Shown: one piece after another, positions 1-64,000 of the stretch
Layout of the letters: every line of letters starts with the position of its first letter
Position numbering within the stretch: the stretch's first letter is position 1
Source of the DNA: Sedimentisphaerales bacterium
GTDB lineage: Bacteria > Planctomycetota > Phycisphaerae > Sedimentisphaerales > SM23-30
Length of the DNA: 64,000 bases
NCBI GenBank assembly: GCA_963666285.1
Contig: OY762711.1
Strand: one strand, 5' to 3'
Position numbers and translations under genes: made by a program
Notes under the pieces: generated by a model
What the model saw: only the letters and a program-made list of their open reading frames with translations
Told to the model about the DNA's origin: nothing
The model's database searches: none

Positions 1-1
1 C

Positions 2-1093
2 AAACCGTTCTCAAATGACAGCATCAACGATGCCATCGATCATTCTCATAAAATTATCAATACGCTCTGCATCGAAGACGATGCCATGAGCTATCTCATC
101 AAAGCGGCTAACCACAAGGACCATGACGTCTCCGTCCATATGGCCAACAACGCTACCCTTATGATGAGCTTTGTATTAAAAGCGGGACTACTTGAGAAGA
201 ATACTTTATCTGTTCTTGGCGCAGGAGCTCTCCTGGAGGATATCGGAAAAATGCTGCTGCCGAAAGAACTTCTCGACAAAACAGAAAAACTCACCGAGCA
301 GGAAAGAAAGACACTAGAGAACCATGTACAGCTGGGTGTCAATCATCTCAAATTGATTGACAACCTTGATGATGAAATACTCAATATTGTAAAATATCAT
401 CACGAACGATTCGACGGCTCCGGATACCCCGAACAGCTCAAGAAGGATCAGATCCCTCTTATGGGCCAGGTAGCAGGACTGATTGATTGCTTCGAAGCTA
501 TGATTTCAGCCAGGCCTTATCGGCCAAAACCATTAACGGTCGAGCAGGCTCTGGAAGAAATGGAAACTACAATGAAAGATCTGTTCGATCCGGATCTGTT
601 AAAATGCTTCAGCGGATTTGTCAGATTCCATCTGCTGGACGATAAAAAGATTTCGGACGATGAGATGCTCAACTGCGATATATCTGCGTTACGCATTCTC
701 GACAGAAAATCCAACCCGTCCGGTCGCCGTCATGACCGCGAGTACCTCAGAAAAAACGGGAAAGTCAATACCCTCAGCTATACCGATGATAAATGGATAT
801 CAAAAGATACCGGAAAAATAACTGTTTATAATATCTCCCGGTCCGGCATAGGGTTCCTCTCCCAAAAACCATTCGAGGAAAATAAACTCGTACAGGTACT
901 CGTCGATGTCGATAACAAAAAGGTGCCGCTCGTCGCCAAAACCGTTCGCACCAGCCGCCACCAGAGAGACTGGTACACTATCGGCGCTTCGTTCCTCCGC
1001 ACCCATACCAGGACAGAATTCCGCAAGCTCATGAACCAGCTGCACAACAAACCTATACCAGTTGCCGCCGCTGCCCACGAAGAAGAATATTAA
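2..1093 (+). CDS. HD-GYP domain protein with C-terminal PilZ domain (5'-truncated by window edge)
   Basis: Frame is open from position 2. HHERFDGSGYP motif; HD site reads LLEDIGK; RPYR motif; C-terminal RRHDR (RxxxR) and NISRSG (D/NxSxxG) PilZ motifs. Confidence 0.85.
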   Translation, partial: KPFSNDSINDAIDHSHKIINTLCIEDDAMSYLIKAANHKDHDVSVHMANNATLMMSFVLKAGLLEKNTLSVLGAGALLEDIGKMLLPKELLDKTEKLTEQERKTLENHVQLGVNHLKLIDNLDDEILNIVKYHHERFDGSGYPEQLKKDQIPLMGQVAGLIDCFEAMISARPYRPKPLTVEQALEEMETTMKDLFDPDLLKCFSGFVRFHLLDDKKISDDEMLNCDISALRILDRKSNPSGRRHDREYLRKNGKVNTLSYTDDKWISKDTGKITVYNISRSGIGFLSQKPFEENKLVQVLVDVDNKKVPLVAKTVRTSRHQRDWYTIGASFLRTHTRTEFRKLMNQLHNKPIPVAAAAHEEEY

Positions 1094-1200
1094 TATTTCG
1101 GCTTCAGCCATTTAAATCTACTACGCCGCCCTGCGGCACCAAACTCCAGACATTTTACCTCTTACTTCTCCCTCCTCGATTTTCTCTTCTCTCTTATTTT

Positions 1201-1458
1201 GCGTCAGCTTAAAAACAAGTCGTGAGCGACAGCGAATTATTCCTGACGTCAACGTACATCAGGACACATTAACTCTTCACCCGCTTGCGACATTCGAGGT
1301 ATACTTAGTTCTTCACTTTACATCATATTCATTCTGACTCTACTATAATAGTCCAATCGCACACATTGCAAAGCCTTAAAACAAGCCGTGAGCCGTCAGG
1401 CGAACTCCTCAACTCTTCACCCGCTTGCGACATGCGAAGCATACTTAGTTCTTCACTC
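1201..1458 (+). repeat. Two tandem copies of dispersed REP-like repeat family A
   Basis: TTAAAACAAGYCGTGAGC... and AACTCTTCACCCGCTTGCGACAT..GA.G.ATACTTAGTTCTTCACT occur at both 1201-1317 and 1373-1458. Confidence 0.85.
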
Positions 1459-1459
1459 A

Positions 1460-2875
1460 TCACTCATCATTCGGCCATCCGCCGCCTAACGATTTATACA
1501 AACTTATCAGGCTGGTACTGATCGCTCCCTGGCTTGAAACCTTCTGAGATTGCAAACTCAATAGCGAACGCTGTGCATCCAATACATTATTAAAATTCGT
1601 CAGGCCGTCGGCATATAATCCCTCTGCCAGCTTAACCGCTTCTGCTGCCGCTGCTTCCGCTGATTGCAATGCATCCAGCTTGTCCTGCTGCTGCTTCCAG
1701 GCCACCAGGGAATCCTTAACCTCTGCAACAGCATTCAAAACTGTCTCACGATATAGAGACTCATACTGCTGGTAGATCGCATCCTGAACCTCGATCTGGT
1801 TCTTGATATAATTACCGTCAAAAATGTTCCAGCCGATCGAAGGACCTATACTATAATAATCATTCCCGGCATCAAACATATTATCAAGACGAAACGCCTC
1901 ATAGCCGATCGAACCGTTCAGCCTGAACTTCGGATACAAATCTGACGTCACCTGTCCGATACGAGCATTCTGTGCTGCCAGCTGCCGCTCCGCTGAACGA
2001 ATGTCCGGGCGGTTACGTAACACATCCGCAGGAATTTTTACTAGCATATCAGAACTCACCGCCGGTATGGTTCCTTCTTCCGCAGCCAGATCGCTCAGCT
2101 CGCCCGGCATCTTACCCGTCAATACCGCCAGCTTATTGCTCGCCGATTCCACCGCACTTATCAACTCCGGGATAGTCGAACGGGTCGTCTCCATATTATA
2201 CTCGGCCTGCTTGACCGCCAGCCCGTCACTTAGCCCGGCATCCATTCTCGACTTCAAAAGTTGAAGTGTCTCAGACTGGGCCTTCAGGTTATCATATGCC
2301 ACCTGCAGCTGCTGCTGGCTCGTCCTCAGATTCGTATATGTCAAAGCCGTCTCCGCTGCGAGTGTCACCCACACATCTGCCAGGTCTGCTTCCACTGTCT
2401 GCAAATCTGCCTGGGCCGCTTCCACAGCACGACGCCGACCGCCGAATATGTCCAGCTCCCAGCCCGCATCAAAACCGGCCGCATGAATGTCATAGGTACC
2501 GCCGTTGCCGCGAGTTTCAACACTATAGTTCGTCCGACTGTAGCTGCCGTTCAGGTCGAGGGTCGGATAGTTAAACGACTGTTCCATACCCAAAACCGCA
2601 CGAGCCTGTGTCACCCGCGCCTTCGCCTGCTGCAAACTGTTGTTCGACTCCAGTGTAGCAGTTATCAGCTCGGTCATTACCGGGTCATTAAAATTCTGCC
2701 ACCAGCTTACTATCGCCGCAGCATCTGCATCTTCTGACACAACAACCTGGGTACTTGTATCGAGCGACAATGTTAATTCTTCTTCATTAGGCTGCTTGTA
2801 ATCCGGGCCGACTGTACAACCCGCAGAAATCACTGCAGCAAACGCGTATAATACTATCTTTATTTTTCGTGACAT
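1460..2875 (-). CDS. RND efflux outer-membrane factor lipoprotein (NodT/OprM family)
   Basis: Likely start MSRKIK at 2875; lipobox ISAG-C, TVGPDY, WELDIFGG, PADVLRNRPDIRSAE, LYKSLGGGW. Confidence 0.93.
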   Translation of the reverse strand: MSRKIKIVLYAFAAVISAGCTVGPDYKQPNEEELTLSLDTSTQVVVSEDADAAAIVSWWQNFNDPVMTELITATLESNNSLQQAKARVTQARAVLGMEQSFNYPTLDLNGSYSRTNYSVETRGNGGTYDIHAAGFDAGWELDIFGGRRRAVEAAQADLQTVEADLADVWVTLAAETALTYTNLRTSQQQLQVAYDNLKAQSETLQLLKSRMDAGLSDGLAVKQAEYNMETTRSTIPELISAVESASNKLAVLTGKMPGELSDLAAEEGTIPAVSSDMLVKIPADVLRNRPDIRSAERQLAAQNARIGQVTSDLYPKFRLNGSIGYEAFRLDNMFDAGNDYYSIGPSIGWNIFDGNYIKNQIEVQDAIYQQYESLYRETVLNAVAEVKDSLVAWKQQQDKLDALQSAEAAAAEAVKLAEGLYADGLTNFNNVLDAQRSLLSLQSQKVSSQGAISTSLISLYKSLGGGWPNDE

Positions 2876-2882
2876 CAATATC

Positions 2883-5800
2883 TTACTCCTGTGTATCAAC
2901 AGTTCTATTTCCCTTAAACAATTCACGGATATTCTGGAACAATGCATACAGCCCCGGCACCAGCACTATACCGATAACCGTCGCCGCCAGCATACCGGCA
3001 AACACCGTCACACCTATCGACTTACGACTCGCGGCTCCGGCCCCCTGGGCTATTACCATCGGCAGCACACCAAGGATAAAGGTAAACGCCGTCATCAATA
3101 CTGCCCTGAATCGCTCGCGGGCACCATGGGCCGCAGAGTCGATCACCGATGCTCCGTTTTCATGGTCCACCTTGGAAAACTCAACGATCAGAATCGCGTT
3201 CTTACTCGCCAGGCCTACCAGCAGCACCAGCCCAAGCTGGGCATAAATCGACAACGCCTGACCCGCTATAATCAAACCTGCCAACGCTCCTAGAATAGCA
3301 ACCACTACCGACAATATTACCGGCACCGGAATACTCCAGCTTTCATACTGTGCCACCAGGAACAAATAGCCAAACACCAGTGCCATCGCAAAGATTATGC
3401 CGTTTCCGGTCGCGTTCTTCTCCTGGTAACTCAGGTCCGACCAGCTGTAACTGTATCCGTCCGGCAGAGACTCTTGCGATAATTTCTCCAGGGCCGCCAT
3501 CGCCTGGCCAGAACTCGTGCCCGGCATCATTAAAGCGGTCATACCAGCACTTGGAAACTGGTTAAACCTCGATATCGTACGCGGGGCTCGCTGCTTAACT
3601 ATTTTCACCATGGCCGAAACCGGGACAAGGTCGCCATCGTTATTCTTTACATATAAACCATTAATATCTTCCGGACTCTCGCGATCCTGCCAGTCGCCCT
3701 GAACTATTACACGGTTAACCTGCGTACCTACATTAATATCATTTACATAATACGAACCGAGATATGTCTGTAAGGTACTATAAACCCTCGACACCGGCAC
3801 ACCCAACGACTCGGCCTTGGTACGGTCCAGATCGATATATATATGCGGGGTATCTGCCGAATAGCCGCTAAACGCCATCATGATCTCCTGCTGTGCCATC
3901 ATCTGCATCTGCATCGCCTGCATTACAGTTTGCAGTTTCAGCGGGTCCGGGTCGCCGGTCGCCTGAAGCTGATAACTCAAACCACTTGTCACGCCCAATC
4001 CCATAATAGCCGGCGGTGCGATCAGGTTAATGTTGGCGTTGGGTATCGCGCCATACTGAGCGGTCAGCTTGCCCATTATAGTAGACAACTGAAGGTCCGG
4101 ACTCTTTCGCTTATCCCACGACTCCAGACCAATTACAATAAAGCCCATATTCTCACCGGTTCCGCTGAAACTGAAACCGGAAATCGCCAGTGTATAATCT
4201 ACGCCTTCGGTATCTGTTGCAATGTTTAGTGCCTTCTCCATTACCTCGTTCGTTCGTATCTGGCTCGCTCCCTCCGGCAGCTGCACCAATCCAAACAGCA
4301 CGCTCTGGTCTTCCTGCGGCAATAAACTTGTTGGCAGCATATTTACTACCTTATAGTTAATGGCTACAAATAATACCACTACAAATATTACAAGGGCAAA
4401 TCGACGTGCCAGCCATACCGAACCGGCCACATATCCGTTCCTGGTAACTTCCAGTATACCGTTAAACCAGCCCAGCGGACCGCGACGGTACAACTTCGTC
4501 GGCTTCAGTAATGTTGCACACAATGCCGGGCTCAATGTCAACGCGTTTATTGACGAGAATAAAACCGCCGTCGAAATCGTTACCGCAAACTGCTGATATA
4601 TCTTACCTGTTATACCCGGAATAAATCCTACCGGGACAAAAATCGCCAGCAGCACCAGCGTCGTCGCTATAATAGCGCCCGTTATCTGCTCCATGGCTTT
4701 TATCGTCGCCGCTTTATGCTCCAGGTCTTCTTCTTCCATGATATGCAGTACACGCTCAACTACTACAATCGCGTCATCAACTACCAGCCCGATCGCCAGC
4801 ACCAACGCAAACAACGTCAATGCATTAATACTGTATCCCAGTGCCATCAATACCGCAAATGTCGCCAGCAGTGATACTGGAATTGTTACCGACGGGATAA
4901 TGGTCGCCCGCCAATCCTGCAAAAACAGGTAACAGACAAATACCACCAAACCAAAAGTCAGCAGCAATGTAGAAACAATCTCTTCAATCGACGCCTCTAC
5001 ATAATCTGTCGAATCATATGCCATCTGACATACCATATCTTCCGGAAACTGCTCGCTCAGCTCGGCTATTGTCTTTTCGATATCGGCCATCGCGTCCAAC
5101 GCATTCGTTCCCGGGGTCTGACTTATCGCTATCGGAACCGCTATCTGACCCTGGTACTTCGCTGAAAATAAATACGAGTCCGCTCCAAGCTCAACTCGGG
5201 CAACATCCTTTAGCTTCACCACCGCTCCGTCTGAATTTGTCGATATTACTATATTCTCAAATTCTTCCGCGGTATTCAATCTACCTCTTGTCATAAGGGT
5301 ATATGTTATCTGCTGCTCGCCGCTGCCCGGTGCCGTTCCGATCGAACCGACAGACGCCTGGATATTCTGGCTCTGGATAGCTCCGATTATATCATCCGAT
5401 GTCAGGTTCATACTTGACGCTCGATCTGTATCAACCCAAACTCGCATACTGTATTTAGGGGCGTAAACCATCGCGCTGCCAACTCCGTCAATACGCTGCA
5501 ATGGCTTTACTATATAACGATATGCATAATCACTTAAAAACTGCTGATCGTAAGAGTTATTCGGTGACCGAATTACCATAAAGCCTAACATTGAGCTTGA
5601 CCTCGATGTTACACTTATGCCCATATTCGTTACTTCACTCGGCAGCCTCGGTGTCGCCTGCTGAATTCGGTTCTGGACCTTTACCTGTGCTATGTCAGGG
5701 TCGGTACCAACCTCAAATGTTACCGTCAATGAATACTCTCCGGTATTAGAGCATTGAGAGCTCATATAGATCATGCCCTCTACTCCGTTTACCTCATCTT

Positions 5801-5999
5801 CGATCGGCGACGCTACCGCATCCGACACCACCTGGGCACTCGCTCCGGGATAATTCGCTCTTACCTCTATCTGCGGCGGTGCTATCTCAGGATACATCGC
5901 TATCGGCAATCGAAGCATCGACAGTGTTCCGGCCAAAACCAGAACTATAGATATAACTCCGGCAAATCGCGGACGTTCTATAAATGTTCTTGATAACAT
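2883..5999 (-). CDS. RND efflux transporter, HAE1 family (AcrB/MexB-like)
   Basis: 1038 aa; FIERPRFA start, AIGLVVDDAIVVVE, GLASKNAILIVEF, RFRAVLMT. Confidence 0.96.
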   Translation of the reverse strand: MLSRTFIERPRFAGVISIVLVLAGTLSMLRLPIAMYPEIAPPQIEVRANYPGASAQVVSDAVASPIEDEVNGVEGMIYMSSQCSNTGEYSLTVTFEVGTDPDIAQVKVQNRIQQATPRLPSEVTNMGISVTSRSSSMLGFMVIRSPNNSYDQQFLSDYAYRYIVKPLQRIDGVGSAMVYAPKYSMRVWVDTDRASSMNLTSDDIIGAIQSQNIQASVGSIGTAPGSGEQQITYTLMTRGRLNTAEEFENIVISTNSDGAVVKLKDVARVELGADSYLFSAKYQGQIAVPIAISQTPGTNALDAMADIEKTIAELSEQFPEDMVCQMAYDSTDYVEASIEEIVSTLLLTFGLVVFVCYLFLQDWRATIIPSVTIPVSLLATFAVLMALGYSINALTLFALVLAIGLVVDDAIVVVERVLHIMEEEDLEHKAATIKAMEQITGAIIATTLVLLAIFVPVGFIPGITGKIYQQFAVTISTAVLFSSINALTLSPALCATLLKPTKLYRRGPLGWFNGILEVTRNGYVAGSVWLARRFALVIFVVVLFVAINYKVVNMLPTSLLPQEDQSVLFGLVQLPEGASQIRTNEVMEKALNIATDTEGVDYTLAISGFSFSGTGENMGFIVIGLESWDKRKSPDLQLSTIMGKLTAQYGAIPNANINLIAPPAIMGLGVTSGLSYQLQATGDPDPLKLQTVMQAMQMQMMAQQEIMMAFSGYSADTPHIYIDLDRTKAESLGVPVSRVYSTLQTYLGSYYVNDINVGTQVNRVIVQGDWQDRESPEDINGLYVKNNDGDLVPVSAMVKIVKQRAPRTISRFNQFPSAGMTALMMPGTSSGQAMAALEKLSQESLPDGYSYSWSDLSYQEKNATGNGIIFAMALVFGYLFLVAQYESWSIPVPVILSVVVAILGALAGLIIAGQALSIYAQLGLVLLVGLASKNAILIVEFSKVDHENGASVIDSAAHGARERFRAVLMTAFTFILGVLPMVIAQGAGAASRKSIGVTVFAGMLAATVIGIVLVPGLYALFQNIRELFKGNRTVDTQE

Positions 6000-6083
6000 A
6001 CTATTTCCTTTTTATTAGCCAGCTTATTGCTGCTTACTTTTTATCTTATATTAAGCTTTCGCCAGAAACTTACTTTCAAACCT

Positions 6084-6152
6084 GCTTTAATACAAGCCGT
6101 CCGCGAATGCGGATTATTCCTGATGTCAACGTACATCAAAACAACTTAATTC
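6084..6152 (+). repeat. REP-like repeat family A copy
   Basis: GCTTTAATACAAGCCGTCCGCGAATGCGGATTATTCCTGATGTCAACGTACATCA, near-identical to the 11337 copy. Confidence 0.85.
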
Positions 6153-6158
6153 TTCTCA

Positions 6159-7319
6159 TCACTTGCTAATTACTACTTCGCTTTCCGGACGAACCTTCTG
6201 CAAGCCCTGCACTATTATTTTGTCGCCTATCGCCAGGCCGCTCTCTACCACTATACCGCTCTGGGTTTCGCGGCCTGTAACAATCGGACGAATCTGCGCT
6301 TTACTCTCGGCATCTACTACATATACCAGGCTGCCCTTATCGGCACTCATTATCGCGGTATGCGGGATCACAATCCCTTCCGGTCGATCGTTATCTGTTA
6401 TCCGAACATTTACATAAGCGCCCGGCACAAGCCTTCGAGCTTTATTGTCAAACTTGGCACGAATCGCTATCGTAGCGGTCTTCTTATCTATCTGGTTATC
6501 TTCAAAATCAAAACCGCTGCCCTGGCTCAGCTCGGTTCCGTCCGGCAGGATAATAGAAACATTCAGACGGCCTTCCTTAAACTTATTCAAAATGTCATGG
6601 TACTCATCGTCATTCAGCGAAAATACTACGCGTACCGGGTCTGTCTTTACCACCCTGGCCAGTGTACCGCTGGCACTGCTGACATAATTTCCCTCGGTTA
6701 TCAATGCCTTACCGATATATCCATCAATCGGTGATACGATCTCGGTTCGGTTCAAATCGATCTCGGCCAGAGTTATATTTGCCTTGCTCGCCTGCACCAG
6801 GGCCTTGCCGCTCTCAACGCCGCTTACCGCATTATCCAGGTCCAGCTGCGAGATACTCTTGGGATCTGCCGACTTCAATCGTTTCAACAGCTTTTCCGCC
6901 TGCGACAGGCTCGCCTCCGCCTGCGACAGCTCGGCTTTACGAAGCTCTACCATCGCCTCGTACTGCTGCTTTTCAACCTTGAACAGAACCTGACCTTTTG
7001 TTACTTTCGTGCCCTCTTCAAAATTCACCGACTCCAAATATCCGCTTACCTGCGGCATAATATCTACGGTCTCCATCGCCTCAACGTAGCCGATATACTC
7101 CAGCGGAATATCGATAAAAGACTTTTCAGCCGATATCACATTCACTCCCGGAGCGCCGCCGCCGCCCATCATAGCTGCCATAGGGTTCGCGCCCGCTCCG
7201 GCTCCGGCCTGCTTCGCGGCATAATGTATCCCGCCCCAGAAGCACAGACCCATCAGTACCAACGCTATTACTATTCCTATCCCGGACTTACCTTTTTCAT
7301 TCTGTCTGTTATGTGACAT
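6159..7319 (-). CDS. RND membrane fusion (periplasmic adaptor) protein
   Basis: N-terminal TM helix, PQVSGYL, FEEGTKVTKGQVLF, IVSPIDG, LVPGAYV; adjacent to the RND transporter. Confidence 0.94.
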   Translation of the reverse strand: MSHNRQNEKGKSGIGIVIALVLMGLCFWGGIHYAAKQAGAGAGANPMAAMMGGGGAPGVNVISAEKSFIDIPLEYIGYVEAMETVDIMPQVSGYLESVNFEEGTKVTKGQVLFKVEKQQYEAMVELRKAELSQAEASLSQAEKLLKRLKSADPKSISQLDLDNAVSGVESGKALVQASKANITLAEIDLNRTEIVSPIDGYIGKALITEGNYVSSASGTLARVVKTDPVRVVFSLNDDEYHDILNKFKEGRLNVSIILPDGTELSQGSGFDFEDNQIDKKTATIAIRAKFDNKARRLVPGAYVNVRITDNDRPEGIVIPHTAIMSADKGSLVYVVDAESKAQIRPIVTGRETQSGIVVESGLAIGDKIIVQGLQKVRPESEVVISK

Positions 7320-7632
7320 AACTACTCCGTCTTTTATATATTAATATTATTCTTTTGTTAGTTTACCGTATAAAGCAAACCTGCTTTTACGACTGCTATT
7401 AATAACCAGTCCCGCCAACCTGTCGCCATGTAGCCTTGACGAAAGGGAAAGGCGTATACCTGGATTATTTATTATTTAATGTTACCTCTTCCCCGGCACC
7501 AGCCGATTTAAACTGGTGTGCCGCACCGCGGCTTTCCTCCCCTTATAACCTATACCTTAAACCATATCCAACTTTTTTTCCACATACCTCGCCATATTTT
7601 AGCTATTAACTTAATTTTATCTATGCCATACC

Positions 7633-8304
7633 CTAATCTAAACCTGCACTCTTACCTCTACTCTCTGTTTCGATTATTCCATTAAACACAATATTTACAA
7701 CCTTGGCCCAATGTTCCTCAACTGTCAGCTCTTCGCCGCTGAACGGGCAACGCTTCAAACACATCTCATCCATCACCCGAAATATCTGGTATTCTATCAT
7801 ACGCTTGGCATAAGATACATCCAAATCTGCTCGCAGCACGCCAAACGCCACACCTTTCTCCATATAATTCTCCAAAACATCCCAGATACTCACCATAGTC
7901 GGCAATATATTCTCCTGCCAAAGCGACTCATCGGCAAAATTCTCGCTTACCCTGTTTCGCAAAAACATCTTTACAAAATCACTATTAGCAACTCCAAACT
8001 CTAGCCTCGCAAAAACATAATCTGATATTGACTTTAGCGGATCTTCCACTTCTAACGCCAGCAGTTTTTCCTTAAAATCGATATTCTTCTCGGCATGCAT
8101 CTCAAATATACTACGGTATATCTCTTCCTTACCACCAAAAAAATTATACAAACTGCCAACCGAGCATTCATACTCACGGGCAATATCTTCCATCGTGCAT
8201 TCGTGATAACCATTCTGGGCAAAACACTTCTGCGCCGCCAGCAGTATTTCCTCACGTCGGCGCTTCTTTTCGCGCTCTTTTCTACTTATCTTATCTGCTG
8301 CCAT
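7633..8304 (-). CDS. TetR/AcrR family regulator
   Basis: RRREEILLAAQKCFAQNGYHECTMEDIARE...GSLYNFFGGKEEI HTH; heads the RND operon. Confidence 0.92.
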   Translation of the reverse strand: MAADKISRKEREKKRRREEILLAAQKCFAQNGYHECTMEDIAREYECSVGSLYNFFGGKEEIYRSIFEMHAEKNIDFKEKLLALEVEDPLKSISDYVFARLEFGVANSDFVKMFLRNRVSENFADESLWQENILPTMVSIWDVLENYMEKGVAFGVLRADLDVSYAKRMIEYQIFRVMDEMCLKRCPFSGEELTVEEHWAKVVNIVFNGIIETESRGKSAGLD

Positions 8305-8561
8305 ATTGTTCCATACTACGATCCATCATTTTCTTGTTTTGTAAGCATTCACAAGTGCGTTATTTGCGCCAGACTCTGTGTTTGCGGAGCTTTAAATATA
8401 GTTCGCGATAAGCGATACCATAGCTTATTTCTTTTTACTTATATCTTATTACTGTAACCGCGTGAACGGTTACCTTATTTTTATGTATCGTTTTTATTTA
8501 TAACGTTCATAACGTATTACAATATATATAATTGCAATGATTATTTAAGGAGCCGACATAT

Positions 8562-8637
8562 GCGCCAGCTTTAAAACAAGTCGTCCGCGAATGCGGACAC
8601 CTCAACTTTTCATTTTTCACTATTCATTTTTCATTTA
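8562..8637 (+). repeat. REP-like repeat family A copy
   Basis: GCGCCAGCTTTAAAACAAGTCGTCCGCGAATGCGGACACCTCAACTTTTCATTTTTCACTATTCATTTTTCATTTA; head shared with 11972, tail shared with 11396-11437. Confidence 0.85.
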
Positions 8638-8714
8638 GCATAGCTTACCTCTTACCTGTTCTTGTTTCATAATTCAACATCCATAATTCATATTTGAATA
8701 TTTTCCTTACTAAA

Positions 8715-8768
8715 TGAACAACTATTCATTAATATGAAGGATAATTCATTATACTGAATATATATTCA
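8715..8768. promoter_or_regulatory. Three TGAA-N6-TTCA palindromes at exact 20-bp period (putative TetR operators)
   Basis: Sites at 8715-8728, 8735-8748 and 8755-8768, upstream of the tetR-RND operon. Confidence 0.6.
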
Positions 8769-8931
8769 CCAGTCAAGCCACAAAATCAAAAAAAATCGCA
8801 AATCTCCTAAAAAAACCTCCCGCAAAACCACATAAACACCTTCTATAAAATAACTTAAAAAAACATAAAAATACCCACCATCACCCATTTTTTCCACTTC
8901 CAACCAACCCAAAACCGATAAATTAAATTGC

Positions 8932-11073
8932 TTATCGCTCGATCTTTGGCTCGGAAAATAGAGTCTCTGCGTTTTTAACACCAAAACCAATATAATCAAC
9001 CGTTGTCATCGACTCAGAGAAGGCGATATCCAGTTTTACACCATTAATTGTCAATAATACTGTCCGAGCATCCATATCCAGCTCCATCTTACAGTGAAGC
9101 TCTTCACCCGGTTCAAACTTTTTCTTCAAACCACCACTCCAATCACCCTTACTCTCAAGCAGTGTTATCTGATCGGAACCTATCCAGGCACCAGCCAAAA
9201 CTAAAGAATTCAAATCTTCTTCCGCACTTAATACAAAAAAACCATTACGCGTCAAAGAAGCATCAGCAGGTTTCATCTTCCAGGTTATTGTCGCTTTGCC
9301 GGAATCGAGACTATCAACCAATCTTTTCAGCACCACTTTTTGCCCGCTCGAAGACCCTACTTTATAACCATATCGAACCTTCTGCAAATCAGCCGTTCCG
9401 CGATATCCTTCTACTTCCTTTACTTTATTCTCATTCTTATTATCCCGACCGGTCTTCGGCATGAAATCTTCTCCTGCTGCAGGAAGATTACTTCCCTCTA
9501 GTTTCAGCACCATACCAGGCACCGAAATATCTCCTTCATCTCCCGCCATTGTGCCAATCCTGTCTATCAAATCTCCCGGAATCGATATGGTATTGGTTTT
9601 GATAGTTATTTCATTTTTTATCTCGATTGCTTTATCCGCCAACAGATCCTGCCCCCATACTCTTTCAACCCCGTCAAGATCACCCGCAAACTCGAGTACA
9701 AGCTCTTTATAATGACCGGCAACACCTATTAGCTGATTTGCATCTTTTACCTTTACCATTACCTTCGCTCGAGGATGGAACCATTTATCATCAGGCTTTA
9801 CCCGACCTTCTGTCGCGATACCCAGCTGACCGTTCGGATAAGTTGTCACACAAACATACGGCGGCTCACCGTCGCTCTCAACTTTCGGCAGCGGCATATT
9901 CCTTGCCATTATCGCAGGCGCGCTCTGACTCACCATCTTGCCATAAGTTGCACTCGCCCACGTATCCCAAGGCGTAAATTCACATCTATCGATCAACTCA
10001 TTCTCCGACGACAGGTAACTGCCGTACCCAGCCGAAAACGCTGGCGATATCCTCGACCAGCGGCCAAAACGTTCCACTTCGTTTATACGACCCTGCATGT
10101 GACGCTTACCAGACAGCTGATGGTGCAGATCCTTACCTTTATAGGTTCGTTCCATATAGTTCGGATGTCGCTTACTCGCAACCAGCACCCCCAACCCGAT
10201 CCCCGTAACACAATCATCCTGCACGTTTAATATCGAACGATACTTCGGATCTCCGGCAGTCTGTTTTAGAATATCGTGAGTGCGGCGAAGCGTTGTCACC
10301 GACATCAAAAGGGGCGATGCATCATAAGTACGAAAGGTATCGCTGTATTGCAGACATTTCAACATCTGATGCTGCTTGCTGCCGCCAATATCATAAACAG
10401 ATGGATAAGAGTCCAGATCCTGGTTCCATTTCGGATTAATATTACCGCCCGCCCCTGTTATATATTCCAAAACCAACTCCGGATAAAGCTTCTGCTTGGC
10501 CTTGTACGAATTAAACTCACTTGTATCGCCTCCGTCTATTTTCCAGTATCGAATACCGGCATACTTCGACCACTCGACAAAAGTCTCTGCCTGCTCTAAA
10601 GTTATATTGCCGCGGGTCCAGATACCAAGCGAGTTCCAGCCCAACGCCTTAACCTCTTCATTAAAAAACTTCAGACGTTCTTTTGGCTCAAGGTTCGAAT
10701 ACTCAGGAAAATCTCTAACGTCTGCCACCAGGTTAAAAAACGACGGACCGCCCGCTATACGTTCTGATTCAACTTTGGTCTGCCAGCCATGATCGATTAA
10801 AAAAATATAATCGCTGCGGCCATGCGGCAAATACGTCGCCGCCCAGCCGTCTTGCTTGTTAAACAATGCATGATAAGTCAATTCTTCTCGTGCGTTGCTA
10901 TTAGTAACACTCTTCAAATCAGCAAGGTCTGTCCCCCGACCAATCCAATAATTCTGCGCATACCAGGTACACCAGTAATTAGGAGATGTAGCCGGTTCTT
11001 GCGGCACAAGGTTAACCGCAAAAAGATTACTCGTAACCAAAATCAACAATAATGATAATAACACTTTCTTCAC
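8932..11073 (-). CDS. Secreted putative glycoside hydrolase, clan GH-D-like TIM barrel with C-terminal beta domains
   Basis: GTG start at 11073 with AAAGG RBS gives signal peptide MKKVLLSLLLILVTSNLFA; WCTWY, IDHGWQ and YWKIDGG resemble GH36/GH27 motifs. Confidence 0.6.
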   Translation of the reverse strand: MKKVLLSLLLILVTSNLFAVNLVPQEPATSPNYWCTWYAQNYWIGRGTDLADLKSVTNSNAREELTYHALFNKQDGWAATYLPHGRSDYIFLIDHGWQTKVESERIAGGPSFFNLVADVRDFPEYSNLEPKERLKFFNEEVKALGWNSLGIWTRGNITLEQAETFVEWSKYAGIRYWKIDGGDTSEFNSYKAKQKLYPELVLEYITGAGGNINPKWNQDLDSYPSVYDIGGSKQHQMLKCLQYSDTFRTYDASPLLMSVTTLRRTHDILKQTAGDPKYRSILNVQDDCVTGIGLGVLVASKRHPNYMERTYKGKDLHHQLSGKRHMQGRINEVERFGRWSRISPAFSAGYGSYLSSENELIDRCEFTPWDTWASATYGKMVSQSAPAIMARNMPLPKVESDGEPPYVCVTTYPNGQLGIATEGRVKPDDKWFHPRAKVMVKVKDANQLIGVAGHYKELVLEFAGDLDGVERVWGQDLLADKAIEIKNEITIKTNTISIPGDLIDRIGTMAGDEGDISVPGMVLKLEGSNLPAAGEDFMPKTGRDNKNENKVKEVEGYRGTADLQKVRYGYKVGSSSGQKVVLKRLVDSLDSGKATITWKMKPADASLTRNGFFVLSAEEDLNSLVLAGAWIGSDQITLLESKGDWSGGLKKKFEPGEELHCKMELDMDARTVLLTINGVKLDIAFSESMTTVDYIGFGVKNAETLFSEPKIER

Positions 11074-11250
11074 TAAATCATTGCCTTTCAAAAATATAAC
11101 CGGCCTGTAATATAAAAGTACTTTAAAGGATACGCACCGTCTGCCATTATCATAACAACAAACCATTTTGTCAACTGTAGATCCGTCAGTTCGATATCCG
11201 TGGCCATCGGTCCCGATAAACATCGGGATTAGTGGTTCTGAAAAATTAAT

Positions 11251-12070
11251 AAAACACGAGCTGAATGAAATCCACCTGAGGCGGAGCGAGTCACCTTATA
11301 TATTATTGGTTATCGGTGGTTCTCTTTTAAGCGTTAGCCGTTTAAAACAAGCCGTCCGCGAATGCGGATTATTCCTGATGTCAACGTACATCAGGACACC
11401 TCAACTTTTCATTTTTCACTATTCATTTTTCATTTAATCGCGTCCTCTGCGAGAGACAAATCCTATCAAAACCACTCTGCTTAATATCTTCCAATCTCCA
11501 ACCAAACCAGCATCGTTAAGGACATAGTAGGTCAGGCATCCCTGCCTGACAATAAACCAGCCGTCGCGCAGCGACTCATAATTCCTGGGAACGCCGAGCT
11601 GAATGATATCCGCCTCAGGCGGAGCTCGGCATATTCGGCGCCAGCCGATTTAAACTTGGTCACGCGACTGTCCTGAGCGAGCGCTGTAAGTCGAACAACA
11701 GCAACACCATATTTCCTTCTCAAAATATCTTACATATGACAGTAGGGTGGGTAGATTTTATCAAACTTGTTTGATAAACTACCCACGCTGATTAATTAGC
11801 CTCGGCATAGCCGTTTCATTCCCTGATCCCTGGCACCTGAAACCTAACCCCTATATTTATAAAACACGAGCGGTAGCGAGTCACATTATATATTATTGGT
11901 GTGAATTCGTGTCCATTCGTAGTTTAGCTCTTAACCCGCCGCAGGCGGATTCGCGGTTCAATCTTTACTCCCGCGCCAGCTTTAAAACAAGTCGTCCGCG
12001 AATGCGGACACATCCTTTACTCTTTTTATTTTACCCTTTACACTTTGATGCCGCTCCGCGGCATCTGGTC
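11251..12070. repeat. Mosaic of palindromic REP-like elements (BIME-like)
   Basis: Family A copies at 11337 and 11972; family B (AAAACACGAGC..GCGAGTCAC.TTATATATTATTGGT) at 11251 and 11861; CCGCCTCAGGCGG/CCGCCGCAGGCGG hairpins; GTAG-type REP at 11742-11788. Confidence 0.8.
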
Positions 12071-12350
12071 CGCCCAACCCCAAAATCACCCGATTTTACC
12101 AAATTTCAGACCAATCCGTTCACCGCCGCTGGCCGCCGTCGCCCGCCGCGCTGCCTCTTTTCACCGCCGTTCCTCTCCCCACCCCCATTTACAGGCCCTT
12201 GTTTTTTAAACCGAATTTCACATCCCCGCACCCCTCCACCACATCCATCCCCCCAGACCACTAATCTCCGATCGCTGGTTGATTAATTGCCAAAGAACTG
12301 TTATCATTCTCTACTGTTAAATTACCGGTTAAAAACGATTTATAAATTAC

Positions 12351-14651
12351 ATGACAAACCAGGCAAATACAACCGAACAGCCCAACACATACACAAGCGA
12401 CGGCATAACTTGGCATTACAACTCCAACACAGCCGGCGAAATCATACTCTCGCTCTCAAAAGCAATTAATATTACCGACAGTACCTCGATTGCCGCTGCC
12501 CAGACAACCGGCAATACCACCGACCTGACCCTCATAAAACAAAACCCGCGACGCGCTGTATACAGCCTTACAAACAGCGGTAAATCCTTATATATCAAAC
12601 TTTTCAAGTCAGCTAACCTCTCCGAAAAGGCCAAAATCGCAGCCCGCGGCAACCCCGCCGAACAGGAAGCACAATGGCTCAATATATGCCGCTGCAACCA
12701 GCTGCCCGTACCATCTGTCATCGGCCACACCTCCGGCAAGGCAAACATGCTGATAACCGAATCGCTAGGCTCTGTCGCCGCACTCGACGAAATTATTCGT
12801 GAATATTCTGACTTCAACCCGCCAACCCTATACCGCGACCAACTGCCGGACCGGCTTCAGCACGCCCTGGCCCAAACTGGCAGCCTCGTCGGCAATATGC
12901 ACAAGGCCGGGCTTATACTGCCAGACCTGCACGGCGGCAATATTATGCTAGACCACAACTGCCAACATGCGTTCCTGCTCGACCTTCAGCTAATGAAAAG
13001 AACCATGTCGGCCAACCAGCAAACCATTCAGAAACAACCACTTATAGAAAATACCGCACGGCTCGCTTCTGAAATATCTATCTGCTGCGGCCGCGCCGCA
13101 CTGGAAATTTTCATCACCGGCTACCTCGCCGCGTTAAATAATATCAACTCACCAAACGACTTCTTACCGATAATCGAGCGAGCTATCGACGCCTGGCGAC
13201 TAAAGTTCTACACAAAAAGAGATAAACGATGCTGCCGAAAAAATGAATTCTTCGCCGAGCTTGAGCTCGGCAATAATTTCAAGGCACATGTCTTCCTCAA
13301 AAATAATCGGCCTATGCTGTTCTCTGCTATCAGCCAACTGAAATTCACCGCCGAACAATGGCACTCGGCACTCGAACCGATCAAAAACAGCAGGCGGCTG
13401 TTCTCCAGCAAAGAACTCACACTAAAGCTTGGCAATAATGAAATTACAGTCGATGTCGAAGGCGGCCCGCCCAAAGTCATATTGAACAAATGGCAATATG
13501 GTCATTCGCTCATAAACCGCCATATCGCTACGCCATGGCCGCTCGCTATCGTACATAACAACTCGCAGGCAGTTCTGCTGACCGAAAAAATCACTGACAA
13601 CACCTGCATGAACTATCAAAATATACTCATTGTCAAGCCAAGCGCACTCGGCGATGTCGCCAGGATGATACCGGTACTATTAGCACTGCGTGACAGATAT
13701 CCCAAGGCAAAAATCAGCTGGATCATCCGACCGGAATTCGCAGAGCTAATCAGGCACAACCCCGCATTAGACGAAGTCATTTTATTCGACAAAAAACACC
13801 TGTTAAAGTCCGGTCTAAAAAGCATTTCCAATATTTTCGCTTTCGCCGGAGCTCTCAAACAGCGAAAATTCGACCTGGTACTCGACGCACAGGGCCTGCT
13901 CCGGTCAGGGCTTATGGCCTGGTTTACCCATGCTTCAACACGCATCGGCTACCGACGGGCTCGCGAACTGGCATGGCTCTTCTATAACAAAAAAGTCGAT
14001 ACCCCGCAAATTCAGCATTCAAATCTCGACTGCTGGCAGATCGGACTAGCCGCAGGCATCAGCGAAAACGAACCGGTTTTCGGGGTGCCTGTCAACCCGC
14101 AGGCTTATAGCTCTGCCAAATCGATACTTAACAGTAACGGCATAAACGATAACCAACAGTTCGCTGTACTGCTCTCCGGCGGCACTGCCGAAGCTAAAAT
14201 ATGGCCCGCTGTCAATTTTGCCCAGCTCGCTGATTGTATCTACCGGAAATACAAAATCAAATCTGTTCTGCTTGGCGCCGGCAGCCGCGAAACCGCTATC
14301 GGACACACAATTTCCGACAAAATAACAGACAAACAAGCTGTTATAAACCTGATCGGTCAAACCAGCCTCGATGAAATGGTCGCAATTATCTGCAATTCAA
14401 ACATAATAATTGGCAACGATTCTGGACCACTACATATTGCGGCTGCTATACCTAAGCCAGTAGTTGGCATATACGGCCCAACTAACCCAAAAATGGTAGG
14501 CCCATACGGACAGGGCGATAAAATCGCCGAAGCTGGTAACGAAATTCCGCGAATAGGCCGATATAGTAAGAACCCGGCACATAAAATTGATAATATTTCC
14601 GTCAGTTGCGTAATGGAAAAAGTTGAATCCCTGCTCATAAATCACCCGTAA
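12351..14651 (+). CDS. Fusion of LPS kinase (Kdo/WaaP/InaA-like) and GT9 heptosyltransferase
   Basis: N-terminal YIKLF, PDLHGGNIML, LLDLQ; C-terminal ILIVKPSALGDV, FDLVLDAQGLLRS, GNDSGPLHIAAA, IYGPT; no internal stop. Confidence 0.85.
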   Translation: MTNQANTTEQPNTYTSDGITWHYNSNTAGEIILSLSKAINITDSTSIAAAQTTGNTTDLTLIKQNPRRAVYSLTNSGKSLYIKLFKSANLSEKAKIAARGNPAEQEAQWLNICRCNQLPVPSVIGHTSGKANMLITESLGSVAALDEIIREYSDFNPPTLYRDQLPDRLQHALAQTGSLVGNMHKAGLILPDLHGGNIMLDHNCQHAFLLDLQLMKRTMSANQQTIQKQPLIENTARLASEISICCGRAALEIFITGYLAALNNINSPNDFLPIIERAIDAWRLKFYTKRDKRCCRKNEFFAELELGNNFKAHVFLKNNRPMLFSAISQLKFTAEQWHSALEPIKNSRRLFSSKELTLKLGNNEITVDVEGGPPKVILNKWQYGHSLINRHIATPWPLAIVHNNSQAVLLTEKITDNTCMNYQNILIVKPSALGDVARMIPVLLALRDRYPKAKISWIIRPEFAELIRHNPALDEVILFDKKHLLKSGLKSISNIFAFAGALKQRKFDLVLDAQGLLRSGLMAWFTHASTRIGYRRARELAWLFYNKKVDTPQIQHSNLDCWQIGLAAGISENEPVFGVPVNPQAYSSAKSILNSNGINDNQQFAVLLSGGTAEAKIWPAVNFAQLADCIYRKYKIKSVLLGAGSRETAIGHTISDKITDKQAVINLIGQTSLDEMVAIICNSNIIIGNDSGPLHIAAAIPKPVVGIYGPTNPKMVGPYGQGDKIAEAGNEIPRIGRYSKNPAHKIDNISVSCVMEKVESLLINHP

Positions 14652-14774
14652 CGTATTGATAATAACTGGGTTCCAACTTTCAAACATCTGCAACGTAATG
14701 GAAATATTCAAACTCCAACTCAGAAAACATTAGTTACATAATGGAAAAAGTTGAATTCCAGCTTAGAAAGTAAA
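14604..14774 (+). repeat. Four degenerate 42-43-bp tandem repeats
   Basis: Units start at 14604, 14647, 14689 and 14732; units 1 and 4 match at 25 of their first 28 nt (AGTTRCRTAATGGAAAAAGTTGAATYCC). Confidence 0.7.
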
Positions 14775-14777
14775 TGA

Positions 14778-15527
14778 ATGAATAATTCCCGCCTGAAAAT
14801 TACAGTTCTATTACTATTAGGTTTATCTCTTTTTTTTACAACTGGTTGTGTATCAAATTCTGATGCATGGTTACCAGCACCACAGGCACATCTTACTTCA
14901 GGGCAGGGTTTCAATAACGACTATTCATATCAACATGATTATCAGCCTACTTGGCCTGCTCCCGGATATGGTGCATCGAGAAATATAGCTGGAAATGTTA
15001 TAATTGTCGACCCTGGACACGGCGGCAAAGACCCTGGAGCTATCGGCAACGGGGTGCGTGAGAAAGACATCAATCTTGATATTGCACGCAAACTCGGCAA
15101 TATCCTGCAAGGTGCCGGTGGGCGAGTTATAATGACAAGAACTACTGACGTTTATCCTACTCTTGATGAAAGAGCTGCCTCAGCCGACCGGTACAATGCT
15201 GACCTGCTGGTTTCAATCCATGCGGATTCTATTAGCAAATCAGGCATATCTGGAGCTACCATTTTAACAGGAGCTTCGGCTTCCAGCCAAAGCAAACGCG
15301 CTGCATGGATGATAGAGGCAGAACTGAAAAAGGCCGGTATAACATGCCGAGGACATCGTTCGCAAAAACTTCGCGTATGTGATGGACATTCCAGACCTGC
15401 CGTACTCGTCGAAACCGGTTTTTTGACTAACCACCAGGAAGCGGCCAATCTTAACACAGACTGGTATCAGGATAAAATTGCTAACGCTATTGCAAAAGGT
15501 GTAATAAGATATCTCAACAATAAATAG
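14778..15527 (+). CDS. N-acetylmuramoyl-L-alanine amidase (Amidase_3), lipoprotein
   Basis: TTG-C lipobox; VDPGHGGKDPGA, EKDINL, VSIHAD, PAVLVETGFLTN. Confidence 0.93.
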   Translation: MNNSRLKITVLLLLGLSLFFTTGCVSNSDAWLPAPQAHLTSGQGFNNDYSYQHDYQPTWPAPGYGASRNIAGNVIIVDPGHGGKDPGAIGNGVREKDINLDIARKLGNILQGAGGRVIMTRTTDVYPTLDERAASADRYNADLLVSIHADSISKSGISGATILTGASASSQSKRAAWMIEAELKKAGITCRGHRSQKLRVCDGHSRPAVLVETGFLTNHQEAANLNTDWYQDKIANAIAKGVIRYLNNK

Positions 15528-15540
15528 CTCTTTGACACCA

Positions 15541-16734
15541 TTAGCCCTTTTCAAAAAAGGACTTATCTAACTCAAATATCTCACACTTGTCTGTTACCCT
15601 GTCCTCGGTGCTATGGCCGCCTATTATGAGAACCCTAAGTTTACCATCTTTCTCCGGTAACGACTCCACCTTAAAATCGTCATGCGGATAATTCATTGGC
15701 CCCACATCAAGAAATTCACCTGATCTGGCATCGTACAGCCAGGCTGAGTCAAGTGGCACATCCTTGCCTTTAGCCGGGTCATCTTCACCACCGCAAAGGA
15801 AAAACATTTCTCCTGGCCGACCAATATCACTGAACAAGTCAACTATCTGCAGATCTGAAATTCCAAACCTGATATCTCCGTCTGCTGTTGGTGTAAGAGT
15901 TCTACCTTCTGTTAATGTATCTGCCTTTGGATCAAATATCCAGGTTTGGCACGAACAGGTATTACCATATATATTTTGCCCGCCAACAATAAGTATACGG
16001 TCATCATTCAAAACTACAGCTGCCTGATCGTCAAAATAAGCCTTGAAACGAGATTTACATAAAGTAAAAGATTCAGTGTCAGGGTCAAATATTTCGATTG
16101 ATTTACGTCTGCCGGATATAAAACATATTCTGCCATCAGAAAGTACAGCTGTGCAATGCTCGGTCCTGGGATATTGCATTTTATTCTGTACTGCTCGCAC
16201 TGTACAACTTCCAGTATCACTAATCTCAATTATTTCAGGCTGACCAAAGTTTCCGGTAACTAGAACCTTATTGTCACCAATCAAATTTAAAACCGTATTA
16301 CGACGAGGATTACTCAAATTACCAATTACTTTACAGGTCACAGTCTCCAGAGGAGACTTTTCTAAAGACGGCAAATACATTTCAACTGAACCGACGGGCT
16401 TATTATCCTGACTTAGACCACCTGCGATTAAAATTCGATCACCGGGGAGAACAAGAGTCGCAGCATACATTCGAGGCGTATTAATTCGTACCCGTGAACA
16501 TGACCAGGTATCAGATGACGGATCGTATATCCTTATTAAATTTGAAGCAACAGGAAATACATCTAAAAAATAGCTGTAGCCACCCAAAACAAATATTTTT
16601 CCATCAGAAAGCACTGCCGAGCAATGCCCCGCACAGGGCTGAGGTATACTATCTGTATTAATGAAATTATATGGCTTGCCTACAAGAGTGCATGCACACA
16701 ATAATATCAGATTTAATATAAAATATTTTTTCAT
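15541..16734 (-). CDS. Secreted Kelch-repeat beta-propeller protein
   Basis: Signal peptide; repeated L.DG.I.V.GG...YDP units. Confidence 0.85.
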   Translation of the reverse strand: MKKYFILNLILLCACTLVGKPYNFINTDSIPQPCAGHCSAVLSDGKIFVLGGYSYFLDVFPVASNLIRIYDPSSDTWSCSRVRINTPRMYAATLVLPGDRILIAGGLSQDNKPVGSVEMYLPSLEKSPLETVTCKVIGNLSNPRRNTVLNLIGDNKVLVTGNFGQPEIIEISDTGSCTVRAVQNKMQYPRTEHCTAVLSDGRICFISGRRKSIEIFDPDTESFTLCKSRFKAYFDDQAAVVLNDDRILIVGGQNIYGNTCSCQTWIFDPKADTLTEGRTLTPTADGDIRFGISDLQIVDLFSDIGRPGEMFFLCGGEDDPAKGKDVPLDSAWLYDARSGEFLDVGPMNYPHDDFKVESLPEKDGKLRVLIIGGHSTEDRVTDKCEIFELDKSFFEKG

Positions 16735-16802
16735 TTAGCTATTATACAAGAGAAATTGATTGTGCCGGGAAGAAAAAATAAAGAAATGGTATTTTACGCA
16801 GA

Positions 16803-17702
16803 TTATAATTTCGAACCGTAATATTTTTCAACTTTGAGAGAGGTTTGATTGTGCACTCTGGCAGCAATTTCATCTATCTGCTGATCTGTCAGAGATCCTA
16901 CAAACGATTCTGCCGGCTGCCGCGCTACTGTATGAATTTGAACGGAAATAATTTTTCCACCCTGAGAAGTAATATTATTCAAACACTTTATGTAAGAATC
17001 GATTTCAGCAGCAGCAGGAGGTTGGCCCATTATTGACATAAATAAAGATTGTATCTTAATCGGCCTTTTCTGGGCTGTCCGAAGGATATTATCAAGCACC
17101 TTTTCAAACTCAACTTGAGAACGATTTACACTCTGATAATATTGCTCGGTTCCGGCATCAAGCTTAGCCCATATTTCGCCATTATTTGTATCAAGTACCG
17201 CAAGCCCTTCCTGAACTTTTGGTTTATGAAGCAAAGTTGAGTTGGTAATCAATACGATTTTGACATCTTCCCGGGCATATTGACGACGGATATCAGCTAT
17301 CTTCAGACATACCTGGTCAAAAATCGGTGAAGAAGTAGGCTCGCCATCACCACTAAAAGAAATATCTCTAAGTTCTCTAAGCTCGGACGGGACAGAATCG
17401 AAAGGAGGTTTATCGAAAAGATCACCACTGTAAACTTTTTCTATTATACTAATTAACTCAGTTGCGATAAGTTCGATAGTATCATTATCAATTGGAATTC
17501 TAATATCCTGATCTTCCGCTTTTCGTCTAACCTGGCAGTATACACAATCAAAATTACACACTTTATCGGGATTAAGATTAATTCCAATGCTTATCCCACC
17601 GCTTCGTCTGGACAGAACAGGATATACAAACTTACTGCCAGAAAAAGTCCTGGGATGATCTTTATGAGCGGAATTTAAATTGTCTGAATTCTGTAATGAC
17701 AA
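16803..17702 (-). CDS. Radical SAM protein
   Basis: CNFDCVYC (CxxxCxxC), FSGDGEPT, LITNST. Confidence 0.9.
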   Translation of the reverse strand: MSLQNSDNLNSAHKDHPRTFSGSKFVYPVLSRRSGGISIGINLNPDKVCNFDCVYCQVRRKAEDQDIRIPIDNDTIELIATELISIIEKVYSGDLFDKPPFDSVPSELRELRDISFSGDGEPTSSPIFDQVCLKIADIRRQYAREDVKIVLITNSTLLHKPKVQEGLAVLDTNNGEIWAKLDAGTEQYYQSVNRSQVEFEKVLDNILRTAQKRPIKIQSLFMSIMGQPPAAAEIDSYIKCLNNITSQGGKIISVQIHTVARQPAESFVGSLTDQQIDEIAARVHNQTSLKVEKYYGSKL

Positions 17703-17759
17703 TTTTTCAACCAGAAAGTTCTAGGAAATCGGCTTTCTAACAACTTATGCCTGTTATAG

Positions 17760-18092
17760 TTAGTTTCCAATCTGAAGTGACGCAAGCGCAATAGAAGTAT
17801 CTTCACTAACCTCAAACAAAGAATCCAGCCCGGTAAGAAGGAAAACACCCCATACCTGGATTGCAATACCGCAAAGACGAAGACGTTTATCCTGGGCGAT
17901 AAGCTGCTTGCGAAGCTTAAGCAGTCTGGATATATTCGATGAATTGAGAAAATTTACAGTAGCAAAATTCAAAATAACATCTTTCGCATCATTTTCAATC
18001 TTACCAGAAAGCTCGGTAAGCTGATCGGTAAGTTCCGGATCATCCTGCAAATCAACTACTATTATCTTGTCTGACCAATCTTGGGTTGTCAT
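17760..18092 (-). CDS. STAS domain anti-sigma-factor antagonist
   Basis: VILNFATVNFLNSSNISRLL, LRLCG, VFLLTGLD. Confidence 0.88.
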   Translation of the reverse strand: MTTQDWSDKIIVVDLQDDPELTDQLTELSGKIENDAKDVILNFATVNFLNSSNISRLLKLRKQLIAQDKRLRLCGIAIQVWGVFLLTGLDSLFEVSEDTSIALASLQIGN

Positions 18093-18195
18093 TCTAAATA
18101 CCTTATATATTATATATTAAGCAACAGCGTTATTATCTTTATGTATATTAATGCCTAAATTACCAAATAAATCCAGCAATAAATTACAGCATCAT

Positions 18196-18230
18196 AAAAA
18201 AAGCTCATCACGGTTTTGCGATGAGCTGTT
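18196..18230 (-). terminator. Intrinsic terminator after the small ORF
   Basis: AGCTCATC/GATGAGCT stem with A7 on + (U-tract on -). Confidence 0.7.
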
Positions 18231-18304
18231 TAATTTACTACTTGTTCAGAGACACAATCTTATATGCTAAGCTTAAATAAATCGCGTCAATACATCACAT
18301 ATCA

Positions 18305-18475
18305 TTAGTTGAATGGGATTGATGCTGCAGTTGATGCAGTAAGCTGATCTTTATCAACCTGGCGAAGATGATCTATGTATTCCTGAAGCTCATATTCATC
18401 AAACTGACTCAAAAAATCTACAGAGGCGGTTGAATTCAGGTTTCTAATCTCTTCAATCAGTTCAAACTTTGTCAT
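18305..18475 (-). CDS. Small 56-aa hypothetical protein absent from the ORF track (MTKFELIEEIRNLNSTASVDFLSQFDEYELQEYIDHLRQVDKDQLTASTAASIPFN)
   Basis: ATG at 18475 with AAAGGGAG RBS, upstream sigma28-like promoter, downstream terminator. Confidence 0.75.
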   Translation of the reverse strand: MTKFELIEEIRNLNSTASVDFLSQFDEYELQEYIDHLRQVDKDQLTASTAASIPFN

Positions 18476-18557
18476 TTTGTACTCCCTTTCTCAAAGAGGG
18501 GTTAATAGATTGTTTATTCTGCTAAGATAAATAACTTACCTCGTTTCTGCAGATTTA

Positions 18558-18585
18558 ATATCGACTATGATATGATTCTACTTTA
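18558..18585 (-). promoter_or_regulatory. sigma28 (FliA)-like promoter
   Basis: TAAAG-N15-GTCGATAT on the - strand upstream of the 56-aa ORF. Confidence 0.55.
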
Positions 18586-18812
18586 ACCCTTTTATATAAA
18601 AGATTTATAAAAATTAGGTCCCATAATAAAACCATTATCAGTATTAATAAAAATGAGATTATTGGACAAGAATATTGGTAGGCCCTCGATGGCTGACAAC
18701 CACTGTTAAATCTGTTAGAAACACCCAAAATACATGTTACCCTTAAATGGCAGTACCACTATATCAGTAAATAAAGACTTATATCAAAAAACAGATTTAT
18801 TCTTTATCTAAT

Positions 18813-18841
18813 TTGACATCATTCTATTTAAATATTACTTT
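18813..18841 (+). promoter_or_regulatory. sigma70-like promoter for the putative ncRNA
   Basis: TTGACA-N17-TACTTT. Confidence 0.55.
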
Positions 18842-18847
18842 GAAATA

Positions 18848-19302
18848 GTAACGTAACATATACAATCTAAAAGCTATTCAAGAGCATATCCAGATTTTCC
18901 CAAAGGACTTATAAAAATTAAACCGGTGAAACTTCCGCGTCTGGAGCGAGTGCGATTATATTCGCACTGCAATTGCCGCGAGTTATTACCGGATAGTCAG
19001 ATAGCGCGGAAATTATTATGACAGGATTATAATTCTGCGACATCTGACTTTTATAATATTCTGCCCTGGATTGGGGCTCCAGCCCTGTGTTTGCCTCCTG
19101 ATGGCTGGGGCCCCTATATCCCTTTGACGCAGAATTAATCATGCATAATACTGCAAGGGTGTTTAAAAAATTGTGCATATGATTCGTTGAAAGGCTTTTG
19201 TATTTTTGATCCTGGAACGCCAAGGGCCGTATAGCCCAAAATAGCGGACGAAAGTTCGTCAAAACCTTGTCATTTTGCCTCCTGAATGACAAGGTTTTTT
19301 TT
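18848..19302 (+). ncRNA. Putative ~450-nt structured non-coding RNA of unknown family
   Basis: Promoter upstream, near-contiguous hairpins from 18932 to 19302, U8 terminator, no credible ORF; G-U pairs favour the + strand. Confidence 0.6.
19261..19302 (+). terminator. Intrinsic terminator with anti-SD loop
   Basis: AAAACCTTGTCATT-ttgcctcctg-AATGACAAGGTTTT followed by a T-run. Confidence 0.8.
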
Positions 19303-19310
19303 ACAGAATT

Positions 19311-19334
19311 AATATTGACTTAGAAGTCAATATT
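19311..19334. promoter_or_regulatory. Perfect inverted repeat overlapping the -35 of the XRE gene (autoregulatory operator)
   Basis: AATATTGACT-taga-AGTCAATATT; TTGACT at 19315-19320, -10-like TTAAAT at 19338, ATG at 19350 (leaderless). Confidence 0.7.
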
Positions 19335-19349
19335 TGCTTAAATATCAAT

Positions 19350-19679
19350 ATGAAAAAAATAAAAACAGCTTATCAAAGAGTATTATTAGGCGGCACATGG
19401 TATGTAATTGTTGAAGAAGAAGAATTTATTGCATTAACAAACTCAAAAGATGCAAACAGCAAAACAGATATATTAGATGCAATTAATATCAGCGATCAAC
19501 GCCTGGCAAATAGATTACTCCAACGTCGTCAGGATGCAGGAATTAGTCAAAAAGCTTTAGCTCAGCTTGCTGAAGTACGTGTTGAAACACTTAATAGAAT
19601 TGAAAAAGGACATACAACAGCTGATTTCAAAACAATACGTAAGCTGGTAAACGCTATTAACAATTATAATAAAAGGTAA
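19350..19679 (+). CDS. XRE-family HTH regulator (antitoxin-like)
   Basis: RRQDAGISQKALAQLAEVRVETLNRIEKG. Confidence 0.88.
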   Translation: MKKIKTAYQRVLLGGTWYVIVEEEEFIALTNSKDANSKTDILDAINISDQRLANRLLQRRQDAGISQKALAQLAEVRVETLNRIEKGHTTADFKTIRKLVNAINNYNKR

Positions 19680-19685
19680 ATTAAA

Positions 19686-19994
19686 ATGTCGGAAACAACA
19701 AACACTAATATAAAACAGAAAGTCATTAACTTAATTGTAAATAATCACAATGTTGATGCAGAAGAAATATCGCTTAATTCTCATTTTAGCACAGACCTTA
19801 ATTTTGACAGTCTGGAAGTAGTGGAATTTATTATGAACGTCGAAGAAGAATTCAGAATAAATGTGCCAGATGATATCAGCGAAAATATATTAACAGTCAA
19901 AGATGCCATAGAATCAATTGAATCTATAGTACGCTTTCGTTCTTTTGACTGTTCAACGTTATCCGCAAAGGTCAGAACAGGGCCTTGTGAATGA
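19686..19994 (+). CDS. Acyl carrier protein paralog
   Basis: DLNFDSLEVVEFIMNVEEEFRINVPD phosphopantetheine motif; ~20-aa C-terminal extension. Confidence 0.85.
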   Translation: MSETTNTNIKQKVINLIVNNHNVDAEEISLNSHFSTDLNFDSLEVVEFIMNVEEEFRINVPDDISENILTVKDAIESIESIVRFRSFDCSTLSAKVRTGPCE

Positions 19995-20134
19995 AAATTG
20001 TTTTTTTTATCATTTTCGAGGCTAAATCTCGAAAGTATATTTAATTCAAACTGCAACAGGAAGGCCCTTTTAGGCGTTTATTGCAACTTGAAAAGCGCGA
20101 AAGTAAACTTATATTAAAAGAATAATATGCAATT

Positions 20135-20959
20135 CTATAATCTGGCTGCTTTGTAAATAATTATAATTGATACAGAAAACATAAATACAATATATATCAA
20201 TCGCAGTATATCAGATTTAAATATATGGGTCAACTTACTGCCATAATAGCTAGAAATCATCGCTGAAGGAACAATACAAGCAGATATTTTGAGCGATTGA
20301 GATACTTCAAAGCCATGAAGTGGAAGAGTGGCATTTTTATATATTGCTCCGACAAATACAATTCCAAGGATAGTACAAGCAGAATTAGCAATAGCGCTTT
20401 TTAGTGGTACTTTAAAAAATACCTGTTGGAATGGGACACAAATTGACCCTCCACCAATTCCGAGCAGCCCTGAAAAAAGCCCGACAATCCAACCTAAGAT
20501 TATAATACCAATTTTGTTATTATATTTGCCCTCATTATCTTCACTGCCTAATTGAGATTTCTTTTTCATTATTCTGGAAACATTAAAACAAGCAACATAA
20601 AACAAAAAAACGCCAAGCATTATCGACAAATACTTGCCGTTATGCTCAGCAAATAGTTTCTGATTGCTAATATATACGCCTGCAACAACCCCAATAAACG
20701 CGGCAGGCACCATTCTTTTGACAAGTTGCTTGATGACTGCACCAGATTGCCAATGGCTGAATGCCGAGGGAAGTGATACGCAGAAATTGCAAATCATTCC
20801 AACCGCCTGGATCAAATGCTGGGTACGTCCATCATAAGTATGATTAAAACTTGTAATAAGTATTAGCGAGGGGATAACAATAATGGCCCCACCAATACCA
20901 AGCAAGCCTCCAAGTGCTCCAGCCATTAAGCCTATTAAAATGTAAAATATATTTTCCAT
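20135..20959 (-). CDS. TauE/SafE (TSUP) family membrane transporter
   Basis: Two GLLGIGG motifs; multiple TM helices. Confidence 0.88.
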   Translation of the reverse strand: MENIFYILIGLMAGALGGLLGIGGAIIVIPSLILITSFNHTYDGRTQHLIQAVGMICNFCVSLPSAFSHWQSGAVIKQLVKRMVPAAFIGVVAGVYISNQKLFAEHNGKYLSIMLGVFLFYVACFNVSRIMKKKSQLGSEDNEGKYNNKIGIIILGWIVGLFSGLLGIGGGSICVPFQQVFFKVPLKSAIANSACTILGIVFVGAIYKNATLPLHGFEVSQSLKISACIVPSAMISSYYGSKLTHIFKSDILRLIYIVFMFSVSIIIIYKAARL

Positions 20960-21367
20960 CTATAAAATAATATTTGGCATGCCCTTGTCTGGCTTTACCA
21001 TTTAGGGCTATATCGTCCACATAATTTGTTACTTTTCAATGTTATTATGAGAATAGAAACAGTTATGAGTATTATTACGACTGTAATGGCTCATTTATTA
21101 TGACTTATTATAAGGACTGTCTTAAGTCCCATAATATTGTTATAATTCATAAAAGAAAAATATTTTTTATACGCCATTAGTTTTATATTACTTAACTTAT
21201 TTAATAGCAGTACATTAACACCACTTACTTCTAGTGGAATAATCCTAATTAATAACTAGTTAGGAATAGTTAATTTAATAGTTAAAAAAGCCTATATTGA
21301 TAAAAAGCTTGTAAATACTTTATTTATAAATAAGTTACAAACATTACAACCAGTTGAGGCCTCATAA

Positions 21368-24300
21368 ATGATAAAATCGGAAATAGTTTTTGTCATAGCG
21401 ATGATACTATGTCAAATCACCCTTGGTGCAATTTCAGTGACAGCACCTTCCGGGGGCGATCTTGATCAATTCGATTCGTTTTCAATTCAATGGGATAGCG
21501 ATGATGTCGGTGACGGTGCTGCTGTATCAATAATTCTCCGTCAAGGCGGCAGTGATGTGACAACTCTGGCAAGCGGGGTAGGTAACACTGTAGGGTCCAA
21601 TAACTGGAATTGGAATATATCTCAAGCCTCAGGTTCAAACTATAGTATCAGGGTGATTTCAGATTCAAATGGCATGATTTTTGGTGACAGCGCGTCGTTC
21701 AACATAACAGCACCTACTATTACGGCCTCAACAAGTAATATAAATCAATTGGACAATCTCAACGTAAGCTGGTCTGTTACCGGAGTCATAAGTAATAATG
21801 TTACTATCACAATTTCCGAAAATGGTGAATCTGCCAATGTAACTGGCGGTTCAACCAGTTACAATTTTTCAACAGACACGAGCGTTAACTGGAGTCCGGG
21901 AACATATACTATTACTGTCACATCAAATGACCTGCCAACTATAAGTGATTCTGTCACAGCAAATATAAGTGCAAGTAGTATAAGTTCTGTGGCGGCGACA
22001 AGCGGGAACCAGTTTGATACTATTACTGTTACCTGGAATGAAACCGGAACTATAGGAACAAATGTTACTGTCACAGCAATCAATGGTGGTTTTAGTGACT
22101 CAACAACTGTTGCAGCGGGAACCGGTTCTGCAAGTTTTATTACTGACAATACCTGGCCAGCCGGAACATATACTGTAACTGTAACTTCGGACGACTACGG
22201 AATACTAACTGACAATGACACATGTACAATAAGTACAAGTGCGATAAGTTCTGTGGCGGCGACAAGCGGGAACCAGTTTGATACTATTACTGTTACCTGG
22301 AATGAAACCGGAACTATAGGAACAAATGTTACTGTCACGGCAGTCAATGGTGGGTTTAGTGATTCAACAACTGTTGCAGCGGGAACAGGCACAACTAGCT
22401 TTACTACTGACAATACCTGGCCAGCCGGAACATATACTGTAACTGTAACTTCGAACGACTACGGAGTACTAACTGACAATGACACATGTACAATAAGTAC
22501 AAGTGCTATAAGTTCTGTAGCGGCGACAAGCGAGAACCAGTTTGATACTATTACTGTTACCTGGAATGAAACCGGAACTATAGGAACAAATGTTACTGTC
22601 ACAGCGGTCAATGGTGGTTTTAGTGACTCAACAACTGTTGCAGTCGGAACCGGCACAGCAAGTTTTACTACCGACAATACCTGGACGGCTGGAACATACA
22701 CTATCACTGTCACTTCGGACGACTACGGAATACTAACTGACAATGACACATGTACAATAAGTACAAGTGCTATAAGTTCTGTGGCGGCGACAAGCGGAAA
22801 CCAGTTTGATACTATTACTGTTACCTGGAATGAGACAGGAAATGTCGGATCTACAATTACCGTCACGGCAGTCAATGGTGGGTTTAGTGACTCAACAACT
22901 GTTGCAGCCGGAACCGGCACAGCAAGTTTTACTACCGACAATACCTGGCCTGCTGGAACATACACTATCACTGTCACTTCGGACGACTACGGAGTACTAA
23001 CTGACAATGATACATGTACAATAAGTGCAAGTGCTATAAGTTCTGTAGCGGCGACAAGCGAGAACCAGTTTGATACTATTACTGTTACCTGGACTGAAAC
23101 CGGAACTATAGGAACAAATGTTACTGTCACAGCGGTCAATGGTGGGTTTAGTGACTCAACAACTGTTGCAGTCGGAACCGGCACAGCAAGTTTTACTACC
23201 GACAATACCTGGCCGGCTGGAGCATATACTATCACTGTCACATCGGACGACTACGGAGTACTAACTGACAATGACACATGTACAATAAGTACAAGTGCGA
23301 TAAGTTCTGTGGCGGCGACAAGCGGGAACCAGTTTGATACTATTACTGTTACCTGGAATGAAACCGGAACTATTGGAACAAATGTTACTGTCACGGCAGT
23401 CAATGGTGGGTTTAGTGATTCAACAACTGTTGCAGCGGGAACAGGCACAACTAGCTTTACTACTGACAATACCTGGCCAGCCGGAACATATACTGTAACT
23501 GTAACTTCGGACGACTACGGAGTACTAACTGACAATGACACATGTACAATAAGTACAAGTGCGATAAGTTCTGTGGCAGCCGGGAATATTAATCAATTTG
23601 ACAACCTGGCTGTAACTTGGAATGAAACCGGAACTATAGGAACAAATGTTACTGTCACAGCAGTCAATGGTGGTTTTAGTGATTCAACAACAGTTGCAGC
23701 GGGAATCGGCACAGCAAGTCTTACTACCGACAACACCTGGCCGGCTGGAACATATACTGTAACTGTTACTTCGGATACATATGGAGCAATCAGTGATAAT
23801 ATTACTTGCACAATCTCTTTAAGCTCTGTTAATTCTGTATCAGTTGGAAACCTTAATCAGTTTGACGCAATGACAGTTACATGGAATGAGTCAGGAACAA
23901 TTGGTGGTACGGTAACAATTACTGTGGTTAATGGCGGGTTCAGTGATTCAACGACAGTTGCCGCTGGAACCGGTTCTGCAAACTTTGCAACTGACAACAC
24001 CTGGCCGACCGGTATATACACCGCAACAGTAACGTCCGACACCTACGGAGTCTTAACAGACAGCGATACATGTACATTAACTGCCAGCATAATTAGCGCA
24101 GTATCAGCTGCCGATATTGACCAATTCGATAACCTGGCTGTTACCTGGACTGAAACTGGAAATGTCGGATCTACAATTACTGTTACCGCAGTTAATGGCG
24201 GGTTCAGCGACTCGACAACTGTGGCAGCTGGAACAGGGACAACAAGTTTTACTACTGACAATACCTGGCCAACCGGTACATATGCTGTAACTGTTACTTC

Positions 24301-27300
24301 AGATAACTACGGCGTATTAACAGACAATAACACATGTACAATAAGTGCTAGTGCGATAAGCTCTGTGGCAGCCGGGAATATAAACCAATTTGACAACCTG
24401 GCTGTTACATGGACTGAAACAGGAAATATTGGATCTACAATTACTGTTACCGCTGCCAATGGTGGTTTCAGTGATTCAACAACAGTTGCAGCGGGAACTA
24501 ATTCAGCAACATTAGCAACTGACAATACCTGGCCGGTTGGAACATATACTATAACTGTTACTTCCGATGACTATGGAGTTTTAACCGATAGTAACACGTG
24601 TACATTAAGCAAAAGCGCAATTGAAAACATAGCAGCTTCATCAATAAACCAGTTTGACACATTAACGGTCAACTGGACAGAGACAGGAACCCTTGGAACA
24701 ACAGTTAAAGTTACAGCCAGCCAGGGAGGCTTCAGCCAGTCAACCACAGTTGCTGCAGGAACTCTTTCCGCAAGTTTTACAACCGACGATAACTGGGCAA
24801 CAGGAAGTGTTACGATAACAGTTGAGTCAATTACATACCCCCTGGCATCAACAAGCAGTTCAGTAACAATAAATCCTACAGAAGTTAATGTGGCTGCAAT
24901 TACAGGCATAAACCAGTACGACACATTGACTGTCAACTGGACAGAAAGCGGAACAACAGGTGCCAACACAATAGTAACAGTATCAAATGGCGGCTATAGT
25001 CAAAGCAACACTGTTTCTACCGGTACTTTAACAACCTGTTTTGTGACCGATGAAAACTGGCCTGCCGGGACATATACCGTTGAGATAAAACTTACCGACC
25101 ATACTTCTGTAGCAGATAGCACAACTTTTGCCCTGACTGAAACAAACATTGCATTGAACACACCTGCTAATATTAACCAGTATGACAACGTATCATTGAG
25201 CTGGTCTGAATCTGGTTCGCCAGGTACAACTGTAGATATTGTAATTAAACTTGGAGCGTCAACAATCACATCAGACCAGATCGCAGCTGGAACAAATTCA
25301 TGGACTACATCTACAGACCATGCCTGGGCAACCGGAACATACACAGCAATTGTAACATTAACTGACCATACAGTACGAACCAGCACAAAAACTTTTACTA
25401 TTTCAGAAACAAATATAAGCCTTAATCAGCCATCAAACATTAATCAATTTGATAATATATCACTGAACTGGTCATACCTGGGAAGTTACGGCAGTAATGT
25501 CGGTATTGAAATAGTAAGAAACTCTGACAGTACTGTAGTTAACAGCCAAACAATATCGTCAGCAGCAACCACCGCTTCGATAACTACCGACAATTCTGCA
25601 ACCTGGCCTGTCGGCACCTATACTGCCAGAATAACACTTAGCGACCACCCGGCAAGATCATCGACCAAGACATTCACTATATCACAAACAGCGATGCTTG
25701 CAACATCAACATCTGTTGACAATGGTTCAGCTAACCAGCTTGATACAATCACAATCAATTGGAATTCAACGGGAACAATTGGCAACATTGATTTAAAATT
25801 ATATAAAAGCGGAGTGCTTGTGGCCAATATTATTAATGGAACAGGTAATGACGGAATATATAGCTGGAAGATTCCGCTAAGTATAACGCCGGGGACAGGG
25901 TATTATATTCGAGCGGCTTCGTCCCTGAGGCCTACGGTTATATATTTTGATGCTCCACTGCAATTTGCTATTAATGAAACATCTATCACAACAGGAAATA
26001 CATTTGATATTACCCAATTTGACAACCAGACTATAACATGGACATCTACCGGCAGTGTAGGCACAACCGTTACAATTAAAATATTGCGAGCCAGTGGCGA
26101 GACAATAGCAACAGCTAATGGTATCAGTACCGCTTCCGGCAGCTATACTTTCAATTCAGATCTTAGCTGGACATCGGCCAGTAATTATTATGCCAGGATT
26201 GAATCTGAACTGCACAGTGAATGCTATGACAATACTACCGGATACTTCATTGTCAACCCAACAACAATAACCATCACCAGTGCTCCAGATATAGACCAAC
26301 TTGACAGTCAGACAGTAACATGGAATAAAGTGGGTAATGTAGGAACAAATATAACTTTTGAACTATACCTCGGAGCAACTCTGATAGATCAGCAAACAGT
26401 CAGTTCCAACAGTTATACATATTCTACTGACCTTACCTGGACAACAGGTACATATACTATAAAGGTAATATCGCAGGATCACCCGGCAGTAAATGATACT
26501 GAAACTTTCGTACTGGGGCCAACCAAGATTCAACTGTCTGAACCTGTCGAAGATATTTACTGGCAGGCAGGAGCACAACATAGAGTTGGCTGGATATCAC
26601 AAGGAGCAGCTGGTACAAGCCTAACAATCAATCTCTACCAGAACGGCAATCTGATAACAACAATCAGCGGAAACGCTTCAAATGCCGCAGAGGAATTAAT
26701 CTTTACCCTGCCCGGCAGTATTTCACCCGGAGTTTACCAGGTAAAGGTTATATCAAATTCCTATCCACTACTAACAAGCAGCTATAGTTCAAACATAACC
26801 ATAACGGAACAATCTCTCGGCGGTTATATTTTCACTAATGCAAGTGACCCTTACGGCACAGGTTTAAGCGGCGTTACTGTTACGGTAACGGGAACCAACA
26901 GCAGCCAGACAGTTACAACAAACAATATGGGCTACTGGTCAACAGCTCTGTTAGGCAATGATACTTATACAATAAAGCCTACTGCCAGAAGGAGATATTT
27001 TGAAAAGACCGCCAATCCGGATGCCGGAGAGTCTTCAACTACCTTTACACTTAACAGCAGTACCCGCTCAGCCAGTCACAGTATAATGTTCAATAGCGGC
27101 TATAGTATCAAATTTGTTTCTGCCGGTGCAAGCGGTATCGGAAGTTCATGGTCAAACGCTTCCGGCAGCCTGCAGTCAATGATAGACTTTGTCACATCCG
27201 ACCCGGACGATGAGTTTAACGAGGTCTGGGTTGAAAGTGGAAGTTATAGCGGCCCTATTACATTAAGTAATAATGCGACAATAACAGGAAGCTTCAGCGG

Positions 27301-28828
27301 AACAGAAGATCCTATGACTTTTGACATAAATGAAAGAGATTTCATAAACAATCCTTCTATTATTACCGGTGATGGTGGTACCGGACATATAATTGATGGC
27401 TCAGATATAAATGCTACTGTAAACATTAATGGCTTTACAATAAAAAGCGGCAGCGGCAATACCGGAGCGGGATTATACCTGGAAAATGCCAGCGGGCCCG
27501 GTATTTCATTCTGTACATTTTATCAAAACACAGCATCTAACGGCGGGGCAATAACCTGCCTGGAATCTAACCTGACTTTGACCAATACATTATTCTGCGG
27601 TAATACCGCAACGGAAAAAGGCGGGGCAATATATTTAGCTGCCGGTTCTCAATTACATGCTAATAACTGCACATTTTCCGGTAATTTTTCACCCTGGGGA
27701 GGAGGTGCAATACACGCACAACTCAACAGCATGGTCTCATTAAGTAACTGCACCCTGGCAGGAAACCAGTCATATCTATCCGGCGGAATAGAAGCAGCCA
27801 AAAACAGTCCATTATACCTTACAAATTCTCTACTTTACTTCAACTTATCATTTAACGGTCAAACCCTGACCGGACAATATACTACAGATGGAAGCAGCAC
27901 AGTTACAATAAACTCATGTCACATCCAGGGGACTGGGGCGTCAGATCCATTATTTTTGAGTAATCCTGATTCTGGAAACGGTACCTGGGGCGATGGAGAT
28001 GATAACTATGGTGACCTGCATATTAAACCGTCATCACCATGTATTAACCATGGAAACAACATTGACGCCACCGGGCTGGATAGAGATGGTGACACACGCA
28101 TTTATAAAGGCACTATAGATATCGGTAGCGATGAATGTTTATTTGCCACAACCAGTGTAAATAGTGGTGAAGTTGTAACACTAACCCCAACCGGTGAAGG
28201 AACCGGAACTCTTACAGAAGAAACATTCGTAACATTAAATAATACTGCAGGCGGAGATGGTAATAATATCGAAGTAACCCAGATAAATGAAAATATAAAT
28301 CCGACACAATCTTCTTATAAGGTAGTTGGAGCAACCCTGGTTGTCGAAACGGACCTGGCTGACGGTGACTATGTAATGACCCTTGCGATTCCATTTACAA
28401 CTGATGATTTAGCCGGAACCAGCTGGAGTTCAATTGTGCTTTCGTATTACAACACAAGTTCAAGCAGTTGGGTAAATGCGGGAACTGGGTCACAATGGAT
28501 TGAACAGTTAACAAAACCAACCATATCCACCTTACGCAGCAGACCGCTAGGAGATTACGGGGTGTACTGGAACAGCAGCGAACAGAAAGGATTTGCCTGG
28601 GTCAATGTTGACCACACAACAGATTTCGCCCCGATTATCTATCTGAAACCGGGGGACTTCGATCGCAATAATGTAATCGACAAAGATGACCTGGTTAAGA
28701 TGCTTGAAAAATGGATGATTACAAAGGAAAGTTTATACTGGTCAGACAAATATGATTTAGCTGAACCGAAAGATGGAATTATAGATTTACGCGACTTAAG
28801 TGTACTTGCAGAAAACTGGTTAAAATAA
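21368..28828 (+). CDS. Giant secreted surface protein: ~20 Ser/Thr-rich Ig-like repeats, right-handed beta-helix (GGAI repeats), C-terminal dockerin-like EF-hand pair
   Basis: Signal peptide; 88-aa NQFD..W...GTYT.TVTS units; FCGNTA..KGGAIY; GDFDRNNVIDKDDL...DGIIDLRDLSVLAENWL. Confidence 0.85.
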   Translation: MIKSEIVFVIAMILCQITLGAISVTAPSGGDLDQFDSFSIQWDSDDVGDGAAVSIILRQGGSDVTTLASGVGNTVGSNNWNWNISQASGSNYSIRVISDSNGMIFGDSASFNITAPTITASTSNINQLDNLNVSWSVTGVISNNVTITISENGESANVTGGSTSYNFSTDTSVNWSPGTYTITVTSNDLPTISDSVTANISASSISSVAATSGNQFDTITVTWNETGTIGTNVTVTAINGGFSDSTTVAAGTGSASFITDNTWPAGTYTVTVTSDDYGILTDNDTCTISTSAISSVAATSGNQFDTITVTWNETGTIGTNVTVTAVNGGFSDSTTVAAGTGTTSFTTDNTWPAGTYTVTVTSNDYGVLTDNDTCTISTSAISSVAATSENQFDTITVTWNETGTIGTNVTVTAVNGGFSDSTTVAVGTGTASFTTDNTWTAGTYTITVTSDDYGILTDNDTCTISTSAISSVAATSGNQFDTITVTWNETGNVGSTITVTAVNGGFSDSTTVAAGTGTASFTTDNTWPAGTYTITVTSDDYGVLTDNDTCTISASAISSVAATSENQFDTITVTWTETGTIGTNVTVTAVNGGFSDSTTVAVGTGTASFTTDNTWPAGAYTITVTSDDYGVLTDNDTCTISTSAISSVAATSGNQFDTITVTWNETGTIGTNVTVTAVNGGFSDSTTVAAGTGTTSFTTDNTWPAGTYTVTVTSDDYGVLTDNDTCTISTSAISSVAAGNINQFDNLAVTWNETGTIGTNVTVTAVNGGFSDSTTVAAGIGTASLTTDNTWPAGTYTVTVTSDTYGAISDNITCTISLSSVNSVSVGNLNQFDAMTVTWNESGTIGGTVTITVVNGGFSDSTTVAAGTGSANFATDNTWPTGIYTATVTSDTYGVLTDSDTCTLTASIISAVSAADIDQFDNLAVTWTETGNVGSTITVTAVNGGFSDSTTVAAGTGTTSFTTDNTWPTGTYAVTVTSDNYGVLTDNNTCTISASAISSVAAGNINQFDNLAVTWTETGNIGSTITVTAANGGFSDSTTVAAGTNSATLATDNTWPVGTYTITVTSDDYGVLTDSNTCTLSKSAIENIAASSINQFDTLTVNWTETGTLGTTVKVTASQGGFSQSTTVAAGTLSASFTTDDNWATGSVTITVESITYPLASTSSSVTINPTEVNVAAITGINQYDTLTVNWTESGTTGANTIVTVSNGGYSQSNTVSTGTLTTCFVTDENWPAGTYTVEIKLTDHTSVADSTTFALTETNIALNTPANINQYDNVSLSWSESGSPGTTVDIVIKLGASTITSDQIAAGTNSWTTSTDHAWATGTYTAIVTLTDHTVRTSTKTFTISETNISLNQPSNINQFDNISLNWSYLGSYGSNVGIEIVRNSDSTVVNSQTISSAATTASITTDNSATWPVGTYTARITLSDHPARSSTKTFTISQTAMLATSTSVDNGSANQLDTITINWNSTGTIGNIDLKLYKSGVLVANIINGTGNDGIYSWKIPLSITPGTGYYIRAASSLRPTVIYFDAPLQFAINETSITTGNTFDITQFDNQTITWTSTGSVGTTVTIKILRASGETIATANGISTASGSYTFNSDLSWTSASNYYARIESELHSECYDNTTGYFIVNPTTITITSAPDIDQLDSQTVTWNKVGNVGTNITFELYLGATLIDQQTVSSNSYTYSTDLTWTTGTYTIKVISQDHPAVNDTETFVLGPTKIQLSEPVEDIYWQAGAQHRVGWISQGAAGTSLTINLYQNGNLITTISGNASNAAEELIFTLPGSISPGVYQVKVISNSYPLLTSSYSSNITITEQSLGGYIFTNASDPYGTGLSGVTVTVTGTNSSQTVTTNNMGYWSTALLGNDTYTIKPTARRRYFEKTANPDAGESSTTFTLNSSTRSASHSIMFNSGYSIKFVSAGASGIGSSWSNASGSLQSMIDFVTSDPDDEFNEVWVESGSYSGPITLSNNATITGSFSGTEDPMTFDINERDFINNPSIITGDGGTGHIIDGSDINATVNINGFTIKSGSGNTGAGLYLENASGPGISFCTFYQNTASNGGAITCLESNLTLTNTLFCGNTATEKGGAIYLAAGSQLHANNCTFSGNFSPWGGGAIHAQLNSMVSLSNCTLAGNQSYLSGGIEAAKNSPLYLTNSLLYFNLSFNGQTLTGQYTTDGSSTVTINSCHIQGTGASDPLFLSNPDSGNGTWGDGDDNYGDLHIKPSSPCINHGNNIDATGLDRDGDTRIYKGTIDIGSDECLFATTSVNSGEVVTLTPTGEGTGTLTEETFVTLNNTAGGDGNNIEVTQINENINPTQSSYKVVGATLVVETDLADGDYVMTLAIPFTTDDLAGTSWSSIVLSYYNTSSSSWVNAGTGSQWIEQLTKPTISTLRSRPLGDYGVYWNSSEQKGFAWVNVDHTTDFAPIIYLKPGDFDRNNVIDKDDLVKMLEKWMITKESLYWSDKYDLAEPKDGIIDLRDLSVLAENWLK
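21975..24620 (+). repeat. 264-bp intragenic tandem repeats (about 10 copies; first 6-7 near-identical)
   Basis: TAAGTTCTGTRGCRGC recurs at 21981, 22245, 22509, 22773, 23037, 23301 and 23565. Confidence 0.95.
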
Positions 28829-28885
28829 GGAAGGCAAAAGTCAAAAGAGAATACAATTTATAGCAAATATAGGCGAAAAGAATAA

Positions 28886-30970
28886 GTGACAAGGATCAAC
28901 ACAAATATTAATGCTTTGATCGCAAATAACAATGCGGCCAAAGTAGACAACAACCTGCAGAAGACGCTGGAACGTCTATCTACAGGTTTGCGCATAAACA
29001 GCGCAAGTGATGATCCTGCCGGACTGATCGCTTCAGAGAGCTTAAAATCCGAAATAGCCGGCACCAAACAATCAATCGAAAATGCCGAGCGTGCCAGTAA
29101 TATGATAAGCACTGCAGAAGCTGCATTAGCTGAAATTTCTGACATGCTGATTGATATCAAGCAGCTAATCTTAGAAAGTGCCAGCAGCGGGTCTATAAGC
29201 GATGAACAACTGGAAGCTAACCAGATGCAAATAGATTCGTACCTGCAAACAATTAATCGCATCGGTTTATCCACAGAATATAACGGTATCAAATTACTTA
29301 ACGGCGATCAGGATTACAGCGTTTCAGGACAACTTCATTTCGCCGCAACCGATGTAACAGATGCATTAAGTGCAACATTCACATCAGCTTTCAGTATCAC
29401 AGGAATTAAGATCAACAATGGTTATAATGGCATGAACCTGGGCAACTACGATCTGGACGTTAACTTCCTGGTGAGCGGCGTTCAGGCACATTATACCTGG
29501 AGCAGTACGGCTGATTTTATTAACACTTCAAACAATGGCGATAATGCTGCGTTAACAATTACCGGACACAAAGGAACAGCATCAGTTGACTTTAGTGGCG
29601 GGCTCGCAGGAATGGCCAACATTGTAAATGGAATTAACGGAGTTAAGGAAACCACCGGTGTTTCTGCAGGAATCTCCGGTGGAAATCTGGTATTCAGTTC
29701 CACCAACTTCGGCTCAGATGCATTTGTTTCCGTAACCGGTATTGAACCGGCAGAAATAACCTGGACCCCGGATGCATATTTCTTCAGCGGTGCACCTGTC
29801 GGTGACGCAGGTATTACAATTACCGGTAATGATGGACAACATAGCTATTTTGCCGGATACACAAACGCAAATGAACTGGCAACAATGATCAATAATGATG
29901 CTGCAATAACCGGTGTTATGGCACGGGTAGACGGTTCAGATATGATAATTTATTCAGCAGACCAGAACGGATCGGCTAATATTTCGGTCAGCAAATTCGC
30001 AACATATTTAGATAACGGTAGTTTTGCTAACGGTTCTGCTGCAAGCTATGCCTGGAATTCCGTTAGCGATTACATCGGTGTATTAGCTGACAGCGATGGT
30101 GAACTGAATGTACGCGGCATAAACGGTTCTGTTACTATTAATCTTTCAAGTGGAACCTGGACAGAAGCTGCATTGGCTGCAGAAATAAATAATCATACCG
30201 GGTCAACCGGTGTTACGGCTAGCAGCGGATCCGGAACGTTAACTCTAACATCTACCGACGGCAGTGGTGCTAACTTTGTATTTGCTAACGCTACTGACAG
30301 TTTTTCAGATACGATAACAGCCCAATCTTATTCTGCTGCGGGTACCGGATATGCTATCGGCTATAGCGGAGCTGATTATATTACCAGCGGTAGTGAAATG
30401 TTTGATATCGCAGAAATTACTCTTTCCGGCTTTGATGGAATTATAGCCGACGGCGCCGGTGAAACTCAACAGTTCTATGCGGCTACACGAGCAAGTGCCT
30501 CACTTAACGGGTCCAACCTGACCGGTTCCGGAGGAATGGAATTCAACATTGACTCCAGTGTACCAAATTCAATTGACAGTATTTGTGGCATACCGGAAAT
30601 CAGTACAACAAATTTAGGTAATAGCGAGTATGGAACACTAAACGATCTGCTTTCCGGTAATTCAAGTTCAATGAAAGAAGGTAAATTTAATACTGCAACC
30701 AATATTGTTGATACTGCTGCCAAACAGATAAACAACTTACGCGGCAGGTTGGGGACATTCAAGAAATATACACTGGAAACTACCATTCGATCACAACGAA
30801 ATAAACTTGAAAACCTGGTCAGTGCAGAATCTGCAATATTTGACGCTGACTTTGCCAAGGAGATATCTGAACTAACCAGAAACCAGATATTAAAACAAAG
30901 TGGAATATTTATACAACAGGTTATTAACATGCAACACAATAATGTCTTGAAACTATTAGAATCAATTTAA
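28886..30970 (+). CDS. fliC: Flagellin-family protein with a large variable central domain
   Basis: MTRINTN, LERLSTGLRINSASDDPAGL, LRGRLG, AESAIFDADFAKEISELTRNQIL; three IN-type hook motifs (IN...TGV.A). Confidence 0.9.
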   Translation: MTRINTNINALIANNNAAKVDNNLQKTLERLSTGLRINSASDDPAGLIASESLKSEIAGTKQSIENAERASNMISTAEAALAEISDMLIDIKQLILESASSGSISDEQLEANQMQIDSYLQTINRIGLSTEYNGIKLLNGDQDYSVSGQLHFAATDVTDALSATFTSAFSITGIKINNGYNGMNLGNYDLDVNFLVSGVQAHYTWSSTADFINTSNNGDNAALTITGHKGTASVDFSGGLAGMANIVNGINGVKETTGVSAGISGGNLVFSSTNFGSDAFVSVTGIEPAEITWTPDAYFFSGAPVGDAGITITGNDGQHSYFAGYTNANELATMINNDAAITGVMARVDGSDMIIYSADQNGSANISVSKFATYLDNGSFANGSAASYAWNSVSDYIGVLADSDGELNVRGINGSVTINLSSGTWTEAALAAEINNHTGSTGVTASSGSGTLTLTSTDGSGANFVFANATDSFSDTITAQSYSAAGTGYAIGYSGADYITSGSEMFDIAEITLSGFDGIIADGAGETQQFYAATRASASLNGSNLTGSGGMEFNIDSSVPNSIDSICGIPEISTTNLGNSEYGTLNDLLSGNSSSMKEGKFNTATNIVDTAAKQINNLRGRLGTFKKYTLETTIRSQRNKLENLVSAESAIFDADFAKEISELTRNQILKQSGIFIQQVINMQHNNVLKLLESI

Positions 30971-30998
30971 TGAGTTTGGGTATTATTACAAACAACAA

Positions 30999-31097
30999 CC
31001 GAAATTAGGATATAGCCGGCTTCTCTACTGTGGATGCTGAGGCCTCAACTGTTTTTCATTAGCACCCCCAGTGGAGTTCCGGCATATCCCGATTCGG
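30999..31097 (+). other. Long irregular RNA hairpin downstream of flagellin
   Basis: Stems CCGAA/TTCGG, GGATAT/ATATCC, GCCGG/CCGGC, CTCTACTG/CAGTGGAG, TGCTGA/TTAGCA; loop GGCCTCAACTGTTTTTCA. Confidence 0.7.
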
Positions 31098-31405
31098 AAA
31101 TAAAAAAGAATAAATTTTCATTGGTACAAAATGCATAAATGCAACCAAGGAGATTATATTTGACAGCATTTAATTACTACAATTGAATATTAGAGCAATT
31201 TAATTTTTCGTGTTCGCTTTTTGCCTGTTGCGGCTTCAGCTGACTTCATCAGAAATACTCATAATATATCAATATTCCTGTGTTTTCTTCTTCATCAGCC
31301 TCGTCCTCACAGAGGCATAAATCGGAACAGAAAATATTAAAGTGCTCTATTCGCAGTGACTGAAAGGCGATTGGTTTTGACTTACACAATATAAAAGGGT
31401 CGGCC

Positions 31406-33508
31406 TCAACTGACATCAATCAGACCCAGACACTGGCTGTAACGAGCAAACATATCCCTTTTCAGCGCTGCGAATTTACTATCAGACAGATCAGGATCGT
31501 CTGCAATAATAGACTCTGCGTCTCGACGAGCCATTCTTAGCAGATCAAAATCCTTAGTCAGATCAGCAATCTTGAGACCGGGCAAACCATGTTGACTGGT
31601 GCCAAAAAATTGGCCCGGACCGCGGATACTAAGATCAGCTTCTGCGATTTTGAATCCATCATTGGTTTCTGTCATGATTTCCAATCTGCGGCGGGAATCT
31701 TCACTGCGCGGATTGCCAAATAACAAACAGTAAGACTGTTCATCGCCTCTTCCGATACGGCCGCGAAGCTGATGAAGCTGTGCCAGACCATATCGGTCAG
31801 CATGTTCGATCACCATTACGGTAGCGTTCGGAACATTGACACCAACTTCAATAACTATCGTTGATACCAGGATATCTATCTGCCCGGAAGAAAACTGAGC
31901 CATAACCTGTTTTTTTTCGTCAGTCGGCATCTGCCCGTGCAATAATCCTACTTTGAGGTCAGGAAAAATCCTGGTCTGCAAATACTTATGTTCATCAACA
32001 GCAGCTTTTAACTGTTGAACAGGATCAAGAAAAGGGTCGGCTTCCTCTACCTGTTCCTGCTCGATTCTCGGATACACAAAATATGCCTGCCGGCCCTGCT
32101 GCACCAGCCTGCGTATGCCGCGATAGGCCTCCTGCAGTTTTTCATCCCGCACCCATCTGGTTGTAACCGGTTTTCGTCCGGGTGGCAGTTTATCTATTAC
32201 CGAAACATCCAGATCGCCAAAAACTGTCATAGCTAAAGTGCGAGGTATCGGCGTAGCAGTCATAACCAGATAATGAGGGGCTATGCCTTTTGATCGAAAT
32301 GTTTCACGCTGCCGAACACCAAATTTATGCTGCTCATCTACCACCACCAAACCCAACTCGTTAAAAGCAACATCTTTCTGGAGCAAAGCCTGGGTACCTA
32401 CTACAATGTCTATTTTACCGGAACTGATCTCAGCCAGAAACTCTTTTCTTTCGTTACCTGTTATCCCGCCTTTCAACAATGCTATATTAACCTGACTTTG
32501 GCTAAGGTGTTTTATCAGCTCATTATAATGCTGTTCAGCCAGTATTTCAGTCGGCGCCATTATAGCTGCCTGCTTACGATTGGCAATCGTCAACAATGCT
32601 GCGTAAAGTGCAACTACCGTTTTACCAGAGCCAACATCTCCCTGGAGCAAACGATTCATCGGTTCACCGCGAGACATATCAGAAACAATATCAGATACAA
32701 CCTTATCCTGGGCTTCAGTAAAGTCAAACGGGAAAAGCCTGCGTATCCTTTTATCAATTTCTTCTGTATTCGGCAGCGGCCATGCCGGAAGTGTATGACG
32801 ATTTTTCGATTTTCGCAAAGCAACCGCCAGCTGCATCTGCAGCAGCTCATCGTAAGCCAGGGAACGTCTGGCCTGTTTACTGCAATCCTCATCTTCTGGA
32901 AAATGTATCCATTGGTAAGCTTCTTTACGAGACGGCAATTTTCGCTGAGCCAGGTATTCCTCAGGATAATATTCTTCGACCAGTTCAATAAGATCATCAA
33001 ATGAACTGCGAATAATTCGCAGTATATCAGCACTGCTCAACTCCGCGGTTGCCGGATATCTGCTGCGAACAATGCCATCAGCGGCAAGATACTCATCAAC
33101 ATCATCAACTTTTTGCCACAATGGATTAACCAGCTGAAGTTTTTTCTTATATTCCGCTATTTTTCCCCATGCTGCGATTATATCACCTGGAAAAATCTTT
33201 TCTCGAATATACCCGGCATTAAACCAGGTAAGTTTAAAGTGACCATCAGCATCTTCTATCTCCATGTCCAACCTGGGAGGACGGCTTCTCCGATTAAATT
33301 GCAGATTCAGTACCTCACCAACAACTGTAACACTGGCATCTTTATATAACTCGCCCGTTCGCATAATCGGCGGCTGAAAATCATAACCTCTGGGGAAATG
33401 ATCCAGTAAATCAGCAACTGTACTTATACCGAGCTTCATAAAATATTCCGCCCGGTGAGGACCTACCCCCTTGAGATATTGTATAGCTGTATCTTTCGTT
33501 AATGACAT
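31406..33508 (-). CDS. recG: ATP-dependent DNA helicase RecG
   Basis: LQGDVGSGKT, DEQHKFG, MTATPIPRTL, QLHQLRGRIGRG. Confidence 0.97.
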   Translation of the reverse strand: MSLTKDTAIQYLKGVGPHRAEYFMKLGISTVADLLDHFPRGYDFQPPIMRTGELYKDASVTVVGEVLNLQFNRRSRPPRLDMEIEDADGHFKLTWFNAGYIREKIFPGDIIAAWGKIAEYKKKLQLVNPLWQKVDDVDEYLAADGIVRSRYPATAELSSADILRIIRSSFDDLIELVEEYYPEEYLAQRKLPSRKEAYQWIHFPEDEDCSKQARRSLAYDELLQMQLAVALRKSKNRHTLPAWPLPNTEEIDKRIRRLFPFDFTEAQDKVVSDIVSDMSRGEPMNRLLQGDVGSGKTVVALYAALLTIANRKQAAIMAPTEILAEQHYNELIKHLSQSQVNIALLKGGITGNERKEFLAEISSGKIDIVVGTQALLQKDVAFNELGLVVVDEQHKFGVRQRETFRSKGIAPHYLVMTATPIPRTLAMTVFGDLDVSVIDKLPPGRKPVTTRWVRDEKLQEAYRGIRRLVQQGRQAYFVYPRIEQEQVEEADPFLDPVQQLKAAVDEHKYLQTRIFPDLKVGLLHGQMPTDEKKQVMAQFSSGQIDILVSTIVIEVGVNVPNATVMVIEHADRYGLAQLHQLRGRIGRGDEQSYCLLFGNPRSEDSRRRLEIMTETNDGFKIAEADLSIRGPGQFFGTSQHGLPGLKIADLTKDFDLLRMARRDAESIIADDPDLSDSKFAALKRDMFARYSQCLGLIDVS

Positions 33509-33579
33509 ATGATTCTATAATGAAAAAAGCCTGCAAAAAATACAGGCTATTCTAAACTAGTTCTATCTAATCCATACTG

Positions 33580-34116
33580 CTATTGACCATTCTGAATATC
33601 ATCTTCTGTATTTTCTGAAGAAGCGGCATTTTCAGACAGGTCTTTTTTTTCATTTTTGCCTGTAAGATTTAGAATCTCATCTAAAACTCCATCGACATCA
33701 TCGTAAACAGAATCTTTGAGCTTAAGAGTTTTGGTTTCTCCATTTGCCTCAAAATCAATAAGTAGCTTACCGCTGGATTTCAATTTACTTTTATCAATTT
33801 TAGTCAGACTGTCAAGCGGTATTACAGTTCCATCTTCAAAAGAAAGACCATTTTCGTCAACAGTCAGCTTCCTGCGTGATAAAGCAAACGCTGCATACCC
33901 AAACCATATCGCACCAGCAACACAGCTAATTGGCCCCCATGTCTTATTAATCTGTAAGGTGATATTTGGTGTACCGTCCTCTCGAGTATTCTCTTTGATA
34001 AATTCTTCTTTATAGTAGCCGTCATATAACAGCCATAAGGTACACGCCAGGCATACTACTATATAAATATAATTCATTTTCATTGCATACCCGCTTGGTC
34101 CGGTTGTCAAAGCCAT
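33580..34116 (-). CDS. Hypothetical membrane protein (2 TM plus PH-like domain)
   Basis: Two hydrophobic segments; AGGAG RBS; position in the - strand gene run. Confidence 0.7.
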   Translation of the reverse strand: MALTTGPSGYAMKMNYIYIVVCLACTLWLLYDGYYKEEFIKENTREDGTPNITLQINKTWGPISCVAGAIWFGYAAFALSRRKLTVDENGLSFEDGTVIPLDSLTKIDKSKLKSSGKLLIDFEANGETKTLKLKDSVYDDVDGVLDEILNLTGKNEKKDLSENAASSENTEDDIQNGQ

Positions 34117-34167
34117 AATAATTTCTCCTAAACTGAATCTTAAAATATCCCAGAAATAATATCCTGT

Positions 34168-34695
34168 TTACGGTTGAGGTTGTTCGGTCGACCCAGGTTC
34201 TTGTTTCTTTTCCTGTTCCATAGCCTTTAACGCTTCTGTCAGCGTTGCAAGTTTATCGTTTGCTTCTTTAAGAAGTTTTTCTTTACTTTCAATTGTGTTC
34301 TTAAGTTCTTCAACCTGCTTTTCAAGCTGCTTTATCATATTCTTATTTTCAACATTCTTATGCAGTTCCTGCCTTACAGCTTCATTTGCTGTCTCAAGCT
34401 GCTCTTTTATTTTATCGTATGCTTTTTTTAATTCCGGTAACTGCTGGTCAACAATCTTTTGAAGATCGGCCATTGCCGTTTTCTGGCTGGCTAACTGTGT
34501 TTCAGCTTTCTTAATTTTTTGGCTTAATTCAGCTTTTTGCACCGCAGCTTCATTAGCAGTATCAACCACTTTCTGACTCAAAACATCATTTTCTATTCTT
34601 AACTCCTGTCTCTCAACATTACAGTCGATCAACTTCTGATTGGAACAACCGGCTACCAGGATCATACTTAATAATATTATCGCTAACTTTTTCAT
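34168..34695 (-). CDS. Coiled-coil lipoprotein
   Basis: MKKLAIILLSMILVAG-C lipobox; heptad K/E-rich body. Confidence 0.75.
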   Translation of the reverse strand: MKKLAIILLSMILVAGCSNQKLIDCNVERQELRIENDVLSQKVVDTANEAAVQKAELSQKIKKAETQLASQKTAMADLQKIVDQQLPELKKAYDKIKEQLETANEAVRQELHKNVENKNMIKQLEKQVEELKNTIESKEKLLKEANDKLATLTEALKAMEQEKKQEPGSTEQPQP

Positions 34696-34739
34696 AAATA
34701 CCTTCTCCATTCGAAATAATTATCAATGCCCAGTTTTAA

Positions 34740-36377
34740 TTAAGGTTGATAACCCTGGGCTATCGGCATTCTTCTACCGGTACCAAAAGCTCTACTGGTA
34801 ACTTTCAGACCAGGCGCTGCCTGCTTACGCTTATATTCATTTCGGTCAACAAGACTGATAACCTTTTCAACTATTTCTTTATTATAACCATGCTTTACAA
34901 TCTCATTCACCGACAACTCTTTTTCAACATAATGATGAAGTATTGTATCAAGGTCAACATATTCCGGTAAGCTGTCCTGGTCAGTCTGGTCCGGCCTAAG
35001 CTCTGCACTTGGTGGCTTTGTGATTGTTGACTCGGGTATTAATTCTTTTTCACGATTAATATAATTTGCAAGTTCGTAAACCATCATTTTAGGAACATCG
35101 CTTATTACCGCAAGCCCACCGCACATATCTCCATACATTGTACAATATCCAACTGCCAGTTCGCTTTTATTGCCCGTAGTAATTAAAAGATGGCCAAACT
35201 TATTACTTAATGCCATAAGGATATTACCACGAATCCTCGCCTGGATATTTTCCTCAGCTATACCACTTGAGGTGCCGACAAAAGCGACATTCATGGTCTC
35301 TTCCATGGCCTTATGAGCTGGTTCAATGGGAATAACCTGAAAATCAATACCAAGATTTCCTGCCAACTGTTCAGCGTCTTTCAAACTATGGTCACTGGAA
35401 AATCTGCTCGGAAGAGCGACACCAAATACTCTTGATTTACCCAGAGCTTCAACCGCCAAAGCAGCTGTAACGGCAGAATCGATTCCGCCTGATAAACCCA
35501 GCACCACTGACTCAAACCGACATTTATTTACATAGTCTCGCAAGCCTAACACAAGAGCTTCGTGAACTGATTCTATTCCTTCCGGAACTTTTTCAACTCT
35601 CGCATTCAAAGTATTATCTGTATCAATAATAAGTATATCTTCTTCAAAACTGAGGGCCTGGGAAATCAATTGCCCGTTTTTATCAAAAACACAACTCGCC
35701 CCGTCAAAAATCAGCTCATCATTACCGCCAACCTGGTTAACGTAAAACAATGGCAAACCATATTTCTGACATTGACTACCAAACAATTTCCGCCGAAACT
35801 GATGCTTGCCGTTTACATAAGGTGAAGACGACATATTAATTATCATATCTGCGCCGGCTTTGGCCAGATCCGAAAAAGGATCACAATTATATAAATGCTT
35901 ATCACTATACTCAGAAGTGCGCCATATATCTTCACATATTGTCAGGCCAAGCTTTTGGCCGCCAAACTCTAGTATCTGGCATTCCCGTCCGGCATGGAAA
36001 TATCTGGCTTCGTCAAAAACATCATATGTAGGCAATAATCGCTTAAAATAGGTCTGACACAATTTGCCACCCATTAGAAGACCTGCTGAGTTATGAAGCT
36101 CCTTACCTGTTTCGCCGGTATGTATACTGACATAACCGACCAATACAGCAATATCATGACAGTGGGAAGCAATATTTTCTACTGCCGACAAATTATCCTG
36201 AATAAACTTCGGCTTATGAAGAAGATCCCTAGGCGGGTATCCGGTAATTGTGAGCTCGCTGAATATTGCAAGATCAACTCCCAACTGACGAGCCTGGTTT
36301 ATACGGTCTATTATCTTAAGACTGTTTCCCTTGATATCACCTATGATCGGGTTAATTTGTATTAGCGCAACTTTCAT
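34740..36377 (-). CDS. nadE: Glutamine-dependent NAD+ synthetase
   Basis: Nitrilase-like N-terminal domain (ELTITGYPP, ICED); LGLSGGIDS, ENIQARIRG, TGNKSE, PPSAEL. Confidence 0.96.
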   Translation of the reverse strand: MKVALIQINPIIGDIKGNSLKIIDRINQARQLGVDLAIFSELTITGYPPRDLLHKPKFIQDNLSAVENIASHCHDIAVLVGYVSIHTGETGKELHNSAGLLMGGKLCQTYFKRLLPTYDVFDEARYFHAGRECQILEFGGQKLGLTICEDIWRTSEYSDKHLYNCDPFSDLAKAGADMIINMSSSPYVNGKHQFRRKLFGSQCQKYGLPLFYVNQVGGNDELIFDGASCVFDKNGQLISQALSFEEDILIIDTDNTLNARVEKVPEGIESVHEALVLGLRDYVNKCRFESVVLGLSGGIDSAVTAALAVEALGKSRVFGVALPSRFSSDHSLKDAEQLAGNLGIDFQVIPIEPAHKAMEETMNVAFVGTSSGIAEENIQARIRGNILMALSNKFGHLLITTGNKSELAVGYCTMYGDMCGGLAVISDVPKMMVYELANYINREKELIPESTITKPPSAELRPDQTDQDSLPEYVDLDTILHHYVEKELSVNEIVKHGYNKEIVEKVISLVDRNEYKRKQAAPGLKVTSRAFGTGRRMPIAQGYQP

Positions 36378-36383
36378 TTTTTT

Positions 36384-37325
36384 TTATTCTAGCAGTTCCG
36401 ATTCCACTTTTGCTAAAAGATCTTGAACATGGTCAGCAGATTCACGCAGCAGTGCAAATTCATGATCATCAAGTTGAAGCTCGATAACCTTTTCGACACC
36501 ACCTGCACCAAGTACGGCAGGTAAACCAACAAATAATTCACCAAGATTGTTATACGCCGAACCTGCCCATACACAACAGGGAAGAACACGTTTCTGGTCA
36601 AGAATAATAGCTTCAGCCATTTCAGCAGCAGCAACTCCGGGGGCATAATAAGCTGAACCGGTTTTCAGCAGGTTTACGATTTCTATACCTGCTTTTCGCG
36701 TTCGCTCGACAATGGCTTCTATCCTGCAGCTATCAAGCAACTCTGTTATCGGGATCCCGCCAACTGTAGTATATCTTGGCAATGGTACCATGTCATCTCC
36801 ATGACCACCCAACAACATGGCCTGAATGTCTTTAACTGAAACATTTAACTCTTCAGAAATAAAGCTGCGATAGCGAGCTGTATCTAAAACTCCGGCCATA
36901 CCCATAACTTTATTTGTTGGCAAACCAGAAGCTTTCCAGGCTGCCCAGGTCATCGCATCCAATGGGTTACTTACTACAATAATATAAGCATTGGGACTAT
37001 GTTCAATTGCAGCCTTAGTAACATTATATACAATTTCTGAATTCCTTATCAGGAGGTCATCGCGGCTCATTCCAGGTTTCCGAGCCAGGCCGGATGTAAT
37101 TACTATTACATCACTTCCAGATGTGTCTGAATAGTCATTTGTTCCTTTCAGCGTCAGATCCCGATGAATTACCGGAGTCGCCTCATGCATGTCCAAGGCT
37201 TTTCCTTCTGCCAGGCCATCAACAATATCCAGTAAGATAACATCTGCTATCTCGCGTTCGGCCAGACGCCAGGCACAAGCTGCTCCAACATTCCCGGCAC
37301 CAATTACTGTTATTTTTTTTCTCAT
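36384..37325 (-). CDS. mdh: Malate dehydrogenase (LDH-like)
   Basis: GAGNVG, ARKPGMSRDDL, VSNPLDAM, GGHGD. Confidence 0.95.
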   Translation of the reverse strand: MRKKITVIGAGNVGAACAWRLAEREIADVILLDIVDGLAEGKALDMHEATPVIHRDLTLKGTNDYSDTSGSDVIVITSGLARKPGMSRDDLLIRNSEIVYNVTKAAIEHSPNAYIIVVSNPLDAMTWAAWKASGLPTNKVMGMAGVLDTARYRSFISEELNVSVKDIQAMLLGGHGDDMVPLPRYTTVGGIPITELLDSCRIEAIVERTRKAGIEIVNLLKTGSAYYAPGVAAAEMAEAIILDQKRVLPCCVWAGSAYNNLGELFVGLPAVLGAGGVEKVIELQLDDHEFALLRESADHVQDLLAKVESELLE

Positions 37326-37377
37326 ATCAGGCTTTAATTAGTCCAAAATTAGCATTGTCATCAATTGCTCAATCTAT

Positions 37378-38001
37378 TTAAAATGTCCATCCAAGACCTA
37401 TCGAAAATTCTGTTCTTTCCTGGTCATCATAATCACTGTTGCCCAGAAAATGCCAGCGGTAATCAATTCTCAGATCCGGCAGTTCTTCGCCTAAATCAAA
37501 TTTTGCACCTATACCAAGATTATAGCCAAACATGAAGTCATCATCAATAAACTCAGAATCACTCATATAATAAGCAATATCAGGACCGGCACATAGAAAT
37601 GGACGGAATGTTGACCCGGCAAAATCATCTCCGGCAGGATAATACATCAAATCAAAGTCTGCCAGTAATATCGAAGCATCGCCGCTAGAGCTACTATCAA
37701 AAGTTTTTGCTTCCTCATCTGCAAAGACACCTGCTAGCGATACTTCCCAGCCCCAGTTTTCTACTTCTTTTCCTAATCTAACACCCATAATAAGGCTGTC
37801 ATCGTTACTTATTTTTAATTCATCATCGTCTGCATTCGTAGTTTTAGCTACCATGTCGCCGCCAAGTTCACCGGCAAAAACAGTTAACTGCAGGTCATTT
37901 TCCCAAACACTATCCCATCCTGATGGTCGATCAAAACCCTCTGCCAATACAGTTCCTGAAAAATATATTACTACTGCCAAGATCACCATTAATTTTTTCA
38001 T
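37378..38001 (-). CDS. Outer-membrane beta-barrel protein
   Basis: Signal peptide, alternating beta strands, terminal GLGWTF. Confidence 0.8.
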   Translation of the reverse strand: MKKLMVILAVVIYFSGTVLAEGFDRPSGWDSVWENDLQLTVFAGELGGDMVAKTTNADDDELKISNDDSLIMGVRLGKEVENWGWEVSLAGVFADEEAKTFDSSSSGDASILLADFDLMYYPAGDDFAGSTFRPFLCAGPDIAYYMSDSEFIDDDFMFGYNLGIGAKFDLGEELPDLRIDYRWHFLGNSDYDDQERTEFSIGLGWTF

Positions 38002-38139
38002 TTAATAATCTCCTTATCATGTATCTGGTCCCTGATGGGATATATTTCAAAATATACTCTTTAAATTAGTTTGAGAAGCAAAACCAATAAACATATTAAT
38101 ACTCGCTAATCAATTTAATTACAACTATTTAATTGATTA

Positions 38140-38991
38140 TCACTGCTTCTTTCTCCTATCCATAAAAAATGTAACTTTTTCATATATCTCTGGAGCAAAT
38201 AACGCTTTGACCCGCTTTTTGGCCTCGCGGATATCTGTCCTACGACTTAGGTGCGTCAAAACAATATGTTCATTGTCATAACTTTTTAACAATTCTGCTA
38301 AATGTTCAACATGGTAATGCCGACCGGCATAAGCCCTGTCAACATGATCCGGATCTATAAATGTGCACTCTACCAGAAGAATTTTACTTTTCTTAACATA
38401 ATCAAGCTCTTCAAAGCTGCCGGCCATGGTATCACCAAGATATGTGACCAATGGTACGTCCAGAATGTAAGTGACTTCTGTTCCTGATTTCCTTAATTTT
38501 GCTATTTCTGGTCCCTCTAAAGACTTATATTCATCTTTTAGCTTATGCCGACGGTCAATTATAGTAAAACCTACAGATTCGCGACAATGATTTGTCTCAA
38601 AAACTTTTGCAATCAACCCTCTCCTAATTTCATATTCATGACCAGACTCTACAACACAAATGTCTGCGGGCGGCTTTTGGCCGTCAATTCTACCCCAGAT
38701 CTCCAGCAATTGTTCAACTTCTGATTCTAATCTTTCTGTGAGATAAATTTTACCCGGTACCATTTCCCGGAAATTCCTTTGCGAAAAATAATAGCTTAAA
38801 CCCGCAGCATGGTCCATATGGCCATGACTCAAAAACAGGTTATCCATAAGCAAAGCATGTTCAGGGCACCTGCCAATATCAAAACACAAATTCATTTCAG
38901 GTATTGATATTACTGTTTCCTCACCTGCTACGCTATAGCCGGTCATATTTATTCCGCTCAATGAAAAGTTCACATGTTTATTTGGAGGCAT
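38140..38991 (-). CDS. Metallo-beta-lactamase fold hydrolase, RNase Z-like
   Basis: SHGHMDHAAG, YLGDT, ECTF, THLSRR. Confidence 0.8.
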   Translation of the reverse strand: MPPNKHVNFSLSGINMTGYSVAGEETVISIPEMNLCFDIGRCPEHALLMDNLFLSHGHMDHAAGLSYYFSQRNFREMVPGKIYLTERLESEVEQLLEIWGRIDGQKPPADICVVESGHEYEIRRGLIAKVFETNHCRESVGFTIIDRRHKLKDEYKSLEGPEIAKLRKSGTEVTYILDVPLVTYLGDTMAGSFEELDYVKKSKILLVECTFIDPDHVDRAYAGRHYHVEHLAELLKSYDNEHIVLTHLSRRTDIREAKKRVKALFAPEIYEKVTFFMDRRKKQ

Positions 38992-39009
38992 TAATTAAAT
39001 CTCAAATCA

Positions 39010-39760
39010 CCTGGATAATGTCGTTTTTATCACTTTCCACAAAAATATTACTGCCAGGTGAAACAGTGGTTTTGGTGGGCCCAGCATTCCTGTTTGGAAA
39101 TGCCTTTAACTTATCTAAAGCTACTTATTTTAAAAATATATGCCTATCGAGCAAGAAAATAACAATAAAAAGAAATAACCAAAGTTATTAACTGAAAATC
39201 ATGTTGCCTTGGCAAGGTTATAGGACGCTAACGGTGGTTTTTAAGCTTATCTGTTTGGTATTTATACAGGTTTTCCACATCAAATAAGTAAATTACAGTT
39301 GCCCTGTTAATAAAACACGAATTATAAATCAAATTAAAAAATTATAATTTTCATATTCACAAATTTTTGCAAACATTGCATATTTACCATATGTACATAT
39401 TTTACAGACACTTATGAAGAATGACTTTATTTGCCAAAATATGCAAGCCACTTAACCCAAACTTAACAGAATATTACTAACTACTGCGTACCGTAGTTTA
39501 TTAAAAAGTTATCCACAAATAATCCACAAAGGATGTTAGCAAAACACACATTTTCAACAATAAAGAAAAAAATCATAAAATATATCAGTAAATTATAAAA
39601 TACAGAAATTTAAAACTCAGACACTTGCATACCCAAACACCTCAAACAACCCACATTAACACCATATATACAATTATGTCAGCTTATTATACACTTTAAT
39701 AATTCAAATAATTGTGGAAAAGTAATTCAGTTTTTTTCAAATACGATTAATATTTGTGAT
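39010..39760. other. DnaA-box cluster, candidate replication origin (oriC)
   Basis: Perfect TTWTNCACA boxes at 39271, 39509 and 39713(-); single-mismatch boxes at 39033, 39305(-), 39353, 39520, 39551 and 39687; AT-rich 840-bp intergenic region. Confidence 0.7.
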
Positions 39761-39831
39761 ATAAAAAAAGCTGCTTTTGAAGTATATCTCAAAAACAGCT
39801 TGCTTATTTTTAATTGTAGTATAAATTTTTA

Positions 39832-40560
39832 TTAATTTTCTCTCAAACTTTGTAACTCTTTATCCAAAGGAGAAGTTTGCGGAACTTGCTTTCGCTGGAT
39901 GTTAATTTTAACACCCAACTCTCCAAGCCTCTTAGCAACACCTTCATATGTTTGATCTTCCTGTGCTGCCATCATCAGATATTGACGTTCTTTTTCGAGG
40001 TCACCTTTATCTCTATAATAATCAGCAAGAATCACTAATGGCTCAACATCTTTCTTCAAATAAGTACTTCCCGATCCCGGTCTGCTTTTTTGAAAAGCAT
40101 ACTCCAACGCATATGCTGCAAAAATTTCTTCGCCTTCTGCCAGATAATTTTTGCCTATCCGTATATATTCTCGCACCGGGGCATTAAGCCTTTTGAAATA
40201 ATTTTCTGCAGCAATGATAGCTTCATCCATTTTTCCGGATTTAACCAGTGCATTGATATAACCTTTTTGGGCTAACTCCATATTGGGATCATATTTAACA
40301 GCTAACTCATACTCCCATAAGGCTTTAGACATATTATTCTTTTTCTCATAGCAGACTGCAAGCCAATAATGAGTTGAGGAATGTTCAAAATAAGTATCAA
40401 GGCTTTTCTCTAAAAGTTCGATTGCCTGATCATATTTCGCATATTTAATGTATACTTTTGCTTTCTGGTTGTAATCTGTCGCTTCAGCGGCATTAAACAT
40501 TCCGCAACCGGAAATAAATAAAACTGCTATAAGCAACAATAAAGTACAAACTTTTTTCAT
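39832..40560 (-). CDS. TPR-repeat lipoprotein
   Basis: MKKVCTLLLLIAVLFISG-C lipobox; TPR patterns (AIELLEKSL, YELAVKYDP). Confidence 0.82.
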   Translation of the reverse strand: MKKVCTLLLLIAVLFISGCGMFNAAEATDYNQKAKVYIKYAKYDQAIELLEKSLDTYFEHSSTHYWLAVCYEKKNNMSKALWEYELAVKYDPNMELAQKGYINALVKSGKMDEAIIAAENYFKRLNAPVREYIRIGKNYLAEGEEIFAAYALEYAFQKSRPGSGSTYLKKDVEPLVILADYYRDKGDLEKERQYLMMAAQEDQTYEGVAKRLGELGVKINIQRKQVPQTSPLDKELQSLREN

Positions 40561-40692
40561 AGTTTGCTCCAACGTAATGGGTTATGTTTCTTCTAAAATT
40601 ATCCTGTTAATTAATAGTAATATCAATACCGGTTATATTCAAGGAAAAAAGCCGGTAGTGATTAGTGCAGCACAACTTATACACTATTGATA

Positions 40693-40932
40693 TCAAGTTG
40701 AAAATGGACATCCGCCACCGGCACATCCGCCTCCTGGGTTCATTCCACAGGAACCATCCGGTAACTGACAATTCGAACCACTGTTGTTACTCTGGGCTGA
40801 AAATGAGCTTACCTGTCGAGCGGCACTACCGCCACACTTTGGACATTTAACTTTTGTCTTACTATTGATACTTAAAGTGAACTCTTCGAACTTATTGCCG
40901 CATTTTTCACAGCTATATTCGTATATTGGCAT
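40693..40932 (-). CDS. FmdB-family zinc ribbon protein
   Basis: MPIYEYSCEKCG...CPKCGG. Confidence 0.9.
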   Translation of the reverse strand: MPIYEYSCEKCGNKFEEFTLSINSKTKVKCPKCGGSAARQVSSFSAQSNNSGSNCQLPDGSCGMNPGGGCAGGGCPFST

Positions 40933-41115
40933 TTTAACTCCACTTATATTTATAAAGATATTGTTTCAATAAAAAAACTCAAACGAGGTGCCCCCGCCCG
41001 AGTTATAAATATTATACATTAATTGTAATTAGATTACAAACTGTACAAATTGTATTTAATGTATTTCAATTTAGCTGCCAGGATAATGCTAAATATCGAC
41101 ACCAACAGTTACTAT

Positions 41116-42705
41116 TCAATCCCGAAAGTTTTCTTTCGCGATATAGTTTTGCAGAAGCAAACCAGATATCAAAATCACTAAAGTACCAGCAACTGGAATT
41201 AAAAATGCATGGAAATGACTTTGTAAATAATCCGGTAATTCTTTGATTAATGGAGATATCGTCATCCAGGCTATAGTCAGCAGCCCCAAAATTACAGACG
41301 TAACAGCAACAGGACTATTCACTCTACTAGATATCAGACCAAGCAAAAACAAACCAAGCATACCTCCTCCGAGTATCCCGGACATCACCCACCAGGCATC
41401 CAGTGCACTAGATATATTGATTAATAACAACGCAAGCCCGGTGCCCAAAAATCCCCACAATATAGTTGCTCCATAAAGCACTTTCATAAATTGTCTTTCT
41501 GAGATTTCCGGTCTGAAATATCTTTGATACCAATCAGTCGCCAACAATGTAGCAGATGAATTAAGACTGGTAGATATTGTACTCATTGCCGCTGCGAAAA
41601 TTGCTGCTACCAGCAACCCTTTAAGCCCCACAGGCAACATTCCGCCAATGAAATGTGGAAAGATTTTATCACCTATATCCTGCGCGGTCAGTTTAGAAAT
41701 TTTCTCATCCATCTTTAACGCATACTCAGGATCGCTGCAGTTAACACCATCCTGAATTAATTGCTGCTCGGCTACCTGGCAGCGAACATCTTCAAGATAT
41801 TCTGGACTAACCTCATAAAAAGAAAATAATCCGGTTCCTATAAAAAAGAAAATCGCCGAAACCGGAAGATATAACAAACTACCAAGCCAGATACTTTTCT
41901 TTGCCTCAAGGTCACTTTTAGATGCGATATATCTCTGCACATAACTCTGGTCAATTCCAAAATTCTGGAGGTTAATTATAACACCATATAATAATACAAC
42001 CCAAAATGTCGATTCTGTCAAAGATACTGAAAAACTGCCAAGACTAAATTTATTATTGTCAGAAGCAATATCAAAAAGTTGAGTACAACCAGCAGGCATA
42101 TTAAACAAAAGCAAAGCTGCACAAAACAATGCTCCTGCCATCAAAACAACGGCCTGGAAAGCATCTGTCCAAATTACCGCTACTATCCCGCCAATCAACG
42201 AATAAAAAGTAACCGAAACACCTGTAACAAGTAGTATAATTCGGATATCGCAATTCAGCAGCATACTCATTGGTAAAGCCATCAGGTACATAACAACAGC
42301 AATACGAGCCAACTGTGTCAATACATAAAAAATACTGGCATACATCCTGGCCCAGACACCAAATCGTTTTTCCAGATGTGCATACGCAGAAATATCACCT
42401 GTCTTACGATAATAAGGTAAGAAATATCTTACCGCGATAAACGCAGCAACCGGCAGTGACAAACTAAACACAAATGGATTCCAGTTGCCGGCATATGATT
42501 TTCCGGGAAGCCCAAGGAAACTTATACTACTGAGATATGTTGCGAAAATCGACAGCCCACACACCCAACCCGGCAATGAGCGATTAGCTGCAGTAAAGCC
42601 TTCACGCGACCTGCTCTTTCGATAAAAATAAAAGCCGATACTCATTGTACCAGCAAAATATATAACTAATACAATCCAGTCGATTTTTGATAAATGATTA
42701 TGCAT
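41116..42705 (-). CDS. Sodium:solute symporter (SSS family)
   Basis: SIFATYLSSISFLG, VIWTDAFQ, DQSYVQRY, AAIFAAAMST. Confidence 0.93.
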   Translation of the reverse strand: MHNHLSKIDWIVLVIYFAGTMSIGFYFYRKSRSREGFTAANRSLPGWVCGLSIFATYLSSISFLGLPGKSYAGNWNPFVFSLSLPVAAFIAVRYFLPYYRKTGDISAYAHLEKRFGVWARMYASIFYVLTQLARIAVVMYLMALPMSMLLNCDIRIILLVTGVSVTFYSLIGGIVAVIWTDAFQAVVLMAGALFCAALLLFNMPAGCTQLFDIASDNNKFSLGSFSVSLTESTFWVVLLYGVIINLQNFGIDQSYVQRYIASKSDLEAKKSIWLGSLLYLPVSAIFFFIGTGLFSFYEVSPEYLEDVRCQVAEQQLIQDGVNCSDPEYALKMDEKISKLTAQDIGDKIFPHFIGGMLPVGLKGLLVAAIFAAAMSTISTSLNSSATLLATDWYQRYFRPEISERQFMKVLYGATILWGFLGTGLALLLINISSALDAWWVMSGILGGGMLGLFLLGLISSRVNSPVAVTSVILGLLTIAWMTISPLIKELPDYLQSHFHAFLIPVAGTLVILISGLLLQNYIAKENFRD

Positions 42706-42719
42706 AACTTCCCCGAATT

Positions 42720-43625
42720 TTAAATATTCTTCTCATCAAATGTTTCCAAGAAGCTATTTATCATCTTCTTCTGCTCATTATCTATTACCTGACTGCGATC
42801 TGCCATTATTTCGCTGCATATATTTTTACAGCTAAGTGCATACTTAAGCCCCATTAAATAATCAGGATTATAAACATGGCTTACAATAGATTCCACTATA
42901 GCTTGTAATCGCTGCACCTCAGACTTATTATTACTCACAGCAGCATTATAAAGTTTAACATAAAGTGACGGAAACAGATTTGCACCACCGGTAATACCAC
43001 CATCGGCACCCATTGGAACAGCACCTGCCACCAAGTGTTCATAACCCATCGAAACAGCCCAATCAGGTTTTAGCTTTTTCAGCTCAAGCGCTTCTTTAAA
43101 AAAGTCCATATTAGCGGAACTGTCTTTTATTCCTATAACATTTTTAAATCTTAATAATCTATTAATTACCTCGATTTTGAAAACAATATCGTCCTGACCC
43201 GGTCTGTTATAAAAACACACCGGCAATGGACATTGCTGTAAATACCCTTCACAATATGCAAGGTTTTCTTCCTGTGAAATTGGATAATATGGTGCAGCCA
43301 GAACCATACAGTCAACCTTATTATCCGACGAAACTTTCGTTAACTCAATTGCCTCATTTAATGGAGTATTAATAATTCCTACAAATACGGTTGTACGCCC
43401 ACCGGCATAACTGCAGGATTCTTCTATTATCCTGCATTTCCACTCATAACTCAGATCCGGGCATTCACCTGTTGTTCCAAGGATAAATATCCCGTCAACA
43501 CCTCCATCTATTACTCTATCAATTACCTTGCGAAGATCATTGATATCCGGTTCATCCGGTGTTTTCATTGGCGTTACAAGTGGTACTATTATCCCATCCA
43601 GCAATGTTTGCTTTTTCTTATTCAT
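42720..43625 (-). CDS. DHDPS/NAL-family class I aldolase
   Basis: GIIVPLVTP, LGTTGE, FYNRP, IGIKDSS. Confidence 0.9.
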   Translation of the reverse strand: MNKKKQTLLDGIIVPLVTPMKTPDEPDINDLRKVIDRVIDGGVDGIFILGTTGECPDLSYEWKCRIIEESCSYAGGRTTVFVGIINTPLNEAIELTKVSSDNKVDCMVLAAPYYPISQEENLAYCEGYLQQCPLPVCFYNRPGQDDIVFKIEVINRLLRFKNVIGIKDSSANMDFFKEALELKKLKPDWAVSMGYEHLVAGAVPMGADGGITGGANLFPSLYVKLYNAAVSNNKSEVQRLQAIVESIVSHVYNPDYLMGLKYALSCKNICSEIMADRSQVIDNEQKKMINSFLETFDEKNI

Positions 43626-43833
43626 TATTATTATCCAATATCAGGTAAATCATTACATGTATTTATTTTTCGCTAATCGTCTGAAACATCCAAATATAAT
43701 ATACAGCCCCCTTAACCGGTTCATCTGCTCATGCCTCAGCATAAACATGCTCGACCAGTAATATTAAAGAATAATAACATATATTACTCTTTAACATTCC
43801 AGACACAATTCTCACTAATTAAACTGCCATCTC

Positions 43834-45414
43834 CTACTCAACCCTTTTGATTTGCAAAGCCATGTATTGCCTGCCCGGCAATTGAATCTTTGACTTATCC
43901 TTGTCAATATAGCTGTAACGATTAAATTTTTCAACTTCAAATACCTGCTCAATCGACGTTATGTTCATATTCCAGGTGTCAATCAAATCCGCACAAAACT
44001 TCATTCCCGGCTTCAGCTTTTCCTTTGGCAACTTAAACTGCCATTCTGTTATCGGGTCTTTACCAAAATAGATCAAATAATAACTGCCATACTGACCGCC
44101 AATATTGGTCTCAAATAACTGATCGATCGGATCCAGTCCTGCTGCCGGTCCGTCATTCACTATCTCTTTCAAAAACGCAATCCGCCTGGGACTAGTTCCA
44201 TGCAGTTGTCCACCCATTGATATCCAGGTATTTGTCGGGTCATCTGTTGTCTGCAAGACCTCACCGTGCGTTACATACGCCCCGCCGACATAAGCATTCC
44301 AGAATCGATACACCATCTGTTCACCGCTTAACTGGCCCCAGCGAGATTCAATATTACCTTCGTAATTAATCTCATCATGAACAACAGGCTTTTGATACAA
44401 ATCCCGCAGCATCGGCGAGATACCCGGCCAGCGAACTGCCATATAATACTGCAAACTTACATGTGTCACCCACGGCTTATTATAATCATAGGGCCTGTCA
44501 GCATTATGAATCGATCGCAAATGCCCATACAAATCACAGCTTTCAACAACCTGGAAAAGGTGATCCCAATCATCATCTGTCAAACTCTTTATATAGCTGT
44601 TTTCATTTGCCAGACTCCACCATATATTACGAAACGCGCCAAACCTCGCAACCACATACCTGACAAAACGCTCATTTGTTACCATATCAAGTGTATCAAA
44701 ACCCCATTTACCTTTATCGTAAGGACGAAATAATATCAGGTCAGTCTCAATCCCAATATCTTGCAGCTGCTTTATACATTCTTCCATATGCCGAAAAAAT
44801 TCAGGATCAAATCTGGAAAAATCCCAGTTCTCCTTCGAATCACCTATATAAGGAAAATGCTCGAGCCGCTCCGGCCCTTTAGCATATTTATCCCTGTAAT
44901 TCGGTACCAGCAGCATACGTACCTTATTAAAAGGTGAACTCTTCAAAGTTTCCAGCGTCTGCTGTCGAACATGCTCCGGTTGAAATGCCCATTCATATAA
45001 TGTTGTACCAAAAACAAAAAATGGTGTCCCATCTTCATAACCAAAATGATACTGGTTTCGTATCCGAACCGGCCCGTGATTATCCGCAGATGGTTTAACA
45101 CAAGTAAATTCACCAACCTTATCATTCAATGCCTCTCGATTACTCTTTGTCCGGTAGGTCCATAATCCTTCTTTGCCAGGCATAAATCGTACCCGATAGA
45201 CTCCATCGCCATCGTAAAAACCTTCCTGTTCGACTTGCGTTTCGTCATTTTCGAACACAGCACTAAACCGTACCCCAATAAACGGATTCCCCCCTGTCGG
45301 TCCGTTCAATGAAAGTTCGAAATAATCCCATCTCTCAACTGTATCTGAAGCAAAACAAACACAATTCAGAATAAACAGTGCAATAAATGCCAAAACTTTT
45401 TTTATCATCAACAT
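43834..45414 (-). CDS. DUF5060/DUF4038-type secreted glycoside hydrolase-like protein
   Basis: VERWDYFEL, GFYDGDGVYRVRFMP, WWSLANE, SIHN, HDEINYEG. Confidence 0.75.
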   Translation of the reverse strand: MLMIKKVLAFIALFILNCVCFASDTVERWDYFELSLNGPTGGNPFIGVRFSAVFENDETQVEQEGFYDGDGVYRVRFMPGKEGLWTYRTKSNREALNDKVGEFTCVKPSADNHGPVRIRNQYHFGYEDGTPFFVFGTTLYEWAFQPEHVRQQTLETLKSSPFNKVRMLLVPNYRDKYAKGPERLEHFPYIGDSKENWDFSRFDPEFFRHMEECIKQLQDIGIETDLILFRPYDKGKWGFDTLDMVTNERFVRYVVARFGAFRNIWWSLANENSYIKSLTDDDWDHLFQVVESCDLYGHLRSIHNADRPYDYNKPWVTHVSLQYYMAVRWPGISPMLRDLYQKPVVHDEINYEGNIESRWGQLSGEQMVYRFWNAYVGGAYVTHGEVLQTTDDPTNTWISMGGQLHGTSPRRIAFLKEIVNDGPAAGLDPIDQLFETNIGGQYGSYYLIYFGKDPITEWQFKLPKEKLKPGMKFCADLIDTWNMNITSIEQVFEVEKFNRYSYIDKDKSKIQLPGRQYMALQIKRVE

Positions 45415-45436
45415 ACCTCCTATAAATAAGCGATGA

Positions 45437-46591
45437 TCATCTTGATCCTAATTTTCTTCGGTATTCAATTGGGGTCATTCCAGTTTCTTTTTTGAATATC
45501 CTGGAAACATGCTTAATATCATCAAATTCCATTCTATACCCAATCTGTTGAATCGTAAAGTTTGTATTTAATAACTGCCTGCACATCTCAGCGATTCTTT
45601 CTCTGTGGATCTCCTGGCTGATACTTCGGTTTAGCACTTTTCGAAAACGTAACTGTAATGCCCTGAGAGATAACAAAGAGTTTTTATGTACATCCGTAAC
45701 TGTAATTGCTCGCCTGGCATTATTCCTTACAAAATTCACTGCATTAGCAACCTCAATATCTTCTATCTCCAGAATATCCGTTGAAGCCCGGCACACTATT
45801 TCTGTCGGGCGGCAGCAAAGCTCTGATATATCAGACACCTCTCGTTTCGACAACATCCCATCTATGGTCTCTGCAGCATTAAAGCCAACCGTTTCGAAAT
45901 TCATCTGGATACTACTCAAAGGCGGATTTGTCAGAGTACATATCATTTCATCATTGTCAACACCAACGATTGCAACTTGATTCGGTATCTTAAACTTACA
46001 TTCTACACAGGCTTCTATTAATTCGGCTGCCCTCTCATCATTGCACGCCATTATCGCAATTGGAAACTTCAAAGTTTTGAGCCACTGAACCAGAATTTCG
46101 CCTGTCGCCTTTTCTGGTGCTACCGAAAGGCCAAAGCCTGCTGAACGTATGACCTTGGAAAATGACTCCTGACGACTTGTGTTCCAATGAAAATTCATAC
46201 CACAATATCCAAAACTCTTGAATCCCAAACCAATAAGATATTCGGCTGCCATAGAACCGGTTTTTTCATCCTGAGCTATATTAATCATACCTTCTACCCG
46301 ACTTGAAACCGGCAGAATTACCGCTGGAAATCCGCAGGAACGAATCTTTTCTACTAATATTTCATCATCAGGAAGATATCCTATTAAACCATCAGCATCA
46401 AGAGTTTCCAGCTTGTGCCATATCTCATCATTTGATGATTGACCGGCAAAAGTCAGCCTTTGAAATAACGGACTTAATCGATAAAAAGTCCATTCACCCC
46501 GAAGATTAGAATAATTTACGATTCCACGAATTAACCCCCTGTCAGCTGAACGGGAACTATCAAGCATTAATATTATTTTGCGTTTTTTCAT
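45437..46591 (-). CDS. XylR-type regulator (periplasmic-binding fold plus AraC HTH)
   Basis: IPNQVAIVGVDND, PPLSSI, SLRALQLRFRK, FKKETGMTPIEYR. Confidence 0.9.
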   Translation of the reverse strand: MKKRKIILMLDSSRSADRGLIRGIVNYSNLRGEWTFYRLSPLFQRLTFAGQSSNDEIWHKLETLDADGLIGYLPDDEILVEKIRSCGFPAVILPVSSRVEGMINIAQDEKTGSMAAEYLIGLGFKSFGYCGMNFHWNTSRQESFSKVIRSAGFGLSVAPEKATGEILVQWLKTLKFPIAIMACNDERAAELIEACVECKFKIPNQVAIVGVDNDEMICTLTNPPLSSIQMNFETVGFNAAETIDGMLSKREVSDISELCCRPTEIVCRASTDILEIEDIEVANAVNFVRNNARRAITVTDVHKNSLLSLRALQLRFRKVLNRSISQEIHRERIAEMCRQLLNTNFTIQQIGYRMEFDDIKHVSRIFKKETGMTPIEYRRKLGSR

Positions 46592-46657
46592 TCTGTAATC
46601 TCATAAAATACCTTAATTTATATAGTATACCTTTTGATTTATATTATGCAATTACAT

Positions 46658-46694
46658 TGCGCATATTGGCGTTATTTATGCGCGTATTGGCGTT
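46658..46694. promoter_or_regulatory. Direct-repeat operator in the divergent promoter (likely XylR/AraC-type)
   Basis: TGCGCATATTGGCGTT (46658) and TGCGCGTATTGGCGTT (46679), 21-bp period. Confidence 0.7.
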
Positions 46695-46728
46695 CGCTTA
46701 AATATAAATTATTGTAATATATAATCTT

Positions 46729-47787
46729 ATGAAACACTCTCAACATTTTCCTCCTGGAGTTCCTATGACACATAACTCTGAATCCAGCGAAACAATTATT
46801 GACCCGTCTAAAGTACCTTGCCATTTTCTTAACAGCGGCACCGGGATTCCTGCCATCGGTCTCGGTACTTTTGGCTCTGATCATATATCTGCCCAGACAA
46901 TAGCAGAAACAGTTAATAATGCCATAGCTTTTGGCTATCGCCACATCGACTGCGCTTCGGTATACGGCAACGAAAAAGAAATAGGTAATGTACTTGGTAA
47001 TATTATTTCATCAGGTAATGTCCGACGAGAAGAGTTGTGGATCACTTCCAAAGCGTGGAACGATATGCATAATAATATAGTCGCTTCCTGCAAACAGAGT
47101 CTGAGCGATCTGCAGCTGGATTATCTTGACCTGTATTTGATTCACTGGCCGTTCCCAAATTATCATGCACCGGGTTGCGATGTTTCATCACGCAATCCAA
47201 ACTCTAAACCATACATCCATGAGAATTTCATGCATACCTGGCACCAGATGCAGCAGCTCAAAAAAGAAGGACTTGTCAAACATATCGGTACTTCAAATAT
47301 GACAATACCAAAACTTAAATTGCTTTTGAAAGATTGTGAAATAGCTCCGGCATGCAATGAAATGGAACTTCATCCCCACTTCCAGCAACAGGAACTATTT
47401 GATTACTGTATAGAAAATAATATTTTACCAATCGGATATTGTCCTATTGGTTCACCCGGCCGACCAGATAGAGACCGTACACCCGAAGATACTGTTGATA
47501 TGGAAGATCCGGCCATTAAAGCAATCGCTGAAAAACATAATATTCATCCTGCTTCCGTATGTATAAAGTGGGCAATCCAACGAGGGCAAATTCCAATACC
47601 ATTCTCTGTTAACAATTATAAATCAAATCTGATCGCTTCTGTTAGCGAACCTTTAACACGGGAAGAAATGGAACAAATTTCCAGGATTGATAAAAACTGT
47701 CGACTCATCAAAGGGCAGGTTTTTCTTTGGAAAGACAATCAGAGCTGGGAAGACCTTTGGGATCTGGACGGAAACATTAAGCAATAA
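46729..47787 (+). CDS. Aldo/keto reductase
   Basis: IPAIGLGTF, GYRHIDCASVYGNE, LDYLDLYLIHWP. Confidence 0.93.
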   Translation: MKHSQHFPPGVPMTHNSESSETIIDPSKVPCHFLNSGTGIPAIGLGTFGSDHISAQTIAETVNNAIAFGYRHIDCASVYGNEKEIGNVLGNIISSGNVRREELWITSKAWNDMHNNIVASCKQSLSDLQLDYLDLYLIHWPFPNYHAPGCDVSSRNPNSKPYIHENFMHTWHQMQQLKKEGLVKHIGTSNMTIPKLKLLLKDCEIAPACNEMELHPHFQQQELFDYCIENNILPIGYCPIGSPGRPDRDRTPEDTVDMEDPAIKAIAEKHNIHPASVCIKWAIQRGQIPIPFSVNNYKSNLIASVSEPLTREEMEQISRIDKNCRLIKGQVFLWKDNQSWEDLWDLDGNIKQ

Positions 47788-47851
47788 CACTTTGCGTTTT
47801 ATGATTGAAGACTAACGCTATTGAACTTTTGTAAAGAAATCGAGCTAAAAA

Positions 47852-48916
47852 ATGAAAATAATGACAGGCGCTATTTTACCCGGCAACAGCACCGTTGAAT
47901 TAAAGGATTTTAAAATACCAGTACCAGGCTACGGCGAAGTTTTAATAAAAATGAAGTCATCTACCATATGCGGTTCTGATATTCGGTGTATTTATCACGA
48001 ACATCTTGGCAAAGGCCCGGAAGGATATCAACCGGGAATGATTGCCGGGCATGAACCGTCCGGTCAGATTGTCCAAACTGGCCCAGGATGCCGAAAGTTT
48101 ACCAGCGGTGATCGCGTTATAATCTACCACATTTCCGGCTGTGGTCTATGCAATGACTGCCGTAGAGGTTATATGATTTCCTGCTCCAGTGATAAATATC
48201 GCCGCGCTTATGGCTGGCAGCGCGATGGAGGAATGGCAGAATATATACTCGCCGAGGAAAAAGATCTCGTCCTGCTACCAAATCAGTTAAACTATAGCGA
48301 CGGTGCCCAAGTCGCATGTGGGTTTGGAACGGCCTACGAGGGTCTGGAAAAAATTGGTATCTGTGGTAATGATGCGGTTTTAATTACCGGACTTGGGCCT
48401 GTCGGACTTGCAACTGCTATGCTGGCCAAGGCTATGGGTGCACAAAAAATTATCGGTGTAGAAGTAATCGATGAAAGAATTAAAATCGCACAAAAATTAG
48501 CTCTCTTTGACAATGTTATTAAGGCCAACCCCGATAACGTGGAAGAGATCAAAAGTTTAACCGGAAATATGGGCGTCGAAAAATCTGTCGACTGTTCTGC
48601 TAATGAAAAAGCCAGGCTTACCTGCATTCAGGCTACTCGTAAATGGGGTAGTATTGTTTTCCTAGGCGAAGGAGGTACCTGCTTATTCCAGCCTTCTCCA
48701 GATATTATACATGACCAAAAAACAATTTACGGTTCTTGGGTTACGAATATCTGGCGTATGGAAGAACTGGTCGAACGTATTGTTCGATGGGGCATCCGGC
48801 CGGAGCTACTTATTACCCATAGGTTCACCCTTGATAACGTTTCAGATGCTTATGAATTAATGGCAAGCGGCCAATGTGGGAAAGTGGCTGTTGTATTTGA
48901 TGAAGAAACTAAATAA
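47852..48916 (+). CDS. Zinc-dependent (MDR) alcohol/polyol dehydrogenase
   Basis: ICGSD, GHE, CGLCNDCRRG...C, GLGPVG. Confidence 0.93.
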   Translation: MKIMTGAILPGNSTVELKDFKIPVPGYGEVLIKMKSSTICGSDIRCIYHEHLGKGPEGYQPGMIAGHEPSGQIVQTGPGCRKFTSGDRVIIYHISGCGLCNDCRRGYMISCSSDKYRRAYGWQRDGGMAEYILAEEKDLVLLPNQLNYSDGAQVACGFGTAYEGLEKIGICGNDAVLITGLGPVGLATAMLAKAMGAQKIIGVEVIDERIKIAQKLALFDNVIKANPDNVEEIKSLTGNMGVEKSVDCSANEKARLTCIQATRKWGSIVFLGEGGTCLFQPSPDIIHDQKTIYGSWVTNIWRMEELVERIVRWGIRPELLITHRFTLDNVSDAYELMASGQCGKVAVVFDEETK

Positions 48917-48943
48917 CTTTTTGTTTTTTATTAAGGTATACCA

Positions 48944-50848
48944 ATGAAGCTTATATCTTCCGCTTTAATATTATCTTTATTTCTTTTAGTTTGCTTTAGT
49001 AATGCTGAAGAAAAGTTCAAACCAGCTTGGGAGTCTCTGGCTACACACAATGAAGAACCGGAATGGCTCAAGGATGCAAAACTAGGTATATATTTTCATT
49101 GGGGTATATATTCGGTTCCGGCATATTCATCCGAATGGTACCCTCGAAACATGCACCTAAACCACCCGGCTAATAAGTACCATATCAAAACATATGGTGA
49201 TCCTACGGTATTTGGATATCATGATTTTGTTCCCTTATTCAAGGTAGAAAAGTTTGACGCCGAAGAGTGGGCAAAACTGTTTAAGGATGCTGGTGCGAAA
49301 TTCGCCGGACCGGTTTGTGAGCATCATGACGGCTTTTCAATGTGGGATAGTAAATTCACTCCCTGGAATTCGATGAACAAAGGGCCAAAACGTGACATCA
49401 CCGGAGAACTGGCAAAAGCTATTCGTAAATATGATATGAAATTAATAACAACATTTCATCATGCCCGCAACAATCTTTGGAAAAAAGGCAATACCTGGAC
49501 TGGGCATTACGATGGTATAATGAAAAATTACCCATCTTTACTGGAAAATCCAGAAAATGCCATTCTATATGGTTATATGCCTAGAGATAAGTTTGTGAAA
49601 ATGTGGCTCAATAAGCTGGAAGAAGTTATCGATAACTACCAGCCTGACATTATCTGGTTTGACAGCTGGCTGGATGAGATTCCTGAAAATACCAGGCAGG
49701 AATTTTGCGCTTACTATTTAAATCAGGCAAACAAGTGGGGTGAAGATGTTGCTATTATTCGTAAACAGAACGATCTGCCGCTTAGTGTTAGTATAAACGA
49801 TCATGAAAAATCTCGCGAACCAAAAGCACTTCCTAAATTGTGGATGACCGATGATACTATCAGCACAGGCAGCTGGTGTTATACTAATAATCTTAAAATT
49901 AAGTCATTACACAAAGTTGTTCATTCGATTATTGACACCGTTTCGAAAAATGGAGTTATTCTGCTGAATATTTCTCCTATGGCTGATGGTTCTATTCCAG
50001 AAGACCAGAAAAATGTCTTGTATGGCCTGGGTAATTGGTTAAAGATCAACGGTGAAGCTATTTACAATACCAGGCCATGGAAAATAGCCGGACAAGGCCC
50101 AACAACTGAACCTGCCGGTGGATTCAGTAAGGCTAATGAATTTCTTAACCTTGAATACACTTCTGATGACATCCGGTTCACCTGCAGCAAAGATGAAAAA
50201 ACTCTTTATGCTATCTGTATGGGGTGGCCCGAAACGCCTTTACTTCTGGATACTATCAAAGTTGTTAATAAAGAAAGCTATGCAGATGTTCAGTTACTTG
50301 GCAATAATATAAAACCCGATTACACGATTGAAACTGATGGTTCATTACTGATCAATACTCCTAAACTGCATAAAAATGAACTTCCTTGGGATTCTGCATA
50401 CGTTTTCAAATTAACAGGCTTCAAATTTGATGTGAATCCTTTTGGTGTGCCTGAAGCGGTTACCTTAAAAGCAGAAGATGCTGTTTTAGATGGCCGACAG
50501 ATTGCTTGCGAAGAAGCAATTAAAGGCCGCAAAAATATTGGAGTTTGGAATGATAATTCAGATACAATCCATTGGCTGGTTCGCATAGCAAATCCTGGCA
50601 AATATCAACTACGAGGCGAATTTGCTTCTGCTGCCGGTGAAGGATCACTCAAATTACAGATTGCAGAACAATCAGTATTTTTCAATATCCCTGCAACTAA
50701 AAATTGGGCAGACGGCAAAATGGTTGAAATCGGCCGCGTAAATTTTCATAAAGCAGGTATTTATCACTTGATTCTCTCAACTGATAAATCCAAATCTCAT
50801 AAACCGGTAAATGTCTGGCAAATTCAGTTTGCTCCGGCAGACAAATAA
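48944..50848 (+). CDS. Alpha-L-fucosidase GH29 with C-terminal CBM-like domain
   Basis: AKLGIYFHWGIYSVP, EHHDGFSMW, IIWFD, LLNISP. Confidence 0.92.
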   Translation: MKLISSALILSLFLLVCFSNAEEKFKPAWESLATHNEEPEWLKDAKLGIYFHWGIYSVPAYSSEWYPRNMHLNHPANKYHIKTYGDPTVFGYHDFVPLFKVEKFDAEEWAKLFKDAGAKFAGPVCEHHDGFSMWDSKFTPWNSMNKGPKRDITGELAKAIRKYDMKLITTFHHARNNLWKKGNTWTGHYDGIMKNYPSLLENPENAILYGYMPRDKFVKMWLNKLEEVIDNYQPDIIWFDSWLDEIPENTRQEFCAYYLNQANKWGEDVAIIRKQNDLPLSVSINDHEKSREPKALPKLWMTDDTISTGSWCYTNNLKIKSLHKVVHSIIDTVSKNGVILLNISPMADGSIPEDQKNVLYGLGNWLKINGEAIYNTRPWKIAGQGPTTEPAGGFSKANEFLNLEYTSDDIRFTCSKDEKTLYAICMGWPETPLLLDTIKVVNKESYADVQLLGNNIKPDYTIETDGSLLINTPKLHKNELPWDSAYVFKLTGFKFDVNPFGVPEAVTLKAEDAVLDGRQIACEEAIKGRKNIGVWNDNSDTIHWLVRIANPGKYQLRGEFASAAGEGSLKLQIAEQSVFFNIPATKNWADGKMVEIGRVNFHKAGIYHLILSTDKSKSHKPVNVWQIQFAPADK

Positions 50849-50888
50849 ATAACCACAATATTAATTCAGTTAAGGAAAAATATAACTC

Positions 50889-53357
50889 ATGTTGAAAATT
50901 AAATTAATATCATTTTTCGTGATATCTTGTATGCTATGCTGTGCTGCTTTCGCCAACGATATGAATCTCTGGTATGATAAACCCGCCCAGGCATGGGTAG
51001 AAGCTCTGCCGATTGGTAATGGAAATCTGGGAGCAATGATATTCGGCGGCACATCCAAGGAACAGCTCCAGCTTAACGAAGAAACTATATGGTCCGGAGA
51101 GCCGGGAAATAATATCCCCAAAGGCTTCAATGAAATACTTGAAGATACTCGTAAACTAATCTTTAACGGCAAATACAAACAGGCTGAAGAACTTATAATG
51201 ACACGGTTCCCCAGACATGTCGCAGAAGACAATAACTACGGTATGCCTTACCAGACAGCAGGAGACTTATATATTGAATTTCCCGGCCATGATCATGTTG
51301 AAAATTATCGGCGCGATCTTAATATCCAAAATGCTGTAAGCTCTGTGGCCTATTCAATCAATGGCATTTCATTCAAACGCGAATATTTCGCCTCACTGAC
51401 AGATCATGTGATATACGTTCGGCTAACCGCCGATAAACCTGGGCAGATAAATTGTAACCTTTCCTTAACCTCTCCACACGATAGTAAACAATTGAATATT
51501 GAAAATGGAATTTTATCTTTAACTGCTATGTCAGGTAATAATGAAAATAAACAAGGTAAGGTAAAATTTGAAATCCAGGTCTGCTCAAAACTCGACGGAG
51601 GTCATATCTCTCATTCAAATTCACAACTAAGTATTAATAATGCTGATGCAGTTACCTTCATTCTTTCTATAGCTACTAATTTCGTTAAATATAATGACAT
51701 CTCGGCAGACCAGCATCAGCGAGTATCACAGTATATTAACGATGCCGGTAAAAAAACATTTGTGCAGGCCAGGGCTGAACATATAAAAAAATACAGACAG
51801 TATTTCGATCGCGTCTCCTTGGATCTTGGTATTTCTGATTCAATTAATAAGCCTACCGATATCAGAATAAACGAGTTCGCCTCCAGCAATGACCCGCAGC
51901 TTGTGTCTTTATATTTCCAGTTTGGTCGCTATCTGCTAATTTCATGCTCTCAACCTGGCGGCCAGCCGGCTACCCTCCAGGGTATCTGGAATCGACATAT
52001 GAATCCACCATGGGACTGTAAATACACTATTAATATAAATACCGAAATGAACTACTGGCCGGCTGAAGTAACCAACCTGTCAGAGATGCACGAGCCGCTT
52101 TTTTCCATGCTCGAAGATCTATCACACACAGGACAGGATTCTGCAAAACAAATGTATAACGCACGTGGGTGGGTCGCACATCATAACACTGACCTCTGGC
52201 GCATTACCGGACCCGTTGATGGTGCTTTTTACGGCATGTGGCCTATGGGTGGGGCCTGGCTCTCAACCCATCTTTGGCAGCATTATTTATATTCTGGCGA
52301 TAAAGACTTTTTGAAAAAGGTATATCCAATATTAAAAGGAGTGTCTTTATTTTACGTTGATGTCCTGCAGGAAGAATCAACCCATAAATGGCTGGTTGTT
52401 TGTCCAAGTATGTCACCGGAAAATCGTCATCCGGGCGGAACCTCTATTAACGCCGGCTGTACAATGGATAATCAGATCGTATTTGATACTTTCTCAAATA
52501 CCATGCAAGCTGCCAAAATACTAAATATTGATAGTGATTTTGCCAAACAACTTGAAGAAAAAATTGACAGGCTTCCTCCAATGCATATCGGCCAACATAC
52601 CCAGTTGCAGGAATGGCTGCAGGATTGGGACAAAACAAATGATCATCATCGTCATATCTCCCATCTTTATGGGCTGCATCCGAGCAATCAGGTTTCTCCT
52701 TACAGCAATCCTGAACTGTTTGAAGCGGCACGTAATACACTGGTATACCGTGGGGATATCAGTACCGGTTGGTCAATGGGATGGAAAGTTAATTTCTGGG
52801 CCAGACTCCTTGACGGCAATCGTGCCTATAAACTCATCCAAAACCAGTTAAGCCCTGCTCCCGTAAGCGAACAAGGCGGCAGCGGCGGTACATATCCAAA
52901 CTTTTTCGACGCACATCCTCCATTCCAGATAGATGGTAACTTTGGCTGCACAGCAGGCATCGCGGAGATGCTCATGCAGAGTCATGACGGTGCTATACAT
53001 CTGCTGCCTGCCTTGCCAGATGCATGGGCTGACAGTGGAACAGTTAGCGGACTGCGTGCTAGAGGTGGCTTTGAAATTAGTATGACCTGGAAAAATAGAC
53101 TGGTAAATCAATTAACAATAACATCACTCCTGGGCGGCAACTGCCGTTTACGTCTACCCAATTCAATATCAGGTAATGCTTCTTTATCGAAAATATCACT
53201 GGATATGCCGAATCCAAATCCTTTCTTTAACACTGCCAATATCAAACAGCCTGTTATAAGTGAAAAAGCTTCTCTTAATGGTATTACATTGCCTGAAACA
53301 TTTGTTTATGATTTCCAAACCGAAAAAGGAAAAACTTATACTTTTATGAATAAATGA
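50889..53357 (+). CDS. Alpha-1,2-L-fucosidase GH95
   Basis: [44 protein letters not shown]. Confidence 0.95.
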
Positions 53358-53424
53358 TATAATTCTGCCATATTATAAAAATATCGTTCGAATAAATAAT
53401 CTCTATATTCCAGAAATTATTTAC

Positions 53425-53464
53425 AAAAAAACAAGCCGGGGCTTTTGGCCTCGGCTTATTTTTT
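53425..53464. terminator. Bidirectional intrinsic terminator
   Basis: AAGCCGGGGC-tttg-GCCTCGGCTT flanked by A- and T-runs, between convergent genes. Confidence 0.8.
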
Positions 53465-53522
53465 GGACTAAGGAAGTCTGCAATTCAAGACTTCTTATTT
53501 TCAGAAATAGGAATCTATATAA

Positions 53523-53963
53523 TTATTTAATTGTAATTGTCTGTGGTTTCTTCTCCGGCGGCACGTCCATTTTGATCTTTAGTACACCATCTGTATATTC
53601 GGCATGAATTTTATCCTGCTGAATATTATGAGGCAGTTTTACTGAACGTGAGAAGCTCTGATGGCGTCTTTCCCTGACATAATAGCTGCCGTCCTTCTTT
53701 TCATTTGTATCTTCCTTGTGTTCGGCTGAAATGTTTAAAACACCATCTTCAATTGTCAAATTGATTTCATCCTTGTTGAAACCCGGCAGATCACAATCAA
53801 CATGAATCGCATCTTTGTCTTCATATAAATCCATGCTGCCAATCATGTTTGTCCATTGAGTCTGGCCGCTCCAGAATCCATTCAAAAATTCATCAAAATC
53901 TTCAAACAGGTCTCTTTTTCTTGTTAATGCTGAATTATTATTTTTTCTCATTACAGGTAACAT
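53523..53963 (-). CDS. Small heat-shock protein Hsp20
   Basis: DLPGFNKDEI, ER...FSRSVKLP, AEYTDGVLKI; GGAGG RBS before MLPV. Confidence 0.93.
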   Translation of the reverse strand: MLPVMRKNNNSALTRKRDLFEDFDEFLNGFWSGQTQWTNMIGSMDLYEDKDAIHVDCDLPGFNKDEINLTIEDGVLNISAEHKEDTNEKKDGSYYVRERRHQSFSRSVKLPHNIQQDKIHAEYTDGVLKIKMDVPPEKKPQTITIK

Positions 53964-54106
53964 AGTTGCACCTCCGTTTAGTTTCCAAAGTGTGTTCATT
54001 TTTACTCCATACTATACTTTTTACATTTTGTTTTTTTGTTTTGGCTGATCGTCACCAGCCAGTCCAAAGGCCTTTGAAAACTTTTTATTACTCGTTAATA
54101 CTACAT

Positions 54107-54122
54107 TGCAAGTGCTGTGCCA
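54107..54122 (-). promoter_or_regulatory. sigma54 promoter of hsp20
   Basis: TGGCAC-agcac-TTGCA (-24/-12 consensus); upstream TGCCA-N3-TGGCA (54193) and TGCCA-N3-TGACA (54231) enhancer-like sites. Confidence 0.8.
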
Positions 54123-54351
54123 AACTCCAACAGCACACATAACTGACTGTAAAAACAAGCCTTACACAAAATACCGCCTTAATAATAATTTATGCCATTT
54201 TGGCAGAAGTCTTTATTGGGACTTTTTTTCTGCCAAATTGACACTTTAATAACTGGCATACGTATGTGACGATTAAACTATATTCTTGAAATTTTTCCTC
54301 TGGACAGTTATTATGCAAGATTAGTTATAACAATGGTTTATACGAGGTTTA

Positions 54352-55566
54352 ATGCATAATATATATAACATTTTTACTGTCTGCATTATTGCCTTCCAGG
54401 CAATAATGATTTATCAAAGTATTCGATCCGCTAGATTTATACTGCGAAAAAGCAAAGAAAATGCCAAGAAAGATAACTTCAAAGCAACTATCATTTGCCC
54501 ATGCAGAGGTATTGACACCACCTTCGAACGCAATATGAATACTCTCTTCAGGCAAAAACATAACAATTACAAAATTATTTTTGTTGTCGAAGATACTTCC
54601 GACCCGGCATACTCTAAACTAAATGAAATTATTCAACTTAATAAAGATCAGGGTTGCAATGTTCCTGCTGAAATCATTATCGCCGGCCTGGCAGAAACTA
54701 ACTCACAAAAAGTACACAACCTGCTTGCCGCGATAGCTAATATTAATAATGATTGTGAAGCTTTTGTCTTTGTTGACTCCGATGCTTTTCTGCCGGAACA
54801 CTTTCTCCGTTTAATCTTAAAGCCGCTTAAAAAAGAAAAAAACATTGTTTCAACCGGATATCGCTGGTTCGTCCCGGAAGACGATAAGCTGAGCAGCCAT
54901 ACACTCAGTGCAGTAAATGCGTTCTTCGCCGGAGCTCTTGGCCAGCATAAATGGAACTGTGCCTGGGGCGGAGCGATGGCAATATTAAAAAAAGATTTCT
55001 ATGACTGTAAAATCGACGAGATATGGCAGGGAGCTCTCTCTGATGATTACTCGCTAACGTGGGCAGTAAAACATTATACCAACCGAAGAATATATTTTAT
55101 GCCGCAGTGTCTACTGCCCAGCTTTGAAAAGACAACATGGACCAATCTGTTCTCGTTCGCTAAACGCCAGCTCGTAATTACTCGCTGCTGTATGAATTAT
55201 CTTTGGTGGATGGTACTTATAGCTTTCAGCCTATACCTCATCTCTTTCTGGGGGGGCTTAGCCGCTGTTATCTTCATGGTATTTAATGGAAACGAACATT
55301 GGTTATCTGCAGCTATTCTTCCAGCAGCAATCTACATTTCCGGTGTAGCCAAGGCTATCGCAAGGCAAACAATGGCAAGCAAGTTGTATCCGGAACTAAA
55401 AAAACGATTTGCTAAAGCAGCCGTACTGGATATCTTTTTCCAACCATTCATCAACAGTTATACTTTTGCCGCTATTATTGCCGCAGGGTTTACCAGAAGC
55501 GTTATCTGGCGCAAAAAGAAATATACCATCATATCGATAGACAAAACAAAGATTGAACTGTATTGA
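54352..55566 (+). CDS. Membrane glycosyltransferase GT2/GT21 (ceramide glucosyltransferase-like)
   Basis: IICPCRG, SQKVHNL, FVDSD, WGGAMA, LSDDY, C-terminal TM helices. Confidence 0.82.
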   Translation: MHNIYNIFTVCIIAFQAIMIYQSIRSARFILRKSKENAKKDNFKATIICPCRGIDTTFERNMNTLFRQKHNNYKIIFVVEDTSDPAYSKLNEIIQLNKDQGCNVPAEIIIAGLAETNSQKVHNLLAAIANINNDCEAFVFVDSDAFLPEHFLRLILKPLKKEKNIVSTGYRWFVPEDDKLSSHTLSAVNAFFAGALGQHKWNCAWGGAMAILKKDFYDCKIDEIWQGALSDDYSLTWAVKHYTNRRIYFMPQCLLPSFEKTTWTNLFSFAKRQLVITRCCMNYLWWMVLIAFSLYLISFWGGLAAVIFMVFNGNEHWLSAAILPAAIYISGVAKAIARQTMASKLYPELKKRFAKAAVLDIFFQPFINSYTFAAIIAAGFTRSVIWRKKKYTIISIDKTKIELY

Positions 55567-55594
55567 ATTCTCAAATAAGCAGCTCTAAGCTCAA

Positions 55595-56437
55595 TTAGAA
55601 CAATTGCTGCTTTAATTCATTCTGGACCTGTTTAACTCGTTCTGTTCCCAGTTTAACATAATTTTCTGATATATCAAATGTCAAAAAACGGCGTCCCAGT
55701 CTACATGCAGTCGCAGCTGTTGTTCCGCTGCCGCTAAACGGATCTATCACCATACTGTTCGGATTGCTGGCAACTTTTATAATTCGCTCCAGTAATTTTT
55801 CAGGCATCTGACAGCCATGAAAACCGCGACGCTCCTTAAACGTACCGCATACCCGGGAAAAATGCCAGGTATCCTCATCAGCAGCAAAACCAGCATCATC
55901 AATTTCCTGCGGTCGGAGAATCCAGGTATCATCCGGCACTCTCCCTCGGCTGTCTGCCCGCTTATCATTATAGGTTGTCTGACGGGCCGAAGGTACCCGG
56001 ACTTCCATATCGTTGAAGATAAAATCCTTCTCACTTCTGGTATAGTACAATATATGTGTATGAGAACGAGAAAACTTTTTCTTGGTATTCTGGCCAAAGG
56101 TATAGTACCAGATTATCCAGTTGCGAAAATGCATGCCAAGCTCGCGAAGAATTACTTTAAGCTCTGCTGCATATTCATCTCCTATCGCTATCCACATCGA
56201 TCCCTGCTCGGTTAAAACATCTCGACACGCCGCCATCCAGTCTCGCGACCAATCAAGATAGACATCATACTCCAGCTTGTCATGATATTTATCATACTCA
56301 TAACCTATATTAAAAGGCGGATCGGCAAATACCAGGTCAGCAAACGGCTCGTTGTCATGTGCCAGAAGCTGCTTTTTCAGCTCGCTTACACAATCTCCTA
56401 ATATTATTTTATTTTCCAGTGTTTTTGATCTGCTCAT
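55595..56437 (-). CDS. Orphan N6-adenine/N4-cytosine DNA methyltransferase (beta class)
   Basis: FADPPFN precedes DPFSGSGTT; no adjacent endonuclease. Confidence 0.9.
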   Translation of the reverse strand: MSRSKTLENKIILGDCVSELKKQLLAHDNEPFADLVFADPPFNIGYEYDKYHDKLEYDVYLDWSRDWMAACRDVLTEQGSMWIAIGDEYAAELKVILRELGMHFRNWIIWYYTFGQNTKKKFSRSHTHILYYTRSEKDFIFNDMEVRVPSARQTTYNDKRADSRGRVPDDTWILRPQEIDDAGFAADEDTWHFSRVCGTFKERRGFHGCQMPEKLLERIIKVASNPNSMVIDPFSGSGTTAATACRLGRRFLTFDISENYVKLGTERVKQVQNELKQQLF

Positions 56438-56673
56438 AGTGCTATATAGTATAAGGATTTATGATAAGTTGACAACTTTTAAACTCACACGAATCACTCA
56501 ACTTTCAGCAAATGTGAAGCTTTTTCCCAAATCATTAAAAAACAGGTGCTTATATGCTATTTGACTATAAATCGCTGTTCTGATATAATTTTGGATTCTT
56601 TCCATTTTATGCTGAAATGTTCAGCTGTAATAATAGAAAAACAGAAACCAAATTAAACCATACGGAAAATAAA

Positions 56674-58683
56674 ATGAAAATTTCCCTGAACTGGCTAAAA
56701 GATTATGTTGATTATAACGGCACCATCCCTGAGCTGGAAGATATTTTTATGAAGGCCGGACTGCCGGTTGAAGAAGTTGAACAGGTGGGTGACGATTGGA
56801 TGCTTGATGTCGAAGTTACCAGTAACCGCAATGACTGCCTCGGCCATATCGGGTTGGCACGTGAAGTGGCTGCCGCTACCGGCGCTGCGCTCAAAATGCC
56901 GGAAGTGTCTTTCGCTGAAAGCAACCGAAACGTTAATGATATTGCATCTGTTGAAAACCTGGCTTTTAACGACTGTAAACGTTATACCGCAAGACTAATC
57001 GAAAATGTCAAGATCGCTCCAAGTCCAGACTGGATGCAGAAAAGACTTGAAACTGTAGGTGTGCGATCTATTAATAATGCCGTCGATATCACAAATTATG
57101 TTATGCTGGAGATCGGCCAGCCGCTTCATGCGTTTGATTTCAAAAAAGTCGGAGGGCGTACTATTATCATCCGTCATTCCAACGATGAAGAAATGCAAAT
57201 GATCGACCATAGCACTCATAAATTTGACAAACAGTCATTATTTATTTGTGATGGCAATAGCCCGGTTGCCCTTGCCGGTATTATGGGCGGCTGTGAAAGT
57301 GAAGTAAGCGATCAGACCACAGACATACTACTGGAAAGCGCCTGGTTTAATCCTCTTTCTGTCCGCCGTACTGCCAGAAAATACTCACTTGGCAGTGACT
57401 CATCATATAGATTTGAACGTAACGTTGACATATGGATGACTGAATGGTCCTCTCGCCGGGCGATTGCTCTTATGCAGCAGTTGTGCGGTGGCGAAGTAGC
57501 CTCTGGCATTATCGACTGCTGGGAAAAAGACGGACAAGACTCTGCTACTGTTACTATGCGTATAAGTAGATTAAATATGCTTACCGGCATTGAATTTGAA
57601 CCGCAGCGGCCTATTGAAATCCTGTCACAACTCGGCTATTCCCCGGAATTCGATAATCATGACACCGTTACATGCCATATTCCAAGCTGGAGACTTAATG
57701 ATGTAACCCGTGAAGCCGACCTTATTGAGGAAGTTATTCGTGTTCATGGTTTCGATAATATCCCAACCGATGAAAAGATACATATTAAAGTCAAAAATCC
57801 TGATGCATACCAGCAGATTCGCCAACAGGTATTCTCTGCCTTAAATGGTGTTGGTTTTTATGAAGCTGTTAATGTTAGCTTCATTGATGATGCTCAATGG
57901 AAACTGTTTAATCCTGGCGGTGAGCCGATTGCCGTGCAAAACAATACACGTCGTGCAAACAACACTTTGCGTCCAAGTTTGCTGCCATCACTCTTGACTG
58001 TTTGTAAAACTAATCAGGACGCAGGCAACGACCGGTGTAATATTTTTGAACTTGCCAAGGTTTTCAAATCGCAAAAAGGTACCAAGCAGGAATCAACAAA
58101 ACTTGCTATCTTAACAATAGATGATTTCCGAAAGCTGCGAGGCGCTATCGAACATGCTGTCAAAGCTATTGATAAAAGAGCTCAACTTGTATGTAGCCCT
58201 GCCAAAATCGGCTGGGCCCGTGATGATGCTGCTGCCGAACTTCTTGTCGGCAATAAAATCATCGGTTATGCCGGACTGGCAAACGATAAAATAAAAGGCG
58301 CTTTCAGTCTGGAACACACTCCTTCAATGGCTGAATTAGATTTCGATGCAATTATGGAATTAGCAGGAAAAGTTCCAACTTGCCTGCCGATTTTCAGATT
58401 CCCGGCAATTATCAGAGATCTTTCCCTGGTGCTTGACGAAGCAGTTACCTGGGCCGAGATTGAATCTACTGTCCGTTCCGCTAAAATCGAAGAAATGCGG
58501 GCTGTTAAGTTTATCGATATTTATCGCGGCAAAGGTGTTGAAAAAGGGAAAAAATCCCTGACACTTTCTATTACCTTCCGCAAGGCAGATGGAACCCTTA
58601 CTCATGATGAAGCCGAAAAGTTCCAGGACAATATTCTGTCTCTACTAAAAAATAAATTCAACGCTGAGTTGAGAACTTTATAA
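56674..58683 (+). CDS. pheT: Phenylalanyl-tRNA synthetase beta subunit (short form lacking the B2 OB-fold)
   Basis: MKISLNWLKDYV, EVTSNRNDCLGHIGLARE, GQPLHAFD, DLIEEVIR, FDX-ACB C-terminus. Confidence 0.95.
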   Translation: MKISLNWLKDYVDYNGTIPELEDIFMKAGLPVEEVEQVGDDWMLDVEVTSNRNDCLGHIGLAREVAAATGAALKMPEVSFAESNRNVNDIASVENLAFNDCKRYTARLIENVKIAPSPDWMQKRLETVGVRSINNAVDITNYVMLEIGQPLHAFDFKKVGGRTIIIRHSNDEEMQMIDHSTHKFDKQSLFICDGNSPVALAGIMGGCESEVSDQTTDILLESAWFNPLSVRRTARKYSLGSDSSYRFERNVDIWMTEWSSRRAIALMQQLCGGEVASGIIDCWEKDGQDSATVTMRISRLNMLTGIEFEPQRPIEILSQLGYSPEFDNHDTVTCHIPSWRLNDVTREADLIEEVIRVHGFDNIPTDEKIHIKVKNPDAYQQIRQQVFSALNGVGFYEAVNVSFIDDAQWKLFNPGGEPIAVQNNTRRANNTLRPSLLPSLLTVCKTNQDAGNDRCNIFELAKVFKSQKGTKQESTKLAILTIDDFRKLRGAIEHAVKAIDKRAQLVCSPAKIGWARDDAAAELLVGNKIIGYAGLANDKIKGAFSLEHTPSMAELDFDAIMELAGKVPTCLPIFRFPAIIRDLSLVLDEAVTWAEIESTVRSAKIEEMRAVKFIDIYRGKGVEKGKKSLTLSITFRKADGTLTHDEAEKFQDNILSLLKNKFNAELRTL

Positions 58684-58704
58684 TCTCGTCTGTATGATAT
58701 TTAT

Positions 58705-58738
58705 AAACCGGCCCTATTCCCCCTGGGTCGGTTTTTTT
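58705..58738 (+). terminator. Intrinsic terminator after pheT
   Basis: AAACCGGCCC...GGGTCGGTTTTTTT. Confidence 0.8.
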
Positions 58739-58872
58739 GTGTGCATTATAAAAGCCCGTAGGACATTATATCCAGCGGGCTTCTAATAATGAATCTCCTT
58801 TTGAATTCCTTAAGCGGTATTCAAGGCATACAAGACTATATAAAATCTGCTCCTTATTATGATAAGAGCAAA

Positions 58873-60168
58873 TTAATTAAATTCGCCAAAATCTTCATTG
58901 AAAGGTATAGCTTCTTCTGCTTTGGCTGATGCAGGTACATATGTAAAATTGGCAGGCTCTTTTGATTTGAAACTTTCATTTGCTATATCATGAAAAGCCT
59001 GATCTCCTGCTTTCAGTTGATTTTTATTATTACCTTTATCTTGCTGTGTCTTTATTCCAAAGTTGGAGTTGCTGACATCCTGACCAACCAGCATATTCAG
59101 CTCATTTGCTACCGCCTTTAGTCCGGTTGCCTGTTCTGCCAAACTTCGGTTTGCGTTTGCGCTTTCATCAGCGTTTGCCGCCGATGTCTGTGTAACCTGG
59201 TCGATCTGTGCCAAACCGGTATTAATCTGCTCAATCCCTTTTGCCTGCTCTGCACTTGCTGTTGATATCTCATCTACAAGTCCCGCAACCTTGCTAATGG
59301 TATCGTTTATTGTTTCCAGGCTCTTACCTACTTCTTCTGTTATTGAAACTCCATTGTTAGCATTCTTTACTGACTCTTCGATCATAGCGGATGTGTTTTT
59401 TGCAGCTTCCGCTGATCTCATAGCCAGGTTCCTAACCTCTTCTGCTACCACAGCAAAACCTTTACCTGCTTCTCCCGCTCGAGCAGCTTCTACAGCGGCA
59501 TTTAACGCCAACAGATTTGTCTGAAATGCTATCTCATCAATAACTTTAATTATTTTACTGGTCTCTTCCGACGAATGCTGGATATCGTTTATAGCTTCAC
59601 GCATACGAGCCATCGATTCTGCTCCTTCACTGGCTGCCCTGTTTGCTTCCGCTGCAAGCCTGTTTGCTTCTGCTGCATTATCCGCATTCATTTTAGTCAT
59701 TGAAGACATCTCCTCCATGCTGGATGAAGTTTCCTCAAGACCGGCAGCCTGTTCAATAGCACCACGCGCCATATTCTGAGATGATATGGCAGTATGATTT
59801 GCTTCAGTTACAACAGTTGATGAACCCGTTGTTAGTTTCGACGCAATTGTTCTCAATGAATTATTAATTGATCGTACTATTACTATTGTTGAGGCGATAC
59901 CTAATACCGTAAGGACAATTGTTATTCCGGGTATAACTGATTTTGCATTATTATATGCTTTCTGATATTCATCAAAAGACTGGTTCATGATTTCAGAAGG
60001 CGGCTGTGACTGAACCTCTGTTAAACTTGCTGATTGAAAATTGATGTCAGTTACAGTTGAATTGATATTATCCAAAGATATATATGAAGTAATACCTAAT
60101 GCTAACGCCAATATGATCTGAATTGAAAAACCGATAGTTACTTTTTTACCGATCGTAACTTTATTCAT
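58873..60168 (-). CDS. Methyl-accepting chemotaxis protein
   Basis: Two TM helices; [37 protein letters not shown]. Confidence 0.96.
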
Positions 60169-60218
60169 CTTTACCTCTCTCTTATGTGAAATTGATTACA
60201 ACAACTTATGTAAGTATA

Positions 60219-60245
60219 TTGTCGGCAAAAATAAACCTTACTTAA
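60219..60245 (-). promoter_or_regulatory. sigma28 promoter of the MCP gene
   Basis: TTAAG-N14-GCCGACAA. Confidence 0.75.
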
Positions 60246-60386
60246 TTTAATCTAACATAATTTGGTCTATTTTTTCCTGCAATCAATTGTAAACACAAGA
60301 GATAAGATATTATTATATTTCTAACCAAGATAAATATTTATTCACTTATTCAGGTTATTGGACTAAGGTAAAAAAATAATTGCTCG

Positions 60387-61367
60387 TTACAGTTTTTCCA
60401 CAATATCTGCTGTATGATACGAAATGATCAGTCCGGCACCGGCACGCTTAAAACCCAGCAGGATTTCTCTAACAATCGCCTCTTCTTCCAGCCAGCCATT
60501 TGCAGCTGCCGCCTTGACCATAGCATACTCGCCTGAAACATTATATACCGCTATAGGAATATTAAACGTGCTTTTGATTTGAGCAATCACATCCATATAA
60601 GCCAAACCGGGTTTGACCATAACAATGTCAGCTCCTTCTTCAATATCAAGCTCGACTTCACGCAATGCTTCTTCAACATTTGCCGTGTCCATCTGATGAC
60701 TACGCCTATCTCCAAAACTGGGACTGCCTTGAGCCGCATCACGAAATGGACCGTAAAATGATGAGGCATATTTTGCTGAATATGACATGATTGGTACCCC
60801 GCCATGGCCGGAACTATCCAATGCCGAACGGATCGAAGCGACCTGCCCGTCTATCATACCAGAGGGTGCTACCATATCTGCACCGGCATCAGCATGAGTC
60901 TTAACCTGAACCGCCAGATTTTCACAGGTCAAAGAATGCTCAAGGATCATTTTATCACCCCTGGCAACCATAACTCCACAATGGCCATGATCGGTATATT
61001 CACAAAAACAAACATCTGTTATTATATACATCTCCGGAACTGCTTTTTTTAGCGCCTCAACTGCTCGCTGGATTATACCTGTCGAACTCATAGCATCACT
61101 TCCGATCGCATCTTTTTGTTCCGGTATACCAAACAAGATAATAGATTTTACCCCTTTATTATATATATCCTTTACATAATCACAGGCCTTGTCTATCGAA
61201 AATTGATACTGACCGGGCATTGATGATATCTCTTTACAAAGATTGTCACCATAATGGACAAACACTGGTTGGATTAAATCATATGCATTTAATGAGTTTT
61301 CACTCATCATGGATCGAATTGTTGCGCATGAACGAAGTCTGCTAAGCCTGGTTTGAGGGTGTCGCAT
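60387..61367 (-). CDS. hemB: Porphobilinogen synthase (Zn-type)
   Basis: DVCFCEYTDHGHCG, APSGMIDG, YGPFRDA, MVKP; start at MRHPQ. Confidence 0.96.
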   Translation of the reverse strand: MRHPQTRLSRLRSCATIRSMMSENSLNAYDLIQPVFVHYGDNLCKEISSMPGQYQFSIDKACDYVKDIYNKGVKSIILFGIPEQKDAIGSDAMSSTGIIQRAVEALKKAVPEMYIITDVCFCEYTDHGHCGVMVARGDKMILEHSLTCENLAVQVKTHADAGADMVAPSGMIDGQVASIRSALDSSGHGGVPIMSYSAKYASSFYGPFRDAAQGSPSFGDRRSHQMDTANVEEALREVELDIEEGADIVMVKPGLAYMDVIAQIKSTFNIPIAVYNVSGEYAMVKAAAANGWLEEEAIVREILLGFKRAGAGLIISYHTADIVEKL

Positions 61368-61381
61368 TTTTGCTCTCTTTT

Positions 61382-61939
61382 TTATTTTATCAGCTTCTGG
61401 ATTGACTTGAACTGAGGATGTTTGCTGCCGACTGTCATCTCCAGTATTACTGTTTCTGTTGTTGTTACTATTGCCCCGGATTCCGCCATCCGGCTCAATG
61501 CATATTTGCAATCGAAATTATTTCGGGAACTTACTGCGTCTGCCAGGACAAAGACATCTCTACCCAACTCCAATAAATCAAGGACTGTCTGCAAAACACA
61601 CACATGAGCTTCGATACCCGCAACTATTATCTGGCTGCGTCCCTGTTTTAGTATTTCCTCTTTACATTTTTCTTCTGCCATACAACTAAATGTTGTTTTA
61701 TCTGGATAAAGCTGGTTCTTATCTAATTCCTTTTGAAGTTCGGAAACGGTTCTGCCAAGGCCTTTGGGATATTGCTCAGATACTGTTATCGGCACTTCCA
61801 ATAATTGTGCCGCCTTTACCATGGTGACACATTGTCTGATAACTCGTTTACTTCTCTTTATCGGCGAGACAAAAGCTTCCTGTACATCTATAATGAGCAG
61901 CATAGCCCTTTGCGGGTTAAGCTTCAGTAAATTCTGCAT
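61382..61939 (-). CDS. Isochorismatase-family hydrolase
   Basis: IIDVQE, SEQYPKGLGRT, GIEAHVCVLQT. Confidence 0.9.
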   Translation of the reverse strand: MQNLLKLNPQRAMLLIIDVQEAFVSPIKRSKRVIRQCVTMVKAAQLLEVPITVSEQYPKGLGRTVSELQKELDKNQLYPDKTTFSCMAEEKCKEEILKQGRSQIIVAGIEAHVCVLQTVLDLLELGRDVFVLADAVSSRNNFDCKYALSRMAESGAIVTTTETVILEMTVGSKHPQFKSIQKLIK

Positions 61940-62433
61940 AGCTTTTTCCTTTCATAGATAATAGCATATTATATGATAAAAATATTGTACCGCCCAGGTT
62001 ATCTTTTAGTCAAGCATTATAGACTACATATTTTTAGCCTTTAACTGAAGAAGGGAAAAAGCTCTTTTTTCCACTAAACACGTAAGGTCACTTATAATTT
62101 GCACTCCGATTGTTTCAGTGATATAATACAATCGAACAGGACAACTGGAGCTCACCCCAAAACCAACCCATATAAGATTTGTAGAATTTTTCTTAGCCGA
62201 ACAAAAATTTATCATAAATCTAAACAAAATAAACATTTAGATTGTTATTGTCTAAGCAGTATGATGAGTGGGGCCAAGCTTGAAAAACGCCTTAATAAGA
62301 CAGAATTTGTAATTGAAATTTTAATATTTTTTTGCTTTTTCACTTATAAAACATATTATGGTCTTAACAGATAATATTGAACATTAAATATGCACCACCT
62401 TTTCAAAGGTGTTTGAAAGCAACAACAGATATC

Positions 62434-63507
62434 ATGGAACATAAAAATAGAGATTTTATTGTGGGTGCTTTTGCCCTTATCGCAGTCGCCTGCTTTGGCT
62501 GGCTGGTTTTCATGTTTGGCGACCTGCCGGGATTCGTCAGCAAAATGGATGCCGATATTATTACTATATATTTCCCGGAAGTGCCCGGCATACAGGAAAG
62601 CTCTGCCGTCTTATTCAAAGGGTATCCGGTTGGTAAAGTTATTGATATCTCCCCACCTGTGGTAATGGAAAACAAAACCAATCCTGACCAAAAAATGTTC
62701 TCAAAAGTCGATGTTACAATTTCTAAAGAAATATTTATCCCTGAAAATATTAAACCAAAAATATTCCAGCGAGGGTTGGGGTCCAGCTATATTGAGCTTA
62801 CCCTGCCAAACGAACCGTCTGTTAATGGCTTAAAAAACGGCGATATCTTTAGCGGAGAACTCTCCCAGGGATCTGAGTTCATTTCGGAAGCTACCCAGAT
62901 TAAATTAGATAGTCTTATCGGTTCTCTTTCAAATTTGACCCAGAGCTTGCAAAGCCAGCTTACAACTACAACCCCTGAGATTGTTGATAACATTGACAAC
63001 GACGCCAACGCAAACCTTACCACTGCAATTATGAGGCTTGATACAACTCTTAAAAGCATAAATGATATTGTCGGCAATCAGCAGAATCAGCGTAATATTA
63101 TTAATATATTAGAAGATTTAGCCGAGGCCAGCTCCGAAGCCAAACTGCTGGTTAATTCTTCCAATGAATATATGAAACAAACCAGCGAAAACATTAATAA
63201 CCTCGTAGATTCAGCCGGCAAAACCGTCAATAATATTGATACCCGTACCAGGCTGTTGACTGATACTTTCAATGAAACCGCTCTAAAAGCTCAGACGGTT
63301 GAAGATGAATTGGTATTAACTATTAAATCATTAAGAATGGTCATTGAGCAGGCAACCGATGGCGAAGGCTCTATTGACAGCCTGCTCAACGATCCGAGTT
63401 TATATGAATCGTTAACCGATACTGCCAGGAAACTTACTATCACTTTAGAAGAGATGCGATCACTTCTGGAAATATGGCAGGAAAACGGCGTAAAAATGAA
63501 ACTCTAA
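62434..63507 (+). CDS. MlaD/MCE family protein
   Basis: DFIVGAF TM anchor, V.FKGYPVGKVIDI, GLGSSYIEL, helical tail with LLNDPSLY. Confidence 0.85.
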   Translation: MEHKNRDFIVGAFALIAVACFGWLVFMFGDLPGFVSKMDADIITIYFPEVPGIQESSAVLFKGYPVGKVIDISPPVVMENKTNPDQKMFSKVDVTISKEIFIPENIKPKIFQRGLGSSYIELTLPNEPSVNGLKNGDIFSGELSQGSEFISEATQIKLDSLIGSLSNLTQSLQSQLTTTTPEIVDNIDNDANANLTTAIMRLDTTLKSINDIVGNQQNQRNIINILEDLAEASSEAKLLVNSSNEYMKQTSENINNLVDSAGKTVNNIDTRTRLLTDTFNETALKAQTVEDELVLTIKSLRMVIEQATDGEGSIDSLLNDPSLYESLTDTARKLTITLEEMRSLLEIWQENGVKMKL

Positions 63508-64000
63508 TACAAGCGATTGAAACTAAGCTATAGATTTTAAATAATTTGAGCCAAATGGATCAACTGCAAGTCAGGTCCTATAAGTTTCCTTGGTACACCA
63601 TAAAAGAGTAGATTTCTTATAAGTTTAATTTTCTTTCCTTATTTGATCAATGTTTTAACCTCGGTTTACTTATCAGACCTTAACTAGCCTATTTCTTTTG
63701 TTTATGTATTTACCTGTTTAGCTAGCCCTGTCTTTAACATATCCCTTACATGCCAACCAATGGTTTTGCAGCCGCAATACCAACACACAGCTGGTTTCAA
63801 AACGCAGTACTAAAAATATTTTTAAATTTAACTAATAAAGTAGCATTTACAATAGTACGATTAGTAAAAAGAGAATTATTATATTAATAAATATATTACT
63901 ATATTAACTTTTTCTCGACCAATAGAGGTATGGTAATATCTGGCTGCGTTATGCCAAGGTTAAATTAAAGGTATTTATTATGACTTCTCAGACAGAACAA

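Follow-up and report, generated by a model that had tools for sequence, protein, structure and literature searches.

The 64,000-nt stretch of planctomycete DNA analysed here (the window; host genome G000, 6.35 Mb) contains a region at 18848-19302 that a sequence-only reading described as an unannotated structured RNA of ~450 nt with two anti-Shine-Dalgarno (SD) loops, one of them antisense to a flagellin-type start. This raises the question of whether the region is a small-RNA gene and, if so, on which mRNAs it would act. From the sequence comparisons below, we consider it most likely a real and previously undescribed small-RNA gene, common to many planctomycetes, with predicted expression. 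Its best-supported conserved target is probably the type IV pilus assembly operon; the predicted contact is made by the loop at pilM for most of the family, and by a second element, the seed, at pilB in the host genus.

The locus and its predicted transcript

The predicted parts of the locus, by window position, are:

18810-18844, + strand: promoter, with -35 TTGACA (18813-18818), a 17-nt spacer, extended -10 TAAATATTACTTT (18829-18841) and -10 TACTTT (18836-18841)
18848-19302, + strand: predicted sRNA of ~455 nt in the two-module form, with ends placed by the promoter and the terminator
18848-19055, + strand: variable 5' region, unconserved in length and sequence and aligning poorly with congeners
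18868-18897 with 19168-19200, + strand: long-range helix (pair probabilities 0.5-0.99 across the 5' region)
18923-18992 and 18995-19049, + strand: hairpins of the 5' region (same range of pair probabilities)
19056-19072, + strand: conserved seed ATATTCTGCCCTGGATT, its 3' part like the 16S tail
19073-19114, + strand: module 1 hairpin, loop GCCTCCT at 19093-19099; the family's terminator hairpin, here missing its U tail
19068-19071 with 19118-19121, + strand: GGAT/ATCC extension of the module 1 stem, kept in 3/3 congeners
19205-19260, + strand: degenerate, genome-specific second seed region, where congeners carry TGCCCTGAATC
19224-19237 and 19244-19259, + strand: two small genome-specific hairpins in the second seed region
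19261-19302, + strand: module 2, an intrinsic terminator with a 15-bp stem, loop GCCTCCT (19277-19283) and U tail (p = 0.97)

The σ70-like promoter at 18813-18841 had been proposed from the letters of the window. A consensus promoter scan of the window misses it, yet it is conserved in orthologs, and the family consensus, TTTGCC-N11-TGAATCTTA..T, recurs in class members. The promoter is located 27-249 nt upstream of the seed in 31/32 family loci and scores at least 12 in 30/32, a score of 13 being reached by 0.3% of shuffles. Upstream of the sRNA promoter, at -75/-66, lies a 9-bp direct repeat, ATCGTTAYA, which is also found upstream of pilM in G020. We rejected it as a Fur/PerR-like box: it is an intergenic motif throughout the genome (285 sites above 13 bits) and belongs to a ~70-bp repeat built with AAATAAGCACTTAC units, of which G018 and G010 have dozens of scattered copies, and therefore names no regulon.

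The fold is more stable than that of shuffled sequences on both strands (z = -7.1 for the + strand, -5.9 for the - strand). In the partition function, the core hairpin at 19073-19114 has a probability of 1.0, and the terminator that had been claimed from its U tail is predicted as well (19261-19298, 0.97). All the stem strings listed by the sequence-only reading are present and four are well paired, AGTGCGA/TCGCACT (0.96) and GGGC/GCCC (0.98) among them. GACGAA/TTCGTC reaches 0.28, and three stems have pair probabilities of at most 0.01, namely TTCCGCG/CGCGGAA (0.00), AATTCTGCG/CGCAGAATT (0.00) and ATCAT/ATGAT (0.01). The 12-mer reported at two apical loops, TTTGCCTCCTGA, does stand at 19090 and 19274 and has no other copy in the host genome; some repeated 12-mer arises in 38/5000 shuffles of the region. 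Opening the module 2 loop would cost 0.1 kcal/mol and opening the seed 4.1 kcal/mol; over 25 members of the family, the mean unpaired probability is 0.97 for the loop and 0.40 for the seed core.

The description of the region as ORF-less holds for the + strand, which contains no ORF of at least 60 aa; the - strand has a 124-aa ORF with a TTG start and no Pfam match. A coding reading (the YSALD frame) was rejected, as stops and indels break the frame and the seed has no synonymous pattern. The antitoxin of a type I toxin-antitoxin pair was rejected because the - strand SD opens only a 4-codon ORF and the neighbours vary. The earlier remark that the region lacks a tmRNA signature agrees with ARAGORN, which places the sole tmRNA of the genome at C1:933820-934175. 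A search of the window against Rfam 15 returned nothing at gathering score, only 12 sub-threshold, terminator-like matches. One sequencing run, X5, labelled metatranscriptomic but probably of DNA, gave a single 183-nt contig at 18885-19066, within the predicted RNA, with a depth of 3; we do not count it as evidence of expression.

In the window, the locus is flanked by a STAS gene, transcribed divergently, and by an HTH/ACP-like gene pair downstream that has its own palindromic operator; neither neighbour accompanies the RNA across the family. The operator-like palindrome (19311-19334) precedes the HTH gene (19350-19679) and the ACP-like gene, and the same palindrome and gene pair are also found in G015:C147, apart from the sRNA.

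Distribution, covariation and strand

A DNA search of 61 relatives gave matches mostly to window positions 19057-19115. The core is a 60-nt module, in which the seed UAUUCUGCCCUGGAUC precedes a GC stem that bears a GCCUCC(U) loop and is followed by a U tail. Family-wide, the module reads as a seed (UAUUCU)GCCCUGGAUC, a 12-14-bp GC stem, the loop GCCUCC(U/C) and a U tail. Of the claimed ~450-nt structured RNA, what stands is most likely an sRNA gene, unknown to Rfam, whose functional core is this module.

A covariance model of the core (R1) matched 19/25 family genomes, including 9/9 high-quality ones, and 16/18 genera; one genome, G017 (94% complete), has no module match. An exact pattern found 21 metagenome loci, and a looser pattern scan of a genome collection proved too loose, since R1, applied to 80 of the listed loci, recognised a true member in L069 alone. 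The exact pattern had matched 0/396 non-family genomes, and a set of 141 gave 3 weak matches, none combining seed and loop; the family-specific distribution that this implied was overturned by a broader covariance model (R2). At an E-value of 0.005 or better, R2 matched 22/151 class genomes. Of these, 19 (from 148 genomes that are not of the family) belong to other orders, where they represent seven families. The complete class genome G067 carries the RNA, and a match in G081 (E 0.005) is doubtful in that seed and promoter are absent. R2 found 0/22 in three sampled families of the same order and none in several large families. A sample of 151 genomes from the phylum gave 4 weak matches outside the class, none combining seed and loop, and the viral contigs searched contained 0 motif matches and no PilM relatives.

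Seven duplicate loci were left out of the comparisons. In the class-wide alignment of 44 distinct rows, all 14/14 stem pairs show two-sided changes and 97.3% of cells are paired, whereas 0/500 shuffles reach this pairing and slid controls reach 56% at most. This alignment was fitted to the model; an unfitted 9-row alignment gave 7/14 covarying pairs. The covariation that the sequence-only reading had named as a check is thus present in related genomes. The loop GCCTCC is kept in 43/44 rows and CCCTGGATC in 32/44, while the sequence that separates the promoter from the seed is unconserved. Over 35 rows, the stems in + orientation contain 52 G-U pairs and 3 A-C pairs, and this asymmetry fixes the strand as +. 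Family and class loci differ in the genes that lie downstream, many of which are convergent.

Two copies of the module are present in the host genus (3/3 genomes with the locus) and in G007. Since the genus carries two tandem modules, the 12-mer described above is repeated, and since the first module has lost its U tail there, both loops would lie on one RNA, with predicted lengths of 390-455 nt. Single-module relatives have a predicted length of 98-309 nt (25 members). The seed is lost in 4/4 members from family f11, which keep the loop. In one class locus, L398 (G152), the variable 5' part holds GATCCAGGG, the complement of its own seed, which may be a built-in means of seed sequestration.

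No Hfq match was found in the host genome, by a search that recovered 5/14 controls. No Rfam 15 family matched the RNA in 34 sources (the window, 15 family loci and 18 class loci), the only match being one tRNA, and among the open-access papers listed for the class, none describes a regulatory sRNA in it. We therefore regard the RNA as most likely a new family within a known kind, that of stand-alone, Hfq-independent, predicted trans-acting sRNAs. The family would be old, as it spans several orders, and in the one genome checked it occurs without Hfq.

Candidate targets in the pilus operon and among flagellin genes

The pilus operon has the order pilM-N-O-P-like-B-T-C. PilO was identified by PF04350 and the pilM orthologs match PilM_2; from gene order and by eye, we take the others to be pilN, pilP-like, pilT and pilC. 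The pilM start was favoured by the loop. By loop pairing energy, it beats all background starts in 6/8 genomes (0/44, 0/45, 0/19, 0/44, 0/40 and 0/22 ahead), with 3/46 and 6/46 ahead in the remaining two, the background sets being small (19-84 starts), with starts picked automatically and some wrongly, and the genomes being kin rather than independent. The combined p is 7e-5 (7 genomes, G014 left out), or ~5e-4 when allowing for 7 genes, pilM having been singled out after the operon data had been viewed; the G016 operon, in which no genes were found, was left out. The same test as best of 7 genes gives p = 0.07, and plain pairing of the 16S tail at pilM gives p = 0.035.

The site itself shows a similar pattern. 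GAGGC stands at pilM in 11/18 sRNA-bearing genomes (9/11 of the family, 2/4 of the class and 0/3 of the genus) and in 0/4 RNA-less genomes, two of which have GAGGT (11/18 versus 0/4, p = 0.045); it occurs at 8/306 background starts. The seven sRNA-bearing genomes without it are G000, G001, G003, G015, G020, G064 and G067. In G068, from another order, the loop is a variant one, and the pilM site of that genome matches it over 12 bp (-27.1 with its own loop versus -18.6 with the canonical one), and the G013 pilM shows the reverse (-22.8 versus -14.2), as expected of compensation on the target side. The own loop is the best of four at 3/5 pilM sites, the exceptions being G010 and G276. A c-di-GMP-I riboswitch (RF01051, 60.4 bits) is located ~180 nt upstream of pilM in G068 (L457:8372-8452).

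In addition to these sites, the pilus genes share the promoter type of the sRNA. The promoter matrix scores at least 12 within 300 nt of pilM in 15/22 genomes (16 within 450 nt), and this is a rare type, found at 60/4327 starts of the host genome. The host's pilin-like gene scores 15.7 and its own pilM promoter only 6.1; among RNA-less genomes, 3/4 have an sRNA-type promoter at pilM. Since pilM and the pilin-like gene have promoters of the sRNA's kind, induction of the pilus genes would also induce the RNA. The best match to the matrix in the host genome (24.7 bits) is intergenic between convergent genes at G000:C1:3123806-3123930 (+), where ~80 nt are followed by a U-tailed terminator; it is a candidate for another orphan sRNA in this regulon.

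In the host genus, the candidate contact is made by the seed. When scored against all starts of the host (our own gene calls, 4329 genes and 4328 ranked starts), the best of 4328 was C1:6122923, a PilB-like ATPase whose product reaches 631 bits with TIGR02538, below the cut-off of 676. Positions 19056-19068 are a 13-bp complement of the pilB ribosome-binding site (RBS) region, within 14 nt before the ATG, and the predicted pairing has a net energy of ~-14 kcal/mol after opening costs. The pilB start is top-ranked in 3/3 genus genomes and beats all background starts in the congeners (G001 0/78, G003 0/84), in both of which CAGGGCAG is kept at pilB while the flanks diverge. GGCAGAATA stands within -60..+3 of only 5/4329 starts, three of which are consecutive in the pilus operon; equally frequent 9-mers (five windows) cluster likewise in 1/3118 cases, and those with three to eight windows in 21/22933 (4 loci). 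By energy, the host's pilP-like site comes no higher than rank 111 and its pilT site no higher than 257; in congeners, the pilT site is weak.

The pilB site belongs to the genus. It is absent in 7 orthologs outside it, and the seed tested against the pilus operon in 8 other genomes gave p = 0.24; G065 bears the RNA and has no close ortholog of the C1:6122923 PilB. For GCCCUGGAUC, the best-conserved part of the seed, the matches listed at starts include no conserved complement, and the seed and loop complements listed there, the G014 pilM and pilC sites included, form no ortholog series. Three further candidates were rejected: nqrB/rnfD, whose site is unconserved; the pilin-like gene C1:839902, with weak pairing (-4.2, -6.9); and rRNA or tmRNA, which the seed would pair with over 7 nt at most.

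The flagellin pairing proposed earlier, between the terminator arm plus loop and a start of the form ATG-ACA-AGG, did not survive. The window flagellin does start GTG ACA AGG, at 28886, and 26/100 shuffles yield such a match; no SD is present upstream. The pairing is unsupported because its letters are those of the terminator 3' arm, which are changed in both congeners, and because the duplex (-20.2 kcal/mol) would have to pay 17.9 + 3.9 kcal/mol for opening, for a net of ~+1.6 kcal/mol. The broader proposal of a trans-acting sRNA with exposed anti-SD loops is supported, as a stand-alone gene on the + strand with its own promoter and terminator. The genome-wide search of starts that had been suggested ranks the window flagellin 899/4328 by loop pairing and places two flagellin-like paralogs, C1:333119 and C1:5136345, at ranks 3 and 5. 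In the congeners, no background start outranks the orthologs of these two (0/78, 0/84; three mis-picked class D flagellin starts left out), but their sites would also serve as strong SD sites of the ordinary kind. Beyond the genus, flagellin starts (n = 21) do not favour the own loop (-15.2, versus -16.5 for the loops of the host genus, g1) and show no covariation with it. These two genes are possible secondary targets, through loop-RBS pairing only.

Several features of the flagellin genes were noted on the way. The host has seven flagellin-domain genes; the one at window 28886 is unusually long (a 694-aa frame, with a GTG start and no SD), and its congeners have long paralogs. The leader of C1:333119 and its orthologs (L352, L365, L367) has a terminator hairpin in several genomes, a possible attenuator, with no Rfam match in the host. 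In C1:4745560 and its orthologs (L260, L263, L266), the SD is hidden in a cis hairpin, CCTCCA..TGGAGG, and two other flagellin classes have a CA(C/T/A)GGAGGAT leader common across the family.

Weighing the readings and comparison with known systems

Our main reading, with a probability of about 0.6, is that the sRNA would be co-transcribed with the pilus regulon and would cover an RBS of the assembly operon, with the loop at pilM or the seed at pilB, and so repress its translation. The conserved, rare-type promoter would drive a stand-alone sRNA ended by the terminator, whose GCCUCC loop would always be open; the seed, as a second pairing element, lies immediately 5' of the stem. Across most of the family, and in a single further order, the loop would pair with the pilM RBS and repress translation; in the genus, the seed would do so at the pilB RBS, the module being duplicated and the loops drifting to other strong sites, such as the two flagellin-like genes. 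Co-induced with the pilus genes, the RNA would damp or delay their translation, forming an incoherent feed-forward loop. If true, this would add a post-transcriptional layer to the planctomycete switch between attachment and motility, and the change from loop-pilM to seed-pilB after tandem duplication would be a natural experiment in target rewiring. The target is concrete and testable, a pilus assembly operon whose promoter type the RNA shares.

A somewhat unlikely alternative is that the RNA is a broad anti-SD sRNA that damps the few mRNAs whose AGGAGG(C/U) sites are strong, such as those of the flagellin-like paralogs, fliW, rpsB, rpoA and anti-sigma-like genes, the pilus operon being one of many or incidental. 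AGGAGG stands at just 58/4329 starts and the loop is therefore semi-specific; loop matches pile up at -20..-15, the G of GCCUCC pairs with C or U and so widens the range, and the ranks of the flagellin-like genes fit such a set. However, the flagellin starts outside the genus and the unconserved nqrB/rnfD site speak against it, and it leaves unexplained the C-type site at pilM, the seed site at pilB and the shared promoter. The seed and loop also echo the 16S rRNA 3' end, where CUGGAUC and CCUCC are adjacent (..GGCUGGAUCACCUCCU), so that the RNA might titrate a protein, presumably a nuclease or a factor for 30S maturation or initiation. Against the host's tail, the seed score is reached by 43/20000 shuffled seeds and by 3/545 windows of the rRNA operon. 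The seed core is kept in several orders, yet the matches listed include no conserved complement in mRNAs; this absence, together with the echo, keeps a protein-decoy arm under consideration. Yet the comparison was made post hoc, the A of GAUCA is replaced, a 12-14-bp stem parts the two elements, the f11 members keep the loop after losing the seed, and a decoy would not predict the compensation seen at pilM; we judge such a mimic clearly unlikely. A scheme that joins these elements is rather unlikely to hold in full: a class-wide riboregulator with two arms, in which loop-pilM feed-forward passes to pilB and the flagellin-like genes after duplication and the copies of the 16S 3' tail in seed and loop engage a ribosome-associated protein, as an Hfq substitute or to titrate it.

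Two further readings carry still less weight. The module could simply serve the preceding gene as a terminator or as part of its 3' UTR, with no function in trans, as a gene that we take by eye to be ClpC-like lies upstream on the same strand in 14/32 family loci. This is very unlikely, for the conserved promoter sits between that gene and the module, the neighbours are different ones in 18/32 family loci and in the class members, and loop and seed are conserved in sequence while the stem covaries. The - strand could instead be a CsrA decoy with CAGGAGG loops, as the sequence-only reading had offered. The host has one CsrA, and CA(C/T/A)GGAGGA, which we take to be a CsrA-type site, occurs in the leaders of flagellin classes A and C; but the 52-to-3 pair asymmetry, the U tail and the promoter all point to the + strand, with only 1-2 loops per gene, and we give this reading next to no weight. 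A decoy of the CsrB/RsmZ type was rejected on the same strand evidence, the + strand loops being C-rich where such a decoy would have many GGA motifs. Pilus repression by RBS cover remains our preferred reading.

Among the closest known systems are the cuckoo (RSs0680/CcsR) sRNAs of Alphaproteobacteria, with 2-4 adjacent hairpins that each have the loop CCUCCUCCC (PMC4615179). Both have modular hairpins, a conserved anti-SD loop, freely covarying stems and a varying number of modules (PMC4615179). The planctomycete RNA falls outside the cuckoo definition: it has a GCCUCC(U/C) loop and 1-2 non-adjacent hairpins, usually a single one that is the terminator, an extra conserved seed 5' of the stem, another phylum as host and no Rfam match, the covariance models of cuckoo, 6C, sX13 and other Rfam 15 families being unmatched at gathering score. 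NmsRA and NmsRB of Neisseria meningitidis, whose host has Hfq, are tandem siblings that target TCA-cycle mRNAs; they too are tandem, with a single-stranded UC-rich stretch and a loop that both pair near the target SD and with translational repression (PMC5362039), whereas in genus g1 the tandem modules stand under one promoter, and no sequence relation was seen between the two. Chaperone-independent pairing through C-rich apical loops is also described for sX13 of Xanthomonas, whose reporter targets include pilH (PMC3771888), and for 6C of Mycobacterium (PMC6486639), a precedent for G-C-rich loop pairing without a chaperone; the loops of these RNAs are runs of C4-C6, set in 2-3 hairpins, and the RNAs lack a comparable seed and differ in promoters and phyla (PMC3771888, PMC6486639). 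Similar in predicted outcome is Arp of Acinetobacter baumannii, which represses type IV pilus function by covering the SD of the pilin mRNA (PMC12338739). Arp forms a long contiguous duplex on the pilin mRNA, whereas the planctomycete RNA is predicted to repress the pilus through duplexes of 7-13 bp at pilM or pilB (PMC12338739).

Follow-up and report, generated by a model that had tools for sequence, protein, structure and literature searches.

The locus described here raises the question of whether the 3′ end of a flagellin operon transcript may control how that operon's first gene is translated. It lies in a stretch of 64,000 nt from a Sedimentisphaerales bacterium (contig OY762711.1; the whole stretch is called the window), in which the first-pass annotation had noticed that 14 nt over the ribosome-binding site (RBS) of a giant surface-protein gene recur as their exact reverse complement in a hairpin behind the flagellin gene. 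Two readings had been offered, namely translational feedback, by a small RNA (sRNA) from the 3′ UTR or by pairing between the two ends of one transcript, and an invertible cassette bounded by the repeats. The features on which the argument turns are as follows.

21215..21243, + strand, weak candidate sigma-70-type promoter of the operon (10/12, extended -10)
21290..21299, + strand, leader segment with weak predicted cis pairing to the Shine-Dalgarno (SD) region (from folding)
21351..21364, + strand, 14-nt target over the RBS of the giant gene, covering the SD GAGG at 21356-21359
21368..28828, + strand, giant secreted surface protein, 2,486 aa (ATG start at 21368)
28886..30970, + strand, large flagellin, 694 aa, "clade L" (GTG start, no clear SD)
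30999..31097, + strand, irregular 99-nt hairpin of ~34 bp with an 18-nt loop at 31041-31058 (from folding)
31038..31051, + strand, anti-RBS 14-mer (upper stem, 3 nt; loop, 11 nt)
31191..31347, no strand assigned, MITE-like insertion of 157 bp (25-nt terminal inverted repeats, TA ends; 28 BLAST rows)
31402..31412, + strand, third copy (11/14 nt), a direct repeat of the loop that overlaps the recG stop codon
31406..33508, - strand, recG, in convergent orientation to the operon in each of the three flagellin-bearing genomes

Both 14-mers were found where they had been described, as exact reverse complements that are unique in the genome, lie 9.7 kb apart and match no further on either side. The upstream one lies over the SD, ends 3 nt ahead of the ATG and contains, as noted before, a 10-nt palindrome (10 of its 14 nt), and its complement lies mostly in the hairpin loop behind the flagellin stop, as had also been claimed.

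The first gene encodes a protein with a signal-peptide-like N terminus, Ig-like repeats, a weak match to PMP repeats and a C-terminal end that, judged by eye, is dockerin-like. It is separated from the flagellin gene by 57 nt, and by 8 nt in the relative G001, and from these gaps we consider it likely that the two genes are co-transcribed as a two-gene operon. The segment at 21215-21243 is a candidate promoter only, because the region holds 42 promoter-like matches against 40.1 expected; an internal flagellar promoter for the hairpin was sought with a sigma-28-like pattern, unvalidated for this lineage, which had no match on the + strand of 25830-33999. Folding of the leader was not significant (z = -0.25 to -0.67), and the leader of G001 has a stronger predicted counterpart of the cis pairing (z = -2.4 for one segment and -1.0 for a longer one).

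Beginning 28 nt 3′ of the flagellin stop, the hairpin has a predicted free energy of -44.6 kcal/mol (z = -5.92), and none of 200 shuffled sequences was as stable. Nucleotides 31038-31040 are predicted to be paired in the upper stem and 31041-31051 to be mostly unpaired (probability 0.59-1.00), and the 18-nt loop exceeds those of the 27 other best listed tail hairpins (at most 12 nt). No U-run follows the stem on the + strand, the terminator scan gave no call there, and the G-U content by strand was 3 versus 2. BLAST detected no full-length second copy in the genome (only short matches of at most 22 nt), homologues were found in none of G001-G003 (best E 0.19), and Rfam at its gathering threshold gave no match in the window, with only sub-threshold noise at 30900-31450.

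The length of the match is by itself uninformative, because exact inverted matches of at least 14 nt occur 19 times in the window (18 of them distant), in agreement with the earlier caution that such matches are expected by chance. Placement had been taken for the real evidence, and this judgment held in tests that were devised after the match had been seen. The 14-mer is the longest match among 2,210 pairs of an operon's first RBS with its own tail on contig C1, where shuffled pairings gave ~0.2 matches of at least 14 nt per genome, and the best target of the loop (rank 1 of 4,343 called start regions) is the first gene of its own operon, at -27.5 against -22.0 kcal/mol for the next best, or -22.0 against -20.0 kcal/mol for the loop only. 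Of the long hairpins that have loops of at least 10 nt and occur in single or low copy (n = 20), it alone had a match above 9 nt, and the maximum in 1,200 shifted draws for large-loop hairpins was 11 nt; calculated analytically, a single loop would match a single RBS in this way with a chance of 3-4e-7. Across the genome, near complements between RBSs and intergenic regions showed no enrichment (at 14 nt, 2 were seen and 2.6 expected), and a general RBS-to-tail system was rejected on this account.

That the hairpin provides CarZ-like 3′-UTR feedback, without Hfq, on the operon's initial gene seems to us the best reading, though an evenly balanced proposition. The co-transcribed mRNA would end in the stable hairpin behind the flagellin gene, RNase E/G would cut in the A-rich linker, and 3′ trimming to the stem would leave a decay-resistant 3′ fragment. 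Pairing in trans would begin in the exposed loop and invade 3 bp of the stem, and the loop, once placed over the first RBS, would curb translation of the giant surface protein; the flagellin may be curbed too through likely translational coupling, and the blocked ribosome might lead to Rho polarity. RNase E/G, RNase III and Rho are encoded in the genome, and no match to Hfq (PF17209) was found in this 97% complete assembly, the same profile having matched in 5 of 14 genomes as a control. Opening the 11 loop nucleotides is predicted to cost 0.6 kcal/mol against a duplex of -19.8 kcal/mol, opening all 14 nt 5.5 against -25.9 kcal/mol, and opening the RBS 2.9-4.1 kcal/mol. Nested co-folding of leader and hairpin gave no gain, with a program that cannot form a loop-RBS pseudoknot, and besides the third copy no second pairing site above 9 nt was found. 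Long-range pairing within one transcript is less likely, because translation can start 9.7 kb before the 3′ end is synthesised. The feedback model leaves the third copy, at the recG stop, unexplained.

In contig X4 of a related strain the hairpin is unchanged (0 changes in 99 nt, against 8 in 121 nt of flanking non-coding sequence; Fisher p = 0.009, from a single contig at depth 2.6); under neutrality, an 18-nt loop would stay unchanged with p = 0.29. Orthologues were found only in G001 and G002 among 401 genomes searched, and a search of genome contigs likewise gave these two alone; of two metagenome scans, one gave none and another a single weak fragment (34%). The orthologue of the giant protein in G001 is 41-47% identical, and the RBS there shares an 8-nt core of 21351-21364. 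G001 keeps the whole operon and most of the RBS sequence, yet has no such hairpin 3′ of the flagellin gene, and the complement of its RBS occurs as an 11-mer only at the RBS itself and as a 10-mer at one further place, inside a coding region. G002 has a different, short hairpin behind its flagellin gene, and the giant gene was not found in this assembly (72% complete), whose contig ends inside the flagellin gene. Since G001 and G002 are near sisters, they count as one comparison. Compensatory changes between RBS and loop had been suggested as a check, and no covariation was seen, the RBS being kept in G001 with the hairpin absent. The hairpin is therefore not needed for conservation of the RBS, which cis pairing in the leader could explain. 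The seed is absent from both relatives and known in one species only. The feedback proposed by the first-pass annotation thus gains from the positional statistics, from the conserved hairpin in X4 and from a precedent in another flagellin tail (see below), and loses by the orthologous operon that lacks the hairpin; we regard it as plausible and unproven.

The hairpin may instead be an ordinary 3′ stabiliser or insulator between the convergent flagellin and recG genes, with a coincidental loop match, which we hold to be a possible though doubtful explanation. Long unbranched intergenic hairpins are numerous on C1 (n = 316, in a census of + strand folds in gaps of 90-1,500 nt between 4,345 genes from a simple gene caller, which left out longer gaps, 13 of them from the second half and others, uncounted, from the first), and they also lie behind clade-C and clade-E flagellins; within the family, flagellins are commonly followed by long tail hairpins that have no such loop. 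The orthologues without a loop-RBS match and the lack of genome-wide enrichment fit this explanation as well, the conserved stem in X4 requires a structural role only, and the 3′ stem-loops of operons with selective RNA processing and stabilisation (SRPS) are a known class (PMC4423207; PMC8219983). Coincidence, however, has to account for the large loop and for an estimated probability of ~5e-5 per genome (the analytic chance multiplied by ~30 large loops and a few candidate genes), which comes to ~0.1-1 over 250,000 windows, depending on how broadly "interesting" is taken. We consider it unlikely that the three copies share a cause at the DNA level, with RNA pairing incidental, whether the 10-nt palindrome is bound by a dimeric regulator or the copies are scars of local duplication or template switching. 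The third copy had not been listed before, and with it, of the five copies of the 11-mer in the genome, three fall within this 10 kb (chance of a third copy ~1.6e-3); the RBS of G001 keeps 9 of the 10 palindromic nucleotides, and the flagellin-recG gap is insertion-prone, its content differing in all three genomes. The palindrome nevertheless occurs at 3 genomic sites without excess (6 strand counts against 4.0 expected), G001 has no downstream copy, 6 of the 11 nt of the third copy lie in recG end sequence that is shared, and the flanks of the three copies are unlike one another.

The remaining proposal of the first-pass annotation, an invertible cassette between the 14-bp repeats, is very improbable; its inversion would turn both genes away from their promoter. 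This holds even though the repeats lie at the borders of precisely these two genes, are exact and genome-unique, and would leave the SD intact on inversion. Among the contigs listed, X1, X2, X3 and X4 cross 21351-21364 unbroken in the orientation of the window, and X1, X2 and X4 do so at 31038-31051; they come from three samples (X1 and X2 from one, possibly the source), and contigs drop rare variants. There was no strand-changing joint among the best 15 of 18 contig matches or in the X4 alignment, and of the 68 window ORFs, 41 were scanned and gave no recombinase family. Relative to recG, the orientation is shared by G001 and G002, G001 is without the second repeat, and inversion would destroy the hairpin that is conserved in X4. 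The MITE-like insertion is absent from X4 (the alignment joint skips 157 nt) and is unrelated to the hairpin. MITEs as ends of a composite element were rejected, as the two repeats did not align mutually and X4 lacks the right one.

A better-supported, FlaX-like precedent is present in the same genome and family, namely the tail element of the clade-B flagellins, which carries antisense to the RBS of clade-A flagellins in 22 of 23 tails (15 nt exact in the own genome), with natural compensatory alleles of tail and leader in G006 and G014. This antisense and the tail hairpins of clade C are conserved across genera; like the window hairpin, both tail elements belong to flagellin 3′ UTRs of the same family, and they differ from it in their target. 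Covariance models of the clade-B and clade-C tail families did not detect the window hairpin. MAFFT put its stem in register with the clade-C tail hairpins, and the clade-C model R2, run with filters off, gave no match at E up to 10, a test limited by the model's 67 positions against the 99 nt of the hairpin. No match of the clade-L tail to the six flagellin leaders of G000 exceeded 9 nt. The likeness in architecture that had been claimed for an RNA at 19 kb proved superficial: this RNA is shorter, family-conserved and has a different loop, BLAST gave no match between it and the hairpin region, and its conserved 5′ segment and CCUCCU loop are absent from the window hairpin. The clade-B tail and the 19-kb RNA were also considered as possible regulators of this giant gene and rejected, with ranks between 103 and 1,288 among 4,343 start regions. 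In searches of mostly open-access literature on small RNAs of planctomycetes and Phycisphaerae and on Sedimentisphaerales flagellins, no paper on the family-wide tail element was found.

CarZ and OppZ of Vibrio cholerae are described as autoregulatory sRNAs derived from 3′ UTRs that bind Hfq and are excised by RNase E (excerpts of PMC7398697). According to the same excerpts, pairing of CarZ with carA causes negative feedback and Rho polarity, CarZ ends in a Rho-independent terminator and was aligned across Vibrio species, and intramolecular long-range pairing was excluded for OppZ (PMC7398697). The window hairpin resembles the CarZ-carA pair in that a 3′-UTR RNA is complementary to the initiation region of the first gene of its own operon (PMC7398697), and differs from CarZ and OppZ in that a 99-nt hairpin without a U-run carries the seed in its apical loop, 9.7 kb from the target, in a genome in which no Hfq was found and in one species. 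FlaX of V. cholerae, which derives from the 3′ UTR of a flagellin gene and blocks a ribosome-binding site, is reported to associate with ProQ and to repress mainly the flaB flagellin, at three sites (excerpts of PMC11879080). The window hairpin likewise belongs to a flagellin 3′ UTR and is predicted to cover an RBS, whereas it is predicted to act at one site, on a surface protein of its own operon that is not a flagellin, and the clade-B tail element is the closer analogue of FlaX. The 3′ stem-loops of SRPS operons act by stability, with no RBS pairing mentioned in the abstracts (PMC4423207; PMC8219983); the window hairpin is similarly a strong 3′ stem-loop in a surface-complex operon, and could stabilise the upstream transcript.

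Tentatively, and with somewhat less than even confidence, we suggest that the hairpin is a young autoregulatory sRNA, newly evolved in this lineage, that counts finished 9.6-kb operon transcripts and closes the first RBS of the operon, beside the ancient clade-B element, which would silence the clade-A flagellin, in an Hfq-free network of flagellin 3′ ends. If the feedback reading is true, it would extend CarZ-type 3′-UTR autoregulation to a phylum in which little RNA regulation has been described; an antisense-style hairpin loop would replace the chaperone-bound seed in a genome without detected Hfq, and the pair would provide an example of a recently gained sRNA and target. If chance accounts for the match, the hairpin is an ordinary structure at an mRNA end. 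The firmer finding is an element of the flagellin hierarchy, similar to FlaX, that is conserved across the whole family.

The first-pass annotation had located a 14-mer at 21351-21364 (+) and its exact reverse complement at 31038-31051, and both positions and complementarity were borne out; the match cannot be extended, and neither 14-mer occurs in the 6.35-Mb genome apart from these two sites. The upstream copy contains the Shine-Dalgarno GAGG (21356-21359) of a gene whose product, a secreted surface protein of 2,486 aa, has Ig-like repeats, and the downstream copy belongs to a 99-nt hairpin starting 28 nt after the stop codon of the 694-aa flagellin encoded next in the same probable operon. 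The hairpin is predicted to fold at -44.6 kcal/mol (z -5.92), and 0/200 shuffles were as stable. The 14-mer had been described as lying mostly in the apical loop, which is right for 11 nt (in an 18-nt loop); the other 3 nt sit in the upper stem. No U-run was found 3' of the stem on the + strand, so the hairpin does not qualify as a classical operon terminator, and an Rfam search returned no family match. The feature is real, and we regard the hairpin as a candidate regulator. In the gene pair itself (21368-30970), the giant Ig-repeat secreted protein is coupled to a flagellin that has a large variable domain and was seen in only 3/401 genomes searched.

The most likely reading, to which we give about an even chance, is that the hairpin is a 3' fragment that represses the first RBS of its operon through loop pairing. 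The operon mRNA would leave it behind as a surviving 3' fragment, its loop would pair with the first RBS of newly made transcripts and block initiation, and the flagellin would be repressed as well, through coupling and Rho. CarZ-carA, of an Hfq-dependent class, serves as the model for this proposed action (PMC7398697). By the tests run, the hairpin falls outside this class because a genome search found no Hfq in the source genome (G000) and because it lacks a terminator and cross-species conservation.

As the first-pass annotation had cautioned, inverted matches arise by chance: the window holds 19 of at least 14 nt, so match length is no evidence. Position was assessed in tests designed only after the match had been seen, with simple gene calls of our own on contig C1 of G000 (4,345 genes). 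Among 2,210 pairs of a first-gene RBS and its own operon tail, this match is the longest, and shuffled pairings gave ~0.2 matches of at least 14 nt per genome, in part repeat-derived. A census yielded 316 long unbranched intergenic hairpins, 169 of them single- or low-copy and 20 of these with loops of at least 10 nt; within the 20, this hairpin has a match of 14 nt and the next one of 9, with a maximum of 11 in 1,200 shifted draws. The first gene of its own operon is also the loop's top partner among 4,343 start regions. This positional evidence favours the translational feedback from the 3'-UTR proposed in the first-pass annotation; the lack of the hairpin in the two relatives described below argues against it. 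The main rival, an ordinary stabilising stem-loop whose loop match is coincidental, we consider possible but short of probable. The analytic probability of 3-4e-7 per loop-RBS pair scales to an estimated ~5e-5 per genome, and chance may still account for the match because an estimated 0.1-1 such cases (order of magnitude) are expected over 250,000 windows and the tests are post hoc. No genome-wide system of such matches was found (within 20 kb, 2 observed vs 2.6 expected).

Causes at the DNA level were also weighed. A third, partial copy comprising 11 of the 14 nt overlaps the recG stop codon at 31402-31412 and repeats the loop in direct orientation, and three of the five genomic copies of this 11-mer fall within this 10 kb (chance of a third, ~1.6e-3). 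This copy may provide another anti-RBS stretch on a read-through transcript, mark a DNA site common to the copies, or be luck aided by the recG end sequence; on its account a DNA-level cause common to the copies is retained, as an unlikely one. That the 14-bp inverted repeats bound an invertible cassette, as had also been suggested, is very improbable. The contigs listed cross both 14-mer sites unbroken and only in the window orientation, no strand-changing joint appears among 15 of 18 contig matches in one comparison or among those listed in a second, no recombinase family was found among the 41/68 window ORFs scanned, and the same orientation is found in the relatives.

The variable region of this flagellin clade (clade L) occurs in 3/401 genomes of the order, namely G000 and the relatives G001 and G002. 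This operon is shared by G001, which keeps 8 nt of the RBS. Its flagellin is followed by an opposite-strand ORF of 108 aa (no Pfam match at 1e-5); a comparable hairpin is missing there (the best windows reach z -2.4 and -3.3, at -30 and -25 kcal/mol), and the single further complement of the G001 RBS is inside coding sequence. In G002 the flagellin is followed by a gap of 167 nt that contains a short GC-rich hairpin (z -1.3), and the giant gene was looked for in this genome and not found. The compensatory loop-RBS changes proposed as a check thus offer no covariation to score. The paralogue tree places G001 and G002 as near sisters, so they count as one comparison, compatible with hairpin gain in G000 or loss in these two. 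In the leaders of both the G000 and G001 operons the SD is predicted to pair with a segment 60-80 nt upstream, and such cis pairing could explain RBS conservation without the hairpin.

A contig of a related strain from another study (X4, depth 2.6) spans 30923-31190 with seven substitutions and one insertion, all outside the hairpin (0/99 nt vs 8/121 flanking non-coding nt; p 0.009). This pattern points to a functional hairpin, although on a single low-depth contig whose differences may be errors; the unchanged 18-nt loop alone (p 0.29) says little about the loop. The RBS region and the third copy are likewise unchanged in X4. Two dispersed MITE-like repeat families were noted nearby, a TA-ended one with 25-nt terminal inverted repeats at 31191-31347 (28 BLAST rows; empty site in X4) and one at about 19927-20114 (191 BLAST rows); contig joints suggest that they are sometimes linked.

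The hairpin had been likened to an ncRNA at 19 kb:

19056-19125 and 19261-19305, + strand: small RNA, family-wide, without an Rfam family

This RNA is real (aligned in 13 genomes, with two-sided changes in 11/18 predicted pairs), but it is a different element, with a conserved 5' segment and a CCUCCU-loop hairpin. When it is ranked against 4,343 start regions, the RBS of the giant gene is not among its favoured partners. In G000, G001 and a further relative, G003, a second terminator hairpin repeats its loop on an unrelated stem. Its 5' segment (19055-19070) is complementary over 13 nt to the sequence that immediately precedes the start of a PilB/GspE-type ATPase gene (G000:C1:6122923; L121, L126, L127, L129), a complementarity kept in G000, G001 and G002, not at that position in G003, and apparently also missing there in other genera (25 loci examined). 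HTH, acyl-carrier-like and TauE genes (19350-20959) lie between this RNA and the giant gene and are absent there in G001; a small ORF (<100 aa) at about 18320-18476 (- strand) keeps 77% nucleotide identity in G001.

Other flagellin tails are also structured. Clade-C tails (L089-L106) carry long irregular hairpins in other genera, with a common stem motif and often C-rich loops; their model found no copy in G000, and by covariance model the window hairpin is not a homologue. A short motif recurs by eye in the L089-L106 tails and on the opposite strand resembles what we take to be a flagellar-sigma -10 element, so that antisense promoters might be present. Clade-A tails (G000:C1 ~5895770-5896085, L123; L079-L113), ~300 nt, GC-rich and with motifs common across genera, are probably large structured RNAs, and several are complementary over 9-12 nt to the leader of the same gene.

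Among 72 flagellin genes gathered from 24 genomes of the family, the clade-B gene, which in G000 lies downstream of fliW-csrA, has a tail in which the 5' arm of the terminator is antisense to the near-invariant clade-A flagellin RBS:

G000:C1:154088-154147 (L122:3589-3648): clade-B tail element; target G000:C1 ~5894285-5894305; relatives L079-L117

The antisense is present in 22/23 clade-B tails (exception G017). Both partners are present in 19 genomes, and in all 19 of these 14 consecutive positions pair, with 21 G-U wobbles and 0 mismatches; seven of the positions were set on both sides by the search patterns and the remainder on one side. Two-sided compensatory changes occur in G006 and G014. 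Clade A was defined by a leader motif, and the tree puts 20/21 in one clade. Cognate pairs have a modest advantage over permuted ones (39/2,000 permutations equally good), and the terminator stem also constrains part of the element. In G000 the exact match spans 15 nt and ranks first of 4,343 start regions. A covariance model built without G000 recovers the G000 copy (E 2e-12) and gives hits in 3/141 genomes of the class; all three belong to this family, and two were in the training set. In genus g1 there is a further 9-nt complementarity, between the element and its own RBS. The element resembles FlaX, a flagellin 3' end antisense to the RBS of another flagellin. It is better supported than the loop-RBS reading of the window hairpin, which by covariance model is not its homologue. 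The element shows that flagellin tails in this family carry long exact anti-RBS sequences, a precedent that raises the prior for the window hairpin as a repressor of its own operon.
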